Positions 1 to 64,000 of a DNA stretch of 64,000 nucleotides are shown here, piece by piece. Positions within the stretch are counted from its first letter, which is position 1. Every line of letters starts with the position of its first letter. This stretch comes from Syntrophorhabdaceae bacterium (GTDB lineage Bacteria > Desulfobacterota > Syntrophorhabdia > Syntrophorhabdales > Syntrophorhabdaceae): assembly GCA_963666485.2 (NCBI GenBank), contig CAXXUO010000003.1, positions 192,001 to 256,000 on the forward strand. Reading direction: 5' to 3'. The notes below the pieces were generated by a model, which was not told the origin of the DNA, ran no database searches, and saw only the letters and a list, made by a program, of their open reading frames with translations. The translations under genes and the position numbers were made by a program.

Positions 1-32
1 CATTGTCGCCCCTCAACTGGAACCGCGAGCCT

Positions 33-217
33 TCAAGGACCAGCTTGAATGTCTTGTCTTTGTTTGGCGTTGTCCATGGGGCTTAAAGCGTACCCCACTA
101 TTATCAATGCAACCAGTTTAGCGTACCACGGTGTCCTCGGTGTCGTGAGCATAAGTAAAGCGCATGTGCTTCTTGTTTGAGCTTTCTAGTCCCTGTTTTC
201 CATTTATTTACATCCAT
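33..217 (-). pseudogene. YkvA/DUF1232-family membrane protein remnant (frameshifted, truncated)
   Basis: Manual translation gives MDVNKWKTGTRKLKQEAHALYL, then after a 1-nt frameshift near 140 PRTPWYAKLVALIIVGYALSPMD. This is the typical DUF1232 N-terminus; similarity stops where DLIPD should follow. Confidence 0.7.
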
Positions 218-480
218 CGCGAATTTTTACCATAATTTAGCACCTGAATATTGGGAATTTGAAAGTAGAAATTCGCGCTGGTGACTTTTTTCGGTGGGGG
301 GAAGGGGGTAGGGCAAGTATCGGGTCGGGTCGTTCCGTCGATTCTCGGGCATTCTAGAGGGCCTTTATGCGCGCCGCCATGGTTTGGACAGATTGACAAA
401 ATGACAACTCTGAAAAACCGAAAAATAAGTAACCAGGCTTAATATTTCTGAAGCCTGGTGTCAAAGCAGAAAGGCGGAGA

Positions 481-1764
481 TCACGTCGTGTACCTGACGA
501 CAACCACCGTTTTCATTTTGTCACTCCCTACTTTGAAAAACGTCTGAACGAAAAAGGACACATACGTATTGATTATCAATCCGCCCAGCCGGTGGCCGTT
601 TACGAAGTCGTTGAAGACTCTAGGCTACTGAAAACATTGGCTATTGGGACTACTCTTGATCTAGAAGTGGTTCACAAACTTGATGAACTGGGGTGGCCCA
701 CAGTCGAGTCGTATTGGAAAAGCAATACGCTATACTCTGGACGGGGATATGATCTTTCCCCAAAACAGCCTCAGCATGACGCAACTTTCATGTGCAATCT
801 GCCCGATTTCAGGCCGCCACCTGATGGTGGTGGGTTTGCAGTTGATGTATCATTGCTGCCCAGGTTCGATCATAAAACAGCGCATAAGCCAAGATGTGAG
901 GAATTGTATACACCGCCGCTGCTCATCATACCGGAATCCCCCGGTGGTTCCCGATTTTCTCCCAAGTCATTGATAGTGCGGAAACAATCGACGGTCTTCA
1001 GAAAAAGCTATTACGGTTTTTCCACACATGGCAGCGAGGAGGGAGATTTAATAATAGCACTTCTTCATCTGATTACTCATGCAGATCTATTCAGTTATCA
1101 CGTTTTATTAACAAGTTCGAGAATGGGTGCAGAGCGAAGAACCTTCTTAAAAGAGAATCTTGAGAATTTCCCGTTCCCTCCTACGAGTATACTGTCGGCA
1201 AGGCAACGACGATACGCTCTAGAACTGTCTGGCCAACTCGAAGCCGGCCACAAACCATGGAATACAATCAACGATTTCATTTTTGATCTGTACGGCTTAG
1301 ATAGCTATGACCGTCAGGTTGTCAAAGATAGGCCTAGGGTAGCCGCACCGTTCAAGGAGGCGCGGGAACGGGCCAATAGTGTTCCGGCAAAAGAGGATCG
1401 TAACGCTTTTTATGGGGAACTTCAGCGATTGCTCGCCCCGTCCTTTGATATCACCGATGAAACAGTGTCAATCGATGAGGTTGAGATTTCGAAACTAGAC
1501 ATTTTGTCTCCTTGGTATTTCTTTACTATCGCTTCACGTTCCACGTCCCTGAGACTGACGAAAACGGCGCACAACAATGCATTTTCTCGAATTATCGAAC
1601 AAGCCAACAAAACAGGTTGCAGCAGAGTTGCCATCCACGGCAAGGGATTTCTCCTTGTGGGGATCATTGGCCAATATCGTTATTGGACACCAAGCCGCGC
1701 TCGTCTGTTTGTCATAGACATTCTCCGCCATCACCTTGATGCGTTCCCCATTAGGAGCAACTGA
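481..1764 (+). pseudogene. 5'-truncated C-terminal (target-recognition) part of a type IIG-like N6-adenine DNA methyltransferase
   Basis: The frame is open from 433 with no good start or RBS. It has a TaqI_C-like segment (PLLII...ALLHLITHADLFSYHVLLTSSRMGAERRTFLKENLENFPFP) and the tail INDFIFDLYGL. No NPPY or SAM-binding motif is present. Confidence 0.55.
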
Positions 1765-2449
1765 TGGCTGTAGGTTTCTTCACCCAGGGCATAGAATTCA
1801 CATTACCTCACCCACAAATCCCACCACGTACCATCCTGCTTCTCTGTAAAGTAATCCACAAGGCATGGCAGCTTCTTAAAGAGAATCCTCCCGACGATTT
1901 TGTTTTACAGTCGGCAGATGAAGATAGAATTACCCAAGTGATGGTGGAAATCATTGAAAACCGCCTGCGAAGACACGGTGAAGTTGATGGATTTGACTGT
2001 GGACGGTTTGGTAGGGTGAGCCGCGAACCTAAGATTACAAACTTTGACAAGAAACATCCCGATAAGATGCCCGACATATTTTTCGATCTAAAAAGGGATC
2101 AATATGCAGTCCTCAGTGATCAAGATGGACTTTTTGTGGAATGCAAGCCCGTTGATAATGGACACCCGATTCTATCTTGTTATTGCCAAAAGGGATTGGT
2201 ACGGTTTGTCAAAGGCGACTACGCCTGGGCCATGCAGGATGCTATGATGGTTGGCTATGTTACGGAGGATTATTCATTTGAAAAGCTCACATCTATCCTT
2301 GATGATAGACAAAAAAGTGTATTATTGAGGACAAGTAGCCATCGCAACACGCCGTTTACCTTTCAAACCACAAAAGAGAGTTCGAATGGCTGGAGAGTCA
2401 TGGCCAAGCATGCCCTATATCGATAACACACCTTTGGTTGCCACTGTAA
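1764..2449 (+). CDS. Putative PD-(D/E)xK nuclease coupled to the methylase, with a frameshift near the 3' end
   Basis: The ATG overlaps the upstream stop (TGATG). Motif MPDIFF...FVECK is followed by GLVRFVKGDYAWAM. An alternative frame from about 2349 reads HAVYLSNHKREF...ISITHLWLPL* (stop 2447-2449), a more plausible C-terminus than the ORF-track end at 2426. Confidence 0.55.
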
Positions 2450-2624
2450 TTTCCAGTCTGGAAACGATGCTTATAGGGACTTAGGTTTGTCCTATTTAGC
2501 GCAACCGCTTCCATAAATCCTATTCAAACTGTTAGAAAGGGGGCCTATCCAAATACAATAGTGCGAAATAGTGCCGATAGCTTCTTGAACCCTTTGATAG
2601 TCAATGGTTTACAGCCTATAAAGC

Positions 2625-2652
2625 TGGGTTCGATTCCCATGCACTTCCGCCA
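2625..2652 (+). other. selC: 3' fragment of tRNA-Sec (T-arm, acceptor strand, GCCA) serving as an att direct repeat; not a complete tRNA
   Basis: TGGGTTCGATTCCCATGCACTTCCGCCA has a T-loop (TTCGATT) and an acceptor end CTTCCGCCA as in bacterial selC. There is no D-arm or anticodon arm upstream. An integrase C-terminus ends 16 nt downstream, and AATAGTGC is repeated at 2557 and 2567. Confidence 0.75.
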
Positions 2653-2668
2653 TTTATTGTTGAAATCA

Positions 2669-2960
2669 TTAGGATTTGTTCTTGTGTTTTCCCGCTAATT
2701 CACGCTGAGATTTAAGGGAAACCACTTTGGGGGTTCTTTCGAGGATGGCCCTTCTCGCGGATGCCTCTATCTTCCCATAAGGCTTCACGCTGTCCAGTCG
2801 CGCCCAATCGCCGGCCATTTGAAGATCATATATGCTATATCCCTCTTCGTTGATTAGCTGAGAGGCGGTAGAATGTTTTGTCCCATGGTAAAGGTTTATA
2901 TCCTCGCCTACGGCCTTACAGGCGGTATGCCAGAGGGTGCTGAGAGTCTTGTGGGTAGAA
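2669..2960 (-). pseudogene. Tyrosine recombinase/integrase C-terminal remnant
   Basis: LYHGTKHSTASQL...DLQMAGDWARLDSVKPY resembles the box II HxxR(K)H...LG(H/W)...Y motif. The N-terminus is missing and the gene points toward the selC fragment. Confidence 0.7.
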
Positions 2961-3100
2961 AGCCTACAAAGTGGAACCACGGTTCCGGTTTCGGTTCCTG
3001 AACGTGTTATCCGACCCTTAACCAAAATCAAAGACCCCGAAGAACAAAAAGAGATCTACCAAAAGGCGGTCGAAACAGCACCGAGGGGGAGGGTAACAGC
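2950..3100 (+). pseudogene. Fragment of a phage/MGE DNA-binding protein
   Basis: QSGTTVPVSVPERVIRPLTKIKDPEEQKEIYQKAVETAPRGRVTA resembles the ERxxRPL...PEEQ...AVE.AP.GKVTA segment of phage proteins. It has no start of its own. Confidence 0.45.
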
Positions 3101-3751
3101 GATCTTCCAATCTTCGACCAATTGATTAAGAGTAAATTGGTCGCTGATTTCAAGGATGGAGCAAAAATTATATGGAGGTTCGTTTTTGCGTAGGGCTGGC
3201 TTTCCGTGAATAAAGGGGTAGGAGGGTGTCCAGGGGAAGATTCTTTTTTGATTGTCTAGGTATCGTTTAGGGATCCCCTCCCTTCTGAGATGCATGAAAG
3301 ATACGGCGTTGTGGATAACTTGTCTGCAATTTGCGGACATGCCTATTTTGGATACTGTACCCATTCCTAAGACGAAATATTATCATTTATGTGAACATGG
3401 TCGGGGTATGCGGGCCCCACGGGGAGTTCCTTTTCGTATTCAGAGGTATGGAGGGTGTCTGGAAGAAAAGAATTTTTCTTTCAACGGTCATTCGTATAGG
3501 TCCGCGACAACAGATTCTACTGGGAACGTTACGGCACGTATTGAGGAGTACTGCAAAGGGAAGTAAACGGGCATACACAAACTGAGTATCCGCTGATGCC
3601 GAGAATACGTCCCGATTCTCCTGGATGCTATTGTCCTTAAGAGGGTGGGAAGATGGAAGTGATTTCCAAAAAAATGGTCCAATTAAATGGGGCTCTAGCG
3701 CAGTTGTTGAAGACTTTGAATATACACAGATGAAAGCGTCAGGCAGAGCAA

Positions 3752-6700
3752 CTACGCGTCAAGCACCTTCCGAACCCTCAGAAGCAACTCGTTGACTGAA
3801 AGTGGTTTGGATATGAAATCGAAACTTCCGTCTTCAATCCCTTTATCAAGGACTATGTCTCGGGTGTATCCGCTGGTAAAGATCACCTTGATGCGAGGGT
3901 TCATTCCATGCATCTCTTCATAAGTCTCACGCCCGTTCTTTCTGGGCATTACGGAATCAAGGATGACGAGATCTATACCCGGGTGCTGTCTGAACTTCTC
4001 TATTGCGTCTTCACCATCAACCGATTCAATAGTCTTGTAGCCGTATCTGTCAAGCATATCCCGAATAAGAGTCCTCACAGGTTCATCGTCTTCAGCAATA
4101 AGGATTATCTCATTTCCCGTTACAACTGCAACCGATTCATCTTCTTTTTGATCTACCGCTGCATTGACCGAAGGAAGATAGATGCGGAAGGTGGTTCCAC
4201 GTCCTGGCTCGCTGTAGACGTTGACAAATCCGTTGTGCTGTTTGACTATACCGTAGACGGTGGCAAGACCGAGGCCCGTACCTTTTCCAGTTTCTTTGGT
4301 GGTAAAGAAAGGATCGAAAATCTTCTCAAGAATAGTTTCGTTCATCCCGACGCCCGTATCTGAGATACTTATCAGCACGTACCTCCCCGGATCTCCGTAT
4401 CCGTGCGCATCAACGAATCCTGAGTCGATATTGGCGATGGACGTTTCGATAACGATCATCCCGCCTTTCGGCATGGCGTCCCGCGCATTGGCCGCAAGAT
4501 TGAAGAGGACCTGGTCGATCTGTGACCTGTCTGCCATGACAATGGTATCTTCCCGGGTAAGGTTCATGCACAGTTCGATGTCTTCCGTCAGCAGCCTCTT
4601 GAGCAGTTTCTGCGTCGCCTCTATCGTCTCGTTTATGTTAAGAGAGACAAGGTCAACGGGCTGCTTCCTGCTGAACGTCAGCAGGTTCTGGGTAAGGTCA
4701 GCCGCTTTCTGGGAAGCGAGGATGATCTGGTCTACATATGGTTTCAGGGAACTGTCGCTCTTCGCTTTCATCTGTACGAGGGTGGCGTATCCCATGAGAG
4801 CGGTGAGGATATTATTGAAGTCATGTGCTATGCCGCCAGCCAGAGTCCCCACAGACTCCATCTTCTGGGCGTGGCGGAGACTTGACTCAAGATGCCTCAA
4901 TTGGGTAATGTCCTCGCAGGTTACCAGATAATCACGGGAAGCAATTAGAGAACTGCTAAAACTAACAATCTTCTGCGTTCCATCCTTGCAGGTGATGGTG
5001 AATATCCTCTTGTTCTGCGTTCCGGGCTTGATGTTTTCCACGTCTTCCGCCCAGACCGACATGACATTTCTCCTGTAGGACTCGTTCGGAAATGCTTTGC
5101 TGAACCACGTCTCGTTATCGGGGACATCGGACAGATAATAGCCGAAAAGTTCGGTGAACTTGTCATTGATATAGGTAATCTTCCCCTCGTCATTGACAAG
5201 AACCATCCCGAAGGGGGCACTGTCAGAAAGGGTCCGCAGCCTCTCCCTCTCTCTGGCGATCTCTTCCTGGGCCAGTCTGCGCTCGGTAATGTCCACACAG
5301 ATACCTTCGTAATAGAGGACTTTCCCGGATGAATCGAAGGCGGCCCGTGAATTGACTGAGACCCAGAATTTCGTATGGTCCTTACGGTATATCTGGGTCT
5401 CAAAATCAACTGCTGTCCCTTGTTTCCCTATTGTTTCTGTAAATCGTTCCCGTTCCTCGGGGTCCACGTAATGCTGTTGTTTGATATCGGTGATACTTGA
5501 GATCATCTCTTCGGGGGATTCATAGCCGCACATCTTTGCCATCGTAGGATTGACGTCGATGAACCGCCCTTCCGGCGCTGACTGGAAAATGCCTTCTACG
5601 GCATTCTCAAAGATATTCCTGTATTTTTGCTCGCTCTTAACCAGTGCGGCCTCTTTTTCCTTTATATCTGTGATATCATGTCCTTCCGCACTCAGGTAGA
5701 CGATCTCCCCTGTTTCGTTCCTTGACGGTCTGAGGGGAAAAATCAATCTGACGGATAACGCCGTCTCCACTGACATGGGTTGTTTCGAATCCTACAGACT
5801 TGCCCTTGGATACCTTTATTATGGCATCTCTCACTCTGTCCTGCTCCCTTCGTGAATGAGACCACCAGGGCGTTTCCCAGAACGGTTTTTCCGATCACGT
5901 CGGATTCGGTTTGCCCGACAAAATCAAGGGCTACCTTGTTCGCGATCACGACCCTGCCTTCAGTGTCCAGAAGCCCCATGAACTGAAAAGTCTGGTCAAA
6001 AACAGTGTTCAGCATCTCTTCGGAAGCGCGAAGCCGCATCTCAGCTCTCTTGCGTTCCGTAATGTCGCTCGCGCAACCCTGGAACCCGATGATCTTGCCG
6101 GCGTCATCCGTCAAGGGCACAGCGTTCGTAACATGCCAGCGGCATGAGCCGTCAGCATGGCAGAACACGGTATTCGATACCCGTTTGCCGCTCGCCCGTT
6201 TCAATCGTCGTCTTCAGGAAAGCTTCATACTTTTCAACATCTTCTGGATGGACGAACTGATGGAAGGACTTTCCGGCAGCCTCACGTGCAGGGTATCCGA
6301 TGAGCAGATCAAAGCTTGGTGAGACAAAAGTGAAGATTCCTTCGGGGGTAAGGGTATAGCGGACATCGTGGCTGTTCTCGACGAGCAAACGGTATTTCTC
6401 TTCACTGCTCCTGATATCCGCTTCCGTGGTTTTCTGCTCAATAAGCTTGCCCAGCCTTCGCGCTATGGCGTCAATGAGGTTTCTTTCTTCTTTCAGAAAT
6501 GGGTCCTCGGCGCATGTAAGCATATCCTCAAGATAGAATGTTTCAACGGCGCCGATAAGCTTTTCCCGGGATATGATACTGGCGGCAAGTTTGGAGGAGG
6601 TTTCCTTGAAGTTGTCTGTCCTGAATTCCTGGATTCCGTAGATGATACGGCTGCAGGCAACGTCGGAATGCTGCCGGGCCCCGGGGCAGGAGATTTACGA

Positions 6701-6929
6701 TACCTTGAAGGACCTCATCCAGGGTAATGCGAGGTTCATTAACAATGCTTGCTATCCCGTAAAGACAACTAAGTTCCTTTGCACGCTCACGGAGATCATG
6801 TTCCTGTTTTCGAATTGTTTCTTTCAGACCATTAATCTCGGCTTGCAGCGCCTCAACGTTAGCGGGCCCGTTTCGCGTGACCTCGGGTTCGCCGATGGGC
6901 CGACTTTCGGTTTCATTCTTATTGTTCAT
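3752..6929 (-). pseudogene. Multi-PAS hybrid sensor histidine kinase (PAS repeats, HisKA, HATPase, REC) split by four frameshifts
   Basis: ORFs 6543-6929, 6152-6523, 5743-6204 and 3752-5776 join into one protein if single bases near 6683, 6165, 5888 and 5735 are removed (3174 nt, 1058 codons). Motifs include the H-box [13 protein letters not shown]-boxes DTGVG and GTGLGL, and a C-terminal receiver. Confidence 0.8.
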
Positions 6930-7539
6930 ATGAACAGTCTCATATATTTATCGGCTATATGATGGAAAGTATATACCCTTTCATTGCTTTTTGCACAAGC
7001 TGGTTATATCGGGGGAGATTTCTGAAAATTCCGCCCACTTTTTTGAGAAGCATTTTTGTACGGGAAGGAGACGGAAACCGGGGGAAAGAGCCCCGGCTGG
7101 AAATAGGGTGGCACCAGAGGCCTCACCGGGAAAAAATGCTTTCTAACGTGAACCTTGGACCAATTGGTTAAGAGCCAACTGCCGGACAATTTTCTATTGA
7201 AAGACCAAAAATTGTTGACACTTTTGTTTTTACGGACACAGTTCTTTGAAAAGGGGTATAGGGGGGTCCGGAGTAAGGATTCCTTTTTTTGCCATGAAGG
7301 GATCATATCGGGGGTGACGGTATCGACGGCAGATAATTTTCGTTTATGTGAATACGGTTGGGATAAACGGTCCCCCGTGGGGTTCCATTTGGTTTTCAGG
7401 GGTGTAGGGGGGGGTCGGTATAAAAGAATTCTTTTGGATGGATGGGTTTTTGTTTTGATGGATACGGACAGCATGACTGGGGTTAAAGTCTACCCACCCT
7501 GTTGTTGGTGGCATCGCTTCAAACGATACCGTTACCGAT

Positions 7540-7820
7540 ATCGGGGTTATTATCGACGATCAAGGCGAACCTTGGTGGGTAGCGAAGGATGTGTGTGAGG
7601 TTCTTGAGCTAAAGAACCACAAAAAAGCCGTCACCGCCCTCGATAAAGATGAGGTAACTTTAACTTACCTCATAGACTCTATAGGAAGGAGGCAAGAAAC
7701 CCTTATCATCAACGAGCCTGGCCTTTATCGCCTTATCATGCGGAGTCGGAAAAAAGAGGCTCTTGAATTTCAACGGTGGGTTTTTCATGAGGTTTTGCCT
7801 CAGATCAGGAGAACGGGGCA
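7540..7820 (+). pseudogene. BRO-N (phage antirepressor N-terminal) domain lacking its own start codon
   Basis: IGVIIDDQGEPWWVAKDVCEVL...INEPGLYRLIMRSRKKEALEFQRWVFHEVLPQIRRTG is a canonical BRO-N. There is an in-frame stop at 7474 and no ATG before the domain. Confidence 0.85.
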
Positions 7821-8145
7821 TTGGGGGTTTCCCCTTTTCCATCGTTTAAAACGATAGTATTTTTTTCGTCGGTATCGAGCCATGAAATAGTATCAAGGGT
7901 GTCAATCGGTTTGACCCCCTTCCATTGCTCTGGAACGTGGTTTGTCCTTGCGGATCTCTGTGCGATACTGGAGATAGGAAATCCCTCTGATGTTGCCAAA
8001 AGACCTGACCAGGATGACCTCGATACTGTCGAGGTCATAGACTCAATAGGGCGAAAACAAAGGGTAAATGCGGTAAATAAATTTGATGATGACGAAAAGG
8101 GTATAACTTCAAGTTACACCCTTGGCGGTGAACAAGATATGTTGG
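7820..8145. other. Array of four additional BRO-N internal fragments (two on each strand)
   Basis: Minus strand: HVPEQWKGVKPIDTL and ISWLDTDEKNTIVLNDGKGETPN. Plus strand: WFVLADLCAILEIGNPSDVAKRPDQDDLDTVEVIDSIGRKQRVNAVN and FDDDEKGITSSYTLGGEQDML. All map to the variable segment after the BRO-N LDxDE motif. Confidence 0.7.
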
Positions 8146-8159
8146 GCCAGCCATAGCGC

Positions 8160-8306
8160 TTAGTCTTCTTGGGGTTCCAGGTCGTTGATGAATCTCTCGA
8201 TCTCCGACTCTTTAAATAGCGTACGGCCCCCGAGCTTGACGTGTTTGATTTCGCCAGCCGACATGAGTCTATAAAGATTTGCTTTGGATATCTTTAATAA
8301 ACCCAT
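8160..8306 (-). CDS. Excisionase-like helix-turn-helix protein (HTH_17 type), 48 aa
   Basis: Manual translation MGLLKISKANLYRLMSAGEIKHVKLGGRTLFKESEIERFINDLEPQED. It is below the ORF-track cutoff and may be slightly 5'-eroded. Confidence 0.75.
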   Translation of the reverse strand: MGLLKISKANLYRLMSAGEIKHVKLGGRTLFKESEIERFINDLEPQED

Positions 8307-8342
8307 CGTATCGTTTATCAAGACATGGTCAGAGGAGACATC

Positions 8343-9026
8343 ATGGAAGGCAAGTTCATAGGCTATCTCAGGGTATCCACGACAAAGCAGGGAGATTCAG
8401 GGCTTGGTATTGAAGCACAACGTAAAGCAATGACCGATTACCTCAATGGGGGGAAGTGGAACCTCCTGAGGGAGTTTGTCGAGATTGAATCAGGCAAACG
8501 TGATGACAACAGACCAAAACTTAATGAGGCATTGCAGGCTTGCAAGAGGACTAAGGCAACTCTCTTGATAGCCAAGCTTGACCGACTCTCAAGGAATGTC
8601 ACCTTCATCTCATCCCTTATGGATTCCGACATTGAATTCGTAGCCTGTGATTTTCCCCATGCTAATAAGCTAACCGTCCATATATTGGCAGCAGTGGCGC
8701 AACATGAGCGTGAGATGATAAGCAAAAGAACGAAGGAAGCGTTGCAGGCAGCAAAGGCAAGGGGCGTTAAGCTTGGAAGCCCTGTAGGGTTGTCTGAGGA
8801 GGCTATAAAGAACGGTGTGCGGAAGTCTCGGGAGGTTAGGATAGCCAAGGCAAACGAGCACGCTGAAAGGATACATGGGATTATCAAAGGGTATCAGAGT
8901 GAAGGCCTGTCGCTACGTGCTGTTGCGCGGAAACTCACAGAGGAAGGCGAACTGACCCCAAGAGGGAAGGATTGCAAATGGACACCGACAACGGTCAAAA
9001 ACGTGTTGAAGAGAGTGGAGGAGTAA
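8343..9026 (+). CDS. Serine recombinase (resolvase catalytic domain plus short recombinase domain)
   Basis: Motifs YLRVST (catalytic Ser), AKLDRLSR, ERxMISKRTK and C-terminal TPRG..WTPTTVKNVL; AGGAG RBS upstream. Confidence 0.9.
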   Translation: MEGKFIGYLRVSTTKQGDSGLGIEAQRKAMTDYLNGGKWNLLREFVEIESGKRDDNRPKLNEALQACKRTKATLLIAKLDRLSRNVTFISSLMDSDIEFVACDFPHANKLTVHILAAVAQHEREMISKRTKEALQAAKARGVKLGSPVGLSEEAIKNGVRKSREVRIAKANEHAERIHGIIKGYQSEGLSLRAVARKLTEEGELTPRGKDCKWTPTTVKNVLKRVEE

Positions 9027-9229
9027 AATAGGAGCTTTCCTTCTTTCGTGTGGGAGCAGGCATCTGTTTTTTTGTAATACTCTTGACAATACTTGCACTG
9101 CACTCGTATCATCATGTTACACAATAAAGATTTGGGAAGTGTTATTAGGGCACAATGTGGTTTGGAGGGTATCATAGGTGTCATCGATTTTGTGGCTCCT
9201 CAGTGATTCTTTAATCTTTGGTTTTTCGA

Positions 9230-10009
9230 ATGAACGACAATAGAAAAAGCCCCAGCGGTAACACGTCACTTGTCTTGTATAATCAATCGAATGGTGTTTG
9301 TCCGATATGCGGTCGACCTTTGATGTATGAAAAAAGTGGCCGCAAGCACAAAGGTTTTCAAGCAGCGCATATATATCCTAATAGTCCAACGAAGGCAGAA
9401 GAGGAGCTCCTCAAGGATGAAGAACGATTAAGTTTAGATGTCAATCATGAGGCCAACTTAGTCCCGTTGTGCCTTGTTTGCCATGGAAGGTTTGACAAAC
9501 CACGCACAGTGCCTGAATACAGAGAGCTAGTGTCTGTAAAGAAAACACTGCAGAAGCAGGCAGAAGAAAGGGAATTGTGGTATGAATACAATCTTGAAAG
9601 CGATATTCGTCAGATTATTGAAACATTGAGTAATCTTGAAGAAACAGATGATGAATGTAAATCTCAATTTTCATATGATGTCAGGAAAGTTGACCAAAAA
9701 ACAGATGCTTCACTTTCCAACCTCACTAAACAAAAAATCAAAACCAATGTTCGTTATTATTTTAATGAGGTAAGGAAAACGTTTGCTGCCGTAGATTCAG
9801 AGAAGCTAAATACTGCTAATATCATCGCATCTCAAGTTAAGATATATTATTTAAAACAAAAGCAGAAAAAATTTAGCCAACAAGAAATATATGATAATTG
9901 CGTAAAATGGATTGATGCTAAGACAAAACATCGGTCTTCCGACGCGTGCGAAATCATTGTCTCGTTCTTTATACAGAATTGCGAGGTATTTGATGATAAC
10001 CCCAAGTAA
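9230..10009 (+). CDS. lmuA: Lamassu/ABC-three-component effector: HNH nuclease plus C-terminal domain
   Basis: HNH/Zn motifs CPICG...AAHIYP...NLVPLCLVCHGRFD. The C-terminus IIVSFFIQNCEVF is typical of ABC-3C CTDs. First gene of an overlapping three-gene operon. Confidence 0.8.
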   Translation: MNDNRKSPSGNTSLVLYNQSNGVCPICGRPLMYEKSGRKHKGFQAAHIYPNSPTKAEEELLKDEERLSLDVNHEANLVPLCLVCHGRFDKPRTVPEYRELVSVKKTLQKQAEERELWYEYNLESDIRQIIETLSNLEETDDECKSQFSYDVRKVDQKTDASLSNLTKQKIKTNVRYYFNEVRKTFAAVDSEKLNTANIIASQVKIYYLKQKQKKFSQQEIYDNCVKWIDAKTKHRSSDACEIIVSFFIQNCEVFDDNPK

Positions 10010-10235
10010 GTTCACTCCCTTAGAAAAATCCGTAATTTTCAAAATGATTTATCTATTGGAACCTGAATTTCACGGTAAGGAGATGAAAATCGTTGAATTG
10101 TATCGGAAGGTTGAAAAGAAATTTACTGGCATAGACGAATTCATATACTCAATTGATATTCTGTATATTCTAGGTTATGCCGATGTTGATTTTGCCAGAG
10201 GAGTGTTGAGGTATGCTCACAGAGATAATATGTGA
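9993..10235 (+). CDS. lmuC: Lamassu/ABC-three-component middle component (small wHTH-like), 80 aa
   Basis: MITPSKFTPLEKSVI...EFIYSIDILYILG matches the middle-component pattern. It overlaps both neighbours and has a GAGG RBS. Confidence 0.75.
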   Translation: MITPSKFTPLEKSVIFKMIYLLEPEFHGKEMKIVELYRKVEKKFTGIDEFIYSIDILYILGYADVDFARGVLRYAHRDNM

Positions 10236-11820
10236 TAAGTTCAGAACCAAGAAGATTACATTTCACGACAGCCTCAATGTGATTCTTGGGGACGAACGAG
10301 CAACTAATTCGATTGGCAAGTCAACCCTACTCATGATTATTGATTTCGTTTTTGGTGGTAAGACTCTGCTAACGTACAATATTGATATCATTAATGAACT
10401 AGGTCATCATGAGTATTGTTTTGCTTTCACATTTGGAGAAACAGTGCGTAAGTTTAAGCGGAGTACTCAGGATGGAGACTTGGTTTACCAGTGTGACGAA
10501 GACTATACTCCAGTAGACTCTATCAGATTGGACGATTATACTGCGTTACTAAAAACAATGTACGGAATTTCCCTGCCTTACCTGTCATTCAGAGCGGCGG
10601 TGAGTCTGTTTTCTAGAATCTGGGGTAAGGGTAATATAAACGTAACTAGACCGTTGCATGCAATTGCGGCTCAAAGGAGCCTTGATGCCGTAAACAATCT
10701 AATAAAATTGTTCAACGAGTATTCGTCAATAGAGAAATTAACCATAGATGCCAAGGATGCGGATGAGTCATTGTCGGTGCTTAAGAAAGCTCTTAAACGT
10801 TCATATTTACCCAGGATATCAAGTCGACAGTATAACGACAACGTTGAACTTATTAATAGATGCAACAATGAGTTGTCGGAGATTCGGGATAATTTGGCTA
10901 GATTCGCTACGAATATTAAGGAGATTTCAAATAGAGAACTTGTGGATTTGAAACAAAAGAAAGACGATTTGTTGCCCATAAAGCTAAAGCTGGAAAACAG
11001 ACTGAAACGAATTAAAAACAATCTAGACGAGGGAAAATATCTCAAAAGCAAACAGCTGTACAGATTAATGGAATTCTTTCCAAACATCAATATTAAAAGA
11101 CTCTCAGAGATTGAAGAATTTCATGCGGGGCTTAGTAAAATATTGAGGGACGAATTGCGAATTTCAGAAAAGAATCTTGCCCATCAGCTTGAAGACCTAA
11201 ATACTGCCCTTGACGGGATAGATAAAGAAATGGCGACCGTGCTATCATCGATAGACAATCCAAACGCTATCATTGATAGGGTCTATCATCTCACAAGCCT
11301 GATAAGGAGAGCTGAGAACGAGAATGGTCATTTTATTGAACGCGAAAAAGCACATGAACAAGCAGATGAATTACGCTCTCGGTTAAAAGGAGAAAGAACA
11401 GAAATTGTCTCATCCATCAGTGAACGACTGAATAGCAGAATGCGAGATATTACGTCGTTGGTTTATTCAGAGAAACGAAAAAGTCCTGTTCTCAAGTTGT
11501 CAGACGACAATTATGCATTTGAAGTGTATGAAGATACGGGTACTGGAAAGGCCTATTCTAACTTGGTTATTCTCGATTTAGCGGTATTGGAGATGACCGA
11601 GTTGCCTTTCCTCATTCACGATTCGCTTCTATTCAAAAATATCGAAAACAATGCAGTAAGCAATATCGTTCTAAGGTATGGAGACGAACAGAGACAGTCA
11701 TTCATTGCGATAGATGAAATTGGCAAATACGGTCAGATTATTTCTGATTATCTGAAACGAAAAAGTGTTATTGAACTGGACAATGATAACGTACTGTTCG
11801 TTAAAGATTGGAGGGTATGA
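10213..11820 (+). CDS. lmuB: Lamassu SMC-like ABC ATPase (DUF2326 type)
   Basis: Walker A NSIGKST, long central coiled coil, signature TGTGKAY, Walker B-like LIHDS and the C-terminal motif QSFIAID. Confidence 0.85.
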   Translation: MLTEIICDKFRTKKITFHDSLNVILGDERATNSIGKSTLLMIIDFVFGGKTLLTYNIDIINELGHHEYCFAFTFGETVRKFKRSTQDGDLVYQCDEDYTPVDSIRLDDYTALLKTMYGISLPYLSFRAAVSLFSRIWGKGNINVTRPLHAIAAQRSLDAVNNLIKLFNEYSSIEKLTIDAKDADESLSVLKKALKRSYLPRISSRQYNDNVELINRCNNELSEIRDNLARFATNIKEISNRELVDLKQKKDDLLPIKLKLENRLKRIKNNLDEGKYLKSKQLYRLMEFFPNINIKRLSEIEEFHAGLSKILRDELRISEKNLAHQLEDLNTALDGIDKEMATVLSSIDNPNAIIDRVYHLTSLIRRAENENGHFIEREKAHEQADELRSRLKGERTEIVSSISERLNSRMRDITSLVYSEKRKSPVLKLSDDNYAFEVYEDTGTGKAYSNLVILDLAVLEMTELPFLIHDSLLFKNIENNAVSNIVLRYGDEQRQSFIAIDEIGKYGQIISDYLKRKSVIELDNDNVLFVKDWRV

Positions 11821-11912
11821 CCTTAGCCAAGGACACCAGAAAGTTAGGACTACGGCAATCCACCGATGGTTAACGTTCGGAACAATAATCTTGATGAAGG
11901 GATAAGGAAATT

Positions 11913-12764
11913 ATGAAGTCTACACGAAATGATGCGGATACCGTTAAGACGGTCGACAAGAGGTGGATATACGTGTCGTTTTCATGCGTAACTCTTCTCT
12001 GGGCAGCATCTTTATTGCTTATTCCGATATTCAAAGAGCACAATGAACGAGGCGCTTTCGGAGATATGTTTGGGGCAGTTAACGCTCTTTTTTCTGGTCT
12101 TGCCTTCGCTGGAATTATCATTAGTATTCTTCTGCAGAATAAGGAACTCAAGTTGCAGCGCGAGGAACTTGAACAAACAAGAGATGAACTGAAAGGTCAA
12201 AAGGAACAGCTCCAAAATCAAAATCTGACCATGAATCGACAAAGATTTGAAAATACTTTTTTTCAGTTACTCCGTAATCACCGAGATATCGTTAACAGCA
12301 TGGACATCAGGCGTAAGACTGAAGTCATATCAGCAGGTTCTGATTGTTTCAAGACATTCTATTCCGAATTCCTCAGCAGAACAGGCCCAACAAGTGACAT
12401 CGAGAGTGTATTAGGGGCATATTTAGAATTCTACTGGAAAAGGCAACAGGATTTAGGGCACTATTTCAGGAACCTGTATCACGTAGTTAGGTTTATAGAC
12501 GATTCGAAAGATATAGATAACGAAGAAAGATTCCTTTACTCACGTCTATTAAGGGCATTATTATCAAGTAATGAATTGGTGTTGCTTTTCTACAATGGTC
12601 TTAGCAAATTCGGAAGAGACAGTTTTAAGCCGTTAATCGAGAAGTATTCGCTTTTGAAAAATATGGAGGATTCATTATTAATATCTATGGCCCATAGGAA
12701 AGAATACAGTAAATTTGCCTTTGCGAGCTCCAGAGAACGAGCTGAATGGGGCAATGGCTCGTAG
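11913..12764 (+). CDS. Putative phage abortive infection protein (putAbiC-like) with N-terminal membrane helices
   Basis: Motifs GAFGDMFGAVNALFSGLAF, QRFENTFFQLL, LGHYFRNLYH, LRALLSSNELVLLFYNGL and FKPLIEKYSLL. Confidence 0.75.
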   Translation: MKSTRNDADTVKTVDKRWIYVSFSCVTLLWAASLLLIPIFKEHNERGAFGDMFGAVNALFSGLAFAGIIISILLQNKELKLQREELEQTRDELKGQKEQLQNQNLTMNRQRFENTFFQLLRNHRDIVNSMDIRRKTEVISAGSDCFKTFYSEFLSRTGPTSDIESVLGAYLEFYWKRQQDLGHYFRNLYHVVRFIDDSKDIDNEERFLYSRLLRALLSSNELVLLFYNGLSKFGRDSFKPLIEKYSLLKNMEDSLLISMAHRKEYSKFAFASSRERAEWGNGS

Positions 12765-12909
12765 TCTCAAAGTTTATCGCAATTCACCTTACAGGCATTT
12801 AACGAATAGTTACATGGAATAATAAGTACGCATTTTAGTACACACGATAGCGGGTGTGAGACTGACTGTCAAACGTGATGTTTTGAAAAGCTTAATAAGT
12901 TAAGGTGGT

Positions 12910-14268
12910 GATAACGTAAAATATTTTTCGCACATTTAAGAGCCATGGCAACCTCGAATCTGGTAGTGTTAAGCACCACACAAAACAAAAACCAGAGGGA
13001 GGAAGAACCATGGCCCAGAAAGAGTCTACCACAGAAGGCGGCACGATAATCCAGATTAATGAGGCGCAGATAAAGGACCACCTGGGAGAGATCGTAAGGG
13101 GAACGGTGCAGGAGACGCTCAATGCACTTCTCGATGAAGAGGCGTCCCGCCTGTGCAACGCACAGAGGTACGAGCGCACGGAGGAACGCAGGGACACACG
13201 GGCGGGCCATTATACCCGAACCCTCCAGACGAAGGCGGGGGAGGTGGACATCAAGATGCCCAAGCTGAGGTCGCTTCCCTTCGAGACCGCGATCATCGAA
13301 CGGTACAAAAGAAGGGAATCATCCGTGGAAGAGGCCCTCGTCGAGATGTACCTGGCCGGGGTGTCGGTAAGGAGGGTCGAGGACATCACGGAGGCCCTCT
13401 GGGGCACGAAGGTGAGCCCCGGCACCGTCTCGAACCTCAACGCAAAGATATACACCACGATCGAGCAGTGGAGATTAAGCCCCATCGAAGGTGAGCATCC
13501 CTACGTCTACCTCGACGGGATAGCGCTCAAGAGGACCTGGGGCGGGGAGGTCAGGAGCGTATCGGTCCTTGTAGCGATAGGGGTGAACCGCGAAGGCTAC
13601 CGGGAGATCCTGGGTGTGGCCGAGGGTGCGCGGGAGGACAAGGACAGCTGGACATCCTTCCTGCGCTACCTCAAAGAGCGCGGGCTCAAGGGTGTGGAGC
13701 TCTTCATATCCGACAAGTGCCTGGGCCTCGTCGAGAGTCTCGCCCTGTTCTACCCCGACGCCTCATGGCAGAGGTGCGTTGTCCACTTCTACCGGAACGT
13801 GTTCACCGTCGTGCCCAGGGGGAAGATCAAGGAGGTCGTCGCCATGCTCACGGCGATCCATGCCCAGGAGGACAGGAAAGAAGCGCAGAAGAAAGCGGAG
13901 GCGGTGGTGAAGAAGCTCAAGGAGATGAAACTCGGCAGGGCCGCGGACATGCTGAACGAGGGGATCCACGAGACGCTCGGCTATTACGGGTTCCCCCGCG
14001 AGCACTGGAGGAGGATCAGGACCAACAACCCCCTGGAGCGGATCATGAAGGAGATCAGACGGCGCACACGGGTCGTCGGGTCGTTCCCTGACGGCAGGTC
14101 GGCACTCATGCTCGTGGCTGCCCGGCTAAGGCACATAGCGGGAACCAAATGGGGAATGAGCCAGTACCTGAAAATGGACCGGCTTGAGCAGGAGATCATC
14201 GAGAGCATTAAGGCATAACCGGATTAGTGGGGTTGCTATGGAAAGTGCGAAAGATTCTTGACACTATC
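12910..14268 (+). mobile_element. IS256-family insertion sequence
   Basis: Imperfect terminal inverted repeats (18/24 identity: GATAACGTAAAATATTTTTCGCAC versus the reverse complement of the right end). An 8-bp TSD AAGGTGGT lies at 12902-12909 and 14269-14276. GC is higher than in the flanks. Confidence 0.92.
13010..14218 (+). CDS. IS256-family (Mutator) DDE transposase
   Basis: Motifs YLAGVSVRRVEDI, YVYLDG, FISD, WQRCVVHFYRN and RTNNPLERIMKEIRRRT; intact 402-aa ORF. Confidence 0.95.
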   Translation: MAQKESTTEGGTIIQINEAQIKDHLGEIVRGTVQETLNALLDEEASRLCNAQRYERTEERRDTRAGHYTRTLQTKAGEVDIKMPKLRSLPFETAIIERYKRRESSVEEALVEMYLAGVSVRRVEDITEALWGTKVSPGTVSNLNAKIYTTIEQWRLSPIEGEHPYVYLDGIALKRTWGGEVRSVSVLVAIGVNREGYREILGVAEGAREDKDSWTSFLRYLKERGLKGVELFISDKCLGLVESLALFYPDASWQRCVVHFYRNVFTVVPRGKIKEVVAMLTAIHAQEDRKEAQKKAEAVVKKLKEMKLGRAADMLNEGIHETLGYYGFPREHWRRIRTNNPLERIMKEIRRRTRVVGSFPDGRSALMLVAARLRHIAGTKWGMSQYLKMDRLEQEIIESIKA

Positions 14269-14519
14269 AAGGTGGTTAGCGGTCTGGCGGGATGCTATTC
14301 GGAGCGTCCTACTTCCTCCGCCATATTCCCCCAACAATGTCAAGCATAATGACTCTCCAAAATGTGTATCATTTGTGTATTTCTGCTGAGGGCTCATCCA
14401 AGAATAATTTATCTCAACGCTCCTTAAAATAAGTCTGTACTGACAATAAATCTTTTGAAAGTGTCCCAGTAAAATACATGGACAGATCCTCTTAGAAAGA
14501 TTATACTGAGCGCCGTTAA

Positions 14520-14800
14520 TCTTACCGTTCTCGTCCGGCGCCCTGTCCGTCGACCAGAGACATTTTTGTCGTGTCGATTCAAAGCCGGGTGCTGTCGGTA
14601 TGCTGCAGCGGTTCAATGATATGGGGCTTGATCAGATTGTCGTCCATGACCAGGCAGTCATCATTACGGCATACCTCAGCTTCCTCTCTTGGCCAAGAAG
14701 GTCGAAGTCTGTCTTTCTGACGATCTTCTCGGGATTCTCCAATCCGACAGCACGTGCAAACTGCAAATTGCATCCCAGAGAATAATCCGTGCGCCTTGTG
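14520..14800 (-). pseudogene. Degraded PAS-domain fragment
   Basis: LGCNLQFARAVGLENPEKIVRKTDFDL, then after a frameshift WPREEAEVCRNDDCLVMDDNLIKPHIIEPLQH, then a stop, then IDTTKMSLVDGQG. This follows a PAS_4 pattern with lesions. Confidence 0.55.
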
Positions 14801-14844
14801 CTGCTTTTCTCTACAGCCAGGATATATACATGATTCCCTCATTG

Positions 14845-15009
14845 TCAATTATCGCCTGGTCCCTTCTCCGGATAAGGATCGCTTTCTTCCTTCTCTGGCA
14901 ACTTATTGCCCCAGTAGAGAATTCTTCGGCAACACGTGGCAACATAGCCCTTGCCAAATGGGATGACCGGCGCCATCCTGCCACATTTCGGACATTTAAT
15001 AGTTGCCAT
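14845..15009 (-). CDS. Cys-rich microprotein, C-x2-C-x16-CC (54 aa)
   Basis: Manual translation MATIKCPKCGRMAPVIPFGKGYVATCCRRILYWGNKLPEKEESDPYPEKGPGDN; paralogous to 15538-15696. Confidence 0.7.
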   Translation of the reverse strand: MATIKCPKCGRMAPVIPFGKGYVATCCRRILYWGNKLPEKEESDPYPEKGPGDN

Positions 15010-15253
15010 TTTCCCAGTCTATCACAAAAAGTCAGAAAGACAACGATAGGCTATTAATTTGATCGCGAAGATTACGATTCGCCCAACGTCCCCTATCCAT
15101 TGAAAAATGGTATGATATATATCCTGCAGTTCCATGCACGCCCGACAATAGGATCAAAAAATTACTCCGCCCCCCGATCACGGCTGATTCAACATGACAT
15201 CGATTAATTATTCGGGATAGTCCCTGTCATTGACAGACGGTTTCCCCGTGGGA

Positions 15254-15379
15254 TTATGCCCTTATATAACAAACCCCTACAAACCTACCCCCGAATGGGA
15301 CGATCGTGATATCACGGTTACACAACTGACAGGTAATGACGCCTTTTTCTTGTTCTTTTTGTCTGCAGTCCCACATCAT
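15254..15379 (-). pseudogene. Degenerate paralog of the C-x2-C-x16-CC microprotein
   Basis: CQLCNRDITIVPFGGRFVGVCY keeps the same spacing but the last Cys is Tyr. A shifted frame continues ...GNRL, echoing GNKL in the 14845 paralog. Confidence 0.5.
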
Positions 15380-15537
15380 AACCCCCTGATCTAGAAAAAA
15401 GTATACCATTGCCCGGGGGTTGATAAAATCATGGGACATATATAATCTGATCGACATCGCTGCTTTTATTGCGAAAAAATACATATTTTCCGGTTATTAT
15501 GTTTCATATGTTTTGTAAAATGACAGGAACTCAGAAA

Positions 15538-15696
15538 TTAGTCGGACTCTTCTGCCTGATTCTCGACTTCCGCTGGCGGTTCTCTCATCTCGGATCTAAA
15601 ATATAACACGCAATTACAGCACGACGCCATATAACCGTGTTCGCACTTCTTAAGCGGGACTTCCCTCCCGCAATCGGGACATATGAAGTTGTGCAT
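15538..15696 (-). CDS. Cys-rich microprotein, C-x2-C-x16-CC (52 aa)
   Basis: Manual translation MHNFICPDCGREVPLKKCEHGYMASCCNCVLYFRSEMREPPAEVENQAEESD, with a strong RBS (GAGGAGG) just upstream. Confidence 0.75.
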   Translation of the reverse strand: MHNFICPDCGREVPLKKCEHGYMASCCNCVLYFRSEMREPPAEVENQAEESD

Positions 15697-15820
15697 AGAA
15701 GAACCTCCTCTTCGGTGAGGTAGATATAAAATGCCCGCGTCAGCCAGATGAGACCCGCTTTCCAGGATCGATCATACCATGACAACACGGGTGAAACCAT
15801 TTAAAGAATGATACGGTAAC

Positions 15821-18700
15821 TTATCCTTCCAGGACATCGCGGATGGCAACAGAAAGTTCGTGTCGGGTTAGGGGCTTCGTGAGAAATTGCTTTATACCGG
15901 CTTTTTTGACAACCTCGGGAGAGACGATCGGGCTGTGTCCGGTGCAGAGTATTATGGGGATATCCGGCCTAATTTCGAGACATTTTTTTGCGAGTTGCAT
16001 TCCCGACATTGTGGGCATAGCCTGATCCGTGATAACGAGATCAAAGTGAAGAGGGTTGGACGAAAACATCATTATCGCTTCATTAGGGTCATTTATCGCA
16101 GTAACATGATATCCTATCTTTTCGAGCGTAATCTGAGCCCATTGCACAAGCATATCCTCATCATCGATAAAGAGGATTTTTTCGGTGCCTGTCATTATCT
16201 GGCCAGGTACTCCATCTTTTGCTGCTTTCTCCTTTGCCTTGGGAAGAAAAACCCGAAACGTCGAACCGCCTCCAAGCTTACTCTCTATCGTTATCTCCCC
16301 CTGGAGATCGCTTACGATTCCATATACGACGGCTAATCCCATGCCTGTTCCTTCACCCTGTTCTCGCGTGGTAAAGAATGGTTCAAAGACACGCCTCATC
16401 ACTTCGGAGCTCATCCCTATTCCTGTGTCCTTCACCATAAGCTGGATATATTCTGCAGGCACAGTTTTGTCAACGACGGATGCATCGGACATCAGTCCGG
16501 CATCAGTCAGATGGATCTCCAGGACACCCCCCTTTTCTGACATCGCGAGAGAAGCATTTGTCGCCAAATTCATTACTATTTGTTGTATTTCTGTTGGGGC
16601 CGCACGCACCACATCGGATTCTGCCGTAGTCTTCAATGTTATCTCGATCGAGGCGGGGATAGAGGCTCTGATAAGCTTTACTGTTTCCTCAACGATGGGC
16701 CAGATTGCAATATGTGTTCTTTCATAGCTTGCCTTCCTCGAGAAAGCAAGGATCTGCTTCACTAGTTCCCGTGCCCGTATGGCTGATACTATGACGCGCT
16801 GAAGGTTTTTCTTAACCAACGGTCGGTCGGACACATCCTCTATAGACATCTCGGTAAAGCCGATGATGGCAGCTAGGATATTGTTGAAATCGTGGGCAAT
16901 GCCCCCGGCGAGAGTGCCTATGGCTTCCATCTTCTGGGACTGACGGAGATTCTCTTCAAGACGATGTTGTTCGTCTTCTGCCATCTTTCGGTCGATGATG
17001 TCCGCGGCCAGTCGGGCTAGGATGTCAATAACCCGCATTTCACGGGAAGAAGGAGTATGCACCTTTTGGAAATGTGTGGATAACATGCCCACAACATTGC
17101 CCCGTCGTGTGACCAACGGGGTTGACTGAACCGCGTGTATTCCTTCTTTCAACAATACCTCCAGAGCGGTATTGCTGAAGATATTGCTTTTTGAGACATC
17201 TTCTATGATTACCCGTTCCATGCGCCCTAGCGCCGTACCGCATGCAGCCTCTCCACCTTCAACAGAATCGAAAAATGTCAGAAAACGTTGGCTAAAGTAC
17301 CTGTGGGCCACTATCTTAAGCTCTTTCGAGGAAGGATCGAGAAGTTGCATGTTCCCTTTATCAGAATTCGTGATCGCTATGGCCGCATCCACTATTTCCT
17401 GGAAGAGAGACTCGGTAACCTCCCCTGCGAGATACTTTCTGCTTAATCCGTGAAGAAGATTGAAATCTTTGACCTCCGCATCAAGCAGCATGGTTCGTTC
17501 TTCAAGCTCAGCTGTTCGTTCCTTAACACGTTCTTCAAGAACATGCTCACTCTTTAATAGGGCCTCCTCCATTTTGGCGCGCTCAGTTACATCATTTGCG
17601 TATATACGAATTGACTCAAATTCCGAAATAAGCTGCACAGTTTCCGTATAGACCTTGTCATTAATAGAAATTTGGCGATAAAAGGTGCCTGATTCGCCTT
17701 TCTTCAATCGCTGAAGGAGATGATGTATATCCTCGGGGAGAAAAGGCGAGCAATCATCTCGATCCATTCCATTGCTTTCGAGAGTTTTTTGCGCCCCGAG
17801 ATTACAAAACATAACTTTACCAGATGACGCTATTTCTATCACAGGATTCGGATTGAATTTAGGGAATGAGGCAAGGCGTAAATTCCGACTTTCACTTGCT
17901 CGAAGAGCTTCCTGGGTATTCTTGAGGTCTGTAATATCGTTTCCGATGGCAAGGACCTCTACTAATTTACCCTTGTCATCAAATACCGGGTTATTCGTCC
18001 AGGATATCCACGCGCGGTTTCCATCCTTACATATATTTTCATTAATATTGTTGAGATACTGTTCCGGATATTCAGTAATATCCTGAACCAAGCGGGACAA
18101 ATCATTTCCGAGAGAATCCCGGTCCGGCACCAAGATACTCACACTCTTGCCGATCAATTCTCGTGGCTTATATCCAAAGAACATAAGGCCGTAGCGATTC
18201 ATGAAACTGATCTTGCCATCAGCTTTCCAGCGGACAATAACGCTATTAACATTTTCTACCAATTCGCGGTATTTCTTTGTGCTGCGCCTGAGACTTCTTT
18301 CGGCGCGTACACGACGCGTGATTTCATGCACGGTGAGAACGAACCCTGTGATTGCTTTATCACTTTGCACTGGATACCAGTACATATCCCAGTATCGTTT
18401 GATTTTAGGATCTACCGCATAATGGCCATTGAATTGATGGCGAACAGGCTTCCCCGTTTTAATAATCTGTCCAACAATCTTCTCTATTGCAGGGAATAAG
18501 TCCGGTACAAACTTGCTAACATGTTTACCTATATGGTCAGCAACGGGCCTTCCATCGAACTTGGCCAGCTCTTCGTTGATCAAGATATAATTCAAATTTC
18601 GATCTAAGCTCGCAAAACCAGCCGAAGTGTTTCCGAGTAATAGATCTAAGATCAAGGATTTGTGCATATTTACATTATCGGATTTACGGCCGGCCATCAA
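15821..18700 (-). CDS. PAS/GAF hybrid sensor histidine kinase with C-terminal receiver
   Basis: PAS domains, a GAF domain (STPLVTRRGNVVGMLSTH), H-box [17 protein letters not shown] and GTGMGL, and receiver motifs ILFIDDE...TDQAMP. Confidence 0.93.
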   Translation of the reverse strand: MMAGRKSDNVNMHKSLILDLLLGNTSAGFASLDRNLNYILINEELAKFDGRPVADHIGKHVSKFVPDLFPAIEKIVGQIIKTGKPVRHQFNGHYAVDPKIKRYWDMYWYPVQSDKAITGFVLTVHEITRRVRAERSLRRSTKKYRELVENVNSVIVRWKADGKISFMNRYGLMFFGYKPRELIGKSVSILVPDRDSLGNDLSRLVQDITEYPEQYLNNINENICKDGNRAWISWTNNPVFDDKGKLVEVLAIGNDITDLKNTQEALRASESRNLRLASFPKFNPNPVIEIASSGKVMFCNLGAQKTLESNGMDRDDCSPFLPEDIHHLLQRLKKGESGTFYRQISINDKVYTETVQLISEFESIRIYANDVTERAKMEEALLKSEHVLEERVKERTAELEERTMLLDAEVKDFNLLHGLSRKYLAGEVTESLFQEIVDAAIAITNSDKGNMQLLDPSSKELKIVAHRYFSQRFLTFFDSVEGGEAACGTALGRMERVIIEDVSKSNIFSNTALEVLLKEGIHAVQSTPLVTRRGNVVGMLSTHFQKVHTPSSREMRVIDILARLAADIIDRKMAEDEQHRLEENLRQSQKMEAIGTLAGGIAHDFNNILAAIIGFTEMSIEDVSDRPLVKKNLQRVIVSAIRARELVKQILAFSRKASYERTHIAIWPIVEETVKLIRASIPASIEITLKTTAESDVVRAAPTEIQQIVMNLATNASLAMSEKGGVLEIHLTDAGLMSDASVVDKTVPAEYIQLMVKDTGIGMSSEVMRRVFEPFFTTREQGEGTGMGLAVVYGIVSDLQGEITIESKLGGGSTFRVFLPKAKEKAAKDGVPGQIMTGTEKILFIDDEDMLVQWAQITLEKIGYHVTAINDPNEAIMMFSSNPLHFDLVITDQAMPTMSGMQLAKKCLEIRPDIPIILCTGHSPIVSPEVVKKAGIKQFLTKPLTRHELSVAIRDVLEG

Positions 18701-19701
18701 TCGAACTCCATTGTCGGATCATGCATATCGTAAGATTATCCACAATTACAACAAACACTTATAATTGGAATTATACAATAGAATCTATTTGAATGCACAA
18801 AATGAAGTAGATTCTCTTTCTTAACGATTCCACGATGAGAGATCCCAGTTGGCATAGAGATATGTTTCATCATAGAGGTCCTTCGCCTATTCCAGGATAA
18901 GGCCGGGCAGGTCAGGCACATATACCACCCCGTCGCCCGTCCCTGCAAATGGAGGCCGTGTGACCGTCTCCAAACGATTATCGAGGGGTGTCACAGTAAA
19001 TTCACGCCGGGGCCATTGGAAGTAACAGGCAATGGAATGCAAAATTGATGACACGTCGCGATTACAGATATGCAGTAAATCGTCGGGAAAGCATTATATT
19101 TGTTAGTCAATCCCTATCACTTCGGAAATGCAGGACAATAACGAAGGGAAAAATACGAATCTATAAGGCTAATTCTTCCCTCATAGCCGCCGCGCCCGAT
19201 ATGTATGCGTTGTTGAATCACATCCGCCAAGGGTTATACATGGAAGCCTTTGCAAAATGCTTGAACAGAACCAATTTCGAGGCCAACGACTACGCATCCA
19301 AACAACCCGGAATTTCTGAAATTGACTTGGATATGGACCGCGTCGACAGCTGACCGTCCCGCCATAACCAACCGGCAAGGCCCGTAATTGGCATTTGAAG
19401 GTGGGTATAATTAATGTCATCGTCGTGGCAGCGCGTCATCATCACCCGGCCATTTATAGACGCCGATAATTCCGCTATTGATTCTCCCTTCTATTCCCCC
19501 TGTTGCATCTTTCCATAGGGGGGGCGCCACCACCTACCCTGCCGGGTATCCCAAGATGCGTCAGAACACAAATGCGAGGGCCAAAGATAACATTGGCAAT
19601 GGAAAAAATAATAGATTTTGCCGCCTCATATTGCTATAATTCTTCTTCGCCAGTATCCGCTGGTATTCGTCGGTAAATACAATTCATTCTGGAGTTGAGT
19701 T

Positions 19702-20598
19702 ATGTGCGGAGCCGGATTCTGTGTCAGGATTTCTCTATTCTTGTTCATTTTACTTTTTCTCGGAAATATATCGCCTTTATCTGCAACCGAGGGTGGCGGT
19801 GGTGCCTATCCGAACGGGGCAGAGGATTTCATGACGGGCGCCCTTCCGCCGCCCGGGACGTATATCCTGAATTACTTTAATTACTATCATGCCAAGAAGC
19901 TCAAGGATAACAGGGGAGAGTCAGCCCCTGTCGACCTCGATGTCGAGATATTCGCGGATTCGGTCCGTATCCTCCACATGACGCAAAAGAATGTTTTCGG
20001 GGCTAATTGGGGTATGCACATTCTCGTGCCATTTCTCAAGGTTCATGCCAGCACGCCGGCCGGTACAGATTCAAAGGCAGGGCTGGGCGACATAGTCATC
20101 AATCCCTTCTTGCTTGGATGGCATTTTACGGACTGGCATATCGCCGCAGGCATAGATACCGTCGTACCGGTCGGGTCATATAGCAAACATGACCTCGTGA
20201 ACACGGGTAGGAATTATTGGACATTCGAACCTATTCTTGCCGTGACCTATATGAATCGGTATGGATATGAGGTATCAGCCAAGTTCATGTATGATTTTAA
20301 TACGAAAAACACTGCAACGAATTATGAATCGGGTCAGGAATTTCATTTCGATTACACGCTGGGCAAACGTGTAGAAAATATGAACATCGGTCTTGGGGGA
20401 TATTTTTATAAACAAATTACCGACGATAAACTCAACGGGGCTAGTATTCAGAACAAAGGCCAGGCATTTGCCGTCGGCCCGCAGTTCAAATATTCCTTCA
20501 ACAATATGGCCGTCACATTGAAATACCAGTGGGAAACACTGGTAAAGAACAGGCCGGAGGGCGAACAGTTCTGGTTTAAATTTATGTATGCTTTTTAA
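19702..20598 (+). CDS. SphA / phenol-MetA-pathway family outer-membrane beta-barrel protein
   Basis: Signal peptide, N-terminal ATEGGGGAYPNGAEDFMTGALPPPG, GLGD and YESGQEFHFDY motifs, and a C-terminal Phe. Confidence 0.85.
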   Translation: MCGAGFCVRISLFLFILLFLGNISPLSATEGGGGAYPNGAEDFMTGALPPPGTYILNYFNYYHAKKLKDNRGESAPVDLDVEIFADSVRILHMTQKNVFGANWGMHILVPFLKVHASTPAGTDSKAGLGDIVINPFLLGWHFTDWHIAAGIDTVVPVGSYSKHDLVNTGRNYWTFEPILAVTYMNRYGYEVSAKFMYDFNTKNTATNYESGQEFHFDYTLGKRVENMNIGLGGYFYKQITDDKLNGASIQNKGQAFAVGPQFKYSFNNMAVTLKYQWETLVKNRPEGEQFWFKFMYAF

Positions 20599-20809
20599 CA
20601 GCTCCAGAAATAAATGGGGGGGAAGTGCACGAGCGAGTTATATCCTGATTCCACCCCATTTTGTAGAGTAATTGATAGGCCGGCATGAAAAGGATTATCG
20701 ATATGTTTATCTGCCCTCTATTTTCAGTCTCGATTTTTCAGCTATTTTGGAGGTAATTATCGCCTGTTGCTACACCTAAAGTTGTGTATGAAAAAAGCAG
20801 CCTCGTGTC

Positions 20810-20825
20810 TCACCCGTTCGGGTGA
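20810..20825. promoter_or_regulatory. Perfect 7-2-7 palindrome, a candidate LuxR/NarL-type operator
   Basis: TCACCCG-TT-CGGGTGA lies about 70 nt upstream of the GlcD-like gene. Confidence 0.45.
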
Positions 20826-20896
20826 TTGTCGACTCAGTTATCCAATCATAAAATGAGCTTAACATGCTGCAGCAAATTCTATCAGGGGGGGGTCGA

Positions 20897-22273
20897 ATGG
20901 TAAAGAGTTCCGTCATTTCAAAGCTTTCGTCGGTACTGGGCCAGGAAAAGGTCGATACGACGCGTGAAGTCCGGAAAGCATATTCATATGATGGGACGAC
21001 GAACTGGATTTCGGAACCCGATGTCGTTGTTTTCCCATCAACCGCGGACGAGATATCCACGGTTCTGACAATCGCCAACGCAGAAAGAATACCCGTGACC
21101 CCAAGGGGAGCGGGGACCTGTTTGAGCGGCGGCCCTGTCCCGATACATAACGGAATCGTTCTCTGTACGGTAAACATGAACAATATTCTTAAAATCGATA
21201 TAGAGAACCGGACAGCCGCCGTGGAACCGGGCGTCGTACTGATGAATCTGAACAATGCGCTTGGCAGGGACGGGTTTTTCTTTCCTCCCGATCCTCAAAG
21301 CTTCTTGAGCGCCACAATAGCAGGTATGATCGCCGAAAACGCCGGTGGGCCAGCATGCCTCAAGTATGGGGTGACCCGGCAGTATATCCTTGGCCTTGAG
21401 GTCGTCCTGCCGACCGGAGAAATTGTCCATCTTGGCAAAAACCATTATGGAACACCCGGTTACAATCTTGCGGATCTCATCATTGGCTCCGAAGGAACCC
21501 TCGGAATAGTGACGGAAGCGCACTTAAAGATCCTCCCCGTCCCCGAAGCCAGAGAAACTATTCTTGGCATATATGACGATGTCGCCCTGGCTGGGGAGAA
21601 TGTGTACAGGATCCTTGAGAACGGCATCATACCCGGCAAAATCGAACTGATAGACAATTGGGTCATCAACAAGTTCGAGGACATGATGCATATCGGGCTT
21701 CCGCGTCAGGCCGATGCGGTGCTCCTCTTCGAAGTGGATGGCATGCAGGACGTCGTGGAAACCGAGGCGATGAGGATAGAGGAGATCGCCAGAACATACG
21801 GGGCCCAGGATGTCCGGATTGCGAAGGATGCAGACGAAGCGAACAGATACTGGATGGGCAGGCGTGCCGGTTTTGCCGCAGTGTTCGGTGCCGCAAAGAC
21901 CGTCATGGCAGAGGATGTGACGGTGCCGCGCGGGAATATACCTGACCTGATACGGGACTGCAAAGAAATAGGGAGGAAATATAAGGTCGAGATCGTTATC
22001 CTTGGTCACGCTGGGGATGGGAACCTCCACCCCGCTATCCTGACGGATTCCGATGACCACGAGCATTATGAGCTGGCAGAAAGGGCCATGGATGAAATAT
22101 TTTCAAGCGCCATACGGTTGGGCGGAGTTATCTCCGGTGAGCACGGGATCGGCCTTGAAAAACAGAGATACTTGAAAAGGGGCATCGAGCCAGCTGCCAT
22201 TAACATGATGAAGAACATCAAGGCCATTTTTGATCCGAACAATATTATGAATCCCGGGAAGATCTGGGAATAG
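20897..22273 (+). CDS. FAD-linked oxidase, GlcD / D-lactate dehydrogenase family
   Basis: Motifs TPRGAGTCLSGG, FPPDP, NAGG..CLKYGVT, GSEGTLG, GHAGDGNLH, GEHGIG and DPNNIMNPGK. Confidence 0.92.
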   Translation: MVKSSVISKLSSVLGQEKVDTTREVRKAYSYDGTTNWISEPDVVVFPSTADEISTVLTIANAERIPVTPRGAGTCLSGGPVPIHNGIVLCTVNMNNILKIDIENRTAAVEPGVVLMNLNNALGRDGFFFPPDPQSFLSATIAGMIAENAGGPACLKYGVTRQYILGLEVVLPTGEIVHLGKNHYGTPGYNLADLIIGSEGTLGIVTEAHLKILPVPEARETILGIYDDVALAGENVYRILENGIIPGKIELIDNWVINKFEDMMHIGLPRQADAVLLFEVDGMQDVVETEAMRIEEIARTYGAQDVRIAKDADEANRYWMGRRAGFAAVFGAAKTVMAEDVTVPRGNIPDLIRDCKEIGRKYKVEIVILGHAGDGNLHPAILTDSDDHEHYELAERAMDEIFSSAIRLGGVISGEHGIGLEKQRYLKRGIEPAAINMMKNIKAIFDPNNIMNPGKIWE

Positions 22274-22280
22274 CTGGACT

Positions 22281-22970
22281 TCACTTTACGTCATGGGTCG
22301 CGGCCCATACGGCCGCCTGTGTCCGGTCGCTCACGGTGAGTTTTGCGAATAGGTTCTTTAGGTGCGTCTTCACAGTATCGATGCTTATCCGGAGGATATC
22401 GGCGATCTGCTGGTTGGAAAAGCCCCGCGCGATAAGCTTTAGAACCTCCGTTTCCCGGCGCGTCAGGGATTTCTGCTGATCACTATCCGTGACATTCTGC
22501 CCACCCTTGCCTTCCGTCGCGTACAGCTGCTTCAACGTCTCTTCCAATGACTGGATATACTGTCTGCGCCGACGGTCTTCCTTTTTTCTATCTGTGATGA
22601 TTATCAGTATCTCGAAGATGTGTTTTACGGAACCGTTCTCATCAAATATTGGGTACGCCTTCACCTCGGCATACCGGCGTTCCTTGTTCGGAAGGTCAAG
22701 CCACCTCTCCATGATGCAGGCCTCCTTCGTGTCGCAGACGATCTCAAGCATGCAAAACGGACATGGCGTCGCCCTTCTGCGCCATACCTCATAACAGGGC
22801 TTCCCGATCATCTCGGCGAGCGGCGTGTCGACTGCTCCGGCCATCGTCCTGTTGGCCCAGAGAACGGTGTAGTCTTTATTGAGTATATTGACGGCAATAT
22901 CGGGCGCATTCTCGAAGACTGCCTTAAAAAGATTCAATGAAATGTCAAAGGAAGGGTGTTCTTGTTTCAC
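22281..22970 (-). CDS. PAS-domain LuxR-family transcriptional regulator
   Basis: N-terminal PAS domain (with GKPCY and CPFC) and a C-terminal LuxR HTH (LTRRETEVLKLIARGFSNQQIA...TVKTH). Confidence 0.9.
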   Translation of the reverse strand: MKQEHPSFDISLNLFKAVFENAPDIAVNILNKDYTVLWANRTMAGAVDTPLAEMIGKPCYEVWRRRATPCPFCMLEIVCDTKEACIMERWLDLPNKERRYAEVKAYPIFDENGSVKHIFEILIIITDRKKEDRRRRQYIQSLEETLKQLYATEGKGGQNVTDSDQQKSLTRRETEVLKLIARGFSNQQIADILRISIDTVKTHLKNLFAKLTVSDRTQAAVWAATHDVK

Positions 22971-23450
22971 CTGGTAACCGATGTCCTTGAAAAATTAAAC
23001 AAACATTCCTTTAGAAGAGCTATTCCCCACTCGCCACATTTCTCCCATTATCCTATAATTCCAAATAGTCTGCAAAGAAGATCTTTTGATTATCGGTTGA
23101 AATCCAAGATGTCTTGAATTTTATCACCTCATTGACTGTAGAAAGGGATTAAGATGTACCGACGTCGATTTCCCGAGCACTCCTTTGCAACGGACAACCG
23201 TCCAAACCGAATTACTGGTGGCCATCATAGCACATTACTTCTTCTGTTAAGGATTAGCATCTTAATGTCCCCAGGGGGTTTGAACCGCCTTTGACCTTTG
23301 ACTATTAAGGGTTTATGACCCGTTCCAGAACGAAAAGGCAACGAGGGCGTTCAATATCCATACAATTCCTTCAATTCCTGATTTATACTCTTGTAGTAGC
23401 CCCCGTATAAACCGGACGCCCGCATATCCAAAAAAATGTAGCAGCAGACA

Positions 23451-23477
23451 TTAAGGAAAATCCATTTATTCCGATAT
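23451..23477 (+). promoter_or_regulatory. Candidate sigma-28 (FliA) promoter
   Basis: TTAAGGAA-N11-TCCGATAT fits the geometry of TAAAGTTT-N11-GCCGATAA and lies upstream of the chemotaxis genes. Confidence 0.45.
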
Positions 23478-23537
23478 CACTATGTAGAGCGATGATACTC
23501 CGGAAAAAAATATAGCTGTGCAAAAGGTTAAAAAGAG

Positions 23538-23894
23538 ATGGAAAACGTGACAGAACGTACCGGGGACGGTATTGTCCTTAAGATCTCCGGCAGGGTAACG
23601 ATCGCGGATGCCAATGAGTTCAAACAGATGATGATGCGGGAGGTGCCGTCGGGCAGCAACGTTACGATCGACTTGACCGGCATTGACGAATGCGATCTTT
23701 CTTTATTCCAGCTGCTGTGCGCAAGCCACAGGCAATTGCTCAGGACGTCGGGTTCAATGATACCAGGCAAATACTCCGACGAAGTGTATGAGACCATGAG
23801 ATCGGCTGGGATCCTCCGCGATTCAGGCTGCATCGAGAATAGGAACGAAAATTGCCTCTGGCAGCGGCAAAACAAAGGTGGGACGCCGTTATGA
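23538..23894 (+). CDS. STAS-domain protein of the chemotaxis cluster
   Basis: STAS_2 pattern LKISGRVTI...IDLTGIDECDLSLFQLLC; overlaps the cheA start. Confidence 0.85.
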   Translation: MENVTERTGDGIVLKISGRVTIADANEFKQMMMREVPSGSNVTIDLTGIDECDLSLFQLLCASHRQLLRTSGSMIPGKYSDEVYETMRSAGILRDSGCIENRNENCLWQRQNKGGTPL

Positions 23895-25999
23895 CAACGG
23901 ACATTCATGTTAAGGCTTTTATCGAAGAGGCCTTTGACTTATTAGCAAACCTGGAGATTTCCCTCCTTGAACTGGAAGAAAACCCTGACAATTCCGAATT
24001 GATCGGACAGGTGTTCCGGTCTCTGCACACGATCAAAGGCTCCGGCTCTATGTTTGGTTTTGATAACATAGCCAACTTTACACATACCGTAGAGACGACA
24101 TTTGACGATGTCCGGGAGGGAAAGCTGCCGGTAAGCCGGGAACTTATCAGCCTGACTCTTCAGGCCAAAGACCTGATACGCGCAATGATCGAATCCCAGG
24201 ACGATGTGTCATTATCGGGAAAGGGTCAATCCATACTGGACGGAATCCAGGCAATAGCCCGGGGCGGTGCGGGTGCGCGCGATGCGGCCATGGGGCAGTC
24301 CGGGGCGGGAAGTGGGCGCGCGCAATCACCCATTACGGAGATGGAAAGCACGTACCGAATCCGTTTTCGGCCATCCCGCGGGATATTTCTGACCGGGACC
24401 AACCCAATCCTCCTTCTCAATGAACTGCGTTTACTAGGCGAATGCGGTGTATTTGCAGAATTGAACGAAATACCCTCGCTCGATTCCATCGAGCCGGAGT
24501 CATGCTACATAATCTGGGATATTATCCTGACCACCGACAGGGGGATAGATGCGATAAAAGACGTCTTCATCTTCATCGATGACGATAACGTAATCGACAT
24601 TGCCTCCGTCGATGACGGGGATGCGACAGTTGAAGGAGTCGGGCCTAAAAAGCTCGGCGAGATTCTTGTTGAAAGGAAAGATATCGAAAGCTCAGACCTT
24701 GCCGCGGCCCTCGCCGAAAAGAAGATGATTGGTGAGATACTCATCGATAAAGGTCTCGTATCACGCGAAAAGGTAGAATCCGCGCTTATCGAACAGGAAC
24801 AGATAAGCAAGGCACGACGGGCCATCAAGAACGAACAGGAGGCAGCATCAAGTATCCGGGTACCAGCTGAAAAACTCGATACCCTCGTAAATCTCGTCGG
24901 CGAGCTGGTTACCGTACAGGCCCGCCTGACCCAGCTTGCGTCCTACCTCGGAATCCCTGACCTGGTCTCGATAGCTGAAGAGGTTGAATCGCTCACGAGC
25001 GACCTCAGGGACAACACCCTCAATATAAGGATGCTCCCGATTGGGACAACTTTTGGGCGGTTCAAGAGACTTGTCCGCGACCTTTCGCGGGAACTCGGGC
25101 GAGAGGTTGAAATGACAACCGAGGGGGCGGAAACAGAGCTCGACAAGACCGTTATCGAGCGCCTGAACGACCCGTTGGTCCACCTCATCAGGAATTCCAT
25201 CGACCATGGCATCGAGGGCCCGGAAGTTCGCCAGGGTCTCGGCAAACCGGCCGCCGGCATGTTAAATATTACCGCCCGACATTCGGGGGCCTACGTCCTT
25301 ATTGAGATCACGGACGACGGGGCCGGTATCGACAAGGATGTCGTGCGCCAGAAGGCACTTGAAAAAGGGATTATCAGCCCTGACTCAGAACTTCAGGATA
25401 AGGAGATATTCTCACTTATCTTCGCCCCCGGCTTTTCCACGGCTGCGACCGTCACCAACGTATCGGGCCGAGGCGTAGGCATGGATGTCGTGAAAAGAAC
25501 AATAGACAACCTGAGAGGGTCTGTCGAAGTTAATAGTGAAAAAGGTGTAGGCACTACCGTAACCCTGAAGCTGCCGTTGACGCTTGCGATCATCGAGGGA
25601 CTCCTTGTTGAAATAGAAGAACAATTCTTTATTCTCCCTCTTCCCATGGTCCACGAATGCGTAGAGCTTACACGCCGTGACGTCGAAAGATCGAATGGGA
25701 AAAATATCGCCAATATCCGGGGGGAGATGGTCCCCTATATCCGGCTTCGTGATTCTTTTGGCATGCGGGGCTCGCGGCCCGATATCGAGCAGATCGTCAT
25801 AACCGAGATAGATCGGGAGAGAATCGGTCTCGTCGTTGACCATGTCATTGGAGAACACCAAACTGTAATTAAATCGTTGGGCAAAGTCTACAGAAATGTC
25901 CATGGCATATCGGGAGCAACCATCCTGGGAGACGGGACGGTAGCCCTGATCATGGATGTCGTACCGCTGGTCAACGATAGCTACGCCAAGGCAAGTTAA
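23891..25999 (+). CDS. cheA: Chemotaxis histidine kinase CheA
   Basis: Hpt motif FRSLHTIKGS, dimerisation LVNLVGELV, HLIRNSIDHG, SGRGVGMDVV and a C-terminal CheW domain. Confidence 0.97.
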   Translation: MTTDIHVKAFIEEAFDLLANLEISLLELEENPDNSELIGQVFRSLHTIKGSGSMFGFDNIANFTHTVETTFDDVREGKLPVSRELISLTLQAKDLIRAMIESQDDVSLSGKGQSILDGIQAIARGGAGARDAAMGQSGAGSGRAQSPITEMESTYRIRFRPSRGIFLTGTNPILLLNELRLLGECGVFAELNEIPSLDSIEPESCYIIWDIILTTDRGIDAIKDVFIFIDDDNVIDIASVDDGDATVEGVGPKKLGEILVERKDIESSDLAAALAEKKMIGEILIDKGLVSREKVESALIEQEQISKARRAIKNEQEAASSIRVPAEKLDTLVNLVGELVTVQARLTQLASYLGIPDLVSIAEEVESLTSDLRDNTLNIRMLPIGTTFGRFKRLVRDLSRELGREVEMTTEGAETELDKTVIERLNDPLVHLIRNSIDHGIEGPEVRQGLGKPAAGMLNITARHSGAYVLIEITDDGAGIDKDVVRQKALEKGIISPDSELQDKEIFSLIFAPGFSTAATVTNVSGRGVGMDVVKRTIDNLRGSVEVNSEKGVGTTVTLKLPLTLAIIEGLLVEIEEQFFILPLPMVHECVELTRRDVERSNGKNIANIRGEMVPYIRLRDSFGMRGSRPDIEQIVITEIDRERIGLVVDHVIGEHQTVIKSLGKVYRNVHGISGATILGDGTVALIMDVVPLVNDSYAKAS

Positions 26000-26092
26000 A
26001 CACCGCAGTGTGATTCGCGGGAGGAATCAAGTCTGCCTGCGCCACGCGAGAATTCTTAATTTAAGGCCCAGAAGGGGCCGGGGAGGCTTTAA

Positions 26093-27808
26093 ATGAAACG
26101 GTTCGGCAATTGGTCAATTTCCACAAAAGTCATGAGTATATCGGTGTTGACCATAGTAATCATGGTATGCGGTATGTTCTTTTACTATCTTCCGCTCGTT
26201 AAGGGAAAGCTGATGGACGAAAAACAACTGGCCATAAAACACGTGACAGAGCTTGCCGAAAGCCAGATGGCGTCATATGACGCGCGGGTCAAGGCGGGAG
26301 AATTTACCCTTGAAGAAGCCCAGAAGAGAATGACCGCGAACATCAAGGCTATGCGCTACGACGGCAGTGAATATTTCTGGGTTCTCAATACCGCCGGGAA
26401 GATGGTAGTGCATGGCGTGAAGCAGGAATTGGTCGGCAAAGACATGGGTGAAGATATTTTCAAGGATGCTACGGGAAAGTATTTCGTGAAAGAAATGGTG
26501 ACGATCGCAAAGACTAAGGGAGAAGGATATATAGATTATCAATATCCGAGACCCGGCCAGTCGCAGCCCGCTCCCAAGCTGGGTTTCGTCAAGATGTTCG
26601 CCCCCTGGGGCTGGATGGTGGGCACGGGAATATACGTAGATACCGTACATGCTGAAATGAACAAGATGCAATGGCAGATCATTCTCGGGACTGTTGCGTG
26701 CGCCATTATCATTCTGTGCATCGCCTTCTGGGTCTCGCGTAAAATAAAACTTGCCCTAAATGAGGCTGTAGGTGTCGCCAACCACCTCGCTAATGGAAAC
26801 CTGACACTTGATGTCATCGCGAGAAGCGAGGATGAGACAGGCAGGCTGCTCGCCGCCATGAGAAACATGGTAGAAAAACTCAGGGAAGTAGTCGAAGGTG
26901 TATCCACAGCATCGGACAACGTTGCTGCTGCAAGCCAACAAATGAGCTCCGGCTCGCAGCAGGTGTCCGAAGGGGCTACCGTTCAGGCAGCATCGGCCGA
27001 AGAGGTCTCCTCTTCCATGGAGCAAATGACATCGAACATCAAGCAGAATGCGGACAACGCCAACCAGACTGAAAAGATAGCCCTGAAAGCGGCTACTGAG
27101 GCAAAAGAAGGTGGCCATGCCGTTACGGAGACCGTGTCAGCGATGAAGGACATCGCAATAAAGATATCGATCATCGAGGAGATAGCGCGCCAGACGAATC
27201 TCCTCGCGCTGAATGCAGCGATAGAGGCGGCACGGGCGGGAGAACACGGAAAGGGGTTCGCCGTCGTGGCGACCGAGGTCCGCAAACTGGCAGAACGAAG
27301 CCAGACAGCTGCCGCCGAGATCTCGAAGCTCTCCGCATCATCGGTGGAGATTGCCGAGAAGGCTGGTGACATGCTGACGAGGATTGTGCCGGACATCCAG
27401 AAGACGGCTGAACTTGTCCAGGAGATAAGCGCGGCAAGCAACGAGCAGAACGCCGGGGCGGAACAGATCAATAAAGCCATCCAGCAACTCGACCATGTCA
27501 TCCAGGAGAATGCCTCGGCAACCGAGGAGATGGCATCGACCGCCGAAGAACTTTCGTCTCAGGCCGAACATCTCCAGGATATCATCGGTTTCTTCAAGGT
27601 AGGTACCGATCACGGCGACCACCACAGGATACAGAAGAAAAAGGTGGCTGCCGGCACTGTCGCACAGAAAAACGCTAAGAAGCTTCCCCAGGTCGGGACA
27701 CACAATGACGGGTCGAACGACAGGAAAACGTCAGATAACACATCGGGCGTAAACCTCGACATGAAGCTTGACCATGACCGGTTGGACTCTGGATTCGAGA
27801 GGTTCTAA
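26093..27808 (+). CDS. Methyl-accepting chemotaxis protein (Cache, HAMP, MCP signal domain)
   Basis: Two TM helices, a Cache_2-like YFWV...HG motif, HAMP, and [30 protein letters not shown]. Confidence 0.96.
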
Positions 27809-27838
27809 GCCACGAATTAAATAATAACCCCCACAGTC

Positions 27839-27864
27839 TGCGGGGGCCTTAAAAAGCCCCCGCA
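27839..27864 (+). terminator. GC-rich hairpin between mcp and cheW
   Basis: TGCGGGGGC-CTTAAAAA-GCCCCCGCA forms a 9-bp stem. There is no U-tract, so it may be a stabilising element instead. Confidence 0.4.
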
Positions 27865-27901
27865 TGATATGCACGAATGACTTGAGAAGGAGAACGTAAA
27901 G

Positions 27902-28405
27902 ATGAGCACGAACACGAGACAATACCTGACGTTCCAGCTTGGTGAAGAGATCTTCGCGATCGATGTCGTCAATGTCCGTGAGATACTGGAATTTAGTACG
28001 GTGACAAAGGTACCGCAGACCCCCGATTACATGCGTGGCGTCATAAACCTGAGGGGAAGCGTCGTCCCCGTTCTCGACATGCGGCTTAAGTTCGGCATGT
28101 CCATCACGGAAAAGACGATCAACACGTGTGTTGTCGTCGTTGAAGTGGTTATGGAAGATGAGAACGTTATTATAGGCGCTCTCGTCGATTCTGTTCAGGA
28201 GGTCTTCGAGCTCGACCCCGATTCGATCGAGCCCGCTCCCCGTATAGGGATCCAGCTCAGGAACGGCTTCATTAAAGGAATGGGCAAAAAGGATGACCGC
28301 TTTGTCATCATACTCGACATAGAGCGGGTATTCTCTTCTGAGGAACTCTCCGGGATCGTAGATATGGCAGACGCCCAATCCCCGGTTAAAGCAGCGAACG
28401 AGTAA
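27902..28405 (+). CDS. cheW: Chemotaxis coupling protein CheW
   Basis: Motifs QYLTFQLGEEIFAI, GVINLRGSVVPVLD and GALVDSVQEV. Confidence 0.96.
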   Translation: MSTNTRQYLTFQLGEEIFAIDVVNVREILEFSTVTKVPQTPDYMRGVINLRGSVVPVLDMRLKFGMSITEKTINTCVVVVEVVMEDENVIIGALVDSVQEVFELDPDSIEPAPRIGIQLRNGFIKGMGKKDDRFVIILDIERVFSSEELSGIVDMADAQSPVKAANE

Positions 28406-28565
28406 AGATTATTTGGAAGATCCACACGATTAGACGTGCGCTGACGTTATTGTTCTTCACGCGCCGCCAGGTCGGGCATAACGACCCGCTTTATCTTTCT
28501 CTGGTAGACCGAAAAATCGTCGGAGTGGATTACGGAGATATACAATCAATAAATTACTATTAATT

Positions 28566-30800
28566 TTGCAGGCACCGTGGTACGATGCCTTTAAATCCAA
28601 CACAAGGGGGGACAACATCCCAGGCCGCCCTACCGACAATACCAGCGAATTGCACCGTCGTATTGCCGATAACCGGACCATCTTCGATTCGGTGCTTTCC
28701 GGGATCATGATCATCGATGCGCGGGAACATACGATCGTGGACATCAATCCGGCCGCGTGTGCCATGTTCGGCGACGTGCGGGAAAATGTGATCGGCTCGG
28801 TATGCCATACGTACATATGCCCCGCAGAAGCAGGCAGATGTCCCATTACTGATCTCGGGCACACGGTGGACAACTCCGAACGGACGCTTGTCCGGGTAAA
28901 CGGGCAGGCATGCCCGGTCCTCAAGACCGTGACCTCAGTGCAATTCGGCGGGAGGGAATATCTCGTCGAGGCCATAACAGACATATCGGTGCAAAAAGAA
29001 GCTGAAGCCCAACTGAAAAAGCACAAGGATGCCCTGCAGGAACTTGTCGACGAACGCACGGCGGAGGTCGCGAGGGCCAATAAATCCCTCGTTGATTGCG
29101 TCAGGGTACTCGAAGACCTCAAAGAAACCGCCAGGGAAAGGGAACTGCTGCTTCATGAGTTGATTTCGACCTTCCCGGGCGTTGCCTATCAATTCTACGC
29201 CCGCCCGGACGGGACAACCGGGCTTCATTACGCGAGCGTACAGACAAAAAGCGTGTTTGGCCTGGAAACAGGGCTTGAAGATCTGCTCGAGAAGTTCGAG
29301 GCACAGGTTGTCCCTGAATGTGCCGGGGATTTTATACGGTCTATCAGCCAGGCCATAGCTGAACGTACCCGGTGGAACTATGAGGGGAGGTTCCGAAAAC
29401 CTACGGGTGAGACAATATGGTTCAGCGGCGATGCCATGCCCGTCGTACACGAGGGCGAGATAGTGTTCAACGGGGTGTTGTTCGATGTGACCGAACGAAA
29501 ACGCGCTGAGGACACTCTCAGGGACAGGGAAGAGCGATACAGGGCCTTGTTTGAAAACACCGGTGCAGCTACTGCCATAATCAGCCGAGACACGGTCATC
29601 AGTCTCTGCAATTCCGAGTTTGAGCGCCTGACAGGGTATTCCAAAGCCGAGATCGAGGGCAGCATGAGCTGGACTGTGTTTACCCATCATGATGATGTCG
29701 ACGAGATGCTGGTACAGCACCATCTGCGCCGCAAGGACCGCGACCTTGCACTGGAGTGGTATGAGTTCAGGGTTGTCAGACGCAACGGGGAGGTCCGCGA
29801 TGTATACCTGGTGGCGGATATTATCCCCGGGACAGATGAAACCGTGGCGTCCCTGACGGACATTACCGAACGTAAAAAGATGGAGACGGAACTGAAGGCG
29901 CACCGCGATCATCTCGAGCACCTCGTGGTCGAGCGTACCGCGGAGATACAGGAAGAGGTCGCGAAAAGGAAGTCCAGGGAGGAACAATACCTGTCGCTTG
30001 TCGAATCAATGGTCGAATGGGTCTGGGAAACGGATGCGGATTTTATTTATACGTACGTGAGCCCCCGGATCCACGATGTTCTTGGATATTATCCGGAGGA
30101 GCTGATCGGGATAAGTCCCGCCGATATTATGCCTCAAGAGGAAAGAGAACGGACCGAGCCCTTTATCAGGAAACATTTTGCGGACAAGGCAAGATTCATC
30201 GAATTCGAGACCGCGCACATTCACAAGAATGGCGAACTGGTCTTCATAGAAGCGAACGGGAGGCCTTATTGTGACGATTCGGGCAGGCTTCTGGGTTACC
30301 GGGGAAGCTGCCACGACATCACAGCCCGGAAGAATGCCAGGGAAGCCCTGCTTGCCAGGGAGCGCGAATTGACGCTGAAATCGAGGACCCTCGAGGAGGT
30401 CAATACGTCCCTGAAGGTGCTGCTCAAGCAAAGGGAGGAAGACAGGAGGGAGCTCGAAGGCAGGTTTGTGTCGAACGTGAGAAAAATGGTCCTGCCCTAC
30501 CTGGGAAAGATACCCAGGGACGGCCTCGAGGCGAAACACAGGACATGTCTCGATATTGCCTCGGCCAACCTGAATGAGATAGTGTCACCCTTTCTCAACA
30601 GCATTAGTCAGCTGAATTTCACCCTGAAGGAAACCGAGGTTGCGTTTTTCATACGGGACGGGAAGACGACCCGGGAGATAGCGAAAATCATGGGCCTTGC
30701 CCCCAGCGCCATACATTCACACAGGAACAATATCCGCAGGAAGCTCAATCTCAACAATAAGAAAGCCAATCTCCGCTCGTACCTTATGTCCCTTAAATAG
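28566..30800 (+). CDS. Multi-PAS LuxR-family transcriptional regulator (start uncertain)
   Basis: Four PAS domains, coiled-coil linkers, and a C-terminal LuxR HTH (FTLKETEVAFFIRDGKTTREIA...HRNNIRRKL). Confidence 0.88.
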   Translation: MQAPWYDAFKSNTRGDNIPGRPTDNTSELHRRIADNRTIFDSVLSGIMIIDAREHTIVDINPAACAMFGDVRENVIGSVCHTYICPAEAGRCPITDLGHTVDNSERTLVRVNGQACPVLKTVTSVQFGGREYLVEAITDISVQKEAEAQLKKHKDALQELVDERTAEVARANKSLVDCVRVLEDLKETARERELLLHELISTFPGVAYQFYARPDGTTGLHYASVQTKSVFGLETGLEDLLEKFEAQVVPECAGDFIRSISQAIAERTRWNYEGRFRKPTGETIWFSGDAMPVVHEGEIVFNGVLFDVTERKRAEDTLRDREERYRALFENTGAATAIISRDTVISLCNSEFERLTGYSKAEIEGSMSWTVFTHHDDVDEMLVQHHLRRKDRDLALEWYEFRVVRRNGEVRDVYLVADIIPGTDETVASLTDITERKKMETELKAHRDHLEHLVVERTAEIQEEVAKRKSREEQYLSLVESMVEWVWETDADFIYTYVSPRIHDVLGYYPEELIGISPADIMPQEERERTEPFIRKHFADKARFIEFETAHIHKNGELVFIEANGRPYCDDSGRLLGYRGSCHDITARKNAREALLARERELTLKSRTLEEVNTSLKVLLKQREEDRRELEGRFVSNVRKMVLPYLGKIPRDGLEAKHRTCLDIASANLNEIVSPFLNSISQLNFTLKETEVAFFIRDGKTTREIAKIMGLAPSAIHSHRNNIRRKLNLNNKKANLRSYLMSLK

Positions 30801-31361
30801 CCGGTCTTTTTATCGGCGAAGAAATTCGAGCCGCGTTGCCCTCCCGTGTGCGAGCGCCAATCTGGGAGTCGGCATCCGAGATGGTACCTACCTCTTTTGC
30901 CGAGTTGTCGTCGTAAACGACCGTCTCGGTCATATCGTTGATAGCTGAAATCAGGGACCTATCTTTGGCCACAAACATCCCGATCAATGTCAATGCTTCC
31001 TACATGAACACCATCATTCCCCGAATAAGAATATGTAGGGGCGACAAAATGACAGTATCCCTGCAGTATGGCGCGATCTATACGTACATCATAGTGAATT
31101 TCACCCATCACAGAACATAGATCCGCGATACATCGCTAAAATCTGTTTCCCGGCATTAGAAAGAAAGTATGCCAGCGTACTGGCCATCTCTTAGCTACTT
31201 CCTTCCTGAAATTCCCGAGTGGTAAATTTTAGCAAATGATATATATTTCTTTTGGTAATTGTGCGGATATTGACATGTAAGCGAAACCTAAATGAAAGGG
31301 ATTATGACTATCCATCCAATCATTGGTTGAGCACCAAAATCAAACATGAAAGGAGAAAGAC

Positions 31362-32048
31362 ATGAAAACGAACAAGTGGATGATTGACCCCAAGGACGCA
31401 GTTCTGTTACTGATTGATCATCAAAGCGGGTTGTTCCAATTGGTCCGGGACATTGACCAGCTTACCCTGCGCTCGCACGTGACCGCCCTCGCAAAGGTGG
31501 CACGACTCGCTAAGATCCCTACGTTCACAACGGCCTCGGTCCCTGACGGACCGAACGGTCCCCTCATTCCCGAAATCCATCAGTACAACCCCGAAGCCGT
31601 TTACATTCCGCGGACCGGCCAGATCAACGCCTGGGACAACCCGGCATGGATCGAAGCTATCGAGAAAACGAAACGCAAGACTCTACTCATCGCCGGCACG
31701 CTCACGAGCGTCTGCATGTCCTTTCCCGCACTCAGCGCCCTCGTAGCCGGGTACAAGGTGTTCTGTATCATCGATGCCTCGGGGAACTGGAGCAAGATGG
31801 CCACCGACGTGACGCTTGCCCGCGTCTCGCAGGCCGGTGCGGTGCCCGTCGATACCTATGCCGTCCTCGCCGAACTGATGAGCACCTGGAACCGGCCCGA
31901 TGCGATGGACTTCGCGCAAATCATGGTCGAGCACATCGTGCCCCCTTACCGTGCACTGATGGAGAGCTACGAGAAGGCACAGAGCGTCCACAAAAGCGGG
32001 AGGGAAACCAAGCTGGACCGCCTGGAGGCTTCAAAAGCTAAGAAGTGA
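31362..32048 (+). CDS. Isochorismatase-family (YcaC-like) cysteine hydrolase
   Basis: Motifs [21 protein letters not shown] and TSVC; AAGGAG RBS. Confidence 0.9.
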
Positions 32049-32150
32049 GTGACGCGAAGCCGCGATAGAAAGAAACGCACAAGTGCATCGCGATGCCCGA
32101 CAAGGCGCTGACCGGTATTCTATTCTCATCGAACAAGATGTAAAATCAAT

Positions 32151-32168
32151 AGGCCCCCGAAGGGGCCT
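32151..32168. terminator. Hairpin terminator between convergent genes
   Basis: AGGCCCC-CGAA-GGGGCCT flanked by A/T-rich sequence. Confidence 0.6.
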
Positions 32169-32173
32169 TGAAT

Positions 32174-32563
32174 TTATTTACCAAATTGCTTTTTTGGATT
32201 TGGAAGTAGCTTCGGTAAATATTGCATAGCTTTATGATCTCTTTTTGAGAAATATTCACCTGCATGATATGGCAACCATTCAAGATGGAAATATCTTCGG
32301 AAATCGGCTAGCAGATAGTTCGGGTAAAGCCTTGCTTGCACGATCCTTCCGTCAGCAAATCTGTGCATATAGCTGGGAAGTGAATCGGTATCAACCTTTT
32401 TCACATCACGAAGCCATTTCGAGAACATACGGCCTGTAGAAATATCGGGCATCAAGTTTTCCGGAAGGGCATATCCCTCAGTCTCCAGTGGAGCAACCAA
32501 AGCGAAAGTAAGTTCGTTCAGCATTGAGAAATGCGTTGGAGGGATCTCCGACCGGTTGATCAT
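32174..32563 (-). pseudogene. C-terminal part of a KilA-N-type phage regulatory protein; the N-terminal DNA-binding domain is missing
   Basis: IPPTHFSMLNEL...LMPDISTGRMFSKWLR...YMHRFADGRIVQARLYP resembles the region usually fused downstream of KilA-N. Confidence 0.55.
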
Positions 32564-33247
32564 GAAGCCCCGTCTATCAACGCTTTACGCAAGGCTCAAA
32601 CTTCAAAACCAGTGTGCCGGTGACGAGTTGGCGGGTGGTGAATCAATAGATGCAAAACGAACCGGACCCAACCCTGAAAAAATAAGCAGCTTTCAAATCT
32701 GCTTTTGTGATCGGCATCCGAGCAAAAGTTAAAATTCCCCGTACCATAAGCAACGGGGGTCACATGAAGGGAACGGCCTAACATGGGATATTCCCTTCGC
32801 AGTAATTCCGCCAGCCGTCGATCGTCCCCAACGTGGTGTGAGAATACTCCTCGCCGCTTTCTTCCAAGAGTTTCGTCACAATGTCCAGTAACTCCGCCTT
32901 TTGAAGTTCGGTGCCCGGGATATCCTCCTGCCGCACTTTCCATATATCCGCAATGTCCTGAAGGGTTAGCCGCCTGACCGGTTCCGAATGATCGTATACC
33001 TTTGCTTCCGGGTGGAAAGAACGACAAAAACTCTACGCCTCTGATTGTTCGCGGAAAGGGATGGTCCGGACCCTGGTTCTCTTCCTCCCTGGAGTGTTTG
33101 GGTCCACCCCTTCAGGATGCATACCGCTCGGTCTGAAGCAAAGGCGCGGGCTGCCATGAAAGGGAAAAAGACCATTATCCAGGCATTGTCTTTTTCCTGT
33201 GAGGTCGTTTCACCGATACGATACAGCTTCAAGTCCGGGTCGCCAGG

Positions 33248-33427
33248 TTAGGTCTTACTGGTCTTATCAAAATCAATGGGAAACCCGGCAGTCGTCAAGG
33301 TAGTGATATACCTGTAGACCGTTCTCTTGCTTACCTCAAGTTCTTGGCCAAGGGAGTCAGCCGTCACTTTTTCCTTACTGTCGATCTTATTCAGGATGAT
33401 GATCAGCGAATCGAACTTATATGACAT
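33248..33427 (-). pseudogene. Truncated WYL-type (HTH_11) transcriptional regulator
   Basis: KVTADSLGQELEVSKRTVYRYITTLTTAGFPI forms the wHTH. It stops before the GY motif and has no WYL domain. Confidence 0.75.
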
Positions 33428-33473
33428 ATAATCCACCTCTTTTTTGTCAGCGGTCAGAATAAATCATGGCATA

Positions 33474-33491
33474 ATGACAGGAGTATGTCAT
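33474..33491. promoter_or_regulatory. Palindromic candidate operator of the WYL regulator
   Basis: ATGACA-GGAGTA-TGTCAT lies about 47 nt upstream of the regulator start. Confidence 0.5.
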
Positions 33492-33574
33492 CAAATTATC
33501 TGAAAAGGAATGGAAAAAAACCGATGGGATACAACCCATAAGGATCCGGACAGAGGTTGGAATCTGGCCGTGAA

Positions 33575-34063
33575 TCAATGAGTTAGAAATCTTGTTGTTT
33601 TTACATCCTCGATAATGTCTTCAACTTTTGTTGGACCCAACGTCGCGATCACATCGCGCAATACTTTTTCCATCAGTTTGTTGTCCCGCAGGAGGATTTC
33701 CCGGAAGGACTGATATTGTAGCCGGATTTTTTTCTGGTCAGGGAATTTTCGCCTATGTCTGTATAAAGCCATCCATACGTTATACCTTCCCGCATTTCTA
33801 AAATCCCTCTTTGTTGGTTCTTTGCCCAGCTCTTGCCGTAAGCGATCTTCAGCTGCCTCAGCCCTTTTATACCCGTCATGGCCTTTCCAGGATTCGTGTG
33901 TCCGGCGCTGTGACTGTCGACGACGAAGTTTCATACGTATTTTGTAACCATTTTGTAACCAATTGTCACCTTTCCGCTCGTGTTCCAAGCTGAGATTCAC
34001 TAATAAGCTGAATATAACTGTCGGATTACACTGGCTTTTACAAACGATGCTGATGTTTATCAC
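33575..34063 (-). CDS. Hypothetical basic protein (start uncertain)
   Basis: Open frame containing a helical motif LRQELGKEPTKRDF..AG; family uncertain. Confidence 0.35.
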   Translation of the reverse strand: MINISIVCKSQCNPTVIFSLLVNLSLEHERKGDNWLQNGYKIRMKLRRRQSQRRTHESWKGHDGYKRAEAAEDRLRQELGKEPTKRDFRNAGRYNVWMALYRHRRKFPDQKKIRLQYQSFREILLRDNKLMEKVLRDVIATLGPTKVEDIIEDVKTTRFLTH

Positions 34064-34332
34064 GTGTTTTATTCGAATTCTTCTTTATCTAAAAAAAACC
34101 ATAAGAGGTATGTCATGAAAGTATCGTGTGAACGGTTACCCGATAAGACCTCGGACCCCGTCCCAAAAAACTGGACACCACAAAAAGTTGGTCTCTAGGA
34201 GCGAGGTCCGTCCGAAGTCAAACGGTCCATGGCCTCCGTATGGTGCTGCTATCCTAGGTTTTTAACAAAAAATCCTGTAACAGATATTTATATATGCATG
34301 AAGCTATTAAAAACAAACAAGGGGTGATTTTA

Positions 34333-34683
34333 ATGAACAGATACAAAAGTAAAGAGAAAGAAGAGACTTGTTCCCGGGATATAAAGGAGCGGGAAGCCTA
34401 TATTGAAGGGACTGATGGCCTACTGAAGGACTTTTTCAAGGACATCAAAAAGCGTCAAGAAGAGGCACGGAACTCAAAGATCCGCATGCCAAACTTTATC
34501 AAAAATGTGAGTGATCTTGAAAAGATGATCAAGCTTCACCTATTTCTTCTCGGCGAGTCGACTGACGAGGACGCGCACGTTACAAGGGGTAGAGATGAAG
34601 AATTGGAAAAAGCTATCGAAAACGATCCTGAAGTAAGAGAACTATTCGCTGAACTATACAGGAGAACCCATAAAAGACATTGA
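34333..34683 (+). CDS. Hypothetical phage-like protein
   Basis: GGGGTGA RBS. IKNVSDLEKMIKLHLFLLGEST resembles C-terminal segments of terminase-small-subunit-like proteins. Confidence 0.5.
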   Translation: MNRYKSKEKEETCSRDIKEREAYIEGTDGLLKDFFKDIKKRQEEARNSKIRMPNFIKNVSDLEKMIKLHLFLLGESTDEDAHVTRGRDEELEKAIENDPEVRELFAELYRRTHKRH

Positions 34684-34816
34684 ATAAGGCACTGCACCGA
34701 CAAATAATTGCACGGCCCGTTGGAGACATCGATTTTTAATCCCCAAAATCGTGGTCGACCTATTTATGTATAATAGGTGCCCAAGAGTGTGGGCGAAAAA
34801 TATTAAGGAGGTTTAT

Positions 34817-35062
34817 ATGAGTATAGCGAAGCGAAATGACCCGTTTCCATTCGTGCTGTTCAGTGAAGAAGAGCGGATGGAAGCGGGGTTTGCGAAGGCC
34901 GGTATCCGGGGGCATAGCGAAGGAGAGTTCCCCGGCTTCCTGCAGAAAGCTTTTTCGCCCGAACAGAGCCTAGCGGCCGAAAAGAACGAGTACCCCATGC
35001 GAAGTATAAAGATTGACGCCCTGGCTGTGTGGGCTATAGACACCCGAAGTAAAAGGAGGTAA
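34817..35062 (+). CDS. Hypothetical protein
   Basis: Strong TAAGGAGG RBS; ends 3 nt before the next gene. Confidence 0.45.
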   Translation: MSIAKRNDPFPFVLFSEEERMEAGFAKAGIRGHSEGEFPGFLQKAFSPEQSLAAEKNEYPMRSIKIDALAVWAIDTRSKRR

Positions 35063-35065
35063 AAG

Positions 35066-35719
35066 ATGAACGAAATATACGAAAGATTGTCGCATGAAAC
35101 ATCCAAGGCTTATCACCACTTTGCCGCCTACCGCGACATGGGGTCTACGAGAAGTCTACAAAAGGTAGCCAAAAGATACAAGATGAGCCGCGCCCCACTC
35201 GGCCGCCTCAGCAAGAAATACAACTGGGTCGAACGGGCAAAAGCATACGATCTGCATATGGAACGGGTAAAAATGGAGGCCCGGGAGATTGTGGAGTTAG
35301 AGAGGGAGCGAAGACACATTGAGCACGTGGAATTGTACGAGAAGGTAGGGAAGGAGGCGCTTCTTTATTTGATGAAATTGTTGAAAGGGCCATATACCAA
35401 TCCTGATGGCAAAAAGATGATTGTCGATTTGCTGGTAAAATACCCGACGGCGTACACGGAAATGATAGAAGTAGGGCGCAGCACACAAATATTGGAAAAG
35501 GAGAGGGCCGAATCCTTAATAAGGCAGGACGATGACCGGGATGTCCAACAAGACCGAAAGATTTCAGCACCGGTTGAACAAACGGATGTAGAACCCGTTG
35601 AGGAAAAGGCATCGGCACCACAAAATGTTCTTTCACTGACTGGTGTTGAGCGAAACGGAGAAAGGAAGGAGGAAGCGAAGGAGACCTCCCGGAATAATAG
35701 GAGGCTTCTAAGAAGGTAG
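35066..35719 (+). CDS. Phage protein resembling a terminase small subunit
   Basis: AGGAGG RBS. N-terminal pattern ETSKAYHHFAAYRDMGSTRSLQKVA...SKKYNWVERAKAYD. Confidence 0.6.
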   Translation: MNEIYERLSHETSKAYHHFAAYRDMGSTRSLQKVAKRYKMSRAPLGRLSKKYNWVERAKAYDLHMERVKMEAREIVELERERRHIEHVELYEKVGKEALLYLMKLLKGPYTNPDGKKMIVDLLVKYPTAYTEMIEVGRSTQILEKERAESLIRQDDDRDVQQDRKISAPVEQTDVEPVEEKASAPQNVLSLTGVERNGERKEEAKETSRNNRRLLRR

Positions 35720-35749
35720 CCGGATTCCCGAGGCAATGGGGATAAGGTC

Positions 35750-35944
35750 TCAAAGGTCCGACCGGCAAGCCCTTCGTGCTGTTTCACGGCTGATTTTCAG
35801 GACTTTCGCTACCGCATTGTAAGACATGCCTAAGGCGTGCAATTGGTTTGCCTTGGAGGCCAATGTTCTGTATAATACTTGTTGTTGATTTACCCGGATG
35901 ATTATACGAGCGGGCATCTCGGATGCGGTTCGAATTGGTAACAT
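35750..35944 (-). CDS. Small HTH protein of mobile-element type
   Basis: HTH pattern LHALGMSYNAVAKVLKISRETARRA. Confidence 0.45.
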   Translation of the reverse strand: MLPIRTASEMPARIIIRVNQQQVLYRTLASKANQLHALGMSYNAVAKVLKISRETARRACRSDL

Positions 35945-35987
35945 CCGGGTCCGCCATATATTTCAAATAATAGCAATTGAGGTAGTG

Positions 35988-36332
35988 ATGGAAGAAGATC
36001 ATCGGCCGTGGGGTTATTATACCGTGCTGGCGGATGAGGATGATCACAGGGTCAAAAGGATCGTTGTGAAGCCCGGGCAGAGATTGAGCCTTCAGCGGCA
36101 TCAGCATCGTGCGGAGCATTGGTATATCGTTCGGGGACAGGCCTTAGTACGAAGAAACGACGAGGAATTTTCGCTTGAGGCAGGCGACAGCGTTGATATA
36201 CCCCGCCACTCCTGGCATAGGATCGCCAACCCCGGTACGGAGAACATGGTCTTTATCGAGGTTCAAAAGGGTGACTATTTCGGAGAGGATGATATCGAGA
36301 GGTCCGAGGATGATTACGGGCGGACGCAGTGA
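35988..36332 (+). CDS. Cupin protein resembling the type II mannose-6-phosphate isomerase C-terminal domain
   Basis: Motifs RPWG, LSLQRHQHRAEHW and IEVQKGDYFGEDDIER..DDYGR; GAGG RBS. Confidence 0.9.
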   Translation: MEEDHRPWGYYTVLADEDDHRVKRIVVKPGQRLSLQRHQHRAEHWYIVRGQALVRRNDEEFSLEAGDSVDIPRHSWHRIANPGTENMVFIEVQKGDYFGEDDIERSEDDYGRTQ

Positions 36333-36451
36333 CCGGAGCATAGAGGACATCGGACAAGATCAGGAATGAGGAAGTTGGAGGGGGATCGCCTGAAGGATCA
36401 TCGGCCGGGAGACGCAGCAGCAAGGGAAGTTGTTTGACCGCACTTTAGAAA

Positions 36452-36838
36452 CTAAACCAATTTTAATGCCTTGAGGATCTCTTCTTTATCTTCCGGGGAT
36501 TGGGGCGGGAAACCCAGTGATTCCAGTTCCCTATCCAGGTAATCCGTAAATTGCAGGATCATGAAATTGGCCGCACTCCTCAACAGAGGTGAAAAGTGTA
36601 AGGCCAAAAGGTAGCTTAAGCCATTCACCGTTTTGCAGCACGCCTCCACCTGCTCCCTCGATCCTTCCGGGACGGCCCGATATCCCGTTTCTTCCAAAAA
36701 AATGCTCCTGTTCACGGCGTGTTCTTCCGCGCCAGGTTGCAACGCCAGGTTCCTCGGATACGCCAGCGCTATCCGGTCGGTAATTTTCCGGGCTTCCCGC
36801 TTGTATTTCCCGTGGGTAAGAAAGTCGAGTGATCCCAT
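36452..36838 (-). CDS. Hypothetical protein
   Basis: 128-aa ORF with an AGGGG RBS; no family recognised. Confidence 0.55.
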   Translation of the reverse strand: MGSLDFLTHGKYKREARKITDRIALAYPRNLALQPGAEEHAVNRSIFLEETGYRAVPEGSREQVEACCKTVNGLSYLLALHFSPLLRSAANFMILQFTDYLDRELESLGFPPQSPEDKEEILKALKLV

Positions 36839-37034
36839 AAACGGTCCCCTGTCGGCCTGGCGGTAATTTTACGATATCAAAGGAAATTAATATGATAAAT
36901 CAAGCGGTTTGTCAAAGACTAAAGAAGCTGTCTTCAATTGCCGAAAAAGGATGCGTTTTTGACGGGTTATTGACAATGGTTTTACCGGTACGTACGTTAG
37001 TTTGTAGCAAAGCTGAATAAATAGGGAGGGTATC

Positions 37035-37202
37035 ATGGCTGAGAAGAAGGAAGCAGGAAAACAGGTCAAGAAAGCAAAGAAGAAGGGCGACCGTTACCAA
37101 TGCGGCGTGTGCGGTCTCGCCGTGACGATCGACGAAATATGCAATTGCGTCGATGCATGCGATATCATCTGCTGCGGCAAAGAGATGGAAGCAAAAGGAT
37201 AG
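37035..37202 (+). CDS. Desulforedoxin-like Cys-rich microprotein (55 aa)
   Basis: Manual translation MAEKKEAGKQVKKAKKKGDRYQCGVCGLAVTIDEICNCVDACDIICCGKEMEAKG; GGGAGG RBS; YxCxxCG...CCGxxM pattern. Confidence 0.8.
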   Translation: MAEKKEAGKQVKKAKKKGDRYQCGVCGLAVTIDEICNCVDACDIICCGKEMEAKG

Positions 37203-37403
37203 ACGGAACAGGCGCTCATCTTCTCATAATCCAGCGCTCCACAAAATATTGGCACTTCCTGCGCGGATTCGGCCGGGCAAAGCTGTATCTTCGGTTCACC
37301 CCATATCCACACATAAAACAGCTTAATTGTTTGAACCAAATCGTACCTCAACGTATAATAACCAGAACATACACACATCAGAGAGGACACGGGACATTTG
37401 ACG

Positions 37404-37838
37404 ATGAAGCTTCCTGCATTACTGGTAATGATCTGTTTCATCTGTATACCCTTTCCTGCCATGTCATTAGAATGGGTGATGTATGGCAGGCCGGACGGCG
37501 GGTTGCTCGATGCGTATTATGACAGGGCGAATGTCGTGCCGATCGGCGGCAGGATGTTCCGGGTGACCGTAAAGTATGAGTACACCGAGGCAGGGAAAAA
37601 AGAGGTGACCAATTCACGAAAGAGATCGGAGCTGCCAACCGGGGGGTATGAGAGATTGAGCCACTCGATCGTTCAGTACGAACTTGATTGCCAGGGGTCG
37701 CAGCAGGCTATCTTCTCGGTGAGCGAGATGGACTCAGACGGTAAGGAGCTCGATCATTACAACCCGCCAAAGCGCGAATGGACCCGTGTCAAACGGGGCG
37801 GGATAGGCGACGCGCTTTTGAAAAAGGTCTGTAGATAG
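37404..37838 (+). CDS. Exported protein, surface-adhesin E-like
   Basis: Signal peptide, EW and YYD motifs, YELDC and a C-terminal VC. Confidence 0.6.
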   Translation: MKLPALLVMICFICIPFPAMSLEWVMYGRPDGGLLDAYYDRANVVPIGGRMFRVTVKYEYTEAGKKEVTNSRKRSELPTGGYERLSHSIVQYELDCQGSQQAIFSVSEMDSDGKELDHYNPPKREWTRVKRGGIGDALLKKVCR

Positions 37839-37864
37839 AAAACCCATCCTCCAATTTTACGTAC

Positions 37865-37880
37865 ATTACAAAATTGTAAT
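37865..37880. promoter_or_regulatory. CusR/CopR-box-like palindrome
   Basis: Perfect inverted repeat ATTACAA-AA-TTGTAAT, 45 nt upstream of the response regulator. Confidence 0.6.
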
Positions 37881-37925
37881 CGAGATATTATTTCCATTAC
37901 CGGCAAATGTTGATATCATTCGTGT

Positions 37926-38600
37926 ATGAAAATACTCCTCGTAGAAGACGACCCGAAGATCTTATCGTTCGTATCGAAGGGATTGCAGGAGCAAGGGTTC
38001 GTGGTCGACTCCTGCGACAATGGCGATGAAGGGTATGATCTTGCGCTGGGGCAGGCCTACGATCTGATGATCCTGGATATTATGCTTCCCGGGCGCGACG
38101 GTTTAAGCATCCTGCGGGAATTGCGGGACAAGAAGATCACGGTACCTGTAATCCTTCTGACGGCACGGTCCGCGATCCATGAGCGTGTGGAAGGTCTCAA
38201 CCTTGGGGCTGACGACTACCTTTCGAAACCCTTCTTCATGGAGGAACTCTTCGCGAGGATACACGCCGTGGTGAGGCGCTCGACCGGCCAGGGTTTAAGC
38301 GTCGTAGAAGCCGGCGGCCTCAAGGTCAACCTGATTACCCGTGACGTCAGGCTGGGGGAAATGATCCTCGACCTCACGGCCCGCGAATTCAGCCTCCTTG
38401 AACTGTTGATGCGGTCCCCCGGCCGCGTTTTCACACGAACTCAGATCCTCGAACATGTCTGGGGCTATGATTTTGATCCTCAGACCAACGTTGTCGATGT
38501 GTACATCCGCCGTCTGAGAAGCAAGGTGGAGACGGGCCCCGAACATCCTGTCATCGAGACGGTCAGGGGGGTCGGCTACCGCATGCTCGAACGGGCTTGA
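37926..38600 (+). CDS. OmpR-family (CusR/CzcR-like) response regulator
   Basis: Motifs ILLVEDD, LDIMLP, GADDYLSKPF, NVVDVYIRRLRSK and ETVRGVGY. Confidence 0.95.
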   Translation: MKILLVEDDPKILSFVSKGLQEQGFVVDSCDNGDEGYDLALGQAYDLMILDIMLPGRDGLSILRELRDKKITVPVILLTARSAIHERVEGLNLGADDYLSKPFFMEELFARIHAVVRRSTGQGLSVVEAGGLKVNLITRDVRLGEMILDLTAREFSLLELLMRSPGRVFTRTQILEHVWGYDFDPQTNVVDVYIRRLRSKVETGPEHPVIETVRGVGYRMLERA

Positions 38601-40267
38601 GGGGTAACCCGCCTTTGTTCCGTATCAAGATAGCTCTTCTTTCCTTTGTTATCTCCGGCCTCGTTATCACGGGGCTCGGTTTTTATTCCCTCACCGTCAT
38701 GAACAGGGTGAGCCTGTCCCGCATCGACCGGGAGATACTGGCCCTCGGGGAAGGCCATCTCGCGGTTCGTCCCCCCCAGGATTACTGGCGCAATTTCGAG
38801 TCCTCCCTGCAGTTCATTTACGGTGAAAGATCGGAAAACCTCATTGTCGAGGTAAAAGATGAATGGGGAAGCGTGCTTTTCAGGTCTGCGCGCTGGCCGG
38901 GTGAGATCACGGAGGGGTCCTTTCCCGGGTTCGACCGCACTATGGATGCGAGCCCGCCGAAACCGTCGGAGACCGATCGCCGTGGACCGCCGCCCGAAGC
39001 ATACAGGGCATGCGAGGGAAAGAAAGTCGGCGAGGCGGCACAGTTCACCGATGCCCGGGGGGTGCTCTTGAGAGGCACATGCGAAACGGACAACGGGAAA
39101 ATGGTCCTGCGCCCCCATGCCAACAGGGATGGCGGAAACGGGCCGGTACAGGGAAACGCGCAGGCCAAGGATCCTGGCCCATCTTCGGGACCTGAGGCGA
39201 AACGGCCCGTCCCCCGTTTTAAGAAAGACCCCGTTTTCGCAACTTTGAGGACATCGACCGGCGTGTGGCGCGCCGGCATTATGGGTAGCGACCGCGTCAC
39301 CATAACGGCGGGTATGAACATGGCGGACCACTACAGGGACGTGGAGCGATATCGAAGGGCATTCCTGGCAATCGTTCCGGCTGCACTGTTCCTGATCGCG
39401 GCAGGGGGGTGGCTGATCGCCTGGCGCGCCTTGAGACCTGTATCTGTCATTACCCGGACGGCCGAGATGATATCGGTCCGTGCCCTGGAGCAGCGGGTTC
39501 CATCCGTTAGCGCCGACAGCGAATTATCGCGTCTCGTCGTCGTGATCAACAACATGCTTGACCGCCTGGAAAAGAGTTTCGGCCAGGCAGTTCGGTTCAG
39601 CGCCGACGCGGCCCATGAGCTTCAGACCCCGCTCAGCGTTCTTCTCGGGGAACTGGATGATGCTGTCCAGCATGCTCCTCTTGGGTCCGTGGAACAACGG
39701 CGCTATTCGAGCCTTCTCGAAGAGGTCCAGAGGCTGAGATCGATCGTTCAGAAACTTCTGGTGCTGGCAAGGGCTGACGCGGGCAGGCTTGAACTTAACG
39801 TCGAGAATGTTGATCTCAGCGCCCTGGCTGAGTCCGCCGCAGAAGACGCGGCCGTAATGGCACCGCATCTGCGTGTGGAAAAAGATATCGTTCCCGGCGT
39901 CATTGTGAAAGCGGACCCGGACCTCGCAGGACAGGCCATGCAAAACCTTGTGTCGAATGCAGTGAAATATAACCGGGAAGGCGGATTCATAAGACTCCGG
40001 GTATTTCCTGACCGCGACCGGGCGCGTTTCACCATCGTCAATTCAGGGGTGCCCGTTCCTGAAGATGACGCCGAAATGATATTCGACCGTTTTTACAGGA
40101 TGGACCGGTCGCGCAGCAGATCGGTCCCGGGATCGGGCCTCGGCTTGAGCCTCGCCCGGGAGATCGCTCGCGCGCACGGCGGCGAGGTATGTCTCGACCC
40201 GCCTTCGGAAGGGACGGTCTCCTTCTCCCTTTCGCTGCCGCTGAGTTCCATCCCTGGTGACGCATAG
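38597..40267 (+). CDS. Membrane sensor histidine kinase (CusS-like) with an unusual periplasmic two-Cys module
   Basis: Two TM helices, HAMP, H-box FSADAAHELQTP, NLVSNAVKYN and GSGLGL. Confidence 0.92.
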   Translation: MRGNPPLFRIKIALLSFVISGLVITGLGFYSLTVMNRVSLSRIDREILALGEGHLAVRPPQDYWRNFESSLQFIYGERSENLIVEVKDEWGSVLFRSARWPGEITEGSFPGFDRTMDASPPKPSETDRRGPPPEAYRACEGKKVGEAAQFTDARGVLLRGTCETDNGKMVLRPHANRDGGNGPVQGNAQAKDPGPSSGPEAKRPVPRFKKDPVFATLRTSTGVWRAGIMGSDRVTITAGMNMADHYRDVERYRRAFLAIVPAALFLIAAGGWLIAWRALRPVSVITRTAEMISVRALEQRVPSVSADSELSRLVVVINNMLDRLEKSFGQAVRFSADAAHELQTPLSVLLGELDDAVQHAPLGSVEQRRYSSLLEEVQRLRSIVQKLLVLARADAGRLELNVENVDLSALAESAAEDAAVMAPHLRVEKDIVPGVIVKADPDLAGQAMQNLVSNAVKYNREGGFIRLRVFPDRDRARFTIVNSGVPVPEDDAEMIFDRFYRMDRSRSRSVPGSGLGLSLAREIARAHGGEVCLDPPSEGTVSFSLSLPLSSIPGDA

Positions 40268-40268
40268 G

Positions 40269-40284
40269 ATTACAATATTTTCAT
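40269..40284. promoter_or_regulatory. Second CusR-box-like site
   Basis: ATTACAA-TA-TTTTCAT has the same left half-site as 37865 and lies upstream of the lipoprotein gene. Confidence 0.45.
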
Positions 40285-40391
40285 TTTCCCAAACCGGTTA
40301 TTTTCATGTTTGCGCGGTATCCTCGTTTCATACCATGGGACTTTAAAGCCGCTGGTCCTTCGGTAAGAAAAAAACTCAGGAGGATAGAAAG

Positions 40392-40787
40392 ATGAAAATT
40401 GCCGCCGTGTTTTTATGTTTCATACTTCTCGCTATAGGTAGCGCCTGCAGGGACGAGACCATGACAAGCGCAGTCGGAGAGAAACCGGGAGCCGGGCAGT
40501 CGAATGAAGGCCCGTCCCATCCGGAAGATGGCGCCCGTCAGCGTCCGCCGGAAGGTGCGTACAAAGCCTGTGAAGGGAAGGCTGCAGCGAGCGAGGCGTC
40601 GTTCACCGACCCCCGCGGCGAGGTGCTCACAGGAACATGCGAAGAGGACAATGGGAAAATGGTGCTGAGGCCCTACCGCAACAAGCAGGAGCGGCGGGGT
40701 AGACAAGGCCGCGAGGAACCGCATGACAGGCCGGACGTTCCACAGGGTGACCTTCCCGACCGGACCCATATGAATGAGGAGGCGTGA
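40392..40787 (+). CDS. Putative lipoprotein with a PPxxAYxAC-x22-C module
   Basis: AGGAGG RBS, lipobox-like IGSAC, and a module closely similar to that in the sensor kinase. Confidence 0.75.
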   Translation: MKIAAVFLCFILLAIGSACRDETMTSAVGEKPGAGQSNEGPSHPEDGARQRPPEGAYKACEGKAAASEASFTDPRGEVLTGTCEEDNGKMVLRPYRNKQERRGRQGREEPHDRPDVPQGDLPDRTHMNEEA

Positions 40788-42241
40788 TGATAACGAAGAT
40801 AATATTGACCGCAGTGATATCAGGTCTGTTGATATGTTCTGCGATGGGCCAGGAAGGACCTTCGCAATCGGGTCAGTCCCGACCGGCACCTCCTCCCCAG
40901 GCATACGACGACTGCAAAGGGAAAAGGGCCGGTGACGCGGTTCAGCACACGACCCGGGAGGGAAAGGTTGCGGCCACATGTGTAGAATCCCCCCAGGGAC
41001 TTGTCGCGAGGCCGGTGAGGCCGTCGGGCGGTCAGCAGGAAAGAAAGGAGCGGCAACCCTCCGCACAGCCCGGGCCTCAAAGCCGGGAGGGCGGGCAGAA
41101 GTATTCCATAGAGCAGGCCGTCTCCAGCCAGGCCCAGCTGCACACCATCGCCTTCAGCGGCCTTGCGTTTATGACGGGGAACTTCGGGGCCGCGACTTTT
41201 ATACCGCCGGGAAAGGTTTGCGACTTTTTTGGCTTCCAGTATATGCGGGATATCGACGTTGCCGGAAAAGGGCACAATCCGATATTTTTGAACCGGGTCG
41301 CCGGTAATGTATTGTTTGTATTGAACAGCTCCCAGCGGGCCCTGATCGAGAAATCAGCGCGCGAGGAGGCGGCGCACCTGCGCACGCTCGCGACGATGCG
41401 CTTCCCCCTTATAAAGGCGTTCTACCGGGAGCTCACCGGCGACATCCCATCGGGAAGCAAGGGACTTAGCAGGGCCGAGGTGATCCGGTACACGGGGGAG
41501 ATCTTCGCTTTCGATGCGGCTATAAGTTATAAACGGGCGCAGGTTTTTGGGCAGATCGCGTCGTCGCTGACAGGGGAACAGAAAAGTTATCTCGGCCGCA
41601 TGAAGTTCGGTAATTTCAACACGTGGCCCGAGGTTGACGTGGAAAAATATAAGCTGCCAAGAGGTACGGAAAAACTCGTCAACGTGGCGTACATGACGTA
41701 TGCCAGCGAGTTCTTCAGCTGGTACTCCGGGTCCGTCGAGGCCGATACATATTTCTGCCCGGAGAGACATGGCACCTACTTCGGGGGCTTTTACATGAAG
41801 GATATGCCGGCAATGGGCAAGCGGGATTACGATATCAGCATGTCAGTGACCGGCGACAGCGGGAGGGATTTTCTCAATACACTCACGGAAAGGCAACGGA
41901 AGAACATCACCGATATCATAGAACTGCAGCGCTCCGTCCTTCGGGAGGCCATAACCGTGCGGCGGGCCATCGCCGCGGAGTTGCGCAAGTTCTTAAGCAC
42001 AGGCAAGGCGGACAGGAGCAAGGTCGTTGCGCTGGGCCGCCGTTACGGTGAACTCGACGGCGAGATGTCGTATTACTATACCCGTGCCTTCGCGGAGGTC
42101 AACAGGACCCTGACCGGGGACCAGCGCAGGACGCTGACAAAATTGCGCGGTCTCGATGGATATACACCGGCCCCGGCTTATCTGTACTCGTCGCCGCTCA
42201 CGGAAAGCCCGAAATTGCCGGACACAGGCCGTTTCTTCTGA
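40784..42241 (+). CDS. Exported protein with the two-Cys module and Spy/CpxP-like LTxxQ motifs
   Basis: Signal peptide; PPPQAYDDC-x21-C; motifs LNSSQR, LTGEQK, LTERQR and LTGDQR. Confidence 0.75.
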   Translation: MMITKIILTAVISGLLICSAMGQEGPSQSGQSRPAPPPQAYDDCKGKRAGDAVQHTTREGKVAATCVESPQGLVARPVRPSGGQQERKERQPSAQPGPQSREGGQKYSIEQAVSSQAQLHTIAFSGLAFMTGNFGAATFIPPGKVCDFFGFQYMRDIDVAGKGHNPIFLNRVAGNVLFVLNSSQRALIEKSAREEAAHLRTLATMRFPLIKAFYRELTGDIPSGSKGLSRAEVIRYTGEIFAFDAAISYKRAQVFGQIASSLTGEQKSYLGRMKFGNFNTWPEVDVEKYKLPRGTEKLVNVAYMTYASEFFSWYSGSVEADTYFCPERHGTYFGGFYMKDMPAMGKRDYDISMSVTGDSGRDFLNTLTERQRKNITDIIELQRSVLREAITVRRAIAAELRKFLSTGKADRSKVVALGRRYGELDGEMSYYYTRAFAEVNRTLTGDQRRTLTKLRGLDGYTPAPAYLYSSPLTESPKLPDTGRFF

Positions 42242-42244
42242 AAG

Positions 42245-43387
42245 TTAGTTTTCGCCTGTTCCGCTTTCCCCGATGTTTTTCAGGAATGCCTCACGGAAGG
42301 ATTTCTCCCACTGGGAGCATATCGCGGGTTTGCGTGCCATGACCCTCCTCATGCAGAGTGAACATGACGGGTTGCACGGCACAATCGGGTCCTTGACCGC
42401 CCCTTGAGCTTTTTTCGGCCAGAGAGGGTCCGCAAAAAGCACGCGGGAAAGGCCTATCAGATCGGCTTTCCCGGTTTTCAGGATATTTTCCGCAGTCTGC
42501 GGGTTCTGGATGCGCCCCGCTGTAATGACAGGCACGGCGGGCAGGGACTTCTTGATGATCTCGGCGTACGGCGCCATGTAACCCTCAGTCTTTTCGAGGG
42601 ATACGTATGGCTCTGCCGGGAAGGATTCGTGCGTCCCGATCATGACGGAGAGGTAGGATATTCCCAATTTTGTGAGGTCCTCTGCGAACGGGATGGCCTC
42701 GTCGATCACGAGCCCGTCCGGAAGACATTCGCTCGCCAGGAACCTGTACCCGACGGGAAAATCCTTGCCGACTGCCGCCAGTACTGCCTCGGCCACTTCA
42801 AGGGGAAATCTCCTCCGTTTTTCAGGGTCGCCGCCGTACATATCCGCTCGCCTGTTCGTCCTCGGGGAGACAAACTGCGACAGGAGGTAACCTGTTCCGC
42901 CATGAAGCTCGACCCCGTCGAAACCGGCGCTTTGGCCGCGGACGGCAGCCCGGACGAAGCATTGTATGGTATCCCGGATATCTTCCACCGTCATTTCCCG
43001 GGGGGTGACATCCCCGACAGGCACAGGTGAAGGGGCGAGCCTTTCAGGAACATAAGCAAATCTCCCGGCGTGATTGAACTGAATAAACGCGAGGGCACCC
43101 TCGGCATGGATGACCCTGGCAAGCTCTTTGAGGCCCGCGAGATACCGGTCTTCGTCTGCCCTCAGCATGAACGTTGAACCAAGGCCTGACGGGTGAATAC
43201 CGGTGTTCTCGACGACGATAAGGGCAGCTCCCGACCTTGCCATGGTCCTGTAATGGTCGAGCATGAGGTCGCTTACCGTACCGTCGCTGTTGCCGAAGCC
43301 GAGATACGTGGGCGCCATGGTGATCCGGTTGGAGAGCGTGAGGGTCCCGAGTTTGAACGGTGTGAACAGAACTGACCGGTTTTCCAT
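42245..43387 (-). CDS. NADH:flavin oxidoreductase (old yellow enzyme family)
   Basis: Motifs NRITMAP, QFNHAGR, AGFDGVELHGGTGYLLSQF, NRRADMYGG and C-terminal CNPSCSLC. Confidence 0.92.
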   Translation of the reverse strand: MENRSVLFTPFKLGTLTLSNRITMAPTYLGFGNSDGTVSDLMLDHYRTMARSGAALIVVENTGIHPSGLGSTFMLRADEDRYLAGLKELARVIHAEGALAFIQFNHAGRFAYVPERLAPSPVPVGDVTPREMTVEDIRDTIQCFVRAAVRGQSAGFDGVELHGGTGYLLSQFVSPRTNRRADMYGGDPEKRRRFPLEVAEAVLAAVGKDFPVGYRFLASECLPDGLVIDEAIPFAEDLTKLGISYLSVMIGTHESFPAEPYVSLEKTEGYMAPYAEIIKKSLPAVPVITAGRIQNPQTAENILKTGKADLIGLSRVLFADPLWPKKAQGAVKDPIVPCNPSCSLCMRRVMARKPAICSQWEKSFREAFLKNIGESGTGEN

Positions 43388-43533
43388 GTTTGATTCCTCC
43401 GTTTGCCAGGGGGGTGGTATATACACAGGCAGTATATCATCGACAGTCCCGCCGCGCAATAAAGCGAAATTGACAAAGGTCCGCGAATAAGGGCATGATA
43501 CTTTATTTTAGGGCCGTAAGGAGGAGGACCACG

Positions 43534-44004
43534 ATGGATCAAAAAGCATTTCAGGAATACTATGCCGACGATGTCAGTCATTGCTATGGCTGCGGCCGGC
43601 TGAACCCGGAAGGGCTTCATATAAAGAGCTACTGGGATGGAGAGGAGTCCGTGGCAAGGTTTACCCCGCAGCCATATCATATCGCTGTACCGGGTTTTGT
43701 CTACGGCGGTACCCTGGCGTCCCTTATCGACTGCCATGGAACGGGAACGGCAGCAGCCGCAACGTACCGGCGCGAGGGACGTTCAATGGATTCGGAGCCG
43801 AACCTCCGGTTTGTAACGGCATCCCTGCATGTCGAATACATTTTGCCCACGCCTCTTGGTGTCGAACTGGAAGCAAGGGGAAAGATCAGGGACCTCGGGG
43901 AGCGCAGGGTTGCCGTGAGCATCGAGGTCACAGCGGATGGCAGGGTGTGCGCTCGGGGGGAGGTCGTCGCTGTCAGGATACCCGGGACAATGAAGCTGAC
44001 GTAA
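43534..44004 (+). CDS. PaaI-family hotdog-fold thioesterase
   Basis: Motifs CYGCG..N..GL, YGG.LASLIDCH and VTASLHVEY..PTP; strong RBS. Confidence 0.88.
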   Translation: MDQKAFQEYYADDVSHCYGCGRLNPEGLHIKSYWDGEESVARFTPQPYHIAVPGFVYGGTLASLIDCHGTGTAAAATYRREGRSMDSEPNLRFVTASLHVEYILPTPLGVELEARGKIRDLGERRVAVSIEVTADGRVCARGEVVAVRIPGTMKLT

Positions 44005-44035
44005 GCTTAATACGTTCTCGGGCAGTTCGTACGGG

Positions 44036-44290
44036 TTATCTATATCCGCCTTTGATCCTGTCGACAGATATCATCTTGTGCGGGTCGATCTTGATCCTGT
44101 CTTTTACGAGCCCGTTGAAATCGCGGACAATGAGCGTCCCGCCGCCTTCTTTATGGAGCATCATCTTGGCCGACACTATCGCGGCAAGCTGCGTATAATA
44201 TACGCTCGACGGTTCATCGGCATATTCGATCTTATTCACCCATCCGCCGCACCTTTCCTTGTAGACAACCCTGTTGACAGGTATGCTCAT
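44036..44290 (-). CDS. DUF2188-like small protein
   Basis: Pattern GGW...YYTQLAAIVSAK...GGG.LIV...G.VKD; AAGGAGG RBS. Confidence 0.65.
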   Translation of the reverse strand: MSIPVNRVVYKERCGGWVNKIEYADEPSSVYYTQLAAIVSAKMMLHKEGGGTLIVRDFNGLVKDRIKIDPHKMISVDRIKGGYR

Positions 44291-44518
44291 GTTCGCCCTC
44301 CTTATATTAATGAAGATACCCGATTACAAAGGTATACTCTGTCCTCACAGAGGAGAAAAAACATGACGCATTTCTGATGACGGACCGTATATTCGAAATG
44401 GCCCGAACCCGAAGGATGCGTTCGCAGGGCGGGAAAATTCCCCAACACGGAAAATGAAAAAAATTATCTCTATGAATTCCTTGTCCCGGTCGCTCACTTT
44501 TCGGTATAATCGAATCGA

Positions 44519-47500
44519 ATGAAGCTCGTGCAGACCATAATGTTCCGGCTCAAAACCGCCTGGCGGCCGCTTCTGGCCGGGGCGCTCCTGTGTGTATTTG
44601 TAAGCGTCATAGTCAGCAACCTGAACAGGCAGGAGGACGAAAGCCTGCAGAATGAGGTCAGGACGGAAGCTGAGAACCTGGCAGGCCATATAAAAGCCGA
44701 TTTGAGAAACCGCTCCTTGGTACTGCAGAGAATGGCAAAAAAATGGGATGTCCGGGATACAGTATCGAGAAAAGAATTCACCGATGATGCCGAGGGATAT
44801 CTTTCCCACGATCCGGGTTTTCAGGCGCTCGAATGGGCAGACAGTTCCTTTGTCGTTCGCTGGATCGTCCCCGTGGCAGGGAATGAACGGGCGCAAAACA
44901 TGAACCTTGCGTTTGAAGACAACCGGAGGATGGCCCTGGAAAAGGCACGGGACACACAGGCCCCGGCCGCCACCATGCCGGTCGACCTGGTCCAGGGAGG
45001 GAAGGGCTTCCTGGTTTTTTTTCCTGTTTATGCGCATGACCGTTTTAAGGGTATCGTCGCTGCCGTTTTCAGGGTTGACGAATGGGTGAAGTACGCCTTG
45101 AGCTTTGACGAGTTAGGGAGATCCGACAAGTTCCTCATTTCCCTCCACCTTGACGGACAGCCGATCTTCAAACAGGCTAACTGGAATGATTCCCGCAACG
45201 CCGCATACGGCTCGACAGTCGAAACATTGGTTTTTGACCGCCGGCTGACGCTTTATATCCGGCCGACTGACGCGTTCATCAGTCAGGGCAGAAGTGTCCT
45301 GCCGAAATTCACTGCCGTATTCGGGTTTCTCGTATCCATTCTCCTGACGTATATCCTGCATCTGCTGGTCGAGCGCAAAAAAGCGGCAGACGAGTTGAAT
45401 GAAACACTGTCCCGGATCCAGCTTCTTCTCGATTCCACGGCCGAAGCGATATACGGCATCGACCTTGATGGCAACTGCTCCTTCGCGAACCCTTCGTGCC
45501 TGAGAATGCTTGGTTTTCAGGCTATTGACCAATTACTGGGGAAGAACATGCATGGCCTCATTCATCACTCCTATCCTGACGGGCGGCCGATGCGCGCCGA
45601 AGAATGCCACATATTCAAGGCCTTCCGTGAAGGAGTAGGAGTGCATTGTGATGACGAGGTCTTTTTCAGGTACGACGGGACGAGCTTTCCGGTCGAATAC
45701 TGGTCGTATCCGCAGATCGAAAATGGTGTGGTACGGGGTGCCGTCGTCACGTTCAACGATATTACCGAGCGTAAGATGGCCGAAGATAAATTGCGTGCCG
45801 GTGAAGAGCGTCTCAGGAACATTACGGATGCGGCCCGGGATGCCATAATAATGATAGATCACCGCGGAACAATTTCCTTTTGGAACCCTGCGGCGGAAAA
45901 CATCTTCGGGTACACGGCTGATGAGGCGATCGGACAGGACCTGCATGAACTTATTGTGCCTGAACGCTACAGAGATGCCTATCGCACGGGATTTGTCGAA
46001 TTTCAGCGCACGGGTCGCGGTGATGTGGTCGGTACGACGCGGGACCTTTCTGCCCGGCGAAAGAATGGCCAGGAGATACCGGTCGCTTTGTCGATGTCGG
46101 CGCTCCGGCAAGAGGGTGCGTGGCACGCAGTCGGGGTCATCCGTGACGTGACGGTCCAGAAACAGGCCGAAGAGGCCCTTCAGGAAGCGAAAAAATTAGC
46201 GGAAGCAGCAAACCTGGCAAAAAGCGATTTTCTTTCGACGATGAGCCACGAGATCCGCACCCCGATGAATGCCATTATCGGGATGGCGGAGCTCCTCGCG
46301 GAAACAACGCTTACCCCGGAGCAGGCAAGGTATGTCGAAGTCTTTAAGACTGCGGGGGAGAACCTGCTCAGCATTTTGAATGATATACTGGACCTGTCGA
46401 AGATAGAGGCCGGCCGGATAGATGTCGAGTCGGTGGCATTTGATCTCGAGGACCTTGTTGAAAAGACATGCCAGGTAATGGCGCTCAAGGCTGGACAGAA
46501 AGGCCTTGAATTCATGTGCCACATTTTTCCGGGTGTACCGGTCGATCTTATGGGGGACCCCGCCCGTTTAAGGCAGGTCCTTGTCAATCTGATCGGAAAC
46601 GCGATCAAATTCACAGAACAGGGTGAGGTCGTCCTGGAGATAAAGAATGACCCTTCCCGGAAGGAAAATGGCAGGGCTGCCCTGACGTTTACTGTCCGGG
46701 ATTCGGGGATAGGGATCCCTGCAGACAAGATCGATACAATATTTGATAAATTTTCCCAGGCCGACTCATCCACCACGCGCAAATATGGCGGAACGGGTCT
46801 CGGATTGCCTATATCCCGCCAGCTTGTCCAACTGATGGGCGGGGACCTGTCTGTGAAAAGCCGGCCGGGCGGAGGGGCGCAGTTCTTCTTCACCCTGTCC
46901 TTTCCCGTTGAAACCAGACCCGTGGGAAAAAAGGAAGCAGGCCGGGGACTCGATACCCGTGCTATGCGGGCCCTCGTAATCGACGACAACGAGACTAACC
47001 GGATCATAGTCAGGGAACTGCTGACCGCCTGGGGATTTGATGTGTCCGAGGCCGAAGGCGGCAGGGCAGGCATAGGGATGCTGAAGGCCGCTGAGGGATC
47101 GGGGATGCCATATGACCTCGTCATTCTCGATTACCTTATGCCGGATATGGACGGGATCGCGGTCGTGCAGGAGATAAGGGATGATGCCTCACTCGATCAG
47201 CTGCCCGTCATCATGCTGACCTCAGACCCGGCGGTCCCGCTATCCAAAAGGTTCACGGGACGGGGTATCAACGCGTGTATATCGAAACCGGTTAGGCGTT
47301 CGGAGCTGAAGGAGACAATAAAGAAGGCCCTCGATCGGGACAAGGCTGGTGTGAAAAAGATCGGGCCCGCAGGAATTGACGCGGCCGGGGAAGATGTGCC
47401 CCTCAACATTCTTCTTGTCGACGATTCTGAAGACAACCGCCTCCTTGTCAGTTCGTATCTCAAGCAGTACCCCTATACGATCGAGGTCGCCGTCAACGGG

Positions 47501-47773
47501 CTTGAAGCGGTGGAGCATTTCAAAAGCGGGAAATACAACATAGTCCTTATGGATATGCAGATGCCGGTCATGGATGGTTACACGGCGATGAAAGAGATAC
47601 GGTCGTGGGAAAGGCAAAGCGGGTTCGAGCGGACGCCGATCGTTGCCCTCACTGCGTACGCACTGCAGGAAGAAATGCAGAAAAGCCTCGATGCGGGATG
47701 CGATACGCATTTGACGAAGCCTGTAAAGAAGGCGACACTTGTGGAGACCATCCGGACATATGCAAGGATATAG
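44519..47773 (+). CDS. CHASE-domain hybrid sensor kinase (CHASE, two PAS, HisKA, HATPase, two REC)
   Basis: CHASE motif LVQGGKGFLVFFPVY, H-box MSHEIRTPMN, YGGTGLGL and two receiver domains. Confidence 0.93.
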   Translation: MKLVQTIMFRLKTAWRPLLAGALLCVFVSVIVSNLNRQEDESLQNEVRTEAENLAGHIKADLRNRSLVLQRMAKKWDVRDTVSRKEFTDDAEGYLSHDPGFQALEWADSSFVVRWIVPVAGNERAQNMNLAFEDNRRMALEKARDTQAPAATMPVDLVQGGKGFLVFFPVYAHDRFKGIVAAVFRVDEWVKYALSFDELGRSDKFLISLHLDGQPIFKQANWNDSRNAAYGSTVETLVFDRRLTLYIRPTDAFISQGRSVLPKFTAVFGFLVSILLTYILHLLVERKKAADELNETLSRIQLLLDSTAEAIYGIDLDGNCSFANPSCLRMLGFQAIDQLLGKNMHGLIHHSYPDGRPMRAEECHIFKAFREGVGVHCDDEVFFRYDGTSFPVEYWSYPQIENGVVRGAVVTFNDITERKMAEDKLRAGEERLRNITDAARDAIIMIDHRGTISFWNPAAENIFGYTADEAIGQDLHELIVPERYRDAYRTGFVEFQRTGRGDVVGTTRDLSARRKNGQEIPVALSMSALRQEGAWHAVGVIRDVTVQKQAEEALQEAKKLAEAANLAKSDFLSTMSHEIRTPMNAIIGMAELLAETTLTPEQARYVEVFKTAGENLLSILNDILDLSKIEAGRIDVESVAFDLEDLVEKTCQVMALKAGQKGLEFMCHIFPGVPVDLMGDPARLRQVLVNLIGNAIKFTEQGEVVLEIKNDPSRKENGRAALTFTVRDSGIGIPADKIDTIFDKFSQADSSTTRKYGGTGLGLPISRQLVQLMGGDLSVKSRPGGGAQFFFTLSFPVETRPVGKKEAGRGLDTRAMRALVIDDNETNRIIVRELLTAWGFDVSEAEGGRAGIGMLKAAEGSGMPYDLVILDYLMPDMDGIAVVQEIRDDASLDQLPVIMLTSDPAVPLSKRFTGRGINACISKPVRRSELKETIKKALDRDKAGVKKIGPAGIDAAGEDVPLNILLVDDSEDNRLLVSSYLKQYPYTIEVAVNGLEAVEHFKSGKYNIVLMDMQMPVMDGYTAMKEIRSWERQSGFERTPIVALTAYALQEEMQKSLDAGCDTHLTKPVKKATLVETIRTYARI

Positions 47774-47962
47774 AAGCGCCTGTCGGTCACTGCCCAGGGT
47801 CGAGTCCGGGTGAGCACCTGCCCGTCAGAAAGTGCGGGGTTGATACCCGCATTATTACCCCAATAAATTGACTCGAATGACGTTATACAATGTGTTATAT
47901 CTATTATTCTTCAATAAATAATTCAATTTCTTGAATATGACGTTCAAAGCTAATCTCAGCCG

Positions 47963-49321
47963 GTGGTGCTCTTGACAGCAAATAAGTCTGATCGTACAAA
48001 GGAAAATGAACTGCAGGCCATTGCCCTGCTCCGCAAGGAAAGAGACCTGAGGACCACGATCGTGGACACTTCGATCGACGGCATCCTGGTGGTTGACGGC
48101 GATGGCGCAGTGCTGGCTTACAACCGGCAATTCGTTAAAATATGGAAGATCCCCCATGATGTCCTCCGAACAGGAAGAGATGAGAAGTTGATCGAAGAGG
48201 TCAGGGACAGGTTCACGGACCCGGAAAAATTTACGGAAAAAGTAAAATGGCTCTACGACAATGTGCAGGAAACAAGCCGCGACGAGATCCATCTTGTCGA
48301 CGGCCGTGTTCTTGACAGGTACTCGGCCCCTGCTATCGGGAATGACGGAAAATATTACGGGCGGGTCTGGTACTTCCGTGACATGACAGGGCGAAAAGAG
48401 CTTGAAAATGAATTGAAGGCCCACCGGGACCATCTCGGGGCCCTTGTTGCCAGGCGCACCGCCGAGATACGGCAGGAGGTGATGCGGCGGACGAGAAAAG
48501 AGGAACAATATCTTTCCCTCATAGAATCGATCATTGAATGGGTGTGGGAAGTGAATACACGCTTCATTCATACCTACTTAAGCCCGCGCATATTCGACGT
48601 CCTCGGATATATGCCCGATGAGCTTGTCGGGAAAAGCCCGGCATACATAATGCCTGAAGATGAAAAGAAAAGGGCCATGCCCCTCATCCGGGGGGTCATG
48701 GCGCGGAAAGAAAGCTTCATAGCGTTTCAAACGGTGCATGTGCATAAAAACGGCCGGCATATCATCGTAGAGGCCAATGGCAAGCCCTTTTATGATCCAC
48801 GCGGCAAATTGATGGGGTACAGGGGCAGTGCGCGGGATATAACAGAACAGAAGAAAATGCTCGACGCCCTGATGGAACGGGAGGCCGATCTGGTAGCAAA
48901 ATCGCAGAGCCTCGAAGATGCCAATTCCGCGCTGCGCGTTCTCCTGAAACAAAGAGAAGATGACAGAAGAGAACTCGAGCAGAGATTTATATCGAATGTC
49001 CGAGAAATGATCCATCCCTACGTGGAAAAAATGCAAAAACGAAAACTCGAACCGCAGTCCCGGGCCTGTGTCGACATTATTGCAGCCAATCTGGACGAGC
49101 TGACCTCACCTTTTATCGGGAATATCAGGCATCTCAGTTTTACCCCGCGGGAGATCGAAGTGGCCAACCTGATACGCGACGGTAAAACCACGAAAGAGAT
49201 AGCGGAGATTGTCGGCATCGCCCCCAGCGCCGTGCATTCCCATCGCGATAATATCAGAAAAAAACTGGGATTGACCGGGCAAACTGCCAATCTCAGGCTT
49301 CATTTGCAGAACCTGAAATAA
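47963..49321 (+). CDS. PAS-domain LuxR-family regulator, paralog of 28566-30800 (start uncertain)
   Basis: Two PAS domains and a LuxR HTH (FTPREIEVANLIRDGKTTKEIA). Confidence 0.87.
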   Translation: MVLLTANKSDRTKENELQAIALLRKERDLRTTIVDTSIDGILVVDGDGAVLAYNRQFVKIWKIPHDVLRTGRDEKLIEEVRDRFTDPEKFTEKVKWLYDNVQETSRDEIHLVDGRVLDRYSAPAIGNDGKYYGRVWYFRDMTGRKELENELKAHRDHLGALVARRTAEIRQEVMRRTRKEEQYLSLIESIIEWVWEVNTRFIHTYLSPRIFDVLGYMPDELVGKSPAYIMPEDEKKRAMPLIRGVMARKESFIAFQTVHVHKNGRHIIVEANGKPFYDPRGKLMGYRGSARDITEQKKMLDALMEREADLVAKSQSLEDANSALRVLLKQREDDRRELEQRFISNVREMIHPYVEKMQKRKLEPQSRACVDIIAANLDELTSPFIGNIRHLSFTPREIEVANLIRDGKTTKEIAEIVGIAPSAVHSHRDNIRKKLGLTGQTANLRLHLQNLK

Positions 49322-49442
49322 TAATTCAAAGTTCAACTTCAAGGTTCAACGCAAACGACCCATCCTTTAAACTCCAACATTTTCTGCAGGATTATTTTTT
49401 TTGTCATTCTTTTAGCGTGGAACGTGGAGCAATATTTCGCTT

Positions 49443-49469
49443 TAAGTAAATCCCGTCTCTGAACGATAA
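49443..49469 (+). promoter_or_regulatory. Candidate sigma-28 promoter
   Basis: TAAGTAAA-N11-AACGATAA lies upstream of the second chemotaxis block and resembles the site at 23451. Confidence 0.35.
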
Positions 49470-49511
49470 ATAGGGAGATGAGTATAAATTCATGCTTCAC
49501 ATGGGAGCATA

Positions 49512-51302
49512 ATGGATGAAATAGCCGGAATATCCGAGATAGCGAAACGCGTTGCCAGGATTGTACCGGGTACCGAGGAACAGTTCCTTCTCATCGGTTC
49601 CCGTCTGAACAGGGTGTATAGCGATGTCGAGAACATTGCGAAGCTGGCGTCCGACCTTGTCGGCCTGCTCGACAGTTCGGCGATGAAGGGCACTATCGCG
49701 CAATTCCGCGAGGTCCTGAGCCAGCTGGAAAGGTACATAGAAAGCTTTCACCACAGATTCGAATCGGGCTATGCGGCCCTGAAGGATGTGGGCAACGCTG
49801 TCTCCGACGTCGGCGAGCCGATGGCTAATTTTCGGAAGATCGTCAAAAAATTGAAAATACTCGGTATATCGACCAAGATAGAAAGCGCACAGCTCAACAA
49901 AATGGAAATAGACTTCGTCAACCTGGCCGGGGATGTGGAGCAGCTGTCCGAGCTGATTCGTGATAAATCCGCTGCGATCGAAAAGCACCGGGAGGGCCTC
50001 ATGGCCCTGACCCAGGGTACACTGATGAAAATCTTCCAGATCAACCAGAAAAGCAGGAATTTCACAAGTGCCGCCCTCGCAGACATCAATTCGAGCATCG
50101 TCGTGCTCGAGGAGCGCAACGAGCTTTCATTCGGCACGGCGGATTCAATTCTCAGCCGCTCTCATGCAACGAGAGAACAGGTGGGCGAAGTTGTCATGTC
50201 CATGCAGTTTCATGACATCACCCGCCAGCAGATCGAGCATATCGTTGAGGTTCTCGAGGCGTTGGAAAAGAGGCACGGGACGAGTTCCCCGATCGAGGGA
50301 GATGATCACAATGGAATGGTGTTCGCCGAAGCGCTGGTGGTGTCCGAACTGCAGAGGGCTCAGCTCGTTGATGCCCGTGATAAGTTCATAAAGGCCGTAC
50401 GCGTTATCATGCACAATCTCCGCGGGATATCCGTGAATATCGGCCGGATTATCGATGAAATTCAGAAAATGACGGGTGCCACGGATGTCTCATCCGACAA
50501 TTTCCTGTCCAATATTGAAACTGCGACGGGTGCCGTCATGGACAAGATTGACAGCGGCAACAGGGCGGAGGATGAGTTCAATGATGCCATGATCGAACTT
50601 TCCACGGCTGTCTCCACCATAGCCGGCCTTGTCGATGATATAGAGGAAATAGGTGAAGAGATAGAGCTGATCGCGATCAATGCCCGGGTCAAGGCCGCCA
50701 GGACTGGTGAAGAAGGGGCGCCGCTTGGTGTTATTGCTGAAGCGATATGGCATCTTTCGCTAGACGCGACATCGCAGAAATCGGTCATCTCCGGCCTGCT
50801 CAAAAAGGTCGTGACGGCAACGGAAGGGCTGCGATCAGCGACCGCTGCCGAAAGGTCCGATACGGACGCCTCCGGGACCATTGCGGAACTTTCCGGGATT
50901 GTCGAGGCCCTGAGACGAATGAAAGATGACGTAACGCAGCTCGTCAACGAGATTGGATCAGCCAGCCGGAGCTTGTCGGGCCTTATCGGGGAGACGATCG
51001 CCGATATTACGGTGCACGATGACCTTGAGTCCGATATCGGGAATACCTGCGCTGTTTTTGATGAGTTCATCATGCAGGCGAAGCAGAATGTTACGCCGGC
51101 CGAAATAGATGAAGCCCGGCGGCAATCGTTCGAGTATATCCAGGAAAATTATACGATGCAGAGGGAAAGGGCTATACATTACAGTATAGCCTCGAACGTA
51201 ATACCGATAGACGCCAGGGCGAAAGACCAGGGGGCAGCCCCGGAGATCTTTGATGACGCAACCGGCTCCGAGGAGTTAGGCGATAACGTGGAGCTGTTTT
51301 GA
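49512..51302 (+). CDS. Soluble atypical MCP-like chemotaxis protein
   Basis: No TM helix; degenerate MCP hairpins (IELIAINARVKAARTGEEG); motifs MQFHDITRQQIEH, YTMQRER and C-terminal DNVELF. Confidence 0.8.
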   Translation: MDEIAGISEIAKRVARIVPGTEEQFLLIGSRLNRVYSDVENIAKLASDLVGLLDSSAMKGTIAQFREVLSQLERYIESFHHRFESGYAALKDVGNAVSDVGEPMANFRKIVKKLKILGISTKIESAQLNKMEIDFVNLAGDVEQLSELIRDKSAAIEKHREGLMALTQGTLMKIFQINQKSRNFTSAALADINSSIVVLEERNELSFGTADSILSRSHATREQVGEVVMSMQFHDITRQQIEHIVEVLEALEKRHGTSSPIEGDDHNGMVFAEALVVSELQRAQLVDARDKFIKAVRVIMHNLRGISVNIGRIIDEIQKMTGATDVSSDNFLSNIETATGAVMDKIDSGNRAEDEFNDAMIELSTAVSTIAGLVDDIEEIGEEIELIAINARVKAARTGEEGAPLGVIAEAIWHLSLDATSQKSVISGLLKKVVTATEGLRSATAAERSDTDASGTIAELSGIVEALRRMKDDVTQLVNEIGSASRSLSGLIGETIADITVHDDLESDIGNTCAVFDEFIMQAKQNVTPAEIDEARRQSFEYIQENYTMQRERAIHYSIASNVIPIDARAKDQGAAPEIFDDATGSEELGDNVELF

Positions 51303-51338
51303 TACACGAATCTGACGATATGCAACAAGGAGGCATGT

Positions 51339-51704
51339 GTGACGAAACGTATAATGACCGTTGATGATTCGGTGAGTGTCCGGCAGATGGTCAGCTTCAC
51401 GCTCAAGAATGCCGGGTATGAGACAGTTGAAGCAAGCGACGGGAAAGACGCTCTTGCAAAGCTCAGCGGTTCCGGGGTCAATATGATACTCACGGACCTG
51501 AACATGCCCAATCTCGACGGCATCGGCCTGATAAAAGAGGTCAGGACAAAGCCGGAGTATAAGTTCATCCCCATCGTCATGCTGACCACGGAGTCGCAGG
51601 ATAGCAAGAAAATGGAGGGGAAGAGCGCCGGCGCCACAGGCTGGATAGTAAAGCCTTTCAAACCGGACCAGCTCCTGGCCGTTATTAAGAAAGTTCTGGG
51701 CTAG
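51339..51704 (+). CDS. cheY: Chemotaxis response regulator CheY
   Basis: Motifs IMTVDDS, TDLNMP, MLTTES and GWIVKPF; AAGGAGG RBS with a GTG start. Confidence 0.93.
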   Translation: MTKRIMTVDDSVSVRQMVSFTLKNAGYETVEASDGKDALAKLSGSGVNMILTDLNMPNLDGIGLIKEVRTKPEYKFIPIVMLTTESQDSKKMEGKSAGATGWIVKPFKPDQLLAVIKKVLG

Positions 51705-51709
51705 GGTTC

Positions 51710-52594
51710 ATGATGGGACAGACCGATACGTCAATGGGCCAGGCCCGCGACCTTAACGCGATAAAGATGTCGGGCAGGCTCTTTTCCGAGCTCAGCCAGT
51801 TCATTTACGATGAAGTCGGGATAAATATCACGCCCGTAAAAAAGGTCATGCTCGAGGGCAGGCTGCACAAAAGGCTTCGGAGCCTCGGCATGGTAAGCTT
51901 TGAGGAATATCGCGACTACCTGTTCAGTGATGAGGGGAAATCGAGCGAGCTGGCATTCATGATCGACGAGGTCACCACCAACAAAACGGACTTCTTTCGG
52001 GAGCCGGCCCATTTCCAGTTCCTGACGTCGCACGTATTGCCGGCCCTTTTCAAGAGCGAAAAATATACGGCGTCCAACAAGCTCACGATCTGGAGCGCAG
52101 GATGTTCGAGCGGTGAGGAACCCTATACGATCGCGATGGTGGTGAAAGACCATATGGCCGACAACGGGGAGCGCCCATTCCAGGTCATAGCGACCGATAT
52201 CTCGCGCCGGATGCTTGATAAAGGCTGCAAGGCCGTGTACGAAATAGAAAAGACCATTCCCATCCCGAACCCCATCAAGAAGAAGTTTCTCTTGAGGAGC
52301 AAAAATCCGGCAGTCGGCGTTGTCAGGATCGCACCGGAGATACGCTCCTGCGTGGCCTTTCGCAGGCTTAATTTCATGGATTACGATTTCGGTTTTCGGG
52401 AACAGATAGACGTTATCTTCTGCCGGAACGTCATTATATATTTTGACAAGATGGTCCAGGAAAAACTGCTCAATAAGTTTTGCCAGTGCATGAAAAAGGG
52501 TGGCTTTATTTTTATGGGGCACTCGGAGACGTTATTCGGGATGGAACTGCCGCTCGAACAGGTTTCACCGACCGTTTACAGGAAATACAAATAG
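51710..52594 (+). CDS. cheR: Chemotaxis methyltransferase CheR
   Basis: Motifs [33 protein letters not shown] and GHSE. Confidence 0.96.
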
Positions 52595-52640
52595 TGACCG
52601 AAAGAGGGGGCAAAGTCAAAAGACTGCCCGGGGATTTATA

Positions 52641-53711
52641 ATGGAAAAGATCAAGGTTTTGATAGTCGATGACTCGGCGGTGGTCAGGCAGGTCCTCGAA
52701 AACATGTTCGATGCCGATCCGGGCATTGAGGTTGTCGGGTCGGCCCGTGACCCGTTCGTCGCGGCGGACATTTTGAGGCGCGTCGTACCGGATGTGATCA
52801 CTCTCGACGTGGAGATGCCCCGGATGGACGGCCTGACATTCCTGCACAAGATCATGACGCAGAAGCCCATCCCCATCGTCATGTGCTCGAGCCTTACAGA
52901 AAAGAACTCGGAAACAGCAATGAAGGCGCTCGAATACGGAGCGGTCGATATAATAGAAAAACCGCGTATGGGTGTGAAGCAGTTCCTCGAGGAGTCGAAG
53001 GTCATTATTTGCGACAGCGTCAAAGCCGCCGCACAGGCGCGGATCGGCGCACGACCGAAAAAAGCGACCCAGATAAAGGTCGAACCGAAACTGACCGCCG
53101 ATGCCGTCCTTGAAAAACCAACGTCCCGCGCGATGATCCAGACCACGGAAAGCATCGTTGTTGTCGGCGCCTCGACGGGCGGTACCGAGGCCCTCAAGCT
53201 GTTCCTGGAATCTCTTCCCCTTAACTCCCCCGGTATTGTTGTTGTCCAGCATATGCCCGAGAATTTTACGGCAGCTTTTTCCCGGAGGCTCGACGGGATA
53301 TGCCGTGTCACTGTGAAAGAGGCGCAGAACGACGATACAGTCGTCCCCGGGCGGGTCCTCATCGCCCCGGGCAACAAGCATACCCTCCTCAAGAGAAGCG
53401 GTGCACGCTATTATGTCGAGGTAAAGGACGGGCCCCTCGTATCGCGGCACCGGCCATCCGTCGACGTGCTCTTCCGGTCCGCCGCCCGGTATGCCGGCAA
53501 GAATGCGGTCGGCGTGATCATGACAGGAATGGGTGACGATGGCGCGAAAGGCATGCTTGAAATGTTTGAGGCAGGCGCATACACGGTCGCCCAGGATGAA
53601 GCCACCTGCGTCGTTTTCGGCATGCCGAAGGAAGCGATCAAGCTGGGTGCCGTGCGGACAATTTCCCCCCTTGAAGGCATAGCGGGTATTGTGATGAGGG
53701 AGACGAGATAA
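52641..53711 (+). CDS. cheB: Chemotaxis methylesterase CheB
   Basis: Receiver domain followed by [19 protein letters not shown] and MTGMGDDG. Confidence 0.97.
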
Positions 53712-53985
53712 AAGAGACGGTTCCACGTTCCACGGTTCCACGTTCCACGCTAAAAGATTTAGAATGTAAAAAGTAATATGCGATGCTAAAAAGACGAGAT
53801 AAAAGAGACGGTTCCACGTTCCACGGTTCCACGTTCCACGCTAAAAGACTTAAAATATGAAAAAGTAAGAACATTCTATGTATACCACTGAAGTACAATC
53901 AAAACCACCATTGGCGACACTAAGAATCTTAATACTAATACAGTCCAAGTGAAGACGTGGAACGTGGAACGTGGAACCGTCTTTT
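53701..53985. repeat. Tandem duplication (57-bp identical core, 91-bp period) containing TTCCACG heptamers, with an inverted heptamer block
   Basis: 53701-53757 is identical to 53792-53848. The inverted block ACGTGGAACGTGGAACGTGGAACCGTCTTTT lies at 53955-53985. Confidence 0.9.
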
Positions 53986-54014
53986 TGTTGCTATTGTCCC
54001 TTCCGTTTGCAATA

Positions 54015-55880
54015 ATGTCAGATATCATGAAGTTCTTTATCGACGAGAAGGTCCGGCACCCGATCGGGGCGAAGATCCTGGGAATCACGTTCTTTCTTCT
54101 GGTCCTGATGGGGGTCGTGACGTATACGTCCAACACGAACCTCAAGAAGCTCAACGAGGAGCTTTCGATCCTTTCCGGGTATTACATACCGCTCGACCAG
54201 GCGCTTGGCGATCTCAGGATGAATTACACACTCCAAATACTGTCGTTCGAGCGGGTGATCGCGTCACGACCGACCAAGGGCCTGGAAGGTGCGCGCCTGG
54301 AGGGAGAGAAGCTCGCACAGGCGATGCCGTCGTGCAGCCGGGATGATACGAAGGAATTCAGGAACAAGGCCCGGGCAATGTTCCCCGCGGTCGACCAGTA
54401 TAATATGGCCGTGTACGAGATGCAGAGGCATTGCACGGACGTGCAGATCAACCTCACGACCGAGTTATGTGAAAAGGCGCTGGCCACGCCGGTCGTTAAG
54501 AAAAGCCCGGACCTTACCCGCAAATTTACGAAACTCCAGGAGCAGCTCGCCCATATCCCCAAACTTCGCAACGACCTTCACAACGGTATCCTGAAATATA
54601 GCGCCGAGCTTCAGAAAGGCGGCTCGCAATCGGTAGGCCTTCTCGAAGAGCAGTTTGAACAGAACCGCAGGACGGTCGGGATCGAAACGGGCAACATCGC
54701 CAGCCTCCTGCATTCCTATACCCAGGAGGCGGCGAAAAGGGCCAACAGCCTGGAGCGGCAGGCCTTCCGGTTCAACTGGAGCATGACGCTCGCTGCGGCC
54801 ATATTCGGGCTCATCTGCGCCGTTTTCCTGACGAGGAACCTAGTGCAGCCTATACGAAACCTCCTGACGGGGGCAAAAGAGATACGGGACGGGAACCTGA
54901 ATATCCAGGTGAAGGTCGACAGCGCCGACGAGATCGCCCTTCTGGCGCAATCATTCAATTATATGGTGACCGGGCTCAAGGAAAAAGAGACCATCAAGGA
55001 GACCTTCGGGAAGTATCTGGACCCGAAGATCGTCAGCACACTGCTCGAAGGGCAGGCGCTCAGTCAGAGCGGGGAGAAAAGAACAATGACCGTGTTCTTT
55101 TCCGATATCCAGAACTTTACGAACATGAGCGAGCAGCTTGCGCCGAACGTTCTTGTGAAACTGCTGAATCATTATATTACCACCATGTCCGTGCCGATAC
55201 GGAACAATCACGGGATCATAGATAAGTATATCGGGGACGCGATCATGGCCTTCTGGGGCCCGCCTTTTTCCGGTGCCGATGAACATGCGTTCCTGGCATG
55301 CCAGGCCGCTCTCGAACAATACCGCGGGCTCGAGCAATTCCGGCAGACCATTCCGGACATCATCGGCCTGCGCAGGGGAATGCCGGACTTCAACGTCCGC
55401 ATGGGCATCTGCACGGGTGATGTCATAGTCGGGACAGTGGGTTCCGAGATGGCGAAAAGCTACACGGTGATCGGCGATACGGTCAACCTGGCGTCCCGCC
55501 TCGAATCGGCGAACAAACTGTACGGGACCCGGATCATAATCTCGGGAAGCACGTTCGATATGACGAAGGACCATGTAGAGACGAGGGAGCTCGACATTGT
55601 CCGTGTCCTGGGCAAGACCGAACCGGTGCGCATTTTTGAGTTGCTGGGGTTGAAGGGCAATGTCCCGGGACGATCACTGGAGCTTCGCGATGCTTTCGAG
55701 AAGGGTCTCGCTTCTTACCGTACACGGGCCTGGAGGGACGCACGGGGATCATTTGAGGCGTGCCTTGCCATCGACCCGGACGATAAACCTTCGCACCTGT
55801 TCATGTCCCGGATCACCTCTTTCGAATCCAGCCCTCCCGGTGATGGCTGGACCGGGATATGGGACCTCACGAGAAAATGA
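54015..55880 (+). CDS. Membrane class III adenylate/guanylate cyclase (HAMP, cyclase, TPR-like tail)
   Basis: Motifs FFSDIQNFT, IDKYIGDAIMAFWG and TVIGDTVNLASRLE. The Lys in DKY suggests ATP specificity. Confidence 0.92.
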   Translation: MSDIMKFFIDEKVRHPIGAKILGITFFLLVLMGVVTYTSNTNLKKLNEELSILSGYYIPLDQALGDLRMNYTLQILSFERVIASRPTKGLEGARLEGEKLAQAMPSCSRDDTKEFRNKARAMFPAVDQYNMAVYEMQRHCTDVQINLTTELCEKALATPVVKKSPDLTRKFTKLQEQLAHIPKLRNDLHNGILKYSAELQKGGSQSVGLLEEQFEQNRRTVGIETGNIASLLHSYTQEAAKRANSLERQAFRFNWSMTLAAAIFGLICAVFLTRNLVQPIRNLLTGAKEIRDGNLNIQVKVDSADEIALLAQSFNYMVTGLKEKETIKETFGKYLDPKIVSTLLEGQALSQSGEKRTMTVFFSDIQNFTNMSEQLAPNVLVKLLNHYITTMSVPIRNNHGIIDKYIGDAIMAFWGPPFSGADEHAFLACQAALEQYRGLEQFRQTIPDIIGLRRGMPDFNVRMGICTGDVIVGTVGSEMAKSYTVIGDTVNLASRLESANKLYGTRIIISGSTFDMTKDHVETRELDIVRVLGKTEPVRIFELLGLKGNVPGRSLELRDAFEKGLASYRTRAWRDARGSFEACLAIDPDDKPSHLFMSRITSFESSPPGDGWTGIWDLTRK

Positions 55881-55994
55881 TTAAAAAAGCGTGAGTCGTA
55901 AGTCGTAAGAATTATCCCGCAATAACTTCACGCCTCTCCTTACTGATGTATAATAGATACATGACATATCTTGTGATGAATTGGAGGTAGGGCG

Positions 55995-56363
55995 ATGGAT
56001 ACGGGGCACATTGTTCTGTTCATGGTACTGGGATTAGTGGCCGGCGTGTTGAGCGGTCTTATTGGTATCGGGGGCGGGGTTATCGTCGTCCCTGCACTAA
56101 TTCTCCTGTTCGGATTTACACAGCACCAGGCGCAGGGAACGACGCTTGCCCTTCTTGTTCCCCCTATCGGTATACTGGCCGCCCTGTCATACTATCGGCA
56201 GGGAAATGTCAACATAGCGGCCGCAAGTTTCATTGCTATCGGTTTTTTGTTAGGCAGTGTCTTCGGTGCAAAGATAGCTTTAGGCATTTCCGATGTCGTG
56301 CTGAAAAAGATCTTCGGCATATCCCTGTTTCTTATCGCAATACGCATGATTTTTTTTAAATAA
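55995..56363 (+). CDS. Half-size TauE/SafE (sulfite exporter family) membrane protein
   Basis: Motifs GLIGIGGGVIVVPAL and AQGTTLA; four hydrophobic segments; GGAGG RBS. Confidence 0.85.
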   Translation: MDTGHIVLFMVLGLVAGVLSGLIGIGGGVIVVPALILLFGFTQHQAQGTTLALLVPPIGILAALSYYRQGNVNIAAASFIAIGFLLGSVFGAKIALGISDVVLKKIFGISLFLIAIRMIFFK

Positions 56364-56560
56364 CGACAAAAGCCGCCGGAAAATGCGGGGGCCTTTGTCG
56401 CGCCCGCGTTTAAGCTCCAGCGGTACTGCACCCATAAGTTCCTTTTCATATGCATTAATTGACGATATTATATTATTGTTGACCCGGAGTTGTTACCCGG
56501 GCGAAGGTGCCGGCCGGTCATTTAAGGTACGGCGGGCACGGGCAAAATTCGCGGGAGGCT

Positions 56561-59077
56561 ATGTATATGGACCTTGAAGATGTCGAAACTCAGGACCTGA
56601 TTACCATATCATCTGAAGACGTACGCACCGGGCTCAACTCTGACACGATACGGCGCGCCATACTGGAGAACCTGAATTTTATCCAGGGGCGTGTCCCGCG
56701 CATCGCGACGAAGAACGACTGGTACATGGCACTGGCATACACCGTCCGCGACAGGATGCTCAGCCACTGGGTCCGCTCTACCGAAGAGCTTCGCATGAGC
56801 GCACGCGCGGTCTGTTATTTTTCGGCCGAGTTCCTGATGGGGCCGCACCTTGCAAATGCGATGATCAACCTGGGAATCCTGGACCAGACGAGGGAGGCCG
56901 TTCTCAAGCTCGGGCTTGACTTTGACGAGTTGATAGCGCAGGAGACTGAACCGGGTCTCGGCAATGGAGGGCTCGGCCGCCTGGCCGCCTGTTTCCTCGA
57001 TTCAATGGCCACGCAGAAGATCTATGCCCTTGGATATGGCATCAGGTACGAGTTCGGCATCTTCGATCAGGAAATAACCGACGGGTGGCAGCGTGAAATT
57101 ACAGATAAGTGGCTTGCGCTGGGCAATCCCTGGGAAATAGCGCGGCCGGAGATAACCTACTATGTCCAGTTTGGCGGGCACACGGAGCATTACCGGGATG
57201 ATAATGGGTTTGATCGTGTACGCTGGATCCCTGACAGGGTTGTCAGGGGAATGGCATATGACACGCCGGTACCGGGGTATAATGTCGAGATCGTCAACAT
57301 ATTGAGGCTCTGGAAATCAGAGGCGTGTGAGTCATTCGACTTCCAGGCATTCAATACCGGCGACTACGAAGGCGCGGTGGAAGAAAAGATAGCCTCGGAA
57401 ACCATATCGAAGATACTCTATCCCAATGACGAGCCGGCATCCGGTAAAGAATTGAGGCTTTCACAGCAGTATTTTTTCGTATCTTGCTCATTGCAGGACA
57501 TGATCAGGATACATAGCCTGGTCGGCGGGAAGCCGGAGAACCTGCACCAACGATACGCTGTCCAGTTAAACGATACACACCCGTCGATCGCGGTCGCCGA
57601 ACTTATGCGGATTTTGGTCGACATCTACATGATCGATTGGGATACTGCATGGGACATAACGAAGAAAACCTTTGCCTATACGAACCACACACTCCTTCCC
57701 GAAGCGCTCGAGAAATGGCAGATATCCTTGTTCGGTCGCGTTCTGCCGCGGCATCTCGAGATCATTTACGAGATAAACCGGCGCTTTCTGGATGAGGTGC
57801 GGATCTGCCATCCCGGCGACGAAGACCTTGTTCGGCGTGTGTCGCTCATAGATGAAAGCGGGGAGAGGTATGTACGTATGGCCCACCTCGCAACGGTGGG
57901 AGGCCACAGTGTAAACGGGGTGGCAGCCCTGCACACGGAACTCCTGAAGAAAACCATCATGAGGGATTTCCACGAGATGTCCCCGGGTAAGTTCCACAAT
58001 ATTACAAACGGCGTTACGCCGCGCCGGTGGGTGATGGTGAGTAACCCGGTCATGGCAAAGCTCATCACTGACGCGATCGGGGATGGCTGGATCTGCAACT
58101 GTCAAGGACAGATCCGTCGCCTCGAGCCCTTTGCCGACGACGCCGGCTTTCGGCAGGCGTGGTACGAGATGAAGCGTCAGAACAAGATCAGCCTTGCCCG
58201 GACCATTGAAGACCGGACGGGTCTGGCCGTCGATCCGGAGTCCATCTTCGATATCCAGGTGAAACGGATCCACGAATACAAGCGGCAGCACCTCAACGCC
58301 CTTCATGTCATTACGCATTACCTGCACCTGAAGCGCCATACCGACTCCGATATGCCTGCACGTACCGTTATCTTCGGCGGTAAGGCTGCACCCGGATATT
58401 ACATGGCGAAGCTGATCATCAAGCTCATCACGTCGATAGCGGACGTTGTCAATGCCGACCCGGAAACGTCGGGGCGATTGAAGGTCGTGTTCTTTCCCGA
58501 TTTCAATGTAAAGAACGGTCAATTGATCTACCCGGCCGCAGACATCTCGGAACAGATCTCAACTGCGGGAAAAGAGGCCTCGGGGACCGGCAATATGAAG
58601 TTCTCGATGAACGGCGCGCTCACGATAGGCACGCTCGACGGGGCGAATGTCGAAATACGCGAAGAGGTTGGGGCGGAAAATTTCTTCCTCTTCGGGCTCG
58701 ATGCCCGGCAGGTCTTTGAGATGAAAACGCAGGGTTACAATCCCCGCAGGTATTATGAAGAAAACTCGGATTTCCGGGAGGCCATCGATCTGATCAGTTC
58801 CGGTTATTTTTCCGGAGGCGATAGAAACCTTTTCCACCCGCTCGTCGATTCGCTGCTCGATCATGACGAATACATGCTCTGCGCGGATTATCAGGCATAT
58901 ATCGATTGCCAACGCGATATCACGGGCGCATACAGTGACATCGATCGCTGGCTGAAAATGTCCATCATTAACGTCGCCCGGACAGGAAAGTTCTCGTCTG
59001 ACCGGTCGATTCTCGAGTACGCCGGAAAGATATGGAACGTCACACCATTGCGGATACTGGACGAGGAAAAGCCGTAA
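56561..59077 (+). CDS. glgP: Glycogen/starch phosphorylase
   Basis: Motifs GLGNGGLGRLAACF, QLNDTHP, VKRIHEYKRQ and the PLP-binding KEASGTGNMK. Confidence 0.97.
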   Translation: MYMDLEDVETQDLITISSEDVRTGLNSDTIRRAILENLNFIQGRVPRIATKNDWYMALAYTVRDRMLSHWVRSTEELRMSARAVCYFSAEFLMGPHLANAMINLGILDQTREAVLKLGLDFDELIAQETEPGLGNGGLGRLAACFLDSMATQKIYALGYGIRYEFGIFDQEITDGWQREITDKWLALGNPWEIARPEITYYVQFGGHTEHYRDDNGFDRVRWIPDRVVRGMAYDTPVPGYNVEIVNILRLWKSEACESFDFQAFNTGDYEGAVEEKIASETISKILYPNDEPASGKELRLSQQYFFVSCSLQDMIRIHSLVGGKPENLHQRYAVQLNDTHPSIAVAELMRILVDIYMIDWDTAWDITKKTFAYTNHTLLPEALEKWQISLFGRVLPRHLEIIYEINRRFLDEVRICHPGDEDLVRRVSLIDESGERYVRMAHLATVGGHSVNGVAALHTELLKKTIMRDFHEMSPGKFHNITNGVTPRRWVMVSNPVMAKLITDAIGDGWICNCQGQIRRLEPFADDAGFRQAWYEMKRQNKISLARTIEDRTGLAVDPESIFDIQVKRIHEYKRQHLNALHVITHYLHLKRHTDSDMPARTVIFGGKAAPGYYMAKLIIKLITSIADVVNADPETSGRLKVVFFPDFNVKNGQLIYPAADISEQISTAGKEASGTGNMKFSMNGALTIGTLDGANVEIREEVGAENFFLFGLDARQVFEMKTQGYNPRRYYEENSDFREAIDLISSGYFSGGDRNLFHPLVDSLLDHDEYMLCADYQAYIDCQRDITGAYSDIDRWLKMSIINVARTGKFSSDRSILEYAGKIWNVTPLRILDEEKP

Positions 59078-59145
59078 AACGCAGGACGCAAGACGTGAAA
59101 TGAATAGCTGTAAAGGTTCCGATCTTCAGTTTTATATTTTTTTCG

Positions 59146-59173
59146 TTGAACCTTGAACCTTGAACCTTGAACC
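59146..59173. repeat. Heptamer tandem repeat (TTGAACC)x4
   Basis: Read directly from the intergenic sequence. Confidence 0.9.
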
Positions 59174-59252
59174 ATCTTTTCCGTTGATTTATTTCCCGCA
59201 GTCCCGTATAAAGTCTTAAAAAGTACTAACGTTCTTATCCCGGGAAAAACCA

Positions 59253-59561
59253 ATGAAAAGATCCAAGGCTATTACCCTCGTTCTATTGACAGGAACACTT
59301 CTTTTACCTGCCTGTAATGAAGAAGAGAACATGAGAAACAAATACGCCAGCTGGGATGACTGCATAGCCGACTATAAGGACCCTTCTAAATGCACGAGGT
59401 CAGATGAAAGAATGACCCATGGCGGCTATTACTGGCATGGTCCCTGGTATACGGCGTCGCGGTTCAGAAATGCTACGTATAATCCCGGTTATTCGAGCGC
59501 AAGAAGCGTGGGCATCGCCCGCGGCGGTTTCGGGTCATCGGGGCATATGTCGGGGTCGTGA
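59253..59561 (+). CDS. YgiB/DUF1190-like lipoprotein
   Basis: MKRSK..., lipobox LPAC, YASWDDC and C-terminal RGGFG; lies immediately upstream of the GSP-synthase-like gene. Confidence 0.75.
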   Translation: MKRSKAITLVLLTGTLLLPACNEEENMRNKYASWDDCIADYKDPSKCTRSDERMTHGGYYWHGPWYTASRFRNATYNPGYSSARSVGIARGGFGSSGHMSGS

Positions 59562-59565
59562 GGGA

Positions 59566-60684
59566 ATGCGGCGGATACAGCTCGACAGGATACGCGATAA
59601 CTGGCAGAAGAAAGTAGAGGACATCGGCTTCTATTACTACGAGATCGACGGGTCTCCCTACTGGGATGAGTCCGCATACTACCAATTCACCTCGGACCAG
59701 ATAGATCATCTCGAAGAAGTGACCGACGACCTTTATGCCAAGTGCAAAAAATTGGTGGACTATGTTTTCCAGAATAACCTCGGCGAGCGCATGGGCATAC
59801 CCGGACCTTTTTTTGAATTTGCCCGTGACTCATGGCGCGATAGAGAACCTACCATTTACGGGAGATTCGATTTCTGGTGGGACGGGGTGTCCGACCCAAA
59901 GCTTCTCGAATTCAATGCCGATACGCCGACTGCTCTGTTCGAGGCAAGCGTCGTGCAGTATTACTGGCTGCAGGATATGTTTCCCGGTAAAGACCAGTTC
60001 AACTCGATCCACGAAAAGCTCCTCGATGTCCTCGGTGGCAAGATCCGGCGGTACTGCTCATATGAAACGTTGTACACATCATCCGTGCGGGATAACCTGG
60101 AGGACCTGACAACGACGGAATACCTCCGCGACGTCGCGACGCAATCGGGTCTTAAGACCGAGCACATATACGTTGACGATATCGGATATGATAATGCCAA
60201 CCGGTATTTTGTCGACCTGGAGGAAAGGCGCATCCGCTGTATGTTCAAGCTCTATCCGTGGGAATGGATGATCCAGGAGGAGTTCGGGTCGCATCTGCTC
60301 GAGAGGGGCCTCGCCCTGTTTGAACCCGCCTGGAAGATGGTACTCAGCAACAAGGCCATTCTCCCGATACTCTGGGAGATGTACCCGGGGCACAAGAACC
60401 TTCTGCCGTCCTTTTTTGAACCGCGGTCGAACGGGGTGACATATGTCGAAAAACCCTTCTTTTCCCGGGAGGGCGAGGATATCGTGGTGCGCCCGCATTT
60501 CAGCCGCGCGAAACCCCTGTCGATCTACCAGGAATATCGGCAATTGCCCGCATTTTCGGGGAATTACCCCGTGATAGGATCGTGGGTCATCGACGAAATG
60601 GCTGCCGGCATAGGTATACGCGAAGATACGAGTCCCATAACGAACAATATGAGCAGATTCGTCCCCCATGCTTTTGATAATTAG
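59566..60684 (+). CDS. Glutathionylspermidine synthase family ATP-grasp ligase (YgiC-like)
   Basis: Motifs YWDESAYY, YGRFD, LEFNADTPT, FKLYPWEW, EPAWK..LSNK and SRFVPH. Confidence 0.93.
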   Translation: MRRIQLDRIRDNWQKKVEDIGFYYYEIDGSPYWDESAYYQFTSDQIDHLEEVTDDLYAKCKKLVDYVFQNNLGERMGIPGPFFEFARDSWRDREPTIYGRFDFWWDGVSDPKLLEFNADTPTALFEASVVQYYWLQDMFPGKDQFNSIHEKLLDVLGGKIRRYCSYETLYTSSVRDNLEDLTTTEYLRDVATQSGLKTEHIYVDDIGYDNANRYFVDLEERRIRCMFKLYPWEWMIQEEFGSHLLERGLALFEPAWKMVLSNKAILPILWEMYPGHKNLLPSFFEPRSNGVTYVEKPFFSREGEDIVVRPHFSRAKPLSIYQEYRQLPAFSGNYPVIGSWVIDEMAAGIGIREDTSPITNNMSRFVPHAFDN

Positions 60685-60704
60685 CGAAGAGAGAGGAGAC
60701 AAAA

Positions 60705-61139
60705 ATGACACAACCTGCAGATAAAGCTTTTGAATTCGGGGAGAAGGAAAACGAACTGCTCCTCAAATTATCGAAGGACCTGGCACGGCTCGGCATAGCG
60801 ATACTGATCGCCGGCATCCTGTTCGTTCTTTATCTCGTTGTCTCCTACATCGACCCCGCCTCTGTCGTTGAGGTAAGCGAAGCCCGCCACGCGGCGCTGT
60901 CATTTCTCGATTATTTTGTGTGGGGACTTATAGCACTGCTCGTAATTTACATAAGCATCACGGTCATCAGGCTCGCCATACCCATCAAAATGATCGCGAC
61001 AACATCCGGTCTCGACATCCCCTACCTCATGAACTTTGTCGAAAATCTCGGGACCCTCTCCCGGATATCGTTTGTCAGCCTCGTGGTCATTTGCGGGCTG
61101 ATGATCGTCAGCCTCATCTTGCTAATATTGGTCTTTTAA
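60705..61139 (+). CDS. Hypothetical membrane protein (about three TM helices)
   Basis: GAGGAG RBS and hydrophobic segments. Confidence 0.7.
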   Translation: MTQPADKAFEFGEKENELLLKLSKDLARLGIAILIAGILFVLYLVVSYIDPASVVEVSEARHAALSFLDYFVWGLIALLVIYISITVIRLAIPIKMIATTSGLDIPYLMNFVENLGTLSRISFVSLVVICGLMIVSLILLILVF

Positions 61140-61142
61140 AAG

Positions 61143-61560
61143 AACGTTCTACGTTCTACGTTCTGCGTCAAAAAGTCAACGACCTAAGAGTGCCACGCCA
61201 CGTCCACGAAAAAAAGTATTATAAAACCTGCCGTCATTCCCGCGAAGCGGGAATCCAGTGTCTTTTCAGTTGGTTTTAGGCCATTCTCTGGGTGCCTTGC
61301 ACAAGAGAAAGCAAACATTGTAAACGACCTATAAAGACCAAAAGACAAAGACGCTAGATTCCCGCTTCGCGGGAATGACGACCGGTGTCTTGGCATGCTT
61401 TCGTTTACTATCGCGGGAATGACGGCCGGTATCTTGGTGTTTCGTGCTATATCTCGACACTTCTACCCGTACACGATATCCCGGCATAAGGAATAATTCC
61501 ACCATGTCGTGACACTTACCACGCAGAACGTAGAACGTAGAACGCAGAACGTAGAACGTT
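61143..61560. repeat. Composite intergenic repeat: inverted heptamer blocks enclosing REP-like palindromes
   Basis: (GTTCTAC)n at 61143-61168 and (GTAGAAC)n at 61521-61560. GTCATTCCCGCGAAGCGGGAATCCAG lies at 61233-61258, with an inverted copy at 61354-61379 and a partial copy at 61411-61424. Confidence 0.85.
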
Positions 61561-61561
61561 T

Positions 61562-62818
61562 TTATCTATACAGCAGCGCTTGCGTCCTGTACCACGCCAG
61601 GGTGGCGTCGAATTTTTGGAGGTAGATCTGGGTTTCGGACGGAATGGCGGCTGTCCAGTTGTCGCCGTGCCTTTCCATGCTCCCCCGGGTCCTGCCGGGG
61701 CCGCAGTTGTATGCGGAGGCGAGGAACCTTCCCAAGGCCGCCGGGTCTTCAAGCAGGCGCTGTCTGCGGGTATCGCTCAGCACATACATGTCGGCATCGA
61801 AAAGAAGGAAAGAGGCTTTCGCAGCATTTTGATGGTCTTCCATACCCCGAACAAAATCCCGGTTGAGCCCGGCAGCGGGATACAGGTTCTGAATCCTTTT
61901 GTATGTGCCGGGAATGAACTGGAAGAGGCCCATCGCGCCGGCCTTCGACCGCGAATACCGATAGGCGTTCTGCCTGTTGGTGCCCAGGATAACGAGAGTT
62001 TCATTGATGAGTTTCTCGGGTGTGTATTTCCCGCTTAAGAATTTGCCGGGATCGATATGCTCGATGATGGCGAGGACGACTGATATGTCATCATCGATGA
62101 ATGAATTGCATGACCGCGGAAATACCCGCCGCTTGAGAAGATCGTCCTTGGCTTCACCTATGATGTACCGCAGGTAATCGAGCCCTGCTTTGCGGACTGC
62201 AGGTATGTCGATGCCTTCGGAATACGGTGTGTAAATGACCTCCTTGAAACCGCTTCCGCTGCGGACGGGCCGCTTCAATGCAAGCACGACATGATGTTCC
62301 TGCGAGATGATCGTGAATTTCGTATTGACGCCATTGGCCTTACCCGGCTCGATGACGGCATTTTCCGCGCGGGCGCCGAGTCTCGGGTGAACCCTGACGA
62401 TCTTGATCTCCCGTGTCGGCACATTTTCGACCGCCAGGAGTATCGTGAATTCCCCGAGTTCCGGTCTGCCGTATGTTACCACGGTCTTGTACTTCTGACC
62501 CTTTTTCCCCTTTTTTCCAACCTTGATCTTCTTCACGGATTTTACGCGCACGACCTTAAAGCCGCAGGTGGCCTTTTCCAGCATTGCCCGCGCCCGCGTG
62601 ATATCTTCGAAAATATTGAAATTTATATTATCTCTTTTGCCTGTCGGTGATGCTATCTCTATTGAATCCTCGACCTCGGCCTCGATCTCTTCCTCGCTGC
62701 CCATTGTCTGGGCATGCAAAGGAATAGATGCGGGGAACGGCCCGGGAACGAACAGGACGAGAAGGATAGCGAAACATACTGTACTGATCGATCTTTTCAG
62801 AAACGGCCCTCTCTGCAT
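61562..62818 (-). CDS. Exported protein with a C-terminal lytic transglycosylase (SLT-like) domain
   Basis: Signal peptide; motifs SKAGAMGLFQFIPGT, ASAYNCGPG and ETQIY. Confidence 0.8.
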   Translation of the reverse strand: MQRGPFLKRSISTVCFAILLVLFVPGPFPASIPLHAQTMGSEEEIEAEVEDSIEIASPTGKRDNINFNIFEDITRARAMLEKATCGFKVVRVKSVKKIKVGKKGKKGQKYKTVVTYGRPELGEFTILLAVENVPTREIKIVRVHPRLGARAENAVIEPGKANGVNTKFTIISQEHHVVLALKRPVRSGSGFKEVIYTPYSEGIDIPAVRKAGLDYLRYIIGEAKDDLLKRRVFPRSCNSFIDDDISVVLAIIEHIDPGKFLSGKYTPEKLINETLVILGTNRQNAYRYSRSKAGAMGLFQFIPGTYKRIQNLYPAAGLNRDFVRGMEDHQNAAKASFLLFDADMYVLSDTRRQRLLEDPAALGRFLASAYNCGPGRTRGSMERHGDNWTAAIPSETQIYLQKFDATLAWYRTQALLYR

Positions 62819-62827
62819 AAATGCGGG

Positions 62828-63838
62828 TTATTCAGTTGGCTCATAGACGTACTTTCCCGTTGTGTCGATATAACCCCATTTCGACCCGGACTGGACACGC
62901 GCGAGCCCTTCCGAGAAGGGATCGATGTAGTCGTATACGGGTTTGATCACCAGGTTGCCGGTGCGGTCGATAAAACCCCACTTGCTGCCCACCTGTACGC
63001 CGGCAAAGCCTTCCGTGAACCGGTTGACCTTCTTGAACTGCGGGCTTATCACGAGCGCTCCCGTCTTGTCGATAAAGCCCCATTTTCTCTTGACCTGGAC
63101 GCGGGCAAAGCCGTCGGAGAACCTGTTCGCATTCCTGAATTGCGGCTGAATGACAAAGATATCCTGTTTGTCGATAAATCCAAACTTTTTATTGAGGACG
63201 ACGGGAGCAAGGCCTTCCGAGAAGGGGAGGGCAAAATCGTATACCGGCTGCATCACCACCTGGCCGGAATGGTCGATATAACCATATTTCTTTCCGATAA
63301 GCGCTACGGCAAGGCCATCGCTGAAACGGGATATTTCTGCATATTTCGGTTCGATGACCGTCTTGCCCGCTTTATCGATAAATCCCCACTTACCGTTCAC
63401 CCTGACGCCCGCAAGACCTTCGGAGAACGGCTGTGCATCGTTAAACACTGCAGCAACCACAATGTTGCCTGTTTTATCGATATACCCCGATCTGCCTCTT
63501 ATCGTTACCTTTGCCATGCCGTCTGAAAAACGCTCGGCGCTGTCAAATTGCGGTTTAATGACCACAGCACCTTCACTGTTGATGTATCCCCATTTTCCAT
63601 TGAGCTGAACCCGTGAAAGCCCCTCGGTGAAAGGGTACGCCGCTTCAAAGCGGGGTTCGATCACTATCTTCCCCGTCCTGTCGATGAACCCCCATTTCCC
63701 GTCCCGGGATATGGCGAATAAGCCGGCTTTCTCCTTATTTTCGAAGTCCAGCTGGGGATACGCAGCAGGTGCAAGAAAGAATGTGGCGAGCATAGAGATC
63801 AGGACGGCCAGCGAATATGCCCTTGCCCTGTTTTTCAT
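62828..63838 (-). CDS. WG-repeat (KWG) exported protein
   Basis: Signal peptide followed by repeats of FSEGLA.V...KWGFIDKTG. Confidence 0.93.
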   Translation of the reverse strand: MKNRARAYSLAVLISMLATFFLAPAAYPQLDFENKEKAGLFAISRDGKWGFIDRTGKIVIEPRFEAAYPFTEGLSRVQLNGKWGYINSEGAVVIKPQFDSAERFSDGMAKVTIRGRSGYIDKTGNIVVAAVFNDAQPFSEGLAGVRVNGKWGFIDKAGKTVIEPKYAEISRFSDGLAVALIGKKYGYIDHSGQVVMQPVYDFALPFSEGLAPVVLNKKFGFIDKQDIFVIQPQFRNANRFSDGFARVQVKRKWGFIDKTGALVISPQFKKVNRFTEGFAGVQVGSKWGFIDRTGNLVIKPVYDYIDPFSEGLARVQSGSKWGYIDTTGKYVYEPTE

Positions 63839-64000
63839 AACCCGTTCCTCCTGTCATGGTGATGAAAATACGCCGGCCCGGTCCCCGGCTTTTAAAATCC
63901 CGGCTAAAGTTGGTACTGTTCCTAATCATAGCATATCCTCGAAGAGAGCCGCAAAGGTTTATAGAGGGTTAAATAACCTGTGGACATGAGGGCACTGATC

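Follow-up and report, generated by a model that had tools for sequence, protein, structure and literature searches.

The window analysed here is a 64,000-nucleotide stretch of the genome of a Syntrophorhabdaceae bacterium. Within it, five pieces of different bro genes lie end to end with short overlaps, and each of them covers a palindrome, hereafter called the box. What are these boxes, and how did the pieces come to lie together? The preliminary description of this DNA took the array for a reservoir, or scar, of cassettes that swap the specificity segment of a DNA-binding protein, with the palindrome doubling as a recombination site or as the operator recognised by the residues it encodes. 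Of this interpretation, the operator role is the best reading of the palindromes and a scar or collection fits the locus, whereas the specificity cassettes, the recombination sites and the donor reservoir are not borne out.

Five bro pieces and their palindromes in the window

The five pieces have the orientations +, -, -, + and + (Table 1). As had been described, the array begins with a headless Bro-N domain: the fragment 7525-7857 has no start before the domain and scores 93.5 bits against PF02498, above the curated cut-off of 25.6. Four further Bro-N fragments in mixed orientation had also been proposed, and these are confirmed by a weak Pfam match of ORF 7821-8156 (piece 4; 16.8 bits, below the cut-off) together with DNA similarity to bro genes. 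The DNA matches of the pieces other than fragment 7525-7857 have E values of 1e-10 to 0.33, and pieces 2, 3 and 5, which are too short for the profile, are assigned by DNA similarity. The matches of neighbouring pieces overlap by 11 bp (7931-7941) and by 14 bp (8068-8081). One junction abuts the edge of a box.

Table 1. Features of the array and its immediate surroundings. Box scores are symmetric pairs among pairs 3-13 of an odd-centred 27-mer.
Feature	Position	Strand	Evidence and remarks
tRNA-Lys(CTT) fragment left of the array, likely attachment-site scar	7150..7182	-	31/33 identity to the genome's tRNA-Lys
Possible sixth, decayed box (weak)	7507..7533, centre 7520	.	half-sites ATCG/ATCG
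Piece 1, headless Bro-N domain without C-terminal partner domain	7540..7857	+	PF02498 E 1.3e-26; DNA match from 7541
Recognition-helix codons NHKKA of piece 1	7615..7629	+	predict half-site GT[A/C]A; AlphaFold model, code tables
Box 1, codes first wing strand of piece 1	7648..7674, centre 7661	.	half-sites GTAAC/GTAAG; 9/11
Piece 2 (DEKNT..NDG class)	7821..7894	-	blastn E 2e-6 to L138
Box 2, in piece 2	7835-7861, centre 7848		half-sites ATCG/ATCG; 7/11
Piece 3 (HVPEQWKG..DTL), without helix codons	7895..7941	-	weak blastn, E 0.33
Box 3, in piece 3	7895-7921, centre 7908		half-sites GTCA/GTCA; 10/11
Piece 4, N-terminal half of Bro-N domain	7931..8081	+	Pfam E 0.011; blastn E 9e-9
Helix NPSDV codons of piece 4	7980-7994	+	
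Box 4, in piece 4	8013-8039, centre 8026		half-sites CTCG/CTCG; 10/11
Piece 5 (DDDEKG..TLGG class), in-frame with piece 4	8068..8144	+	blastn E 1e-10
Box 5, in piece 5	8097-8123, centre 8110		half-sites ATAA/GTAA; 10/11
Excisionase-like HTH_17 gene, points into the array	8160..8321	-	Pfam E 7e-12; PHROG 66
Small serine recombinase (resolvase/invertase type)	8343..9026	+	PF00239 E 2e-29; PHROG 125; context only, unlinked to the boxes

The palindromes reported in the preliminary description are all present. Four of the five in the array are strong and one, box 2, is moderate, with perfect inner 5-bp arms. The additional palindrome at 7524-7543 is also found, but it is even-centred and lies outside the register of the family; a weak candidate box of the family type, centred on 7520, has a weighted symmetry of 8.1, under the cut of 8.5. 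In the whole genome, 993 palindromes score at least 9/11 in 3.77 Mb, so that 0.12 are expected per 460 bp. The Poisson probability of finding at least four of them in one 460-bp interval, as here, is 8e-6 per interval for approximately 8,200 intervals, and only one other cluster of four occurs in the genome, on C4 (one tandem repeat set aside). The "arm classes" (ATGA..TCAT and AAGGG..CCCTT) into which the palindromes had been sorted are in fact backbone classes, common to unrelated bro genes.

The excisionase (HTH_17), the serine recombinase and the integrase remnant that had been noted around the array are all present. The element around the locus is decayed and satellite-like, and the pieces lie in its Bro zone, next to the first two of these genes. 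According to the accessible text of PMC10111431, satellite zones comprise an HTH_17 excisionase adjoining a dynamic Bro zone of domain-swapping genes. The same domain and the same order of excisionase and Bro zone as in the satellite Bro network (PF02498; accessible parts of PMC10111431 and PMC9043618) are found here, and a PICI-like integration zone with HTH_17/AlpA stands beside the Bro zone. In contrast to the satellites described in that part of PMC10111431, the recombinase is of the serine rather than the tyrosine type, and neither a primase nor a C4/IsrK immunity RNA was found (Pfam on 15 ORFs; Rfam on 2400-9300). The Rfam scan of 2400-9300 gave no match at all, and a scan for intact tRNA genes found nothing. 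The array contains no promoter match and no intact bro gene lies downstream of it.

Bro-N matches in the genome are confined to the array locus, apart from one sub-threshold Pfam match on C1. No close relative of the array locus was found: 18 of 61 genomes match some part of the whole locus, mostly the tRNA fragment, and the only other bro patchwork among the 61 is that of G014.

A copy of the 3' end of tRNA-Sec at 2625-2652 (28/28) adjoins the integrase remnant, and tRNA-Lys(CTT) fragments lie at 3116-3133 and 7150-7182; the tRNA-Sec and tRNA-Lys fragments are probably attachment-site scars of an accreted island. A non-coding motif of 75-100 bp, a G-rich run ending in a AAAAGAATTCTTTT-type palindrome, occurs at 3379-3477, 7253-7287 and 7332-7435. 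The same motif, possibly the end motif of an element family, is found in 3 of 68 family genomes (L006, L410-L414); tRNA fragments, a resolvase or an ORF6N gene frequently lie nearby. On the other side of the array, the low-G+C region 9218-12764 encodes an ABC-three-component defence system (HNH-CTD11, MC7, ATPase/DUF2326) and a putative AbiC gene, followed at 13010-14218 by an ORF of 402 aa that resembles an IS256-type transposase, as judged from its sequence. At position 6683, inside the split sensor-kinase frames 5743-6929, the Logan contigs of runs X1 and X2 are one base shorter, possibly owing to an assembly error.

Palindromes and recognition helices across the Bro-N family

The palindromes of the locus are not peculiar to it but belong to the Bro-N family. 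The first unrelated phage bro genes examined have a palindrome at the same codons, and statistics on a Bro-N gene set gathered from viral contigs and genomes show that in most phage Bro-N genes the first wing strand is encoded by an odd-centred palindrome of 27 bp. For 116 anchored domains of <85% identity (15 of 131 were dropped as they lack the anchor motifs), the best wing-zone palindrome averages 8.78/11, compared with 6.61 in synonymous-codon shuffles and 6.51 in an equal control zone; scores of at least 9/11 are reached in 70/116 wing zones and 0/116 control zones. In the enlarged set (177 anchored domains of 231, with 54 dropped for the same reason), this level is reached by 80 of 143 domains of the LDxDE type and 7 of 34 of the remaining types, versus 0/143 and 0/34 control zones. 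Thus, palindromicity at the codons after LDxDE, the check that the preliminary description had put forward, is far above the codon-shuffled controls family-wide.

The box sequences vary widely among genes yet keep their symmetry. The mode of the box score in the family is 8-9, and 91 of 100 boxes are centred on the middle base of a codon. Odd-centred boxes outnumber even-centred ones by 107 to 2 among 200, in rows that were themselves chosen by odd score. The 5-bp centre of the box is 78% A+T, and the host domains are 51% G+C. Among giant-virus-like genes, the box inside the gene is degenerate in several (4 of 7 score 7.2-9.0 on the weighted scale). A box is also found at the wing codons of a cellular Bro-N group of approximately 280 aa (KGWGQIVTPL type; L079, L080, L083, L057).

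In the AlphaFold model of piece 1 (pLDDT 89.9), the chain is predicted to form a helix-turn-helix followed by a hairpin: helix 1 spans 14-21, helix 2 spans 26-31 and is capped by Asn25, and the hairpin spans 38-56, its first strand being encoded by box 1. In fold comparisons the model has weak matches, namely DdrC (Z 7.0, rmsd 3.8, 80 aligned), Dachshund (Z 6.0) and Mbp1 (Z 4.5), which hint at a winged helix like that of KilA-N/APSES; Foldseek against the PDB gave no match at E<=0.001. The domain of a relative, L130, was modelled as a homodimer joined through its C-terminal helices, with an ipSAE of 0.66 (best of three controls, 0.00), agreement of the runs in 100% of contacts and a pLDDT of at least 89. 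An ipSAE of 0.66 is reached by 20 of 30 solved homodimers and by 1 of 23 single chains, and the model supports dimerisation of the Bro-N domain.

The inner arms of the box track three residues of the recognition helix, which are encoded approximately 40 nt upstream (Asn with T, Arg/Lys with G, and Asp with G·C). Mutual information in 201 genes, evaluated by permutation within backbone class, links helix position 1 to pairs 5 and 6 (z 16 and 18), position 3 to pair 7 (z 14) and position 4 to pair 4 (z 27). A single residue two before the helix also covaries (z 15), and the rest of the domain stays at or below approximately 8. In the same 201 genes no covariation with the helix is seen for the outer arms (pairs 9-13), whose symmetry the helix code does not explain. 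The code tables are limited to genes whose box is recognisable: one of 231 rows failed the anchor, and 29 of the other 230 were left out with a weighted symmetry <8.5. With the row of the window excluded, Asn1 goes with T in 236/256 half-sites, Asp4 with G in 95/102 and Lys3 with G in 30/30; Arg3 goes with G in 100/114 and Gln4 with T in 30/42. Read on the appropriate strand, these pairings correspond to well-known protein-DNA contacts: Asn-A, Gln-A, Asp-C and Arg/Lys-G.

When the base was predicted from one residue after training on the other backbone classes, 115 of 160 predictions (baseline 47) and 121 of 183 (baseline 75) were correct; prediction from helix position 1 was barely above the baseline (140/182 vs 134/182). 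Genes found later fit the code as well: TIRS goes with GTGC, NTRN with GTCC and NASQ with AT[A/C]T. A tree-based test of independent pairs, on a tree built from the remaining 58 columns, is underpowered; it gave five supported pairs and none opposing on average (p 0.06). Statistically, the family has a symmetric site with half-sites approximately 10 bp apart whose bases follow the recognition-helix residues.

Both helices in the locus match their own boxes, NHKK with GTAA and NPSD with CTCG. The left arm GTAAC of box 1 recurs in all four other N-x-[KR]-K genes, and N-x-[ST]-D genes have arms resembling box 4. The three boxes without a helix each fit one of the two locus helices, a post hoc comparison in which 30 of 200 library boxes do the same.

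Taken on sequence grounds, the box is most likely the operator of the Bro-N protein whose gene contains it. The earlier proposal of an operator read by the residues it encodes thus stands as to the operator but not as to its reader, which would be the helix upstream. Likewise, the palindrome-encoded residues do not qualify as the specificity segment, since a given half-site can be written in more than one peptide and frame, and its bases vary together with helix residues that lie beyond the palindrome. A Bro-N dimer very probably binds the box in double-stranded DNA, where it would contact two 5-bp half-sites one helical turn apart, separated by an AT-rich 5-bp spacer. The half-sites would be read by positions 1, 3 and 4 of helix 2 in an almost one-residue-one-base code. 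A bro allele would then carry its operator beside its specificity codons, and both would travel together through phage recombination. We infer that such a self-operator probably serves autoregulation without cross-talk between co-resident elements.

Box banks and the origin of the array

Trimmed arrays of boxes recur in unrelated phages and plasmid-like elements. In L242, a unit of 7.7 kb that encodes ParA, HTH_17 and a primase-helicase, 12 boxes lie in the 550 bp before a headless Bro-N (background density, 1.6 per 500 bp), and three of them are close to its own core; one box of this bank resembles that of the cellular KGWGQIVTPL-type group. In L529, five boxes of different specificities occupy the 260 bp directly upstream of an intact antirepressor (bro) gene. 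L205 contains tandem headless pieces like those in the window, one of which shares a perfect tract of approximately 66 bp with an intact gene 1.8 kb away while its helix differs; this suggests that the tract was copied from the intact gene into the array. In L220, free boxes lie between four Bro-N domains and a resolvase. A search with a two-box pattern found free-standing tandem boxes in 37 viral stretches, 23 of them distinct; at the offsets that the pattern leaves free, 23-29 of 41 boxes are symmetric, and nine of the two-box sequence groups have a Bro-N match within 1.5 kb. Four matches (L505, L518, L530 and L533) were rejected because they resemble G/C-run repeats rather than boxes, and a second tandem pattern was uninformative, its 7 stretches being single in-gene boxes or ambiguous.

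On average, extra boxes are not enriched near bro genes (0.02-0.15 per kb, compared with 0.09 in this genome), and such banks are therefore the exception. Similarly, exact copies of a gene's own core are not enriched elsewhere within up to 10 kb (6 observed, 3.8 expected, at 4 of 75 loci), which implies that the main target may be the gene itself. In addition, low-G+C, giant-virus-like long Bro-N genes (L502, L504, L510, L513, L525, L526) have two or three free boxes just upstream, which in L502 and L510 partly match the gene's own helix. In L501 and L519 (about 1250-1750), runs of 5-7 closely spaced palindromes, each different from the others, lie between genes, and no Bro-N match occurs within 1.5 kb of them.

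For the locus as a whole, we lean towards a captured bank of Bro-N operators. Short-homology recombination may have captured the pieces from bro genes that passed through, and they may have been retained because their boxes bind Bro-N proteins; autoregulation, capture and retention are all inferred steps. The locus would then be an early, untrimmed and now probably decaying operator bank, acting as a sensor of Bro proteins or a decoy for them. A broader proposal is offered tentatively: Bro-N, which extends from phages to giant viruses, may be a DNA-binding family with a natural capacity for reprogramming, in which each allele writes its own operator in the wing codons and three helix residues set the specificity. 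Mobile elements might keep ordered banks of foreign operators as a memory with which to sense or soak up the regulators of rivals, and the locus might be such a bank before trimming.

The strongest competitor to a captured bank accepts the boxes as Bro-N operators family-wide but regards the locus as a functionless wreck of several bro genes, left by elements that had integrated in tandem and trimmed by microhomology deletions. The setting agrees with this: the island is a remnant, with tRNA-Sec and two tRNA-Lys fragments, an integrase remnant and three copies of the non-coding motif; the flanks of the array are decayed by substitutions and a frameshift, and the array lacks a promoter match. 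In the bro patchwork of G014 (L022), decay has gone further and most of the box symmetry is lost. Neutral deletion, on the other hand, normally removes palindromes and does not keep them. All five pieces cover the box, including three of only 50-75 bp, and the scores of four boxes (9-10/11) equal or exceed the family mode. Trimmed banks in other elements also speak against a neutral scar, which we consider rather unlikely.

A different view concerns the box itself, which might act as a hairpin or cruciform, that is, an RNA structure or a single-stranded DNA signal for a nuclease or recombinase, with the helix covariation arising from co-inheritance or helix-wing contacts. Such a structure would suit a symmetry that extends over 13 pairs, including outer arms that are unlinked to the helix and persist in non-coding copies; the low power of the tree test also leaves it room. 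Within the arms, however, G-T mismatches are at their chance share (31/189) with no G-U bias, which argues against an RNA stem, and purine-purine mismatches are many. Pairs 4, 6, 10 and 11 are nearly invariant (symmetry 0.96-0.99), whereas pairs 2, 3 and 8 are weakly kept (approximately 0.6). The same half-site tracks the same helix across frames and wing peptides, and Rfam offers no match. A hairpin is therefore improbable as the function of the box.

The idea that silent cassettes swap the Bro specificity segment, crossing over at the palindromes through the action of the neighbouring serine recombinase, is largely refuted, and we regard it as very improbable. Shufflons, invertons and silent-cassette conversion systems do combine several variants of a gene piece, in both orientations, with a nearby recombinase, and all three traits are found here. 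The recombinase matches an invertase PHROG, the multi-bro locus L220 has a resolvase alongside, and Bifidobacterium bro genes that are almost identical elsewhere diverge here. The perfect tract in L205 also indicates that copies exchange, but the box there fits the helix of the full gene and not that of the fragment, which points to copying into the fragment. Sites of serine recombinases have a 2-bp core. The five sites here are odd-centred and all different, without the repeated, near-identical crossover site of shufflons and invertons, and no junction falls inside a box. The recombinase is not linked to the array in relatives: its closest relative, L415 (89% identical), has a different gene upstream and no array, and no box cluster was found at 83 recombinase loci, most of them distant (80 metagenome and 3 order-level). 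Finally, a donor reservoir would require an expressed full-length recipient, as in silent-cassette conversion. A family search and tblastn with 300 Bro-N domains found no full-length bro gene in this 99%-complete genome, and helix codons are missing from three of the five pieces.

A chimeric assembly of several bro genes, to which the patchwork appearance might point, is hardly credible, since single contigs of X1 and X2 each cover 6500-9600 in one piece at even depth with no joints listed, which argues against misassembly (the three runs containing this stretch come from one sample, possibly the source sample, so that this contig support is not independent), and since the pieces are decayed and joined by short overlaps and similar patchworks exist in unrelated genomes. 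The same contigs, which drop rare variants, contain no joints for alternative orders or orientations of the pieces.

Relation to known systems

In the accessible parts of PMC9043618, PMC8096241 and PMC10111431, Bro-N appears as a putative or predicted DNA-binding, domain-swapping module, and no target site is named. An in-gene palindrome, a Bro-N binding site and arrays of fragments are absent from these parts of the Bro-network papers, and the string "palindrom" occurs 0 times in the accessible text of PMC10111431. The literature searched, mostly open papers without supplements, yielded no account of either a palindrome inside Bro-N genes or arrays of boxes; the Bro-segment supplement of PMC10111431 may bear on the novelty. 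The accessible text of the same paper describes the P4 CI RNA/seqA inside the Bro-network gene eta, where it acts by RNA-RNA pairing. Both cases are regulatory elements embedded in Bro-network coding sequence; the Bro box differs from the P4 element described there in having no RNA signature and in covarying with a protein helix.

The closest functional parallels to a Bro-N self-operator would be lambdoid repressors and the controllers of restriction-modification systems with their C-boxes. In these, as in the plan proposed here, a dimer sits on a palindrome whose AT-rich centre separates half-sites spaced by one turn, and specificity likewise diversifies through recognition-helix residues. 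The putative Bro operator differs from both in lying inside the codons of its own DNA-binding domain, so that it must also encode the wing, and boxes of foreign specificity are gathered in arrays only in the Bro case. Among these parallels, the lambdoid immunity repressors are autoregulated dimeric HTH proteins with variant operators.

If the operator reading is right, nearly every Bro-N member would have a predicted site readable from its own gene, and the residue-to-base code could be tested with a handful of oligonucleotides. A self-operator would explain the hypervariable middle of antirepressor genes and would show coding sequence under double selection, for the protein wing and for the operator. 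Operator banks would suggest that phages and satellites also compete at a level not described so far, and orthogonal regulators could be derived from so small a dimeric domain with its simple code.

A Rha-domain fragment in L205 (about 8780-8917) has a palindrome of its own around conserved Asn-Phe codons. Other domains of the Bro network, such as Rha, may thus carry self-sites too.
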